From assembly GCA_043821615.1 (NCBI GenBank), contig JBDRCS010000047.1:1-52286 (forward strand): a stretch of 52,286 nt of DNA. Direction: 5' to 3'. Within the stretch, counting starts at the first letter, position 1, and each line of letters starts with the position of its first letter. This document shows, piece by piece, positions 1 through 52,286 of this stretch. The notes beneath the pieces were generated by a model, which worked only from the letters and a program-made list of their open reading frames with translations, made no database searches and was not told the origin of the DNA. The position numbers and the translations under genes were made by a program. This stretch comes from Patescibacteria group bacterium (GTDB lineage Bacteria; Patescibacteriota; Patescibacteriia; UBA9570; JAHJKD01).

Positions 1-8154: not shown

Positions 8155-9780
8155 ATGAAAAAAATGCAGTGCCAAGAATGTCAAAAGACTTTCACTATCA
8201 CGAACCAGGATGAGGAGTTTTTTAAAAAGATAAAGATTCCCATTCCTAGGCAATGCCCCGACTGCCGCCAGCAGCGTCGGCTTGCTTGGCGCAATGAAAG
8301 ATTTCTCTATAAAAGGAATTGCGATTTCTGCAATAAAGAGATGATTTCACTTTATTCAGCTGATAGTAAATATAAAATTTATTGCAAAGATTGCTGGTGG
8401 AGTGACAAATTGGATGCCTTAGAATATGGAATTGATTTTAATTTAAAAGAAGATTTTTTTAATCAATTCAATAATTTACTACTGAAAGTCCCAAGATTAG
8501 GTTTTATTGTTTCTCATGGGGAAAATAGTGATTATTGTACATATTCCGTGTATTATAAAAATTCTTATTTATGTATCAGCGGAGTCGTCGGTGAGAATAT
8601 TTTATATAGTTATTGGGTAAATGATTCAACAGATTGTTGCGATTGCGCCACTTCTTATAAACTAGAGAAATGCTATGAATGTTTAGATTGCAATAATCTT
8701 TTTCATTCATTATTTTGTAAAGACTGTGAAAATTCTTCATATCTAAATTTTTGCACTGATTGTTTAGGATGTAATAATTGTATTGGCTGCATCGGGCTTC
8801 GACATAAAGATAATTATATTTTTAATAAACCGGTTAAAAAAGATGAATATCATAAATATTTAATCAAAATATTATCTAGTCGTACGACGATTAATGCATT
8901 TTTAAAAAAAACAGATAATTTTTTCAAAAAAAATCCATATATATTTAATATAATTCAGGATTCAGAAAATTGTACGGGAAATTATATTTATAATTCTAAA
9001 AATTCACAAAATTGTTTTGATGGAATCAATTTAGAAAATTGCAGGAATTGTTGGAACATTCCTCAAGGGTCAAAAGAATCTTATGATATAAATTATTCTC
9101 CAAAAACTGAATTATGTTATAACAGCATGAGCGTTGTTAATGGAAATAATGTTTATAATTCCTGGAATTCTTGGGATGATCAATTATGCAAATATTGCAT
9201 TGATTGTTTTTATTCAAGAAATTTATTTGGTTGTATTGGGTTGAAACATGAAGAAAACTGCATTTTAAATAAAAAATATTCCGAATCAGACTATAAAAAA
9301 ATAAAAACAAAAATAATTAAAGAAATGAAAAAGTACGGAGAATTTTTTCCTGGAAGCATTTCTCCTTTTGCCTACAACGAAACCATTGCTCAGGATTTTT
9401 TTCCTTTAAAAAAAGAACAGGCAGAAACAAGAGGATGGAAATGGAAAGAGACCATCTCTGATTCAGTTCATGATTCAGTAATTCGTCAAAAAAATACAAA
9501 AAAATGTACCGATTGTGGCAAAGTGTTCAAATACATTCAGCAAGAATTAGATTTTTACGAAGATATGGGATTGCCTAAGCCAAACAAGTGTTTTTCCTGC
9601 CGCCATTTAGATCGTTTAAAATTAAGGAATCCCAATAAACTCTGGCACCGCCAATGCATGTGTACCCAGCCGGATCACGGCCACGACGGCCAGTGCAAAA
9701 ATGAATTTGAGACCACATACTCACCAGAGAGGAAGGAACTTATTTATTGTGAGGAGTGTTATAAAAAGGAAATTTATTAA
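8155..9780 (+). CDS. Cysteine-rich multi-zinc-ribbon protein, paralog 4
   Basis: 541-aa ORF with the family architecture. The C-terminal 42 residues are nearly identical to paralog 3, but the codons carry many synonymous differences. Confidence 0.85.
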   Translation: MKKMQCQECQKTFTITNQDEEFFKKIKIPIPRQCPDCRQQRRLAWRNERFLYKRNCDFCNKEMISLYSADSKYKIYCKDCWWSDKLDALEYGIDFNLKEDFFNQFNNLLLKVPRLGFIVSHGENSDYCTYSVYYKNSYLCISGVVGENILYSYWVNDSTDCCDCATSYKLEKCYECLDCNNLFHSLFCKDCENSSYLNFCTDCLGCNNCIGCIGLRHKDNYIFNKPVKKDEYHKYLIKILSSRTTINAFLKKTDNFFKKNPYIFNIIQDSENCTGNYIYNSKNSQNCFDGINLENCRNCWNIPQGSKESYDINYSPKTELCYNSMSVVNGNNVYNSWNSWDDQLCKYCIDCFYSRNLFGCIGLKHEENCILNKKYSESDYKKIKTKIIKEMKKYGEFFPGSISPFAYNETIAQDFFPLKKEQAETRGWKWKETISDSVHDSVIRQKNTKKCTDCGKVFKYIQQELDFYEDMGLPKPNKCFSCRHLDRLKLRNPNKLWHRQCMCTQPDHGHDGQCKNEFETTYSPERKELIYCEECYKKEIY

Positions 9781-9791
9781 TCTATCATAGC

Positions 9792-9819
9792 GAAGGCGGA
9801 AAATCGATTTTCCGCCTTC
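9792..9819 (+). terminator. Hairpin terminator after paralog 4
   Basis: Perfect 28-nt palindrome GAAGGCGGAAAATCGATTTTCCGCCTTC, with a T-run about 12 nt downstream. Confidence 0.55.
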
Positions 9820-9887
9820 ATAAAACAATTGTTTTTTTTAAATTAATAATATATAATAATCATTAACATTATTATTATCTAATTTAT

Positions 9888-11402
9888 ATGCCAAAAACAT
9901 TACATGAGAATCTAAGTGTGGAAGAACTTGTTAAAAAAGCTCTAGAAAACAAAGAAGGAAAGTTATCAAAAACCAAAGCTTTAGTTGTGGAAACCGGTAA
10001 ATATACCGGCCGTTCGCCTGAGGATAAGTTTATAGTCGACACCCCGTCTGTGCATGATAAAATTGACTGGGGAAAAGTAAATGTGCCTATTTCAAAAGAG
10101 AAATATGACAAATTATTCCGCAAAGTCCAAGACCATTTGGAGAATATGGATGAAGCCTATTATTATCAAGGCGTTCTGGGAGCAGACCCGGAATATGAAA
10201 TGCCCGTGGAAGTTACCTGCGAGTATGCCTATGAAGCTTTGTTTTGCAGATATATGCTGTGCAAGGAATTTAACAAGGACACGCAATACATTTTACCGCA
10301 ATTAAAAATATACTGTCTGCCTTCCTGCCATGCCGACCCTGAAGCAGACGGCGTTAATTCCGAGGCTTTCATTATTCTCAACTTGGAAGAAATGACCGTG
10401 TTAATAGGTGGTAGTAAATATGCCGGCGAGATGAAGAAGTCGATGTTTAGCGTTATGAATTATTTACTGCCCGAGTATAATGTCTTCCCCATGCACTGCT
10501 CAGCCAATATGGGAGAAGATGGAGACACGGCTCTATTTTTCGGTCTCTCAGGAACAGGTAAAACCACATTGTCCGCCGATCCAAATAGAAAATTGATAGG
10601 GGACGACGAACATGGCTGGAGTGAAAACGGCATTTTTAATTTTGAAGGCGGCTGTTATGCCAAGTGCATTGATCTTAAGGAAGAGAACGAACCAGATATT
10701 TACAATGCTATCAGAGATCATGCCTTGCTTGAAAATGTGGTCTTAACCGAAGAAGGAGACATGAAATTTGAAGACTCTTCCCTTACGGAAAACACTCGGG
10801 CTGCTTATCCGCTTTGCTATATCAGAAACATAGTCCCGGAATCAATGGGCGGACATCCCGGTCATGTTGTCTTTTTGGCGGCTGACGCTTTTGGAATACT
10901 GCCGCCGGTGGCCAAATTAGACACAAATGCCGCTCTATATTATTTTCTTTCCGGTTACACTGCTAAATTGGCCGGTACGGAAAGGGGAGTGACTGAACCA
11001 GTCGCCACTTTTTCTACTTGTTTTGGCGCGCCCTTTATGCCGCTTTCTCCGGTGAGGTATGGCGAGCTCTTAGGAGAATACACTCAAAAATATAAAAGTC
11101 AGGTTTACTTAGTAAACACTGGCTGGACAGGGGGCGCTTACGGAACAGGCGAGCGTATTTCCATTAAATTAACCCGACAAATTATCACGGACATTTTATC
11201 AGGCAAAATGGACAAGGCCGAATTTGTTAAAAATGAAAGGTTAAACCTAATGGTCCCAAAGGATATGCAAGATCCTCGTGAAACTTGGGCTGATAAGGAT
11301 GCTTACGACAAACAGTCCCAAGAATTGATCAAATTATTCAAGGACAACTTCAATCAATTTCCAAACGCTCCCAAAGAAGTGGTAGAAGCAGGACCTCAAT
11401 AG
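9888..11402 (+). CDS. pckA: Phosphoenolpyruvate carboxykinase (ATP)
   Basis: 504 aa. Contains the kinase-1a motif GLSGTGKTTLS, plus TGKYTGRSPEDKF and IGDDEHGW, which are typical of ATP-dependent PEPCK. Confidence 0.9.
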   Translation: MPKTLHENLSVEELVKKALENKEGKLSKTKALVVETGKYTGRSPEDKFIVDTPSVHDKIDWGKVNVPISKEKYDKLFRKVQDHLENMDEAYYYQGVLGADPEYEMPVEVTCEYAYEALFCRYMLCKEFNKDTQYILPQLKIYCLPSCHADPEADGVNSEAFIILNLEEMTVLIGGSKYAGEMKKSMFSVMNYLLPEYNVFPMHCSANMGEDGDTALFFGLSGTGKTTLSADPNRKLIGDDEHGWSENGIFNFEGGCYAKCIDLKEENEPDIYNAIRDHALLENVVLTEEGDMKFEDSSLTENTRAAYPLCYIRNIVPESMGGHPGHVVFLAADAFGILPPVAKLDTNAALYYFLSGYTAKLAGTERGVTEPVATFSTCFGAPFMPLSPVRYGELLGEYTQKYKSQVYLVNTGWTGGAYGTGERISIKLTRQIITDILSGKMDKAEFVKNERLNLMVPKDMQDPRETWADKDAYDKQSQELIKLFKDNFNQFPNAPKEVVEAGPQ

Positions 11403-11466
11403 TAGATTTTGGTAATTAGAATTAAAAAATGGTATAATATTTATATCATTTTTTAATATTATTATT

Positions 11467-13257
11467 ATGAAAAAATTTTTATTATTCCCAATTTTAATGC
11501 TTGGGTTTTTATTTTGCTTGCCTGTTATGGCCGCTGACTGGTATGTGGACGGCGATAACGGTAGCGACGCTACAGGCGCCGGCACCGAAGCCACGCCGTA
11601 CGCCACTATTTCTAAAGCAGTGACAATGATGGCCGCCAGCGACACGGTTTATTGCCGTGGTACTGTTACTGATAATGTCAGTCTTCCAGCCGCCTTGTCC
11701 GGGTCTAGCGAAACGCCAACTACTTTCACGGCTTGGGGAGACGACACTTGTAATATTAATGGCAGCAACAATGCTGTCGTCATTGGTTTTGCGAATGGAT
11801 CCAACTATTTTAATATTAATGGTGTTTCAGTGACTAATTTTAGTACAGCAGGAATTTATTCCATTGATCTTTCTAATAGCGAAATTAACGATAATATAAT
11901 ATCTGGATATGGCATTGCGGCTGTGGGAATTTTTCTTGGAGGATCTGATAATATTATTTCCGAGAATGAAGTTTATGGAACGAGCGTGGAAATGTATGGC
12001 ATTTATATTCCCGGATCAAGCAATTTAATCATTGAAAGGAATACATTACATGATTTGGGCGGGTTTGGTATCGGCGTGGAAGGCAACACCACGGACATTA
12101 CGGTTCGCAATAATCTTTTTTACGATATTGGCAGCGACGATGCTTACCCTTTTTCTTCTGGCGTTATCATGCAGGACACAGACGGCGCTACTATTGTCAA
12201 TAACACTTTTTTTAATTTAAATGATGATGTTAATAATCCGGCCGGCATCATCTTTGTCAAAGATTCCGGTACAGCTCAAGATGCATATATTTATAACAAT
12301 ATTTTTCACACCACTGACCGCGGAATTTGGGTAGATAATATTACCTTGCCCACCCTACAGTCTGACTACAACAATTTTTATAATGTCACCACCACCGGAC
12401 GGATTGAGGTGACCGATTATACCACTCTGGCCGACTGGCAAGGAATATCCGGCGCAGATACTAATTCAATTACCAGCGATCCTTTGCTGGCTTCCACCAT
12501 CGCGGGCAGTGAAGACCTGCACCTGACCAATGATTCCCCCTGCATTGATACCGGCTATCTGGTATCTTCCAATACAAACGATTATGACAATGAAACCCGT
12601 CCCTACAATGTAACCGACCGGGGAGCTGATGAACGGCCGGTTCTTTTTTCCGCGCCCATCAGCCTTGGCAACGATTCTAAAGTTAAGCAGGTCACTTTTG
12701 ACTGGCTCATGGATTCTACCTATCCAGTCACTGGCTATACTCTTGAAGTTGGCACAGCTTCAGACCTGGCTGGCAGCACCGAGTACGAACTTGATAACAG
12801 TGCTCAGGGCACGGTCACGGGCCTTAAAGGGGCACGTAAATATTATGCCGCTGCAATGGGCGTTTATACCACGGACTACGCCTCTTATTATTCCGACTAT
12901 TCCGGCACCCTTACTCTCAGCACCAAGCCGGCTCAAGTAAAAAAATTAAAAAATTTAAATACTGTTCATAATTATTCACAGTGGCGCTGGAAAAAGCAGA
13001 AGCGGGTGCGGAATTATGTGATTAAGCTGATGAACAAGAAAGGTAAAAAAATTAAATTAATTCAAATCACAAAGAAAAAGAAATTTGTTCAAGGCAAGAA
13101 AAAAAATGTTAAAAAGATAATTTCCAAATTAAAGTCGGGAAAAACGTATAAAATCAAAATTCGCGCCAAAAAGAAAGTTAATGATATTTGGTACAAGGGT
13201 AAATGGAGCAAGGTAAAAAGGTTTAGCACCCCGTCTGATCCTATTCCAGAAAATTAA
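11467..13257 (+). CDS. Secreted right-handed parallel beta-helix repeat protein with C-terminal Fn3-like and Lys-rich module
   Basis: Signal peptide, then AADWYVDGDNGSDA...ATISKAV...DTVYCRGT (DUF1565/pectate-lyase-like start). Repeated N-x-I/V beta-helix turns follow, then a C-terminal K-rich domain. Confidence 0.7.
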   Translation: MKKFLLFPILMLGFLFCLPVMAADWYVDGDNGSDATGAGTEATPYATISKAVTMMAASDTVYCRGTVTDNVSLPAALSGSSETPTTFTAWGDDTCNINGSNNAVVIGFANGSNYFNINGVSVTNFSTAGIYSIDLSNSEINDNIISGYGIAAVGIFLGGSDNIISENEVYGTSVEMYGIYIPGSSNLIIERNTLHDLGGFGIGVEGNTTDITVRNNLFYDIGSDDAYPFSSGVIMQDTDGATIVNNTFFNLNDDVNNPAGIIFVKDSGTAQDAYIYNNIFHTTDRGIWVDNITLPTLQSDYNNFYNVTTTGRIEVTDYTTLADWQGISGADTNSITSDPLLASTIAGSEDLHLTNDSPCIDTGYLVSSNTNDYDNETRPYNVTDRGADERPVLFSAPISLGNDSKVKQVTFDWLMDSTYPVTGYTLEVGTASDLAGSTEYELDNSAQGTVTGLKGARKYYAAAMGVYTTDYASYYSDYSGTLTLSTKPAQVKKLKNLNTVHNYSQWRWKKQKRVRNYVIKLMNKKGKKIKLIQITKKKKFVQGKKKNVKKIISKLKSGKTYKIKIRAKKKVNDIWYKGKWSKVKRFSTPSDPIPEN

Positions 13258-13267
13258 ATTATAAAAT

Positions 13268-15052
13268 ATGAAAAATTTTTTAATCATTCCATTTTTTTCT
13301 CTCGGGTTATTGTTTGCCATGCCTGCTTTTGCTGCAGACTGGTTTGTGGACGGCGATAATGGCAACGACGCAGTCGGCAATGGTTCGCAAATCGCCCCTT
13401 ATGCTACTGTCACCAAAGCCGTAACCAGCATGGTGGCGTCTGACACTGTTTACTGCCGAGGCACGGTTTCCGACAACAGCATTACTTTACCGGTCGCCAA
13501 GTCCGGTGCAGAAGGTGCGCCCACCACCATTACTGCCTGGGAAGGATATGATTGCACCATTGATGCCGGCAGCAATGATCATATAATTAATGTGGATTCT
13601 GGCGGGTCTTATTTTAAATTTTCTAATCTGATTTTGACCAATGCCAGGGAAACGGCCATTTTGGGGGAATTTTCTCACAGTGAAATCAGCGATAATGTTA
13701 TTTACGGCATTGAAGGCGGAACCCCAGCCTTACCTATCTGGGTGGCATTGACTGACTCTACTATTTCCGGGAATTTGATATATGGTGATGGTAATGATAA
13801 ATATGGCATTTATTTTCCCGGTTCCCAAAATTTGGTTATTGAAGGCAATATTATCCATGATTTTCTTCAGTGGGGCATAGGCGCTGATATCAGCTATGGT
13901 GGAATCACCATAAAAAATAATTTTATTTATAATATCGGCGGTGATGATACTTTCACCTATCCCTCAGGCGTTCTTTTGCTGCAGATGCAAGGGGTGGATA
14001 TTATAAACAACAGTTTTTACGACATTTCCGACGATGTCAATAATTTTGCGGCTATTATACTAGGCAATGCCGTTGCGCCCCCGGAAGCAGCCAACATTCT
14101 AAACAATGTTGTCCAAAAGGCCGATTACGGAATCATGGCCAACTCAGCTGGCCTTACTGGTGCCAATATCAATTACAATGATTATTATGAGGTTGATAAA
14201 ATTGCCATTGTTGATGCTGTTGACTATGTTTCTCTGGCTGATTGGCAGGCCTCGGCTTTTGGGCCGGACGCCAATTCTCTAAGCAGCGATCCCTTGTTTA
14301 ATTCCATTACCGCCGGCAGTGAAGATTTGCATCTGACTGATCCTTCTCCTTGCATAGACGCCGGCACAAACTTGGACTCTACTACGAACGATATAGACGA
14401 AGAAGACAGGCCTTATCATCTTCTTACTGATATTGGCGCAGATGAGCGCCCGGTGCTGGCCAGCCCGCCGGAATTCTCTGGTAATGAATATCTGGTGAAA
14501 AAAGTGAATTTCAATTGGCTGATGGATTCTGCTTATGCGGTGACGGGATACCGGGTCAGAGTTTCAGAAAATGAAAATTTTTCCAGTCCCAAGAAAAAGA
14601 CGGTTGGGGTTCAAAAACACGGGACAGTTAAAAAATTAAAACCGGCAAAAAAATATTACGGGGCGGTCCGGGCGATTTACACCACCAGCTATGCCACCTA
14701 TATGTCTGATTTTTCCGATACATTGACGCTTAGTACAAAACCGGCACAAGTAAAGAATATCGAACAAATAGATACGGGCCTGGATTATGCCCAATTCCGT
14801 TGGCCCAAGCAAAAGCGGGTCCGAAACTATGCCGTTAAATTAATGAACAGCCATAATAAAAAAATAAGGCTGATCCAAATAAGCAAGAAAAAAAGTTTTG
14901 TGAACGGCCGGTTAAGTCATGTCAAGAAAAAAATTATTAAAAATCTTGATTCAAACACTACCTATAAAATAAAAATCAGAGGCAAAAAGAAAGTAGACGG
15001 CACTTGGTATAAGGGTAAGTGGAGCAAGATTAAAACATTTACAACATTATAA
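13268..15052 (+). CDS. Secreted right-handed parallel beta-helix repeat protein, tandem paralog of 11467-13257
   Basis: Same length class (594 aa), same N-terminal motif AADWFVDGDNGNDA, and the same C-terminal STKPAQVK...WYKGKWSK module. Confidence 0.7.
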   Translation: MKNFLIIPFFSLGLLFAMPAFAADWFVDGDNGNDAVGNGSQIAPYATVTKAVTSMVASDTVYCRGTVSDNSITLPVAKSGAEGAPTTITAWEGYDCTIDAGSNDHIINVDSGGSYFKFSNLILTNARETAILGEFSHSEISDNVIYGIEGGTPALPIWVALTDSTISGNLIYGDGNDKYGIYFPGSQNLVIEGNIIHDFLQWGIGADISYGGITIKNNFIYNIGGDDTFTYPSGVLLLQMQGVDIINNSFYDISDDVNNFAAIILGNAVAPPEAANILNNVVQKADYGIMANSAGLTGANINYNDYYEVDKIAIVDAVDYVSLADWQASAFGPDANSLSSDPLFNSITAGSEDLHLTDPSPCIDAGTNLDSTTNDIDEEDRPYHLLTDIGADERPVLASPPEFSGNEYLVKKVNFNWLMDSAYAVTGYRVRVSENENFSSPKKKTVGVQKHGTVKKLKPAKKYYGAVRAIYTTSYATYMSDFSDTLTLSTKPAQVKNIEQIDTGLDYAQFRWPKQKRVRNYAVKLMNSHNKKIRLIQISKKKSFVNGRLSHVKKKIIKNLDSNTTYKIKIRGKKKVDGTWYKGKWSKIKTFTTL

Positions 15053-15070
15053 AAAAACTGTTAATAACTA

Positions 15071-15111
15071 AGAGTGATGTAAAAAATTAGTTTACATCAC
15101 TCTTTTTTTTC
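15071..15111 (+). terminator. Intrinsic terminator
   Basis: AGAGTGATGTAAA-aaattag-TTTACATCACTCT followed by T8. Confidence 0.75.
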
Positions 15112-15164
15112 TGCGCTAACTATAGCGCCATTTTTGCTTGCCTAGGAAAAACGTAAAATCCAAT

Positions 15165-15199
15165 TTGACCAAAAATTTGTATATCTATAGGATTAATTA
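15165..15199 (+). promoter_or_regulatory. Promoter abutting the start codon (predicted leaderless)
   Basis: TTGACC (15165-15170), 17-nt spacer, TAGGAT (15188-15193), then 6 nt to the ATG at 15200. Confidence 0.4.
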
Positions 15200-16894
15200 A
15201 TGGTTACAAACCAATGCCAACAATGCCAAAAAACATTTAAGATCTCAGAATCAGATCAAGAGCTTTATAATAGATTAGAACTACCTTTGCCAACTTATTG
15301 TCCAGATTGTCGTTGTCAGCGCAGAATGGCAGTACGCAACGAAAAACATATGTATCCGACCAAATGTGAAATGTGCCAAAAAGACATAGTGAGCTTGTAT
15401 TCACCAAACCTGCCTGCCGGCAAGGCAGGTAAAAAACTCACTGTTTATTGTAATGATTGCTGGTTTGCAGATAAATGGGAGGCGCAAGACTACGCGAGAG
15501 AATATAAAGAGGGTCAATCATTTTTCAAACAATTTCAGCAACTTCAAAAGTCTATTCCTCGGCCAAATGTCATGAAGGCTGGCGGTAATATTGAAAACAG
15601 TGATTACTGTGCTTATATTGGCGATGCTAAGAATTGTTATTTAGTATACGGATCAATCCATGTTGAGGATTGTTATTACGGCAACCCCTATTATTGCAAG
15701 AATTGTGTTGATTCTCTTCTCATTCGCGATTGTGAACTTTGTTATGAATGTGTGACCTCAGAACATCTTTTTAATTGTCTTTATTGCCAAGATTGTTTTG
15801 ATTCCAATAATCTAATGTTTTGTTATGATTGCAAGGGCTGTACTGAGTGTATAGGTTGTACAAACCTAAGAAATAATCAATATAATATTTTTAATAAACA
15901 ATATACAAAAGAGGAGTATGAAAAAGAGAAAGCCAGAATAAATTTATGCAATCCGGAAAGTTACAAAAGAGTTAATAGTAATTTTGAAAAACAAAAAATA
16001 AAATCCATCAGAAAATATATGATTGGAGTTAAGAATGAAAACGTCACGGGAAATTACATTAATGAATCAAAAAGTTCTCATTTTTGTTTTGATGTAAAAA
16101 GAGTTGATCACACAAATTATTCTTCGCAAGTGATTGATTTGAAAGATTGTCTAGATAATAATTATACGGAAGAGAATGAATTATGTATTGATTATATTGG
16201 TTCTTGGAAAAATAATCGTTGTCATTATTCTAATACCTGTTATCAATGTAATGATGTAATGTATTCTGAGCTTTGTTATTCATCAAAAAATCTTTTTGGT
16301 TGTGTGAGTTTGAAAAATAAAGAATATTGCATTTTAAATAAACAATACTCTCCGGAAGAATATAAAAAACTGAAAAATAAAATAATGGAAGACATGAAGA
16401 AAGCCGGGGATTGGGGAGAATTTTTCCCAATAAAGAAATCAATTTTTGCATATAATGAGACGGTCGCAAATGAATATTTTCCAGAAAAACAAGAAACAGT
16501 CTTAAGTAAAGGCTGGAGATGGCATGAAGATAAAGAAAAAGAGAAACAGCTTCAAACTTGTAGAATTCCACAAAGCATTGATAAAATCCCGGATTCTATT
16601 ATTCATGAATTTCTTATTTGCTCTCAATGTGGAGAAAATTACAAAATAATAAAAGCAGAACTAGAGTTTTATAGGCAACAGAAATTACCAATTCCTAAAA
16701 TTTGTAACATCTGCCGACATAAAAATAGGATGAAATTAAGGACGCCTAGAGCCCTGTGGCACCGCCAATGCATGTGTACTCAAAAAGATCATAGTCATGA
16801 TGGTAGGTGTTCTAATGAATTCGAAACCGCCTACAACCCTAATGAAAAAGAGATGGTCTATTGCGAAGACTGTTATAATAAGGAAATATATTGA
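15200..16894 (+). CDS. Cysteine-rich multi-zinc-ribbon protein, paralog 5
   Basis: 564-aa ORF with the family architecture. It carries a 7-aa insertion (NLPAGKAGKK) encoded by a GC-rich palindrome. Confidence 0.85.
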   Translation: MVTNQCQQCQKTFKISESDQELYNRLELPLPTYCPDCRCQRRMAVRNEKHMYPTKCEMCQKDIVSLYSPNLPAGKAGKKLTVYCNDCWFADKWEAQDYAREYKEGQSFFKQFQQLQKSIPRPNVMKAGGNIENSDYCAYIGDAKNCYLVYGSIHVEDCYYGNPYYCKNCVDSLLIRDCELCYECVTSEHLFNCLYCQDCFDSNNLMFCYDCKGCTECIGCTNLRNNQYNIFNKQYTKEEYEKEKARINLCNPESYKRVNSNFEKQKIKSIRKYMIGVKNENVTGNYINESKSSHFCFDVKRVDHTNYSSQVIDLKDCLDNNYTEENELCIDYIGSWKNNRCHYSNTCYQCNDVMYSELCYSSKNLFGCVSLKNKEYCILNKQYSPEEYKKLKNKIMEDMKKAGDWGEFFPIKKSIFAYNETVANEYFPEKQETVLSKGWRWHEDKEKEKQLQTCRIPQSIDKIPDSIIHEFLICSQCGENYKIIKAELEFYRQQKLPIPKICNICRHKNRMKLRTPRALWHRQCMCTQKDHSHDGRCSNEFETAYNPNEKEMVYCEDCYNKEIY

Positions 16895-16980
16895 AAATCC
16901 TGAGTGTTTCAAGTGAAACGAGAAATGTATCGAAGGATAAATCTGTGCTATAATATAATCAAGAAAAATAATAGATAAAC

Positions 16981-18312
16981 ATGAAGAAATATTTAATTAT
17001 TTTTGGTTTACTGGCTTTTTGCGTAATTCCAAAAATATCACAAGCTGCAGATAATACAATCTGGATTTTAGAAACTGGCGGAGAAAATACAATCTACACT
17101 TTATTGCAAGAAGAGGGCTATGATATATCTAAAAAAACTCAAACCGAGGTCGAAGCAGGAATACCTGACAGTGTCGATCTTTTTATTTTTCCCGGTTCAA
17201 TAAATTCAATAATTATTACCATTCAAAGTTCGGATTTGCAGTCTGCAATCCGGGAATACGTAGAAAATGGCGGTAATTTTTTAGGAAGCTGTGGCGGATC
17301 TGTTCCCGGAGCAGTTGATTTAACTTTTGACCTGGGAACCATCTCTATGGTCGGGCTTGCCCAGGTAAATGCCTATGATTATTTTTCTTGGCCATCAGCA
17401 TTGTATTCTGACAATTTTGATTTCACTGACAATGAACTAAATGGCGACTATGCCGGAACGACAAATACATTGACTTATACAGGTGGCCCTGCTTTTGATA
17501 TTATTTCCGGAAACGAAGATGAGATAGAGGTACTGGCAACTTTTAGCGGAAATGTGCCAGGTCATTACGATACAACCGGCAAGCCAGCCATTATCACCAC
17601 ATCTTACGGAAGCGGGAAAGTAGTATTAGCTGCTCCGCATCCGGAAAATAATGAGAATACAAAGTTTTTATTTTTAAATTTGATTGATTGGAGTTTAGAT
17701 GTGCCTATTAGCCTTAATGCACCTGAAAATTTAACCAATAATGAAAAGAAGGTTCATAAAGCAACTTTGAGCTGGGATACGGTAGAAAACGCTGATTCCT
17801 ACAATGTGAGCTATTACAAGGCTTCCAGTCCTTCTGAAATTACTACGGTTTCTACGAGCACCAATAATGTAGAATTGACCGGCCTAAAATACGGAGCTAA
17901 GTATTATTGGAAAGTCCGGGCACTTTATGAAGCTGGCACTAGTACCGAAGTCGCTAGTTCTTGGTCAGACGAACATCGGCTAGTTACCTATCCACGGGCC
18001 GTAAAAAAAGCTGAATTCACTTTCCCTCGGAAAAATAGAGGAGACACTAGTTTGCAGGCTAAAATAGAGACAATGTCCAAACGCATTACCGGTTTTAATG
18101 TATTGGTCTTTGAAAAAAAATCTGGAAAGTGGGAAAAAATAAAAGTAGAAAAAATAAAAAATAAGCCAAAAAATAAATATAGCCGGAAATATATCGAAGA
18201 CCTAAATCTAAACACGAAATATAAATTAAGGGTGAAAGCCAGAAGAAAAATTGGACCCAAAAAATTTCTCAGCCAAAATACGGATACAAGATATATAAGA
18301 ACCTTAGATTAA
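16981..18312 (+). CDS. Secreted protein: GATase1/BPL_N-like domain, Fn3 domain and Lys-rich Fn3-like module
   Basis: Signal peptide. GGNFLGSCGG and GKVVLAAPHPE resemble class I glutamine-amidotransferase-like/BPL_N folds. LSWDTVENADSYNVSYY...YYWKVRA is Fn3-like. The C-terminus is K-rich. Confidence 0.5.
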   Translation: MKKYLIIFGLLAFCVIPKISQAADNTIWILETGGENTIYTLLQEEGYDISKKTQTEVEAGIPDSVDLFIFPGSINSIIITIQSSDLQSAIREYVENGGNFLGSCGGSVPGAVDLTFDLGTISMVGLAQVNAYDYFSWPSALYSDNFDFTDNELNGDYAGTTNTLTYTGGPAFDIISGNEDEIEVLATFSGNVPGHYDTTGKPAIITTSYGSGKVVLAAPHPENNENTKFLFLNLIDWSLDVPISLNAPENLTNNEKKVHKATLSWDTVENADSYNVSYYKASSPSEITTVSTSTNNVELTGLKYGAKYYWKVRALYEAGTSTEVASSWSDEHRLVTYPRAVKKAEFTFPRKNRGDTSLQAKIETMSKRITGFNVLVFEKKSGKWEKIKVEKIKNKPKNKYSRKYIEDLNLNTKYKLRVKARRKIGPKKFLSQNTDTRYIRTLD

Positions 18313-18318
18313 AAAGGA

Positions 18319-20517
18319 TTAAACAATAGGCTGTTCAAATTCTTCTTCTTGTCCGGAAACGGGATTAGTATTTTCTTCGTCCTTGTATAAATCGGCAATC
18401 AGCTTGTCTACCTGCGCTTTTGGCGTGCCATAATGCTGCCTGGAATAATCTATCACTTTTCTGGACATGTCTTTTTTTGAAACCAGGGGAACATCCTTGG
18501 TAACAGCGGAAAACGGTGGAGTTACCTGGCCGTCAACCGATTCTTTAACCAATATTTCCCGCACACCCAAATTAATAAAGTCATCCACTGCAAAAATTGG
18601 GTGAAACTCATTGGATAAATAGGTGCCGTCATCAGCGCCGACCCGGAAAGATATCATGGATCCCACATTACCAAACACTGTAGATTTAATGTCTTCAGGC
18701 ACCTGGCCCAGATATTGGTGAGACAAAGTGAGATTTAATTTATATTTTCTGGACTCAGATAAAATATTTTCAAAAGTCTCCGTGGCAAAGTTTTGGAACT
18801 CATCAATGTATAGATAGCAATCACTTCTTTGTTCTTCCGGCAGTTTAGCCTGCATCATCGCAGTCTGATAAATTTTGGTAATTATCATAGCACCCAGAAG
18901 AGCAGAGTTTTCTTCGCCCAGCTTGCCTTTGCTCATTTCAATAAGTAAAACTTTTTTATCTTTAATAACTCTGTCAAAGTCTATCTTATTTTGTGGCTGA
19001 GCAACAATATTTCTAATAATATGATTAGATAAAAATTGGCCTAGTCTGTTTACCAAGGGGAGGATTGCCTCATTATCAAATTTTTCACTCCAGGAAGAAA
19101 ATTCATTGGCCCAGAAATGTTTTACTACCGAATCTTGAATTTCAGGAATGACTTTTTGCCTGTATTTTCTATTTGTCAGCATTTTCATCATGCCTACCAC
19201 AGTAGAATTTTTATAGTCTAATAATGCCAGCACAGTGTATCTAAACACATGCTCAATTTTTGGTGACCAGTCTGCGCCAAAGAATTTTTTAAATACCTCA
19301 ATAAAGCCTTGGGTCATCTGCTGTTTCATATCGATTTCCACGCCACCCAAAGGATTAAAAGGTACAGGGTAGTCTAAATCCGGAACATTAAAGTGAATAA
19401 TGTCTTTCAACCGGTTTTCCGGTACAAATTTAATAATGTTTTGAATAAGATCGCCATGCGGATCCAGCACCACCACACCCTTGTTCATGCGAATGTCATC
19501 CAATATCAGGCTCTCTAATAATTTTGATTTACCGGTGCCGGATTTGCCGATAATGTAAAGATGCCGGCGCCTGTCCTCATACTTAATGCCAAAAAGCCGG
19601 TTTGAGCCGCGGAAGTTAGTGCGGGCATAAAAAGACGCTTCATTGGGCTGGCAGTTTTGCGGGGTTGGCAGATTAAAGGGAGGCTGGGCTCTTTTGGAAA
19701 GAATCCAGTCAATAGCCTGCATTTTTTGGGCCGGGTCTGGAATATGAAAAAGAGAGGTAAGTTCTTCTTCGGATAAAACTACATTTCTATCGAATTTTCT
19801 GGCCAAAAAGTCCTTTAAAAATCCTTGAATGTCTTGAACTGATTGAAATATAATTTGGTTTTTCTCAGTTGAGAATTCTCCAAATGATTTTTTAATTTCT
19901 TCTAATTTTGCGCCAGCTGTCTTTTCTTTATTGTCAGGAAAGAAATAAAGCATACGCATGGTGGCATTCAATTTGGGAATTTCCAAAACATCTCCAACTT
20001 GCTTTTTCTCCGTATAAAATAATCCTGATTTATTGCCTTCAATTTCTTCATTAATCGGCTGAAACACGATTTGATAAAATACGGCATCTCCCCCGGGAAC
20101 AGATGATAACAAGTTTAAGAAAGAAGACAGGGGGTCATAGGAGCCGGTCATTTTATAGGTTCTGATGGAAAATTTTTCACCTTGCTCAAGCTTCATTTTA
20201 TAGCCAAAGGCATTATCAGGAATATTGTTAACATTTAAAAACTTTTCCACTTCCAATACTTCTATATCCGGAAATAGTGAAAAAATGGAATTCATAATGG
20301 CTTCAGTGAGCTTGTCAGTAGCCGTCAAATAAAAATTTATTTTGTTCTGAATTGTGATAATTTCACAACTAATTGTATTATTTGGGACTGTTTCTCTCAA
20401 TAGCAAATAATAAATATTATGAAAAAGCCCTTGGAACTTTGGCAAGTAATCCTCCATAGAGGAGACCAAGGGAAATTTGATTAATAATGTTTTTCTTTTG
20501 TTTTCGTTTTCCATCAT
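18319..20517 (-). CDS. TraD/VirD4/HerA-like P-loop ATPase (type IV secretion DNA-binding domain family)
   Basis: 732 aa. Walker A is IIGKSGTGKSKLL and Walker B is CYLYIDEFQNF. VVVLDPHGDL and HQYLGQ match the TraD/TraG coupling-protein type. No TM segment is evident. Confidence 0.65.
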   Translation of the reverse strand: MMENENKRKTLLIKFPLVSSMEDYLPKFQGLFHNIYYLLLRETVPNNTISCEIITIQNKINFYLTATDKLTEAIMNSIFSLFPDIEVLEVEKFLNVNNIPDNAFGYKMKLEQGEKFSIRTYKMTGSYDPLSSFLNLLSSVPGGDAVFYQIVFQPINEEIEGNKSGLFYTEKKQVGDVLEIPKLNATMRMLYFFPDNKEKTAGAKLEEIKKSFGEFSTEKNQIIFQSVQDIQGFLKDFLARKFDRNVVLSEEELTSLFHIPDPAQKMQAIDWILSKRAQPPFNLPTPQNCQPNEASFYARTNFRGSNRLFGIKYEDRRRHLYIIGKSGTGKSKLLESLILDDIRMNKGVVVLDPHGDLIQNIIKFVPENRLKDIIHFNVPDLDYPVPFNPLGGVEIDMKQQMTQGFIEVFKKFFGADWSPKIEHVFRYTVLALLDYKNSTVVGMMKMLTNRKYRQKVIPEIQDSVVKHFWANEFSSWSEKFDNEAILPLVNRLGQFLSNHIIRNIVAQPQNKIDFDRVIKDKKVLLIEMSKGKLGEENSALLGAMIITKIYQTAMMQAKLPEEQRSDCYLYIDEFQNFATETFENILSESRKYKLNLTLSHQYLGQVPEDIKSTVFGNVGSMISFRVGADDGTYLSNEFHPIFAVDDFINLGVREILVKESVDGQVTPPFSAVTKDVPLVSKKDMSRKVIDYSRQHYGTPKAQVDKLIADLYKDEENTNPVSGQEEEFEQPIV

Positions 20518-20603
20518 TTTGCTTGTCCGTGCAGTTTTTAAAACTGCCTCGGGATTTTTATTAACGGATTATATTATAACAGATAATCTGGTATAATAAA
20601 AGC

Positions 20604-21233
20604 ATGTTTAAGGATAGGGCCGATGCCGGTAAAAAACTGGCTAAAAAGCTCGAAAATTATAAAAATAATGAAAAAGCAATAGTTGCTACAATTCCCAGAG
20701 GGGGAGTAGCCACTGGATTTGAAGTTGCCAAGTATTTAAACCTCCCTCTTGATGTGGTGGTTACAAAAAAAATTGGCGCTCCGGGCAATCCTGAGTATGC
20801 CATTGGTTCCATAAACAGACACGGCGATATTTTAGTGGATGAAGACGCTGTTCTAATGACCGGGGCTAGCCAAGAATATTTGGAAGAACAATCAAAAATA
20901 TTAAAGCAAAAAGTAGAAGAAAAATTAAAAATGTTAAAAGGGGATAAGCCTGTCACAAGTTTTAAAGATAAAGTAGTGATATTAGTAGACGATGGCATTG
21001 CCACCGGCTACACAGCTTTGGCCGCTGCCAAGTTCCTCAAAGATGAAGGCGCAAAAAAAGTGGTCATGGCCATGCCAGTTGTACCAGCTGATAATATTGA
21101 TAAATTTAAAGATAAGGTAGATGAGTTCATCTATTTAGAATCACCAGTTATGTTTGCTTCCGTGGGTCAATTTTATCAGGACTTTACTCAAGTCGAAGAC
21201 GAGGAAGCTAAAGAATTGCTAGCTAAAGTCTAG
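20604..21233 (+). CDS. Phosphoribosyltransferase family protein
   Basis: PRPP-binding loop VVILVDDGIATGYT; 209 aa. Confidence 0.75.
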   Translation: MFKDRADAGKKLAKKLENYKNNEKAIVATIPRGGVATGFEVAKYLNLPLDVVVTKKIGAPGNPEYAIGSINRHGDILVDEDAVLMTGASQEYLEEQSKILKQKVEEKLKMLKGDKPVTSFKDKVVILVDDGIATGYTALAAAKFLKDEGAKKVVMAMPVVPADNIDKFKDKVDEFIYLESPVMFASVGQFYQDFTQVEDEEAKELLAKV

Positions 21234-21605
21234 ATACACTCTAGTTGTATCTTCGTATTTAGAAAATTTAATATCAATGGTGCTTTCTTTGTAGGCGTCA
21301 TTTATTTTTTTTCCTATAGATAAAGCTACTTTATTATCATCAAAATAATATTCAAGATTTGTCCCGTCTTCTTTCATTCCCATTAAACTCTCTCTTTGAT
21401 CTTGATTTTTAATCAGGTTATTTAACTCATTAAAATCTCCTGGAAAACCTTTAATAAATATGATTCCTTTGTAAAGATTTTCATCTTCCACCTTTACTTC
21501 TTTACCGTCTTTTCTTTTTCCTCTTGAAGAAGTCACCATACTATCCATTTCATTTATTTCTTTTGTAGTTTTAGAGGTTGGGGTGTTTAAATAATTTTTT
21601 GACAT
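21219..21605 (-). CDS. Hypothetical protein
   Basis: 128-aa ORF with no recognisable motif. It is convergent with the PRTase gene, and their 3' ends overlap by 15 nt. Confidence 0.4.
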   Translation of the reverse strand: MSKNYLNTPTSKTTKEINEMDSMVTSSRGKRKDGKEVKVEDENLYKGIIFIKGFPGDFNELNNLIKNQDQRESLMGMKEDGTNLEYYFDDNKVALSIGKKINDAYKESTIDIKFSKYEDTTRVYLDFS

Positions 21606-21668
21606 TTTAAAAATATTAATAATTTAATAAAGTTATTATTAATTTCATTATAGCACAATATCCGGAAA

Positions 21669-22706
21669 TTATTTTATTTTAAAAATATATTTGATTATAT
21701 CCCTTCCCACATCGCGGGATTTTCCCCGATAGGGGAATTTATGTATATCCAGGCCCGGTTCATCATTAACTTCAAGCACGCATAAATTTTTATGGCTGAT
21801 ATCGTTTAATTTAAGGTTTTTACAGAGCATGTCCACTCCTGCCACCTGAAGCTTCATGGTTTTTGCACATTTTAAGGCCAGTGTTTTTAGAGCAGGATGC
21901 ACTTCATCGGTTACGTCAAAAGGACGGCCGCCTGTGCTGACATTGGCATTCCAGCGTAAAATTACTTTTTTTCCGGATTGAGGCATGTAATTCAAGGTTA
22001 GCTTTTGCTGTTTTAATTTTCGAGTAAGTTCGCTGTCCACCAAGATCGGGCACATGGGCAAATCAAATTCAGCCACCTGGCTTTTCCATTCCCGGTTAAA
22101 AGCGCTAATCAGTTCCCGTAAATTATTTTTGCCATTACCAACTACATAAGCCGGTCTTCGTTCCAGAACAGAAGCAATTTTATTGCCTACTACTAAAAAT
22201 CTCAGATCTCGGCCGGAAAAATATTCTTCCACCAAAACTTTCTTTTCCTTATATTCTTTTATGGTAAAGGAAAAAGCTTTGATTACTGCTTTCTCAAAAG
22301 TTTTTAGACTCATGATTTTAATAGTGATGCCGTGTCCATGGGCTGCATTTAAGGGCTTAACTACTAAGGGAAATAATAAATTTTTTTGTTTTAGGACTTT
22401 CTTCCACTCATTTGGATTTTTCAAGATCAATGTTTGCGGAGTGGAAATCCCGGCTTCATTTAAAAGATAACGGGTAAATAATTTATTATCCGAAAGTTTG
22501 GATGCCGCCGCATCATTGCAGGGAAGAGTCGTACCGCGCAAATAATAACTTGTTTTTCCCTTGGAAACTCGCACTGCTTTTTCCGGAAGCAGTTCGCATT
22601 TCAGGCCCAAATCAAGCGCTGCCTGCACCACAATGGAGCTGGAAATAGTCAGGTTATCGATTCGATTTGTTTCTAATTTTTTCTTATTTAACATATCAAA
22701 AAACAC
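21669..22706 (-). CDS. ATP-grasp domain protein (cyanophycin-synthetase G-domain/RimK-like)
   Basis: FPLVVKPLNAAHGHGI, EEYFSGRDLRFLVVGNK, RRPAYVVGNGKNNLRELI and LEVNDEPGL fit an ATP-grasp ligase. They are closest in pattern to the CphA ATP-grasp region. Confidence 0.6.
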   Translation of the reverse strand: MFFDMLNKKKLETNRIDNLTISSSIVVQAALDLGLKCELLPEKAVRVSKGKTSYYLRGTTLPCNDAAASKLSDNKLFTRYLLNEAGISTPQTLILKNPNEWKKVLKQKNLLFPLVVKPLNAAHGHGITIKIMSLKTFEKAVIKAFSFTIKEYKEKKVLVEEYFSGRDLRFLVVGNKIASVLERRPAYVVGNGKNNLRELISAFNREWKSQVAEFDLPMCPILVDSELTRKLKQQKLTLNYMPQSGKKVILRWNANVSTGGRPFDVTDEVHPALKTLALKCAKTMKLQVAGVDMLCKNLKLNDISHKNLCVLEVNDEPGLDIHKFPYRGKSRDVGRDIIKYIFKIK

Positions 22707-22824
22707 CTTTAAAGGGGCGTTAATTCGTTTAAAATTTTTAAGTCCAGTTGATGGGACCGCGCCACGATCTTATAAATCGCCTATTTTCACTATACTCTTC
22801 TGAGTGATTCCGTCAACTGGCTAA

Positions 22825-22851
22825 TTAGCACTCTACTTGACAGAGTGCTAA
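22825..22851 (+). promoter_or_regulatory. CIRCE operator (HrcA binding site)
   Basis: Perfect TTAGCACTC-N9-GAGTGCTAA. It overlaps a TTGACA -35 hexamer (22837-22842) just upstream of clpB. Confidence 0.85.
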
Positions 22852-22871
22852 TTTTGTGCTACCCTAGAATC

Positions 22872-25424
22872 ATGCAATTAGAAAAATTTACTACCAAGGC
22901 CCAAGAGGCCATTCAAGATGCTGCCAATCTAACCATAGAATATGAGCAGCAAACCATCGAATTACCGCATTTAGTCCTGGCCTTAGTAAGGCAGGAAGAG
23001 TCTTTTGTTAAATCAATTTTAGAAAGACTCAATATTAATCCCTTGGAGATTGAACAGGCAATGAAAGCCAAAATAGAGGCTTTTCTCAAAGTGGAAGCAG
23101 ACCAACCCATGGTTTCCGCCCCTCTAAACAAGGCTCTGATTTTAGCCCAGAAAAACGCTACTAAGTTGGGGGATGATTTTGTTTCTGTAGAACACTTATT
23201 ATTAGGAATATTAGACACTGATAAGTCTTTATTGAATATCACTAAAGACCAGGTTTTAGCAATTTTAAAATCTTTAAAAGGAGACAAGAAAACAGATTCC
23301 AAAGACGCCGGTCAAGCCGAAGGCAAAGCACTGGAAAAATATACATCTAACCTTACCGAGTTAGCAAAGAAAGAAAAGCTGGACCCTATTATAGGTAGAG
23401 ACGATGAAATCAGGCGCGTGATGCAAGTTTTATCCAGACGCACTAAAAATAACCCTGTTTTAATTGGCGAGCCCGGAACCGGCAAGACCGCCATAGTAGA
23501 AGGACTCGCTCAACGCATAGTTTCTGAAGATGTTCCTGAAACTTTAAAAAATAAAGAAATTTTATCACTTGATATTGGCTCTCTTTTAGCCGGTACAAAA
23601 TTTAGAGGTGAATTTGAAGAACGCTTTAAAGCTGTTATTAAAGAAATAGAAGAGGAAGAAGGCAGGGTAATATTATTTATAGACGAATTACATACTATTG
23701 TGGGAGCTGGCGGAGCCGAGGGCTCTGTGGATGCTTCCAACATGCTTAAACCCGGCTTAGCCAGAGGCAGTCTGCATACTATCGGCGCGACCACCCTTAA
23801 AGAGTATCAAAAATACATAGAAAAAGATGCTGCCCTGGAAAGACGTTTTCAACCTGTTTTTGTAGGTGAACCATCTGTAGAAAACACCATCGCAATACTA
23901 AGAGGAATTAAGGAGAAATATGAGGTTCATCATGGTGTTCGTATTACAGACGACGCTATTATTGCGGCTGCTAATTTATCTCACCGTTATATATCTGACA
24001 GGTTTTTACCAGATAAAGCTATCGATTTAATAGACGAAGCCACTTCTGCCTTAAGAATGGAAATCGATTCCATGCCCGAAGAGCTAGATAAAATGAAGCG
24101 CAGGATGCTTCAAATTGAAATTGAAAAGAAAGCCCTTCAAAAAGAGAAGACTGCCAAAGATAAAATTACGGAATTAAATAAGGAGTTGGCAGAACTTAAG
24201 GAACAATCTCAAAAAATAGAAATTACTTGGAAAAATGAAAAGGATATTATATCTCAGATTCAAGACGCCAAATCCCAAATAGATAAGTTAAAGGGAGAAG
24301 CTGAAGTAAAAGAAAGAGAAGGCAAGCTGGAAGAAGTTGCCAAGATTAGATATGGCACCATCCCTGAAGAAGAGAAAAAGATTGAAGAGCTAAATAAAAA
24401 GCTTAAAGATCTTCAAAAAGATGGGGGGCTCTTAAAAGAGGAAGTAACAGAGGAAGACATTGCTGAAGTTATTTCCAGATGGACTGGTATCCCTGTAGCT
24501 AAAATGCTGGAAAGCGAAACTCAAAAGCTAACCTTGATGGAAGAAATATTATCTAGCCGCGTGATTGGCCAGGACGAAGCTATTAAAGCCGTGTCCAACG
24601 CCGTTCGCAGATCCAGAGCCGGCATCAATGAAGAAAATAAACCAATTGGTTCATTTATCTTTTTAGGTCCCACTGGAGTAGGTAAGACCGAGCTTGCCAA
24701 AGCTTTGGCTGATTTTATGTTTAATGATGATGATGCTTTAGTGCGGATTGATATGAGTGAATACATGGAAAAGCACGCCGTTTCTCGTTTAATTGGTTCT
24801 CCTCCAGGTTATATTGGTCATGATGAGGGTGGACAGCTAACTGAAGCTGTTAGACGAAAGCCTTATTCTGTGATTCTATTTGATGAAATAGAGAAAGCTC
24901 ATCCTGAAGTGTTTAACGTCTTACTCCAATTATTAGACGATGGTCGCCTAACTGACTCTAAAGGCAGAACTGTTAATTTTAAGAATACTATTATAATCAT
25001 GACTTCAAATATTGGCTCAGCTAATATTTCTGAAGCCGGCGGCCAGATTACCCTGGCTGTTAAAAAGAAAGTTATGGATCTAGTAGATCAGTCTTTTAAA
25101 CCAGAGTTTTTAAATAGGGTAGATGAGATTATTCTCTTTCATAGCTTAACTCAAGAACAAATCAGAGAGATAATCAACATCCAGCTTATTGAAGTTCAGA
25201 AACGTCTTAAAGAAAAACAAATCACTTTATCTATTACAGATAAAGCCAAGGACTATTTAGCTAAAGAAGGCTATGATCCAATCTATGGTGCTCGTCCTCT
25301 AAAACGAGTTATCCAAAATCAGATCTTAGACGAACTTGCCCTGCAAATTATTGAAGGTAAAGTTAAAGAGAAGTCTAAAGTAAAAGTAGACTTCAAAAAC
25401 GGTAAAATCGTTTTTGGGAAATAA
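22872..25424 (+). CDS. clpB: ATP-dependent chaperone ClpB
   Basis: Two AAA+ modules (GEPGTGKTA and GPTGVGKTE) separated by a long coiled-coil middle domain. The start is set at [13 protein letters not shown], which is typical for ClpB. Confidence 0.92.
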
Positions 25425-25431
25425 AATTTTT

Positions 25432-26283
25432 TTACTTCTTCTTTTGCGCAGAAGGCGTCTTCCTTATAACCTTCCATTTCTTATAAAACTCCTTCAATTC
25501 ATTTATATCCACATTATCTCTCACTTCTTTATCATATTTCTTTGCTCCTTCAAAAGCCAGATCAAACATCACTTTCATAGAATCTGCGATTGGTTTAGAA
25601 CGGATTATCACGGCAAATTCCTCTTCAAAAGACATGATGGCCGTATTATTTTCATAAACATTAATCTCAATCGGTACATACTTGTCTTCCGGAATAAAAT
25701 ATGTTTTTCTCAGTTGTTCCTCATCTTTTAAAATGCATTCTGCCAGGCTTGGCTTTGAAGCAGGGATCAGGCAAGTAGTAGAAATTTTCTTTTTTACGCG
25801 ATTGTAAAAATATTCCGGAAAAACTTCAGGCAATGCATACGCTTGTTCATCAACTGTGGCATAACACAAAATATTTTTATTTGGCACTTTCAAAGTATCA
25901 GTAAAAGCTTCGGCCAGACCTTGCTTTCCCTCCAAATACTCAATCTGAGGTTTGGGTGATTTAATATCCTGAAGATTTTCCAGCAGGGGAATGATATTTT
26001 TAATTTTTCCCTTTTTCTTTTTAAGCTCGTCTTCTTCCTCGTCAATCAATTGTAAAATTTTATCCGGTTCAAAGGCAGTAAAATAATAAGCGTTTTGCTT
26101 ATGAATTTTTGAAATAAACCTTTTCTTGGTCAGTGTATTGAGAGCATCCAAAACGGTTGTCTTGGGCAGGTTAATATTGCGCGCAATAAAACTGGCCTTA
26201 TTGGTGCCAGTTTTTAACAACGAAATATAGATTTTTATTTCTTTTTCATTTAACCCTAAATATGATAAATTTTTTTCCAGCAT
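25432..26283 (-). CDS. TrmB-family HTH transcriptional regulator
   Basis: N-terminal LGLNEKEIKIYISLLKTG...ASFIARNINLPKTTVLDALNTLTKKRFI winged-helix of TrmB type; 283 aa. Confidence 0.65.
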   Translation of the reverse strand: MLEKNLSYLGLNEKEIKIYISLLKTGTNKASFIARNINLPKTTVLDALNTLTKKRFISKIHKQNAYYFTAFEPDKILQLIDEEEDELKKKKGKIKNIIPLLENLQDIKSPKPQIEYLEGKQGLAEAFTDTLKVPNKNILCYATVDEQAYALPEVFPEYFYNRVKKKISTTCLIPASKPSLAECILKDEEQLRKTYFIPEDKYVPIEINVYENNTAIMSFEEEFAVIIRSKPIADSMKVMFDLAFEGAKKYDKEVRDNVDINELKEFYKKWKVIRKTPSAQKKK

Positions 26284-26563
26284 ATAATATCATTTAATAA
26301 TAAAATAACCCTAAGCTTGGAAATACATAGTATCATTAATAATGTGGAAAAGTCCAGTATCGACGAAATATGTCGTCGCAATTATCCCCTATTTTAAAGC
26401 AAAAAAAGGGTAATAATTATAAAATTAACGGCAACTCTTGAACGTTATTTGACTGAGCTATTATAATGGTAATAGATTTTATTTGTAGCAGAGCTATTTT
26501 ATTATGTTAAATGTTAACTTTAACCTGTAAAATAGCTCTCCCCAAAGATAAAATCTTTCAATA

Positions 26564-27415
26564 CTAAATTTTAATCTTCACAACCCGATCAAAACCACCC
26601 AAATCCTTAACCACTTCTATTTTTGATTCGGGAAATATTTTAGATATAATTTTTTTTACAGTTCCTGCCTGCCGATGTCCTATTTCCATAAATATCATTC
26701 CATCTTTTTTTAAAAAAAATTTTGTTTGCATAAGAAATTCATTTATTAATTTTTGAAAATCTTTAGGCGTTAAAGCAACCTGCGGTTCAAATTTTAATTC
26801 TTTTTTGCGCGCCTCATTTTTCGTCAGATACGGAGGATTAAAAGTAATAATATCTAGTTTGCCTTTTAGATTTTTTGGAATCTGTTTCAATAGATCAGAT
26901 TTATAAAATTTAATATTCGCGCCTTCGCGATCCAATAGTCTCTTCGCATTCATTCGCGCAATTTTTATTGCTTTCCCAGAAATATCAGAGCCATAGACAT
27001 TGGCTTTTGGTAGTTGTTTTTTTAACACCACAGGAATGCACCCTGATCCTGTTCCAACATCTAAAATGTTAAAATTGTTCGATCGCTTCGCTTGTTCGAA
27101 TTGTTCATTTCGAACATTTCCAACATTTATAACATTTTCAACAATTAACTCCGTATCCGGCCTGGGCACCAACACATCTTTATTCACCATAAAATCCAGA
27201 CCATAAAATTCTTTATGCCCGGTTATATATGCAATTGGCTCGCCTTTTTGTCTTCTCTTAACTAATTTATTAAATTCGCGTAATTCGCGATCCAATAGTT
27301 CTTTATCCTGATGAGCAAAAATATATTCACGATTTTTTTCCGTAACAAAACTCAAGATAACATCTGTGTCCAGATAATCTAAGTCAGTGTTTTTCAAAAT
27401 ATCTGAATAAGTCAT
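26564..27415 (-). CDS. prmC: Release-factor glutamine N5-methyltransferase
   Basis: DVGTGSGCI SAM-binding motif and FNPPY catalytic motif. It lies directly downstream of prfA. Confidence 0.88.
   Translation of the reverse strand: MTYSDILKNTDLDYLDTDVILSFVTEKNREYIFAHQDKELLDRELREFNKLVKRRQKGEPIAYITGHKEFYGLDFMVNKDVLVPRPDTELIVENVINVGNVRNEQFEQAKRSNNFNILDVGTGSGCIPVVLKKQLPKANVYGSDISGKAIKIARMNAKRLLDREGANIKFYKSDLLKQIPKNLKGKLDIITFNPPYLTKNEARKKELKFEPQVALTPKDFQKLINEFLMQTKFFLKKDGMIFMEIGHRQAGTVKKIISKIFPESKIEVVKDLGGFDRVVKIKI
27111..27146. repeat. Four tandem 9-bp units inside prmC
   Basis: CGAACATTT CCAACATTT ATAACATTT TCAACAATT on the + strand. On the - strand these encode ENV-INV-GNV-RNE. Confidence 0.7.
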
Positions 27416-27427
27416 AAAATTATAAAA

Positions 27428-27463
27428 CCAACAATTCGAACATTTCTAACAATTCCAACATTT
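27428..27463. repeat. Four tandem 9-bp units in the prfA-prmC intergenic region
   Basis: CCAACAATT CGAACATTT CTAACAATT CCAACATTT. The consensus matches the array inside prmC. Confidence 0.7.
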
Positions 27464-27464
27464 A

Positions 27465-28526
27465 TCATTCCGCAAGTTTGCGTTTTTGATCCTCCGTGCG
27501 AAGAGCGTTAATAACAGGATTCAAGTCTCCATTTATAATATTTTCAATTGAAGACCAGTTTTGTTTTATGCGATGGTCAGTAATTCTATCTTGAGGATAA
27601 TTATATGTCCTAATTTTCTCAGAGCGATCACCCGTACCTATTTGGCTCTTTCTGGCATCGCTATTTTCTTTCATTTCCTTTTCTTGTTGTTCTTGAATTA
27701 AGCGAGACCTAAGCACTGTCATGGCCTTGGCTTTATTTTTATGCTGAGATTTTTCATCTTGGCAGGTCACAATCATGCCAGTCGGCAAATAAGTAATGCG
27801 CACAGCCGAGTCTGTGGTGTTTACACTTTGGCCACCATGTCCGCCAGACCTAAACACATCAATCCTCAAATCTTCCGGCTTAATCTCAAAATCAACCTCT
27901 TCCGCTTCAGGCAGCACTGCTACTGTAACAGTAGAAGTATGCACGCGTCCTGATTTTTCCGTATCTGGAATGCGCTGCACCCGGTGAACACCGGATTCAT
28001 ATTTTAAATCTGCATATACATTGGCTCCGCTTACTTCAAAGATGATTTCCTTGAATCCGCCAATCCCTATTCGGTTTGAATTCATAATATTAATGGTCCA
28101 GCCTTTTTTTTCGGCATATTGGGAATACATCCTAAAAAGATCCGCCGCAAACAAAGCAGCTTCGTCTCCGCCGGCCCCGGCTCGGATTTCCATAATCACG
28201 TCCTTGCTGTCATTCGGGTCATTTGGAATCAGGGCAATTTTAACTTTTTCTTCAAGATCACTGATGGTTTTTTCCGCTTTTTGTTTATCTTCCTCAGCCA
28301 TTTTAATTATTTCGTGATCTTTTTCATTATCAATAATATCCTTTGAATCCTGTAAATCCTGGTTGGCATTTTCTAAAGCATCAAATATCTCTACATTCTC
28401 CTTGAGCTCATTATATTCCGTAGAGATTTTTTTAAACTTAACCGGATCAGAACCCAAATCAGGATTCTGCAATTCTTTTTCCAGCTCTGCCAGACGTTTC
28501 TTAAATTGTTTTATTTTTTCTTCCAT
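27465..28526 (-). CDS. prfA: Peptide chain release factor 1
   Basis: GGQ motif ([12 protein letters not shown]) and a PxT-type tripeptide region ([14 protein letters not shown]); 353 aa. Confidence 0.92.
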
Positions 28527-28566
28527 ACTTCGATAAACTCAGTATAAATTATTTTCTAGAAAATAT

Positions 28567-28595
28567 AAAATCCCCACACAAAAAATGGGGGATTT
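28567..28595 (-). terminator. Intrinsic terminator after rpmE
   Basis: On the - strand: AAATCCCCCA-ttttttgtg-TGGGGATTT followed by TATATTT. Confidence 0.6.
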
Positions 28596-28609
28596 CATAT
28601 TTAAATTAG

Positions 28610-28969
28610 CTATTTGTCCTTTTTGGAAGCAGCTTTAGTTCTGGCGGCCAGAGAAGTCTTTGCTTTTGCTTTGACTGTCTTTTTTGGAGCGGCCTTGGCT
28701 TTGCTGACAGCGGATTTTTTGGCTCTTTTGGCTTTTTTACCTTTGATTTTACCGGTTTTCTTAATAGCAGCAGTAATTTCAGCCTTAGCTTGAAATTTCT
28801 CCACTCTTCGGCCGGTATCTACAAATTTCTGCTTACCAGTAAAAAAAGGATGGCAAGCCGAACATACCTCTACATTTATCTCCTTCAAAGTAGAGCCGGT
28901 TTTAAAAGTGTTACCGCAGGCGCAGGTAACGGTTGATTCGTGATATTCGGGATGTGTTTCTTTTTTCAT
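28610..28969 (-). CDS. rpmE: 50S ribosomal protein L31 with Lys/Ala-rich C-terminal extension
   Basis: [22 protein letters not shown]...[13 protein letters not shown] is a canonical type A L31. About 55 extra residues follow, of AKKxAK-type sequence. Confidence 0.88.
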
Positions 28970-29016
28970 AATAAAAGTAAGATAACATAATAGTAAAAAT
29001 TAATCAAGTCCAAGGA

Positions 29017-29715
29017 TTATTTTAAATATTCCACCGTATTATCATAAAAATTATCAATCACTTCCGCCTTTTGTTCTTCCGGAATCAACAGGTTGAATTC
29101 CCTGTAGGAAAGCTCCGGCGTTTCTGAAAAAAACTGTTTGGAAAAATCCCGGTCATCTTTCAGGATATGAAGCTGGGTTTTTTGGGTTTCAAAATCAGCA
29201 TCTTTCCATTCTTCTAAAAAGCCTTTCATTTTTTGCTTGATTTCATCCTGAACATAATCATTATATAAATTATTAGCCGCCACCAAAGCTTCATCTTCTG
29301 AATATTTTTCACCAAAAATTGTTAATTTATATACCGGCAGCTTATTATCATTAATATACTTATCATAATTCTCGATTTGCAGAAACGGGCCGCCTTCACC
29401 GTCAATGGAAAGAACTCTTATATTTTGAGGAAAAGTTTGAAAATCAATGTGCTGCTGGAAAAAGGTCATTATATTCTTGGCGTCTATTCCGGAAAATAAT
29501 ACCATATCAACCTGATTGTTCGGCTCTGATGTATATTCAATTATTTTCTGCATAAATTCTTTAAATTTGTCATTCTCTTCCAGGACATTTTCCTGGCTCA
29601 AAACTAGGACTACATGGTTTTCCTTTACTTCTTCGGCCGGTTGATTTTCAGTTTTTTCTGCACAACCTGTAAAAAATATTATGCTTAAACTAGCTAAGAT
29701 TAGAAATTTGTTCAT
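29017..29715 (-). CDS. Putative lipoprotein
   Basis: Start set at MNKFLILASLSIIFFTGC (lipobox FTGC). There is no other recognisable domain. Confidence 0.5.
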   Translation of the reverse strand: MNKFLILASLSIIFFTGCAEKTENQPAEEVKENHVVLVLSQENVLEENDKFKEFMQKIIEYTSEPNNQVDMVLFSGIDAKNIMTFFQQHIDFQTFPQNIRVLSIDGEGGPFLQIENYDKYINDNKLPVYKLTIFGEKYSEDEALVAANNLYNDYVQDEIKQKMKGFLEEWKDADFETQKTQLHILKDDRDFSKQFFSETPELSYREFNLLIPEEQKAEVIDNFYDNTVEYLK

Positions 29716-29904
29716 AAAATTAAAATAAATTATAGATAAATAATACATACATCTTTCCTATTTGACAAATTTTTCAATATTCTTTATGATATGTAAGTTG
29801 AAAATTTAATAAATAAACATACTCTATAGCTTTATCCTTTGTTCCTTCCCCTGCCAAATGCCGGGGCCTCAAAGGTGCTGGAGTAGAAGAAGAAAGGACA
29901 ATTT

Positions 29905-30624
29905 ATGAAAGAAGTATCATTAACTGATATGCTCAAGGCCGGCGTGCATTTTGGGCATAAAACAGCAAAAAGGCATCCTAAAATGGAGCCCTTTATTTTT
30001 GATTCCAAAAAAGGAGTTTCCATCATTGATCTTGAAAAAACCAAAAAGCAACTGGAGGAAGCATTAAAGGTGGCTGAAGATTTGGCCTCACAAAACAAAA
30101 CCATTTTATTTGTTGGTACAAAAAGACAAGCCAAGGAAATGGTAAAAGAAGCTGCTGAAGAATGCGGCATGCCCTATGTGGTAGAGCGCTGGATCGGCGG
30201 GCTGATCACAAATTATTCATCCGTCTCCCAAAGTACTAAAAAACTCTCCCGCTTAAAAAGAGAGCTGGAAACAGGGGAATTAAACAAATACACGAAAAAG
30301 GAACAGCTTCAATTCAAAAGAGAAATTGAAAAATTGGAAAAAGTAGTTGGTGGTATTGAAAAAATTGATCGCGTTCCTGATGCAGTTTTTGTAACCAGCG
30401 TAAAAGATGAAGCCACGGTTGTGCGCGAGGCAAGGAATAAAGGCATTCCCATAATCGGGATCTGCGACACCAATGCTAACCCGGATAAAATTGATTATCC
30501 GATTCCTGCCAATGACGACGCTTTAATGTCCATGAAGTATGTCACCACTATTCTTAGCGACACAATTAAAGAGGCCAAGTCAAAGGCAGAACCGCAGCCA
30601 GAACAAAAAAAATCTAATAAATAA
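29905..30624 (+). CDS. rpsB: 30S ribosomal protein S2
   Basis: MLKAGVHFGHKT...FVGTKRQA...WIGGLITN, followed by tsf. Confidence 0.95.
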   Translation: MKEVSLTDMLKAGVHFGHKTAKRHPKMEPFIFDSKKGVSIIDLEKTKKQLEEALKVAEDLASQNKTILFVGTKRQAKEMVKEAAEECGMPYVVERWIGGLITNYSSVSQSTKKLSRLKRELETGELNKYTKKEQLQFKREIEKLEKVVGGIEKIDRVPDAVFVTSVKDEATVVREARNKGIPIIGICDTNANPDKIDYPIPANDDALMSMKYVTTILSDTIKEAKSKAEPQPEQKKSNK

Positions 30625-30627
30625 AAT

Positions 30628-31218
30628 ATGGGAATTACAGCAAAAGATATCCAACAATTAAGGCAAGACACAGGCCTGGGCATGATGGATTGCAAGGCTA
30701 TCCTTAAAGAGGCTAAAGGTGACTATGATAAAGCCATTGATATCGCCAGAAAAAGAGGCGAAAAAGTTGCCGCCAAAAAAGCTGATCGCAGCACTGGCCA
30801 GGGCCTTGTTGATTCATATATTCATCCCGGCAACCAGGTGGGAGTATTAATTCAGGTTAATTGTGAAACCGATTTTGTGGCAAAAAATAATGAATTCAAG
30901 GAAATGGTTCATGATTTAGCCATGCATGTTGCTGCCTATAATCCTCTCTATGTAAAACCGGAAGATGTTCCCGAAGATGTCCTTGCCAAAGAAAAAGAAA
31001 TCTACAAAGAACAGCTTTTAGCTGAAGGCAAGCCGGAAAAAATGATGGATAAGATTGTGGAAGGAAAAATCGAAAAATATTATGAAGAAACCTGCCTCTT
31101 AAACCAGTCTTTTCTGAAAAATGAAGACCAGACAGTGAAAGAATATTTAGAGGAAAAAATTGCTAAAATTGGAGAGAATATTTCCATTCATCGTTTTGAA
31201 AGATTTTCCCTGCAATAA
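30628..31218 (+). CDS. tsf: Translation elongation factor Ts (short form)
   Basis: ITAKDIQQLRQDTGLGMMDCKAIL UBA-like N-terminus and VNCETDFVAKN; 196 aa. Confidence 0.92.
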   Translation: MGITAKDIQQLRQDTGLGMMDCKAILKEAKGDYDKAIDIARKRGEKVAAKKADRSTGQGLVDSYIHPGNQVGVLIQVNCETDFVAKNNEFKEMVHDLAMHVAAYNPLYVKPEDVPEDVLAKEKEIYKEQLLAEGKPEKMMDKIVEGKIEKYYEETCLLNQSFLKNEDQTVKEYLEEKIAKIGENISIHRFERFSLQ

Positions 31219-31243
31219 TAATTTATATTGAGCCTGTCGAAAT

Positions 31244-32086
31244 ATGAAAACCAAAGTCGTTAACGTACAATTTAACACCTGGGACAATCCTTATTATTTT
31301 GGATTAAACGATAAGGTCGTGAATGTTAACGATTATGTCGTAGTTAATACTGAATTGGGCACGGAAATAGGAAAAGTAATCAGCCTCAAAGAAGTTGATA
31401 CGGAAACCTTGTCTGATCCTTTAAAACCGATTATCCGGGTGGCAGAACTGGAAGATCTGGAACAATTAAAAAAGAACAACGAAAATAGAAAAGAGGCGGT
31501 CAAGGTTTGTAAGCAGTACATTAGAAAATATAATCTCCCCATGAAACTGGTAGACTGCAATTTTTCATTTGATGACACCCGCGCTGTCTTCGCCTTTACT
31601 TCAGATACCAGGGTTGATTTTCGGGAGCTGGTAAAAGATCTCACCAAACAGTTCCAAAAGAAAATCAGGCTTCAACAAATCGGTATTCGCGACACCTTAA
31701 AGCAAATGGGAGGCATTGGCCCCTGCGGAAGGTGCCTGTGCTGCAACCGTTTTCTGGATGACCTGGGAAATATCAGCACGGATTTGGCTCGGGACCAGCA
31801 AATTGAACAGAGAGGTTCAGACAGATTGTCCGGCGCCTGCGGCCGCCTGAAATGCTGCCTCGCCTATGAGGCCGAAGGCTATAAAAACATGGGGGAAAAA
31901 TTTCCCGCTATTGGCACAACTATTAAAACCAGCAAAGGCAAGGCCCGGGTTCTAAATCAGAACATTTTAAAACATTCCGTGACTATCAGGACAGAAGACG
32001 ATACAATTACAGAAGAATACCTCGGTTGCCAGAAATCCGGATGCAAGGGGTGCAAAGCCAATCAATATTATCAAGATAACAAATAA
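31244..32086 (+). CDS. PSP1 domain protein (RicT/YaaT-like)
   Basis: PSP1 C-terminal domain pattern, with the Cys cluster GPCGRCLCC...GACGRLKCCLAYE. Confidence 0.75.
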   Translation: MKTKVVNVQFNTWDNPYYFGLNDKVVNVNDYVVVNTELGTEIGKVISLKEVDTETLSDPLKPIIRVAELEDLEQLKKNNENRKEAVKVCKQYIRKYNLPMKLVDCNFSFDDTRAVFAFTSDTRVDFRELVKDLTKQFQKKIRLQQIGIRDTLKQMGGIGPCGRCLCCNRFLDDLGNISTDLARDQQIEQRGSDRLSGACGRLKCCLAYEAEGYKNMGEKFPAIGTTIKTSKGKARVLNQNILKHSVTIRTEDDTITEEYLGCQKSGCKGCKANQYYQDNK

Positions 32087-32088
32087 AT

Positions 32089-32880
32089 ATGATTACCTAC
32101 ATAGTATTAATATCAATCATTGTCATCACTGCCGGAGTGGTAATATTTTATTATTTAAAGAATAAATCCAAATTAGCCAGCCTGGATCTTGAATCCATGA
32201 AAGGGCATCGCCACAAGGAAGTGAAAAAAAGGGTTGTGGAAACCAGAATGGAAAGAAAATATTCCGGATTTAAAAACAAGGTTAAGCCCGTTTTTGATAA
32301 AATATCCAATCCTCTTAAAAAGTTTTTCCATAATATCTATACCCACATAATGCGCCTGGAAAGAAAGTATAAGGAAGAGGAAAAGAAAGAGCCAAAGACC
32401 TTGGAACAAAAAGAAATTGTACGCCAAAATATTAACCAGATGATTAGCGACGGCACTGATTTAATGGAAAAAGAGGATTATTCGGGAGCAGAAAAGAAAT
32501 TTATTGAAGTGCTTTCAATTGACCCGCAGAATCCAAATGCCTATAAAAAATTATCAGATGTTTATTTTTTCCAGAAGGATTATGAGCACGCCAAAGAGAC
32601 TTTGGAATTTTTGATAAACATTAATCCCCATGACGAAATGATCTGGCGGGATTTGGGCAAGGTTTTTGTTGCTCAGGATAAAAAGGAAGAGGGCCTAAAG
32701 AATTATCAGAAGGCCATGGAATTGGCGCCTAATAATCCTAAAAACATTGTTCTGGTATTAGAAACCGCTTTGGATATAAAAGATAAGCCGGTTGCCAATG
32801 ACGCTTTGAATAAATTAAAAGAAGTTAATCCGGATAATCAAAAACTAAACGAGTATTTAGAAAAATTTGAAAATTTGTAA
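32089..32880 (+). CDS. Membrane-anchored TPR repeat protein
   Basis: N-terminal TM helix. The C-terminal half has TPR-like repeats (AEKKFIEVLSIDPQNPNAYKKLSDVYF, GLKNYQKAMELAPNNP). Confidence 0.6.
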   Translation: MITYIVLISIIVITAGVVIFYYLKNKSKLASLDLESMKGHRHKEVKKRVVETRMERKYSGFKNKVKPVFDKISNPLKKFFHNIYTHIMRLERKYKEEEKKEPKTLEQKEIVRQNINQMISDGTDLMEKEDYSGAEKKFIEVLSIDPQNPNAYKKLSDVYFFQKDYEHAKETLEFLININPHDEMIWRDLGKVFVAQDKKEEGLKNYQKAMELAPNNPKNIVLVLETALDIKDKPVANDALNKLKEVNPDNQKLNEYLEKFENL

Positions 32881-32898
32881 AAGCGCCGTTGTCTAAAT

Positions 32899-32974
32899 GC
32901 CGTTGTAGCTCAGTTGGTAGAGCATTCCCATGGTAAGGGAAAGGTCTGCGGTTCGAATCCGCACAACGGCTCCA
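32899..32974 (+). tRNA. tRNA-Thr (GGU), CCA encoded
   Basis: Acceptor GCCGUUG/CAACGGC, D arm AGCUCAGUUGGUAGAGC, anticodon arm UUCCC-AUGGUAA-GGGAA, T arm GCGGUUCGAAUCCGC, then UCCA. Confidence 0.92.
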
Positions 32975-33006
32975 TTAATAATTTTTTCTTAAATTATAAA
33001 AACATT

Positions 33007-34197
33007 ATGCATAAGAGAAGGATTATAACAATTTTTATCCTCTTTTTTATATTTGGCTCTCCGCTTCTCGCTTTTGCCCAGGAAGGCAGTGAAGGACAAG
33101 CACCGCTGGATGATTCTGGGCAGGATACTTTTTCTGCCGAGGTTACAAAAATACTGGATGAGCAAGTGATTGAAAGTGATGATGGCATTCCCCAGACTAA
33201 GCAAAAATTGTTGTTAAAAGGCCTGGACGGGGATTATGAAAATCAAAATGTTACCTATGATGGTACCAAGTATAATTTTCTTTCTGATGTTCCATATAAA
33301 GAAGGGGATAAACTGAGAATGCTTCACTCTACCACAGCTGAGGGAGAAGACATGTTTTTAATTGATGATTTCATCCGCACCAATCAGATTTATATACTGG
33401 TGCTAGCTTTTATAATAATTACTATAGCTATTGGTCGCTGGAAAGGCTTGAGCGCCCTCATTGGCCTAGCTATCTCTTTTCTCATTATTTTGAAAATGAT
33501 CCTACCTCTTATAGTAGAAGGATATAATCCTGTGCTTGTAACCATTGCCGGAGCAGTTATCATTATGGTCGGTACTTTATATATTGTCCACGGCTTCAAC
33601 CGTAAAACCACGTCCGCCGTTATTGGCACAGTCATCGGCCTGGTTTTCATCGGCTTTATTTCCTGGCTTTTCACCGAGCTTACCCGCCTCACCGGCACAG
33701 CCAGCGAAGAGACCTTATTCATCTCCGGTGTTCTGGGCAAGACCTTGAACATGAAGGGCATTTTGCTGGCCGGCATGATTATCGGCGCTCTTGGTGTTTT
33801 GGACGACATCACCATTGGCCAGGCCTCGGCCGTTCAGCAGATCCGGGAGGCTAACCCAAATATGTCTTTCAAAGAAGCCTACAAGCGGGCTATGAAAGTT
33901 GGCATTGATCATGTTGGCGCCATCGTCAACACCCTTTTCCTCGCCTATGCCGGCGCCGCCATGCCTTTGCTCCTGCTTTTCCAGGCCAACCAGCCGCCCT
34001 TCACCAGTTTTGAACACATCATCAACCACGGCGTTATTGCCCAAGAAATCGTCCGCGCTGTCTGCGGCTCCATCGGCCTTATCCTCATTGTCCCTATCAC
34101 CACCTTAGTAGCGGTTTATATGTTTAAGAGTAAAAAGGAGGGTGAAAAGCAGGAGAGTATAAAAAACATTGAACAACAATATCATGAAAAGCAATAA
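33007..34197 (+). CDS. YibE/F family membrane protein
   Basis: Start moved to the ATG at 33007, because the track start overlaps tRNA-Thr. It has a signal/TM segment, an extracytoplasmic N-domain, then a polytopic region with GVLDDITIGQASAV, which is typical of YibE/F. Confidence 0.75.
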   Translation: MHKRRIITIFILFFIFGSPLLAFAQEGSEGQAPLDDSGQDTFSAEVTKILDEQVIESDDGIPQTKQKLLLKGLDGDYENQNVTYDGTKYNFLSDVPYKEGDKLRMLHSTTAEGEDMFLIDDFIRTNQIYILVLAFIIITIAIGRWKGLSALIGLAISFLIILKMILPLIVEGYNPVLVTIAGAVIIMVGTLYIVHGFNRKTTSAVIGTVIGLVFIGFISWLFTELTRLTGTASEETLFISGVLGKTLNMKGILLAGMIIGALGVLDDITIGQASAVQQIREANPNMSFKEAYKRAMKVGIDHVGAIVNTLFLAYAGAAMPLLLLFQANQPPFTSFEHIINHGVIAQEIVRAVCGSIGLILIVPITTLVAVYMFKSKKEGEKQESIKNIEQQYHEKQ

Positions 34198-35026
34198 AAA
34201 AAACATAGAACAGAATAATAAAATAGTTCTCTTCCAAAGCCGAAAAATTCGACGAGCTTGGTATAAGGAAGAATGGTTTTATTCGGTTGTGGACGTGGTG
34301 GGTGTATTGACTAGCAGTGTTAATGCACGCGATTATTGGCATAAAATGAAGAAACGAGTCAGCGATGAGGAGAAAATCGAGTTGTCGACAATTTGTCGAC
34401 AACTGAAATTAAAATCAAGCGATGGTAAAATGTATAACACTGATTGTGCTAATACTGAAGGTATTTTTCGTATAATTCAATCAATTCCTTCTTCTAAAGT
34501 TGAACCTTTTAAACTTTGGCTGGCAAAAGTAGGCAAAGAACGGATTGATGAAATTGAAAACCCGGAACTTGCTCAAGAACGGATGAAAAAGCTTTTTGAA
34601 CAAAAAGGCTATCCGAAAGACTGGATTGACAAACGTCTGCGCGGTATGGCCATTCGTCAAAATTTAACAGATGAATGGAAAGAGCGAGGTGTTCAAAATG
34701 CAAAAGATTATGCAATTTTAACAGCGGAAATTTCCAAAGCAACTTTTGGAATGACGCCCAGTGAATATAAAAAGTTTAAAAATATACCAAAAAAATCCAA
34801 AGTAAATTTGCGTGACAATATGTCTGATTTGGAATTGATTTTTACTATGCTTGGCGAGAAAGTAACAACTGAAATTTCCAAGAAAGAAAAGCCAAAGAAC
34901 ATGCCCCAGAATAAAAAAGTCGCTAAACGCGGTGGCGGTGTAGCTGGAAAGGCGAGGAAAGATACTGAAAAAGAAATCGGGAGTAGCGTTGTTTCGGATA
35001 ATAATCTTTTAAGTGACGTTGATTAA
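34169..35026 (+). CDS. Bro-N domain / DNA-damage-inducible protein D (DinD)-like protein
   Basis: IRRAWYKEEWFYSVVDVVGVL...DGKMYNTDCANTEGIFRIIQSIPSSKVEPFKLWLAKVG...LTDEW...NLRDNMSDLEL matches the Bro-N/DinD pattern common in phages and islands. The start overlaps the upstream gene by 29 nt. Confidence 0.7.
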   Translation: MNNNIMKSNKKNIEQNNKIVLFQSRKIRRAWYKEEWFYSVVDVVGVLTSSVNARDYWHKMKKRVSDEEKIELSTICRQLKLKSSDGKMYNTDCANTEGIFRIIQSIPSSKVEPFKLWLAKVGKERIDEIENPELAQERMKKLFEQKGYPKDWIDKRLRGMAIRQNLTDEWKERGVQNAKDYAILTAEISKATFGMTPSEYKKFKNIPKKSKVNLRDNMSDLELIFTMLGEKVTTEISKKEKPKNMPQNKKVAKRGGGVAGKARKDTEKEIGSSVVSDNNLLSDVD

Positions 35027-35039
35027 GAAGTCACATCGC

Positions 35040-35131
35040 CATTGTCCCCATCACTACCTTGATTGCGGTTTATATGTTTAAGAGTAAAAAGGAAGTTAGT
35101 AAACAAAAAGCTGTAAAAAATAATGAACAAT
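35040..35131 (+). pseudogene. Displaced relic copy of the 3' end of the YibE/F gene
   Basis: About 92 nt similar to 34086-34186. In frame it reads IVPITTLIAVYMFKSKKEVSKQKAVKNNEQ-stop, against LIVPITTLVAVYMFKSKKEGEKQESIKNIEQ in the intact gene. Confidence 0.7.
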
Positions 35132-35160
35132 AAATTTGAAAGAATAAATTTATAATATTT

Positions 35161-36462
35161 ATGAAAGATTTGCATGTAGCTTTAAAAAATGAAATTATTG
35201 GAGAGGAAAAGGCCTCTGGTGTATCTGGAATTTTAGTTAAACATCAACAAAGTAAAACAGATATTTATTATTCTTTGCACATTGGTTTAAGTAGCATGAG
35301 TGTGTCAGGCGGTATTCAACAAACAGATTTTGCTGCACGGCTAGGTTTTCAGTTACAAAAGTGTGCATTTCAGCCTTCTAGGCGTTGTTACGCCATTGAG
35401 GTTCCAGAAAATTTTGACTACAAGGGTTTTATTCGGGCCTTTGAAGGGACCTATAGTAAGCTCAGATCAGCACAAGGAGATTTAAATAAATGTGGTATAC
35501 ATATTGATGGTGATGAGGGATTAGCATATTTTTTTGGTAAAAAAAGTACAAGAAGTCCATGGTCTGACAGTGAGCAGCGAGCATTTGGCGACGCTCACAG
35601 GGCTGGTCAGATAAAAAAATTGAAAGAAACTGAAGATGATGTTTTCAAATACGTATTAACATGGATGGAAAATGGAAATGAAAAAGGTTGGACTATTCAT
35701 TATCTTCCGAAACATCCACCTATGTCCTCCGAGGTCTGTGCAGTAATGAACTTTTTCAAACTCGGAACTTTTTCTGAGTGTCTACAAAATAATTTTAACC
35801 CATGTAGATGGAAGTTTATTAAATTTAATGACGACGAAGACAGTACAAGCATAGTGCATGGTTCGGCTGATAGAGCACATAGTTGGTTTAACAGTCATCA
35901 GGAACATTTTGGCAAAGGATTACAGTGTGTAGTTGAGGCAGAGGCCATAGTTTCAAAATTTGGATTACATATTTTAGAAATTCCGTCTGATTCATCAGAT
36001 TTAAACAATCCATCAACATCAGAAGAAGAGTCATCTATTAGTTTGATTCCAGATGAATTTGACATAGCTATTAGTTTTGCCGCCCCAGACAGAAAAAAAG
36101 CAAAAGAGTTAGCAACAATAGTTAAAGAAGCTGGATATAATGTATTTTATGACGATTTTTATACAGAACACTTATGGGGCAAAGATTTACCAGCTTTTTT
36201 TCATGAAATTTATTCAAAAAAATCTCGATACTGTGTTATGATGATATCTCCAGAATATGTCCAAAGAATGTGGACAAACCATGAAAGGCAATGTGCGCAA
36301 TCACGAGCGATAAAGGAACAAGGCAAGGAGTATATATTACCTATTCAAGTGGAGTTTACGGAAGTTCCAGGCCTTCCAGATACAGTGGGCTATTTATCAC
36401 TTGAGGAATATAATATTCAACAGGTTGCAGACATGCTCATTAGTAAACTAAAAAAGAACTAG
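35161..36462 (+). CDS. TIR domain protein with ~295-aa N-terminal domain of unknown function
   Basis: The C-terminal ~135 aa read FDIAISFAAPDRKKAKELATIVKEAGYNVFYDDF...RYCVMMISPEYVQRMWTNHERQCA. This is a bacterial TIR pattern that includes the conserved W...E glutamate. Confidence 0.75.
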   Translation: MKDLHVALKNEIIGEEKASGVSGILVKHQQSKTDIYYSLHIGLSSMSVSGGIQQTDFAARLGFQLQKCAFQPSRRCYAIEVPENFDYKGFIRAFEGTYSKLRSAQGDLNKCGIHIDGDEGLAYFFGKKSTRSPWSDSEQRAFGDAHRAGQIKKLKETEDDVFKYVLTWMENGNEKGWTIHYLPKHPPMSSEVCAVMNFFKLGTFSECLQNNFNPCRWKFIKFNDDEDSTSIVHGSADRAHSWFNSHQEHFGKGLQCVVEAEAIVSKFGLHILEIPSDSSDLNNPSTSEEESSISLIPDEFDIAISFAAPDRKKAKELATIVKEAGYNVFYDDFYTEHLWGKDLPAFFHEIYSKKSRYCVMMISPEYVQRMWTNHERQCAQSRAIKEQGKEYILPIQVEFTEVPGLPDTVGYLSLEEYNIQQVADMLISKLKKN

Positions 36463-36467
36463 CAAAC

Positions 36468-37022
36468 ATGGATTTTATAAAAAAAATAAATAAGAGGGGA
36501 TTTCAAGCAATTTTAGCAAACTCAATTTTAATTGGAATCTTTTCGGTTTTTTTAAAAATTGAATTAATAAATGATGTTGTCTATGCAACCCTTGTAATAA
36601 TTTCAATTTTTGTAGGATGTATTATTTATTTTAGAGAAAAAATTAGCAAACTTACCCTTAATCCAAAAGAGGGTTCTTTAGAGTTAGAACTTGAAGAGTT
36701 TAAGGAGGATATTGTTAATAATTTAATAATAAAGCAAAATCTATTAGAAATTGCTTCTGGAAGATACGATGGACCACCTAAAAAGTTAAAAGAAATTTTG
36801 AATTTATTAGGAGAAGAGGCATATAAAAAAGGTGAGAAATATTCTTCCGCTATGCCTTACACTGAAAAAATTGTAGAAGCATATAATGAAATAGATTCGA
36901 TTGGCTCCTTAAAACCAGCTGCTTCAGATTATGATGAAAAACAGAAAGAAATGGAACAATCTCACGAGAAATTAGAGACAGCATTTGATGATTTTTTAAA
37001 TTATCTTAAGAATAAGGAATAA
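36468..37022 (+). CDS. Small membrane protein (two N-terminal TM helices plus acidic helical tail)
   Basis: 184 aa, starting 5 nt after the TIR gene stop. Hydrophobic segments are ILANSILIGIFSVFLKI and VVYATLVIISIFVGCIIYF. Confidence 0.55.
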   Translation: MDFIKKINKRGFQAILANSILIGIFSVFLKIELINDVVYATLVIISIFVGCIIYFREKISKLTLNPKEGSLELELEEFKEDIVNNLIIKQNLLEIASGRYDGPPKKLKEILNLLGEEAYKKGEKYSSAMPYTEKIVEAYNEIDSIGSLKPAASDYDEKQKEMEQSHEKLETAFDDFLNYLKNKE

Positions 37023-37092
37023 TTGACCTTTTTTGAATAATATTATATAGTAATTAAGTTAAAAATGTATGTAATAGTACATTTTTTCTTTA

Positions 37093-37176
37093 GGGCAGGT
37101 ACCAGAGTGGTCAAATGGAACTGGCTGTAAACCAGTTGGCCTCGTGCCTTCGGGGGTTCGAATCCCTCTCCACCCA
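37093..37176 (+). tRNA. tRNA-Tyr (GUA), class II, with two acceptor-stem mismatches
   Basis: Anticodon arm ACUGG-CUGUAAA-CCAGU, long variable arm, T arm GGGGG-UUCGAAU-CCCUC, discriminator A. It aligns position-for-position with bacterial tRNA-Tyr. However, acceptor GGGCAGG versus UCCACCC leaves C4.A69 and A5.C68 unpaired. Confidence 0.75.
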
Positions 37177-37210
37177 CAGTAAAAAAAATTAAAAATGGAG
37201 GAAAAATAAA

Positions 37211-38236
37211 ATGGAATATGGAAACATAATAAAACGATCTTTTCACATCACATTCAAAAATAAGGTTCTTTGGATCTTTGGCATGCTGGTTGTATCCGGC
37301 GGCGGCGGCAGTTTTATGGGAAACAGCGGCAGCTCGTTCCAGCAAATCGGAACGGAAATGGACAGCAATCAGATGTCTGATGCTTTTAATGAAGTGAGCA
37401 ACTTTTTATCAACTTATTGGCAGATTCTGCTATTTGTCGGCATTGGTTTATTACTAATCTGCCTGATCGCAATGATCTTGTCTATAATTGCCCAGGGCGG
37501 ATTATATAAGGGCGCCAACACGGCCTCTCAGGGGGTTAAGGTAAAATTTGGAGAACATTTCAAATTTGGCCTGGAAAAATTTTGGCGTGTTCTGGGAATT
37601 AACATCCTGCTCGTATTAATAATGCTGGGCGGCATCTTGGCCGGTTTCATTGTTCTCATCCCATTCCTCCTGCTAATGGTTATCCCTATCATCGGCTGGA
37701 TCGTGGGTTTTCTCGCTATCTTCCTGTTAGTCATTGCCTTCATTTTATTTGTTGTCGGCATTTCTTTATTCGTGAATTACATTTATTGCTATGCCTTAAT
37801 TGAAGACAATAAGATCAAAGAATCATTTAAAAAAGCCTGGCACTTATTGCGCGCCAATTTCGGGGAAAGCCTGGTTATGGGCATTATCTTGTTTGGCATA
37901 ACTTTCCTCATTGCCATTGTTGCTTTACTAATAATATTCACCCTTCTCCTGGTTTTTGGAATAATCGGCTATATCCTCTATGAATCCGCTGGCCTTACTG
38001 CTTTACTGATATTAATCGCGATTGGCTTGCTGATCATGTTCGTAATCGGCCTGTTTATCAAAGGCATCCGCAACACCTATATATTTTCCGCCTGGGTCTT
38101 GACTTGGCAGGAATTATCTGGTAAAAATAGTCGCGAAACCGCGAATGAAAAGACTGTTCTTAAAAAAAAGAAAAAGACAGCTAAGCCAAAAACTAAAAAA
38201 AAGAAAGCTACCACAAAAAAACCGACTAAAAAATAG
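37211..38236 (+). CDS. Polytopic membrane protein with poly-Lys C-terminal tail
   Basis: 341 aa with about 6 TM segments. It ends KKKKKTAKPKTKKKKATTKKPTKK. Confidence 0.55.
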   Translation: MEYGNIIKRSFHITFKNKVLWIFGMLVVSGGGGSFMGNSGSSFQQIGTEMDSNQMSDAFNEVSNFLSTYWQILLFVGIGLLLICLIAMILSIIAQGGLYKGANTASQGVKVKFGEHFKFGLEKFWRVLGINILLVLIMLGGILAGFIVLIPFLLLMVIPIIGWIVGFLAIFLLVIAFILFVVGISLFVNYIYCYALIEDNKIKESFKKAWHLLRANFGESLVMGIILFGITFLIAIVALLIIFTLLLVFGIIGYILYESAGLTALLILIAIGLLIMFVIGLFIKGIRNTYIFSAWVLTWQELSGKNSRETANEKTVLKKKKKTAKPKTKKKKATTKKPTKK

Positions 38237-38251
38237 TTTTTAGTCAGGTAA

Positions 38252-38325
38252 GCCACCTTAGCTCAGCCGGCCAGAGCAACTGTTTTGTAAACAGTAGGTC
38301 CGCAGTTCGAATCTGCGAGGTGGCT
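38252..38325 (+). tRNA. tRNA-Thr (UGU)
   Basis: Acceptor GCCACCU/AGGUGGC, anticodon arm ACUGU-UUUGUAA-ACAGU, T arm CGCAGUUCGAAUCUGCG, discriminator U. Confidence 0.9.
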
Positions 38326-38386
38326 CAGGAGAATTAATAAATAATAGGTAGGGGACGCAGATCTGCGTCCCGTAACAAAAAATTAT

Positions 38387-38548
38387 ATGTCCCAAGACAG
38401 ACTGACAAAGATGGAATGCACGGAATGCAAAAATGTAGACCATCAAACATTTAAAAACAAAAAAAAGTTTGCCAATGCTCCGCGTTTAGAAATGAAGAAG
38501 CATTGTAAATTTTGCAAAAAGCATACTTTGCACAAAGAAACCAAGTAG
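38387..38548 (+). CDS. rpmG: 50S ribosomal protein L33
   Basis: The 53-aa ORF is absent from the track because it is under 60 aa. Sequence [53 protein letters not shown] has the CxxC...CxxC zinc-ribbon form of L33 and the TLHKETK ending. Confidence 0.85.
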
Positions 38549-38578
38549 TGTGGGGACAGAATATCATTCTGTCCAAAT

Positions 38579-38649
38579 AGGGGTGTCGGTTAATGGTAAA
38601 CCATTCGCCTCCAAAGCGAAAACTGCGGGTTCGATTCCTGCCACCCCTG
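38579..38649 (+). tRNA. tRNA-Trp (CCA)
   Basis: Acceptor AGGGGUG/CACCCCU, anticodon arm UUCGC-CUCCAAA-GCGAA, T arm GCGGG-UUCGAUU-CCUGC, discriminator G. Confidence 0.9.
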
Positions 38650-38717
38650 CCTTCGTTCCTTCGGAACTCCGGCAGGCAAGCCTGCAAAATAAATTTAAAT
38701 ATAATTAAATATCACAT

Positions 38718-38852
38718 ATGGCAAAACGAGAAGGTTCGCTTACCGGCAAGAGAACAAAAAAAGCTCCCCACAAGACAAAGAAACGGCTGGCAGTCAAAGC
38801 AGCCATGCTAAAGGAAAGAGCTGAAAAAAAAGCAAAATTTGGAAAAAAATAA
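38718..38852 (+). CDS. Small highly basic protein (44 aa), function unknown
   Basis: ATG at 38718 gives MAKREGSLTGKRTKKAPHKTKKRLAVKAAMLKERAEKKAKFGKK, with TAA at 38850-38852. A clean terminator follows immediately. The ORF is below the track's length cutoff. Confidence 0.4.
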   Translation: MAKREGSLTGKRTKKAPHKTKKRLAVKAAMLKERAEKKAKFGKK

Positions 38853-38879
38853 AGCGGATCTAAATCCGCTTTTCTTTTT
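38853..38879 (+). terminator. Intrinsic terminator (possibly bidirectional)
   Basis: AGCGGAT-ctaa-ATCCGCT followed by TTTCTTTTT. It overlaps the stop region of the convergent GIY-YIG gene. Confidence 0.75.
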
Positions 38880-39114
38880 GGTTGATAAGAATGTCTTTTT
38901 CTTTTCTAGATAATCGTTTTATTTCAGCTTCATGTTTCAGGGCGTAGCCTTTATTCTTACATCTTTTTGTATACACGATCTTCACAGCCTTCTTAGCCCG
39001 AGTATATTTACTGCCTTTACCAGATTTATGTTCCTGAAATCGCTTTTCAACATTTTTTGCTATGCCTGTGTACAATGAATTATCGCCGCACAATAAAATA
39101 TAGACAGTATACAT
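38860..39114 (-). CDS. GIY-YIG nuclease family protein (YhbQ/UPF0213-like)
   Basis: MYTVYILLCGDNSLYTGIAKNVEKRFQEH...KHEAEIKRLSR fits the GIY..YTG..R..H..E motif set; 84 aa. Confidence 0.8.
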   Translation of the reverse strand: MYTVYILLCGDNSLYTGIAKNVEKRFQEHKSGKGSKYTRAKKAVKIVYTKRCKNKGYALKHEAEIKRLSRKEKDILINQKEKRI

Positions 39115-39602
39115 TATTCGATCTTTAGAATCTCAAATTCATTTTTATTAACCTCCACTTTGTCTCCAACTTTTTTACCCATTAAAGCTTCCCCCAGAGG
39201 AGATTTGCTTGAAATAATTCCAGCCTCCGGATTGGTTTCACTGGGACCTAAAATTTTAAACTTTTTTTCATTTCCATTCATATCCAGAGTTACTTCATGA
39301 CCAAGTTTCACCTCAGAAGTATCAGAAGGAGGTTGAATTATTACAGCCTTTTCTAATCTTCCCTTAATCTGATCTATGGATTTATTAATACCTCTTAATC
39401 TACCTTTGGCATCTTGATACTCAGCATTTTCAGAGAAATCTCCATTTTCTCCATATCTTTTTACTTCATCAATAACTCCAGGCCGAATATCTTTAAGAAG
39501 ACGCTCAAGCTTATCTTTCAGCTGATCATATTTCTTCTGGGTTATGTTGGGATCAAAAGTGGTAAAAGTGTATTTACCTGGTTTTCTATTTGGTAATTGC
39601 AT
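39114..39602 (-). CDS. greA: Transcription elongation factor GreA
   Basis: GDFSENAEYQDAKGRL and ISSKSPLGEALMGKKVGD. The ATG at 39602 is preferred over the upstream TTG at 39626. Confidence 0.85.
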   Translation of the reverse strand: MQLPNRKPGKYTFTTFDPNITQKKYDQLKDKLERLLKDIRPGVIDEVKRYGENGDFSENAEYQDAKGRLRGINKSIDQIKGRLEKAVIIQPPSDTSEVKLGHEVTLDMNGNEKKFKILGPSETNPEAGIISSKSPLGEALMGKKVGDKVEVNKNEFEILKIE

Positions 39603-39622
39603 TGATATATTATACCAGAGTT

Positions 39623-40294
39623 TCAATATTTAAAAAGCAAATTAGGATCTGGGCAAATATTTAAATATTTTTCCCGTTCGGATAATTTTGCCACCCCGGG
39701 AAAATCGCCGCGATATCCCAGCATGTCCGTTATAATTTGAAAATGAAGATGCGGCGGCCATTGGCCGTTGTCCGCTAAATCGCCTACCCAGCAGAAATTT
39801 TGACCCGCCTCAATCTTTTGCTCCTCTCTCAAACCAGTAAGAGAGTTTTTTTGTAAGTGGCCATATAAAGTGTAAAAATTCAAGCCATTAATTTCATGTT
39901 CCAAGATGATAGTATGGCCATAATCGCGATAAGCCTTATTATAGGCAAAGCTGTGAACCCTGGCCGAAAGAGGCGAGTATATGGGCGTGCCTGGTGTAAG
40001 CCACAGATCATAACCCAAATGAACTGTTCTCTCTTCTTCTTCGCCATTATTAAACAAAGAGCTGTTCCTATATACAGTTCGGTTTTCATTATATTTTCCC
40101 AGGCCCCAGCAGGCATTATTTTCTTTTACGGTTTTAGAGACACAATCAGAAAATTCTTGATCATTATCAATATTTATTTTTATTAAGTCTTGATTATTTT
40201 CAGAAAAATCAAAAACATAAGGTTCTTGTTCTAATAATTTTTTATCTATCAAAGGATAAATTTTCCCCTGATAATTTTTTAATTCATTTAACAT
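39623..40294 (-). CDS. M23 family metallopeptidase
   Basis: HLGYDLW, GHTIILEH, LYGHL and PPHLHFQI fit the HxxxD and HxH motif layout of LytM/M23. Confidence 0.75.
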   Translation of the reverse strand: MLNELKNYQGKIYPLIDKKLLEQEPYVFDFSENNQDLIKINIDNDQEFSDCVSKTVKENNACWGLGKYNENRTVYRNSSLFNNGEEEERTVHLGYDLWLTPGTPIYSPLSARVHSFAYNKAYRDYGHTIILEHEINGLNFYTLYGHLQKNSLTGLREEQKIEAGQNFCWVGDLADNGQWPPHLHFQIITDMLGYRGDFPGVAKLSEREKYLNICPDPNLLFKY

Positions 40295-40372
40295 GGCATT
40301 ATTATTAATTTTTAATTAATTTGGGGTGGGGTACTAGCTGAAAATTCAGTTTTCCCCCGGGTTCTCTCCTCT

Positions 40373-41248
40373 TTAACACTCTTGCAGGTTATTTGGATCG
40401 AGCTGATCCAGGTGGGGAAAGATGCAGGTGGCGTAGTGTTGCATTCCTTCCAGAAACAGCGGTGCCTTGGCCAGGCGGTAGTTCCGGTCGCGCAGCTGCT
40501 GGGGCTGGTCGCCCGGAAAGACCGGCGTTCCTTCAGCCACGGCAATCGGGGGGCCGTCATCAATCACGCAGTTCACGAAGTGCAGGGTGGCTCCGGTCAC
40601 TGTGGTTCCGTTGATGCGAGCTTTCCGAATGGCGTCAGCCGTGGGCGTGGGTCCGCGCATGCAGAACTTATGATCAGCCAGGGTAATGGCCGGGTGGATG
40701 TTGACCACTCGTCCCATCAGGCCCATCTCTGAACAAATCAGATGCTCAATCCGGGCCATGTAATGGTCCGAAACCAGCACATCTGCCTCGGCCTGGTGAA
40801 ACAGCCCCAGAATTCGACGCTCGAATTCCAGCTTGCCCAGGCGCCGCCCCTCTTTGTCGCTGAGGGGCAACTTGCGGAACAGTGAAGGCACATTCACGGT
40901 CCGGCTGGCCAGGGTCTGGCCATTGGGCAGGCACAGATCCAAGGGGTGGATCCACGGCTTACCTTCGGTGGGCTGGCACGGGTAGCCATTCAGGTTGTCT
41001 GTCTCATGGTCATCAGTGATCACGCGGACCACTTCACAAACACCATACAATGAACCGCCCGGAAAGGTTGCCCGGACCATGGCTTCAATTACGCCTTTCA
41101 TGTACCGCTCACCGTCCGGGTAGGCAATGGTCCGGCCATTTTGGTCGCAGGCGCCAGTATCGCGCACCGAAGTCAGGAATGCGACCCGAATGGGCCGGCT
41201 GGGGTTAATAGATTTCAGGCTGGGGTTGCCAAAACGCGTAACTTTCAT
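40373..41248 (-). CDS. Formyltransferase (PurN-fold)-like protein in a G+C-rich island
   Basis: IRVAFLTSVRDTG, DVLVSDHYMARI, VNIHPA and GATLHFVNCVIDDGPPI resemble the GART/formyl_trans_N layout. Codons are strongly G/C-ending, unlike all the neighbouring genes. Confidence 0.55.
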   Translation of the reverse strand: MKVTRFGNPSLKSINPSRPIRVAFLTSVRDTGACDQNGRTIAYPDGERYMKGVIEAMVRATFPGGSLYGVCEVVRVITDDHETDNLNGYPCQPTEGKPWIHPLDLCLPNGQTLASRTVNVPSLFRKLPLSDKEGRRLGKLEFERRILGLFHQAEADVLVSDHYMARIEHLICSEMGLMGRVVNIHPAITLADHKFCMRGPTPTADAIRKARINGTTVTGATLHFVNCVIDDGPPIAVAEGTPVFPGDQPQQLRDRNYRLAKAPLFLEGMQHYATCIFPHLDQLDPNNLQEC

Positions 41249-41300
41249 CTTTAATCCCTTTTTGCAAGGATGTTGTTGTAAAGAACGAAAAAATGAACAA

Positions 41301-41407
41301 CCAAAAAACCGCCGTTTTAGGCGGTCAACTTTTCACAAATAAAAGGCTACCTAAAACAAGTCGGGGTTAGGTAGTTTCTTTTTAAGTTGTGAAAATGTAT
41401 TGTTCAT
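41301..41407. repeat. Copy 1 of ~105-nt structured repeat (hairpin-terminator, long inverted repeat, 18-codon ORF)
   Basis: Core TTTTCACAAATAAAAGGCTACCTAAAACAAG...AAGTTGTGAAAAT is about 86 percent identical by hand alignment (about 67 of 78 positions) to 45565-45642. It is preceded by the CCGCC-loop-GGCGG hairpin. Confidence 0.8.
41351..41407 (-). CDS. Possible 18-aa peptide MNNTFSQLKKKLPNPDLF
   Basis: On the - strand: TTGACA, 17 nt, TATTAT, 6 nt, then ATG. There are 18 codons, TAG, then a CCGCC/GGCGG hairpin plus T6. A same-length ORF is preserved in copy 2. Confidence 0.3.
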   Translation of the reverse strand: MNNTFSQLKKKLPNPDLF

Positions 41408-41448
41408 ATATTAATAATATTTTAATATAAAAAATTTGTCAAATATTA

Positions 41449-42237
41449 TTATTTTACATCCTTTATTTTAATATTCGCACTACATAAATAATCAGGATAA
41501 TCAGATTCACCATTTGGCCTGACTACTGGGTATTGATAATTGCCCCCGCCTTCAATAAACTGATTTCTGCAACTCATGGGATTCCAGTGATTCCCGGCCG
41601 TATTGTGGAGAATTTTGGTTTTTTTTAGAACCACGCCTGGTTCGCCGCCGCCGGCAGTGGCCACAGCAAAAGAATATGGGCCAGGAGCGCTGTTGTATGA
41701 AATTGAACTATTTTTAATTATCCCGGTAATTCCTTCATCAATCCATATGCCGCCAGCCAGTCCCAGCCGGGCAATATTGTATTCAATCTTCACTTTTTTA
41801 AAGTCCATTGTGGTCTCGTCATAGGTTAATTGCAGGCCTCCAAAAGTATGGGCGCTATTTTTACTGATAGTTGTATTGGAAATTTTTATAGGACCGCCCT
41901 GAAAATAAATTCCGCCGGCTCCGCTTGGTTCAGTATTATCATCAGGATTTTCTTTCGGGGTCACATTATTTTTTGTAATTAATGACCGGTTAATAATCAT
42001 TGTGTCCACCCCGCTATAGGTGGTTCTAAACATTCCGCCTCCAAGGGCATTGGCCGTGTTGTTACTGACAGTTGATCCGCATAGAAAAAAATCTTGTTCT
42101 TGTCCGTCCATTAAAATTCCTCCGCCATTGCCGCCATGTCCCTGTTGGACATCTCTTTCATCCTGATAATTTGCGCCTTTTCCCAAGGCTTGATTATTCT
42201 TAATAGTAGAGTTGTAAATTTTTATGGAAGCATGCAA
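41449..42237 (-). CDS. C-terminal part of a PMP-like beta-helix surface protein (frame-shifted from 42222-43223)
   Basis: Repeats of the type GGG(I/M)...N(S/T)TI.(K/N)N. The reading frame joins the upstream ORF if the G8 tract at 42239-42246 gains one G. Confidence 0.6.
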   Translation of the reverse strand: MHASIKIYNSTIKNNQALGKGANYQDERDVQQGHGGNGGGILMDGQEQDFFLCGSTVSNNTANALGGGMFRTTYSGVDTMIINRSLITKNNVTPKENPDDNTEPSGAGGIYFQGGPIKISNTTISKNSAHTFGGLQLTYDETTMDFKKVKIEYNIARLGLAGGIWIDEGITGIIKNSSISYNSAPGPYSFAVATAGGGEPGVVLKKTKILHNTAGNHWNPMSCRNQFIEGGGNYQYPVVRPNGESDYPDYLCSANIKIKDVK

Positions 42238-43223
42238 ACCCCCCCCACAGCTCCTCCATTGGAGCAGCCATTGCCATCAAAAGTGCTATTAACCACTGTC
42301 ATGATGCCTCTCCCAACTCCATAAATGCCCCCGCCAGCTAAATCAGGTCCCCAGTCAGGACAATTATTATTAATAAAAGCATTATTAAAGGATTTAACAT
42401 TGCCGCCATAAAAGTAAATTGCTCCACCTCCACCATCAGCACCTGTGCCTAGATAATCACCATTTTCGTTATAGCGCGCATGTCCGCTAGATTGAGCATT
42501 CTTAAAAGTTAGGTTCACAACCGTAAGCGTAGGAGATAGTGATTCGAAATTTTCTGTATCCATCTTTAATATTCTAGTAGTCTTTCCACCACTTAAAGTA
42601 ATGTTATTTTCACCGTCAATAATTGTATCTTTGCTAGAATTTATATTCGCCTCACTTGTAAGTTTAATAATATGAGGTTTTTTGCCGCAATTAAATTTAA
42701 CTATCCCTCCTTGAGCTACGGCATTTTTAAAAGCTTGTTCTGTGCAGCTGGCTTTAGTTCCGTTACCCACCACTATATCCGGATTTGAAGTATTCGGAAC
42801 GCTGGGTTTAGATTTACACTTTAAAGGAAAGGGTCGGGGAGTAAACCATTTCTTTTTACTCCACTTGCCGTCCAGAGTTCTAACTCGTACAGCGTATCTT
42901 TTGTTTTTTATGTAACCAGCTTTTTTTCCTTTAATAATCTTAAAGTTTTCATCAGTTGAATAAGTTCTGATTTTTTTATAATTTTTCTTACACGTCTTGC
43001 ATTTTTTTAAAAGCTGCACCTGATATTCTTCTACGCCGGAAACATTTCCCCAATTTACCCTAATTCGGATTTTATCGTTTTCATTACTTAGTTTTTTAAC
43101 TTCAACATTCTGAACTTTTTGTAAAGTTCCACCACCCTGGCTATTAGGAGCAATCATAAATAAAAAACCAAAGAAACAAATAAAAGTTAATAAATAGAGG
43201 GGAAAATTATTTATTTTATTCAT
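42222..43223 (-). CDS. N-terminal part of a PMP-like beta-helix surface protein (signal peptide, Lys-rich Fn3-like module, GGAIY/FxxN repeats)
   Basis: Signal peptide MNKINNFPLYLLTFICFFGFLFMIA. A K-rich Fn3-like module follows, then GGGGAIYFYGGNVKSFNNAFINN, a GGAI plus FxxN motif pair. The ORF ends just after the homopolymer. Confidence 0.65.
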   Translation of the reverse strand: MNKINNFPLYLLTFICFFGFLFMIAPNSQGGGTLQKVQNVEVKKLSNENDKIRIRVNWGNVSGVEEYQVQLLKKCKTCKKNYKKIRTYSTDENFKIIKGKKAGYIKNKRYAVRVRTLDGKWSKKKWFTPRPFPLKCKSKPSVPNTSNPDIVVGNGTKASCTEQAFKNAVAQGGIVKFNCGKKPHIIKLTSEANINSSKDTIIDGENNITLSGGKTTRILKMDTENFESLSPTLTVVNLTFKNAQSSGHARYNENGDYLGTGADGGGGAIYFYGGNVKSFNNAFINNNCPDWGPDLAGGGIYGVGRGIMTVVNSTFDGNGCSNGGAVGGVCMLP

Positions 43224-43342
43224 ATTTACATTATAAAGAAAAAAATTATCCTAGTCTAATTAACCATATAAAAAGGCTGGCGGGTATTTTATATTAATAC
43301 AATGTGCTATAATCAATTCAGGTTTAAAATTAATATAAAAAA

Positions 43343-44371
43343 ATGAAACATGTAAAAAAAATCTTCCTCTTTTCTTTTGTTGCGGTATTATTTTCAGTTA
43401 TGCTTGCTCCAGCCGTCAAAGCCAGCGACATACCGCCGATCGGCAACATCGTTTATGAACACAACGATTACATCTGGTTGATTGACGGGGATACTGGGAA
43501 AAAGAGTAAAATCAGCAAGGGCAATTTTCCCGCTTTGTCGGATACGGTGAATATAGATCCGGAATTGGCAAAGAATAAAGTTGCTTATGTTCTCACAAAG
43601 GAAAATTCTCATTTCCAGGAAGGCAACAAGGAAGGAATTTACATCTATAACATTGCGACAGACAAGAAAAAATATGTAAATTACGGCGTAAACGATTTGA
43701 CCAACCAAGTAGTATGGTCGCCGAATGGTAAGTATTTACTAATCGGCACGCACACTTCCACTTTCGACACCAAAACTTTAATTACCCAGAAAGGGAAGAA
43801 AAAGATGTCTTTTAAAACAATCGGCAACCAATTCGGTTGGTCGCTTGCCAGCGATCGAATTTTCTACACTTCCTTGCATAATGTCACTCCACCCCGGCCC
43901 AGGGGCGAAGGAGGCGGTTTAGGCTATGGAATTTCTAAAACAACTTTTTTTGGTAAAAAGACGCTTTTAAAAAAGCCGACCGCTCTAGTTGATTATACGT
44001 TTTATGCCGTGGGGGAAGAGATCCAATTTACCAAGTATAAAGTCGTCGAACAAGATGATTGGTATCACAATTCCAAGATTAAAAAGCGTTATCGCACCAT
44101 GAATATGAAGGGAAAAAATGTAAAAAAGACGAATAAATTGGAAGCACCGGCCGATCGGATTGCTGACGCCCTTCCTAAAAAATATAAGGATTATTCCGTG
44201 ATTGATTTTGGCGGACCGATGTGGAATATTGATTTTAGATTATTTGTCCTGGATCCGGATGTGGAAGTGAGCGGCGATGAAGCAATCTATGTGATGCAGC
44301 TCCCGCACAGCGACACTTTAACGAAAATTACAAATGGGAATAATCCCAGCTGGGGTTGGAATTTGAATTAA
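43343..44371 (+). CDS. Secreted protein, possibly PD40/TolB-like beta-propeller
   Basis: Signal peptide. Repeated motifs such as YIWLIDGDTGKK, GIYIYNIATDKK and VVWSPNGKYLLIG resemble PD40 blades. Confidence 0.45.
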   Translation: MKHVKKIFLFSFVAVLFSVMLAPAVKASDIPPIGNIVYEHNDYIWLIDGDTGKKSKISKGNFPALSDTVNIDPELAKNKVAYVLTKENSHFQEGNKEGIYIYNIATDKKKYVNYGVNDLTNQVVWSPNGKYLLIGTHTSTFDTKTLITQKGKKKMSFKTIGNQFGWSLASDRIFYTSLHNVTPPRPRGEGGGLGYGISKTTFFGKKTLLKKPTALVDYTFYAVGEEIQFTKYKVVEQDDWYHNSKIKKRYRTMNMKGKNVKKTNKLEAPADRIADALPKKYKDYSVIDFGGPMWNIDFRLFVLDPDVEVSGDEAIYVMQLPHSDTLTKITNGNNPSWGWNLN

Positions 44372-44389
44372 AAAATTATATATAAACTT

Positions 44390-52286: not shown

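What the first reader, a model, noticed from the sequence alone, without database searches (positions are those of the whole stretch)
35161..37022. Two-gene TIR module (unknown N-domain plus TIR, then a small 2-TM protein) in an island next to tRNA-Tyr: candidate defence system
Seen: the 433-aa protein at 35161-36462 ends in a clear bacterial TIR domain. It reads FDIAISFAAPD...NVFYDDF...CVMMISPEYVQRMWTNHERQCA and includes the conserved glutamate after W. The first ~295 aa match nothing I recognise. Five nt after its stop begins a 184-aa protein with two N-terminal TM helices and an acidic helical tail. The pair lies between a Bro-N/DinD-like gene with duplicated flanks and tRNA-Tyr. Established: prokaryotic TIR domains act as NADases or signal generators in Thoeris, TIR-SAVED CBASS effectors, SPARTA and other antiphage systems. 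Small TM proteins are frequent abortive-infection effectors. Inference: the N-domain senses, the TIR signals or depletes NAD, and the membrane partner acts as effector. No SIR2, Macro, SLOG, Argonaute, cyclase or STING partner is present, so the pair does not fit a named system.
Basis: partly seen in the sequence, partly recalled or inferred. Interest (0 to 1): 0.7.

Follow-up and report, generated by a model that had tools for sequence, protein, structure and literature searches.

The report
Stand-alone TIR defence protein, not a pair
The TIR gene belongs to a widespread, unnamed family of single-gene candidate anti-phage NAD-cleaving proteins with an unrecognised N-terminal domain, while the small membrane gene behind it is a nearly unique neighbour and not a conserved partner.

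Summary
Both ORFs, the TIR domain with its catalytic Glu, the 5-nt gap, the two TM helices, the duplicated flanks of the Bro-N gene and tRNA-Tyr are all present.

I examined 115 other full-length loci of the TIR family (116 with the window, 83 lineages at 90% identity, at least 10 phyla). None has a relative of the 2-TM protein. Co-oriented downstream neighbours fall into 43 unrelated families. TIR proteins that are 97% identical have different downstream genes. The 2-TM protein has only two other relatives among 1.84 billion representatives, and the one with visible context lacks the TIR gene.

The 433-aa protein has a fixed architecture. Two tandem ~130-aa modules each carry an invariant His-His-Cys-Cys tetrad. 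This region has no Pfam, PDB-sequence or Foldseek match. It is fused to an AbTir-like TIR_2 domain with invariant WxxxE.

Homologues sit in defence or mobile contexts, including type I/III R-M operons (even between hsdM and hsdS), Gabija, PARIS and CapP. The most likely reading is a single-protein sensor-TIR abortive-infection NADase. This is a new variant of a known kind and of moderate interest.

The parts
35161..36462 (+). Gene for the 433-aa stand-alone TIR protein (tandem HHCC N-domain plus TIR_2). This is the functional unit.
   Evidence: ORF. More than 330 full-length homologues at 38-48% identity and 99-100% coverage. The N-domain profile retrieves only N+TIR proteins.
35161..35535 (+). 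N-domain repeat 1 (aa 1-125), beta3-alpha-beta2-long alpha, with conserved H5, H40, C68, C76.
   Evidence: AF2 model with pLDDT 89.8 and pTM 0.85. hhalign of repeat 1 against repeat 2 gives probability 92.9% and E 3.7e-7. The residues are conserved in 36-37 of 37 sequences.
35572..35970 (+). N-domain repeat 2 (aa 138-270), same topology, with invariant H146, H180, C207, C215 and the KGWxxHYxPKHPP motif.
36052..36459 (+). TIR_2 domain (aa 298-433). W371 is at 36271-36273 and the catalytic E375 at 36283-36285.
   Evidence: Pfam TIR_2 E 2.5e-14. The profile aligns to AbTir and BtTir at E 1e-10 to 1e-11, with the Glu in register. W371 and E375 are invariant in 37 of 37 sequences. Translation checked.
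36468..37022 (+). 184-aa 2-TM protein. It is probably co-transcribed but is not a conserved partner. TM1 is at about 36501-36560 and TM2 at about 36576-36635. The tail is acidic and helical, with a conserved SGRWDGPPKKLKEIL motif.
   Evidence: ORF. Hydropathy and pI. Only 3 hits among 1.84 billion representatives. No family match. Absent from all other loci. Lowest GC (27.2%) and GC3 (18.4%) of 41 ORFs in the window. No terminator-like site between the two genes.
34169..35026 (+). Bro-N / DinD-like gene (PADLOC candidate PDC-S13). It is a separate single-gene insertion and not part of the TIR unit.
   Evidence: Pfam Bro-N E 3.6e-11. PADLOC PDC-S13 E 4.8e-117. NCBIfam DinD E 1.3e-4.
34081..34179 (+). 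Direct repeat copy 1, which is the 3' end of the YibE/F gene.
   Evidence: 99 nt.
35035..35133 (+). Direct repeat copy 2 (78% identical), a relic YibE/F 3' end left behind the Bro-N insertion. It ends 27 nt before the TIR start codon.
37093..37177 (+). tRNA-Tyr (GTA). It marks the downstream border of the island. There is no evidence that it served as an integration site.
   Evidence: ARAGORN. No tRNA-derived flanking repeat other than the generic T-loop match. No integrase in the island.

Best explanation
The 433-aa protein is a self-contained sensor-effector of a widespread, so far unnamed family of stand-alone bacterial TIR proteins.

The N-terminal ~270 aa are two tandem copies of a ~130-aa beta3-alpha-beta2-alpha module. 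Each copy carries an invariant His-His-Cys-Cys tetrad. I infer two structural or regulatory metal sites, probably Zn. A variable linker joins this domain to an AbTir-like TIR_2 domain with an intact WxxxE catalytic Glu.

The proposed mechanism is inferred, not shown. The N-domain holds the TIR inactive until it detects an infection cue. The TIR domains then self-associate, as all characterised TIR NADases must, and cleave NAD+. This depletes the cell of NAD+, possibly with cADPR-isomer by-products, and aborts infection.

The gene needs no dedicated partner. The 2-TM gene 5 nt downstream is a nearly ORFan, very AT-rich neighbour that happens to be co-transcribed in this Patescibacteria genome. 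The Bro-N gene upstream is an independent insertion.
For: Shown here:

(1) The architecture is fixed and conserved over its full length. More than 330 homologues have 99-100% coverage. The N-domain profile finds only N+TIR proteins, and the exceptions are truncated or frameshifted. Of 81 loci fished with an N-domain-only pattern, 69 are full N+TIR, 8 are partial matches (short or broken ORFs, several at contig ends) and 4 gave no ORF-level match.

(2) There is no conserved neighbour. The 116 loci form 83 lineages. Only 57 loci have a co-oriented downstream gene within 150 nt, and these fall into 43 families. The 62 upstream neighbours fall into 40 families. TIR proteins that are 97.5% identical (L009 and L094) have different downstream genes.

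(3) No 2-TM homologue occurs in any locus. The 2-TM family has 3 lineages among 1.84 billion representatives.

(4) The TIR is catalytically intact. W371 and E375 are invariant and align to the AbTir and BtTir NADases.

(5) The context is defence or mobile DNA. The gene is the last gene of type I R-M operons (L001, L003, L014) and lies between hsdM and hsdS in L098. It follows type III R-M in L007 and L033. It sits next to Gabija-like OLD+UvrD (L003), AriA/AAA_15 and CapP (L005), RT+PDDEXK (L009), DUF4062-TIR (L011), SMODS (L033), integrases and IS elements. One copy is on an IMG/VR contig beside a serine recombinase.

(6) The internal duplication with the HHCC tetrads in register is statistically supported. 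The AF2 model is confident.

(7) The distribution is patchy across at least 10 phyla. The window protein's nearest relatives are only 46-48% identical. The TIR gene's GC3 is 26%, against 50% in the flanking housekeeping genes. Both fit horizontal transfer.
Against: There is no experimental evidence for any family member. The defence-island association is descriptive. I had no matched background control, and some neighbours are housekeeping genes, such as thiamine pyrophosphokinase in L042.

The window copy itself has no R-M or other classical defence genes nearby apart from the PDC-S13 candidate. The 5-nt spacing and the absence of a terminator mean the 2-TM gene is probably co-expressed, so a local functional link cannot be excluded.

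NAD+ depletion and signal production cannot be told apart from sequence. Metal binding by the HHCC tetrads is inferred from conservation and spacing only, because I could not inspect model coordinates. The N-domain is fairly well conserved (41-47% mean pairwise identity, against 61% for the TIR). That is unusual for a sensor of fast-evolving phage proteins and suggests a conserved ligand instead.
Confidence: 0.55

Rival explanations
1. A local two-gene, Thoeris-like system. In this genome the TIR protein produces a cADPR-type signal on infection, and the downstream 2-TM protein is a membrane-disrupting effector. This would be analogous to Thoeris type VII (TIR + SLATT ThsH).
For: The gap is 5 nt with no terminator, so co-transcription is likely. 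The partner has two N-terminal TM helices plus a helical cytoplasmic tail with a conserved basic SGRWDGPPKKLKEIL motif. There is a faint SLATT_6 match over the TM region (E 0.34). TIR+SLATT operons are experimentally validated defence systems, and TIR clusters are known to swap effectors (bioRxiv 10.64898/2025.12.03.692087). In L089 the only other contextualised homologue of the 2-TM gene lies in a tight block with a Nuc_deoxyrib_tr-like gene, another N-glycosidase-type fold.
Against: None of the 115 other TIR-family loci has a homologue of the 2-TM protein or any recurrent membrane partner. About half of the loci have no co-oriented downstream gene at all. The SLATT hit is far below threshold and absent in the two homologues. 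PADLOC finds nothing. L089 has no TIR gene, and its 2-TM copy carries an in-frame TAA. The tail is acidic (pI 4.8), unlike the positively charged ligand pockets described for ThsH. The AF2 model is unusable at pLDDT 48.5.
Confidence: 0.15
2. A restriction guard, which is a specialisation of the best explanation. The family monitors R-M enzymes, as PrrC does for EcoprrI. Phage anti-restriction proteins, or disturbance of the R-M complex, are sensed by the HHCC domain and release TIR NADase activity.
For: An R-M-like gene lies within 5 kb in 16 of 83 lineages, and only 52 lineages have at least 3 kb of upstream sequence. A co-oriented R-M gene lies directly upstream in 9 lineages. Gaps are 0-36 nt, or the genes overlap, in L001, L003, L014 and L033. 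In L098 the gene is embedded between hsdM and hsdS with 4- and 11-nt overlaps. From memory, prrC sits likewise inside the type I prr locus.
Against: Most lineages, including the window, show no adjacent R-M genes. Defence genes of many kinds are commonly embedded in type I R-M loci without any functional coupling. The R-M types vary (I, III, IIG-like), which argues against a specific protein-protein interaction.
Confidence: 0.12
3. Not an immune gene. The protein could be a TIR NADase acting as a toxin or addiction module of mobile DNA, an inter-bacterial or host-directed effector like the Tcp proteins (AbTir, BtpA/TcpB), or an NAD-metabolic regulator.
For: The closest solved TIR domains are the Tcp-type AbTir, BtTir, PdTIR and TcpB. 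The N-domain is rather conserved for a phage sensor. Some neighbourhoods are mobile elements or housekeeping genes rather than defence genes.
Against: There is no signal peptide, secretion-associated gene or antitoxin-like partner conserved next to it. The hosts are mostly free-living environmental bacteria and CPR. The gene recurs inside R-M and defence operons.
Confidence: 0.13

Closest known systems
AbTir / BtTir / TcpB-type bacterial TIR_2 NADases (PDB 7uwg, 8g83, 7uxr, 4lqc)
   Same: These are the best sequence matches to the TIR domain (E 1e-10 to 1e-11). The SFAG, FYD and WxxxE motifs are in register and the catalytic Glu is conserved.
   Different: Those proteins pair the TIR with a coiled-coil or short N-terminal region. 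Here the TIR follows a 270-aa duplicated HHCC domain with no known relative.
Thoeris, especially type VII (ThsB TIR + SLATT 2-TM effector ThsH; bioRxiv 10.64898/2025.12.03.692087)
   Same: A TIR gene is immediately followed by a small gene for a protein with N-terminal TM helices.
   Different: There is no conserved effector in the family. The 2-TM protein fails the SLATT models. There is no ThsB_TIR (PF08937) match. That survey explicitly set aside stand-alone TIR proteins.
Single-polypeptide NADase abortive-infection proteins (DSR1/DSR2 SIR2-sensor proteins; TIR-Avs/TIR-NLR)
   Same: These share the logic inferred here. One protein carries a sensor domain fused to an NAD+-degrading effector and is encoded as a single gene in defence islands.
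   Different: They use a different effector (SIR2) or a different sensor (STAND NTPase or alpha-solenoid). The protein here has no NTPase and its sensor fold is unrecognised.
PADLOC candidate PDC-S66 and RT-TIR (DRT/retron-type, NF042941)
   Same: The TIR portions are similar (E 1.7e-15 and 8.4e-10).
   Different: The matches cover only the TIR region (profile positions 137-241 of 282 and 331-437 of 464). The N-terminal domains are unrelated.
PrrC / RloC-type abortive-infection genes embedded in type I R-M loci
   Same: A subset of homologues occupies the same kind of position, as the last gene of hsdMSR operons or between hsdM and hsdS.
   Different: The effector is unrelated (an anticodon nuclease versus TIR). 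Coupling is unproven, and the window copy has no R-M neighbour.

Membership tests
Pfam TIR_2 (PF13676) / catalytically active TIR NADase | Score above the Pfam gathering threshold | tested here: met
   54.2 bits against a cut-off of 28, E 2.5e-14, aa 302-420.
Pfam TIR_2 (PF13676) / catalytically active TIR NADase | Catalytic Glu of the WxxxE motif present and aligned with a characterised NADase | tested here: met
   E375 aligns with the Glu of the WTNYE motif of AbTir and BtTir. W371 and E375 are invariant in 37 of 37 sequences. That this Glu is AbTir's catalytic residue is from memory.
Pfam TIR_2 (PF13676) / catalytically active TIR NADase | NAD+ cleavage activity | not testable with these tools
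   Needs an enzyme assay.
Thoeris (any type) | TIR gene in a conserved operon with a dedicated effector gene | tested here: not met
   43 unrelated downstream and 40 unrelated upstream neighbour families over 83 lineages. About half of the loci lack a co-oriented downstream gene.
Thoeris (any type) | Phage-dependent production of a signalling nucleotide that activates the effector | not testable with these tools
   Needs LC-MS of infected lysates.
Thoeris type VII | Effector carries a SLATT domain | tested here: not met
   The best hit is NCBIfam SLATT_6 at E 0.34 and 10.6 bits against a cut-off of 100, over aa 14-58 only. There is no SLATT hit for P0123 or the L089 homologue, and no Pfam or PADLOC hit.
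CBASS / Pycsar / SPARTA TIR effectors | Adjacent cyclase (CD-NTase or PycC) or short Argonaute, and a SAVED, STING or APAZ fusion | tested here: not met
   No such domain is in the protein. None was seen in the ORFs listed for 30-42 kb of the window; the Pfam-scanned ones are housekeeping or unknown, and the others were identified from their translations.
PADLOC PDC-S66 | Full-length match to the single-gene model | tested here: not met
   Only profile positions 137-241 of 282, the TIR part, match aa 288-396.
New family proposed here: tandem-HHCC-TIR | About 430-460 aa, two HHCC modules (H5/H40/C68/C76 and H146/H180/C207/C215), GDGH and KGWxxHYxPKHPP motifs, and a C-terminal TIR_2 | tested here: met
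   The window protein keeps all eight residues and the motifs, with GDAH in place of GDGH. The duplication is supported by hhalign at E 3.7e-7.
New family proposed here: tandem-HHCC-TIR | Metal (Zn) binding by the HHCC tetrads | not testable with these tools
This needs AF3 with ions, ICP-MS or a crystal structure.

The most novel reading that the evidence does not exclude
The tandem-HHCC domain is a previously unseen fold that serves as an infection sensor, and the family is a new, phylum-spanning single-gene TIR immune system. In a fifth or more of lineages it is wired into type I/III restriction operons, even between hsdM and hsdS. There it may act as a PrrC-like sentinel that converts phage anti-restriction into NAD+ collapse.

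A second, less likely novel reading also remains open. The rare 2-TM protein may be a new membrane effector that pairs with different N-glycosidase-fold enzymes, the TIR here and a Nuc_deoxyrib_tr-like protein in L089.
Probability: 0.2. Interest if true: 0.65.

Novelty: new variant of a known kind. Interest (0 to 1): 0.4.

Why it matters
Stand-alone TIR proteins were deliberately set aside in the latest systematic survey of bacterial TIR immunity, so their sensors are largely unexplored.

This family offers a compact, 430-aa, single-gene sensor-TIR. Its sensor domain is confidently modelled and internally duplicated, has no relative among the solved or viral-protein structures searched, and probably binds metal. 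The family is spread over at least ten phyla, including CPR/Patescibacteria, whose tiny genomes carry few known defences.

Its recurrent insertion into restriction-modification operons gives a concrete, testable hypothesis about layered immunity. For the scan itself, the useful result is negative. The attractive 'TIR + small membrane protein' pair is a coincidence of neighbourhood, not a system.

Tried and rejected
(1) The 2-TM protein as a conserved partner. I ran a word-indexed search, an exhaustive phmmer against 1.84 billion representatives, and phmmer --max and tblastn against all 170 fetched loci. I found only a self-partial copy and two fragments.

(2) The 2-TM protein as SLATT. Pfam, NCBIfam and PADLOC scans of all three homologues gave one sub-threshold hit. 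The AF2 model had pLDDT 48.5, so I did not run a fold search on it.

(3) Identifying the N-domain. I tried Pfam, NCBIfam and PADLOC, Foldseek against PDB and BFVD (best E 0.016-0.06, TM about 0.18; weak PUR-alpha/Whirly and ARO/CYC resemblances were rejected as noise), and a PDB profile search at E<=10. I also ran tblastn against the plasmid and phage collections (no match).

(4) The N-domain fused to other effectors. I found none. The apparent exceptions are truncations or frameshifts.

(5) tRNA-Tyr as an integration site. I found no integrase and no tRNA-derived repeat.

(6) Looking up P0123's contig. It is not on record.

(7) PDC-S66 membership. Only the TIR part matches.

(8) Promoter and terminator scans. 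The counts are at chance level and are used only to note that there is no terminator between the two genes.
Full report
**Observation**

The window comes from a Patescibacteria MAG, according to the source name of the identical protein P0001. The coordinates hold. A 433-aa ORF lies at 35161-36462 and a 184-aa ORF at 36468-37022 on the + strand, 5 nt apart. tRNA-Tyr(GTA) follows at 37093-37177.

Pfam TIR_2 matches aa 302-420 at E 2.5e-14, with 54 bits against a cut-off of 28. The quoted WTNHERQCA is at 36271-36297. The 184-aa protein has hydrophobic segments at about aa 12-31 and 37-56, and an acidic tail of pI 4.8 that is predicted helical.

The upstream gene (34169-35026) has a Bro-N domain with a DinD-like C-terminus, and it matches the PADLOC single-gene candidate PDC-S13 at E 4.8e-117. 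It is bracketed by a 99-nt direct repeat of 78% identity, at 34081-34179 and 35035-35133. That repeat is a duplicated 3' end of the YibE/F gene.

**The TIR protein belongs to a large family with a fixed architecture**

A search of 5.8 billion proteins returned more than 330 relatives. The 120 listed are about 390-480 aa, mostly 430-460. They are 38-48% identical to the query and nearly all cover 99-100% of it. In a 37-sequence alignment the N-terminal region is conserved as well as the TIR.

A profile made from the N-terminal 285 aa alone retrieved 181 proteins. All 120 listed are again N+TIR fusions. The few without a precomputed TIR annotation are truncated or frameshifted copies.

I also fished metagenomic and viral contigs with an N-domain-only peptide pattern. 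Of the 81 loci, 69 are full N+TIR, 8 are partial matches (short or broken ORFs, several at contig ends) and 4 gave no ORF-level match. So the N-domain is not a mobile module. It occurs only with this TIR.

The TIR module itself also occurs with other N- or C-terminal extensions, in 39 of the 88 loci then in hand.

**The TIR domain**

A profile search of PDB sequences puts the TIR closest to BtTir (7uxr, E 9e-12) and AbTir (7uwg and 8g83, E 1e-10), followed by PdTIR and TcpB. Glu375 is in register with the Glu of their WTNYE motif. From memory, not checked here, that Glu is AbTir's catalytic residue. W371 and E375 are invariant in all 37 sequences.

**The N-terminal domain**

An AlphaFold2 model of aa 1-295, built on a 58-sequence alignment, is confident (pLDDT 89.8, pTM 0.85). 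It shows two successive beta3-alpha-beta2-long-alpha modules.

A profile-profile alignment of the two halves (aa 1-125 against 138-270) gives 92.9% probability and E 3.7e-7. It superposes H5/H146, H40/H180, C68/C207 and C76/C215. All eight residues are conserved in 36-37 of 37 sequences. Their spacing is nearly identical in the two halves, at 35/34, 28/27 and 8/8 residues. I infer a tandem duplication with one His2Cys2 metal site per module.

The domain has no Pfam, NCBIfam or PADLOC match. It has no PDB sequence match even at E<=10. It has no Foldseek match in PDB or BFVD, where the best E-values are 0.06 and 0.016 with TM about 0.18. It has no tblastn match in the plasmid or phage collections.

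**Test of the two-gene hypothesis**

I assembled 116 full-length loci: 46 from one-genome-per-species contigs and exact-protein look-ups, 69 from metagenomes and IMG/VR, and the window itself. They represent 83 lineages at 90% identity. The hosts span Patescibacteria, Pseudomonadota, Acidobacteriota, Chloroflexota, Actinomycetota, Planctomycetota, Elusimicrobiota, Armatimonadota, Bdellovibrionota and others.

- No locus other than the window contains any relative of the 184-aa protein. I checked with phmmer --max and with tblastn without low-complexity filtering.
- Only 57 loci have a co-oriented downstream gene within 150 nt. These fall into 43 unrelated families over 42 lineages.
- The 62 upstream neighbours fall into 40 families.
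- TIR proteins that are 97.5% identical (L009 and L094) are followed by different genes. One is a 102-aa acidic protein. The other is a 263-aa protein with an RNDAGH, Rx4H-type motif.

From the other side, an exhaustive phmmer of the 184-aa protein against 1.84 billion cluster representatives found three hits. One is a partial copy of itself from another assembly, and two are fragments at 49-57% identity. The one fragment with recoverable context is L089. There it is preceded by an unrelated 256-aa gene and carries an in-frame TAA where the relatives have Glu. It heads a tight block with a 201-aa unknown gene, a 154-aa Nuc_deoxyrib_tr-like gene (E 1.8e-5) and a further ORF. No TIR gene is present.

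The 184-aa protein has no significant family match. A SLATT_6 hit at E 0.34 (10.6 bits against a cut-off of 100) covers only the TM region, and the two homologues do not reproduce it. Its AF2 model is unusable at pLDDT 48.5.

The 2-TM gene has the lowest GC (27.2%) and GC3 (18.4%) of the 41 long ORFs in the window. The TIR gene has GC3 of 26%, and the flanking housekeeping genes about 50%. Both genes look foreign. The 2-TM gene is the more extreme of the two.

**What the contexts say**

The family is a single-gene unit that lands in variable, defence-rich or mobile DNA.

- It is the last gene of type I R-M operons: hsdM-S-R-TIR in L001 and L003, and hsdR-M-S-TIR in L014, with gaps of 0-36 nt or overlaps.
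- It lies between hsdM-like and hsdS-like genes in L098, with 4- and 11-nt overlaps.
- It follows type III res/mod genes in L007, L033 and L097.
- It lies beside Gabija-like OLD+UvrD genes and a phospholipase C in L003.
- It lies between an HTH/CapP-like pair and AriA-like AAA_15/21 genes in L005.
- It follows a ResIII/TnsA-like, RT and PDDEXK block in CPR genomes (L009).
- It precedes a DUF4062-TIR_2 gene in L011, and DUF6602 plus SMODS genes in L033.
- It lies beside RES-like, toxin-antitoxin, integrase, IS481 and serine-recombinase genes, the last on an IMG/VR contig.

I used the R-M proteins found this way as BLAST seeds. R-M-like genes lie within 5 kb in 16 of 83 lineages, and only 52 lineages have at least 3 kb of upstream sequence. 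They lie directly upstream and co-oriented in 9 lineages. This is a lower bound, and I had no matched background control. Some neighbours are plainly housekeeping genes, such as thiamine pyrophosphokinase in L042. The window itself has no R-M seed match.

**Mechanism**

The following points are shown: an intact AbTir-like TIR, a conserved duplicated Cys/His-rich N-domain, a fixed fusion, no conserved partner, and a defence or mobile context.

The mechanism itself is inferred. The N-domain senses an infection cue and licenses TIR self-association. By established knowledge, characterised TIR NADases (SARM1, AbTir filaments, TIR-SAVED, TIR-STING, SPARTA) need self-association to form the composite active site. 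NAD+ is then cleaved and infection aborts.

The N-domain is only moderately more divergent than the TIR, at 41-47% against 61% mean pairwise identity. The cue may therefore be a conserved molecule, such as a nucleic-acid feature, a small molecule or a host complex like R-M, rather than a fast-evolving phage protein. I put this explanation at 0.55.

The rivals are:
- A locally assembled Thoeris-type-VII-like pair (0.15).
- A PrrC-like R-M guard, which is a specialisation of the main model (0.12).
- A non-immune toxin or effector role (0.13).

**Comparison with what is known**

A December 2025 preprint (10.64898/2025.12.03.692087) expanded Thoeris to eleven types. These include TIR + SLATT (type VII, canonical cADPR) and TIR + CMP-hydrolase (type VIII). 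So 'TIR plus a small 2-TM protein' is now a named configuration. The pair here fails its defining features, because there is no SLATT domain and no conserved operon. The same study explicitly discarded stand-alone TIR proteins, which is the class this family belongs to.

PADLOC PDC-S66 and the RT-TIR models match the TIR part only. I found no paper describing this architecture. The searches returned nothing specific, but the library is incomplete.

**Verdict**

The real finding is a new architectural variant of the known sensor-TIR theme, not a new two-gene system. Interest is moderate at 0.4. Many uncharacterised defence candidates exist. Still, the unrecognised, duplicated, probably metal-binding sensor domain, the breadth of the family including CPR bacteria, and its repeated embedding in restriction operons make it a reasonable experimental target.

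Noticed in passing
window 34081-35133: The Bro-N/DinD-like gene (PADLOC PDC-S13, E 4.8e-117) is a 954-bp single-gene insertion into the 3' end of the YibE/F gene. It is flanked by 99-nt direct repeats of 78% identity. The downstream copy still encodes a YibE/F-like C-terminus, so the insert seems to have supplied a replacement 3' end. No recombinase is present.
   Followed up: partly
window 40373-41248 (-): A 291-aa Formyl_trans_N ORF has GC of 58.6% and GC3 of 69% in a window that averages 38% GC. This suggests recent horizontal transfer or a chimeric assembly.
   Followed up: partly
L089 1255-3290: This is the only other contextualised relative of the 2-TM gene. It carries an in-frame TAA (GAA to TAA, codon 82). 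It heads a tightly packed block of 2-TM, a 201-aa unknown gene, a 154-aa Nuc_deoxyrib_tr-like gene and a 136-aa partial ORF. This could be a different nucleotide-centred system.
   Followed up: partly
L098 1971-5942: A TIR-family gene sits between hsdM-like and hsdS-like genes with 4- and 11-nt overlaps. From memory, prrC sits likewise inside the type I prr locus. R-M-like genes lie directly upstream and co-oriented in 9 of 83 lineages.
   Followed up: partly
L009, L010, L093-L096, L049, L091, L092, L094: The CPR clade carries a block of ResIII/TnsA-like helicase-nuclease, reverse transcriptase and PDDEXK nuclease followed by the TIR gene. The gene after the TIR alternates between a 102-aa acidic protein and a 263-aa protein with an RNDAGH (Rx4H, HEPN-like) motif. 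The TIR proteins themselves are 85-100% identical.
   Followed up: partly
L011 9312-10376 (also L106, L107): The TIR-family gene is followed 18 nt later by a DUF4062 + TIR_2 protein. DUF4062 was recently described as a TIR-like NADase of the Swarozyc defence system (abstract of bioRxiv 10.64898/2026.05.01.722283, listed).
   Followed up: no
window 32899-33004: The mechanically listed YibE/F ORF (TTG at 32914) overlaps tRNA-Thr(GGT) at 32899-32974. The real start is probably the ATG near 33004 (MHKRR...).
   Followed up: no
L090 4701-6714: One full-length family member lies on an IMG/VR viral contig (33.9 kb) next to a serine recombinase. The other neighbours there have no Pfam match.
   Followed up: partly
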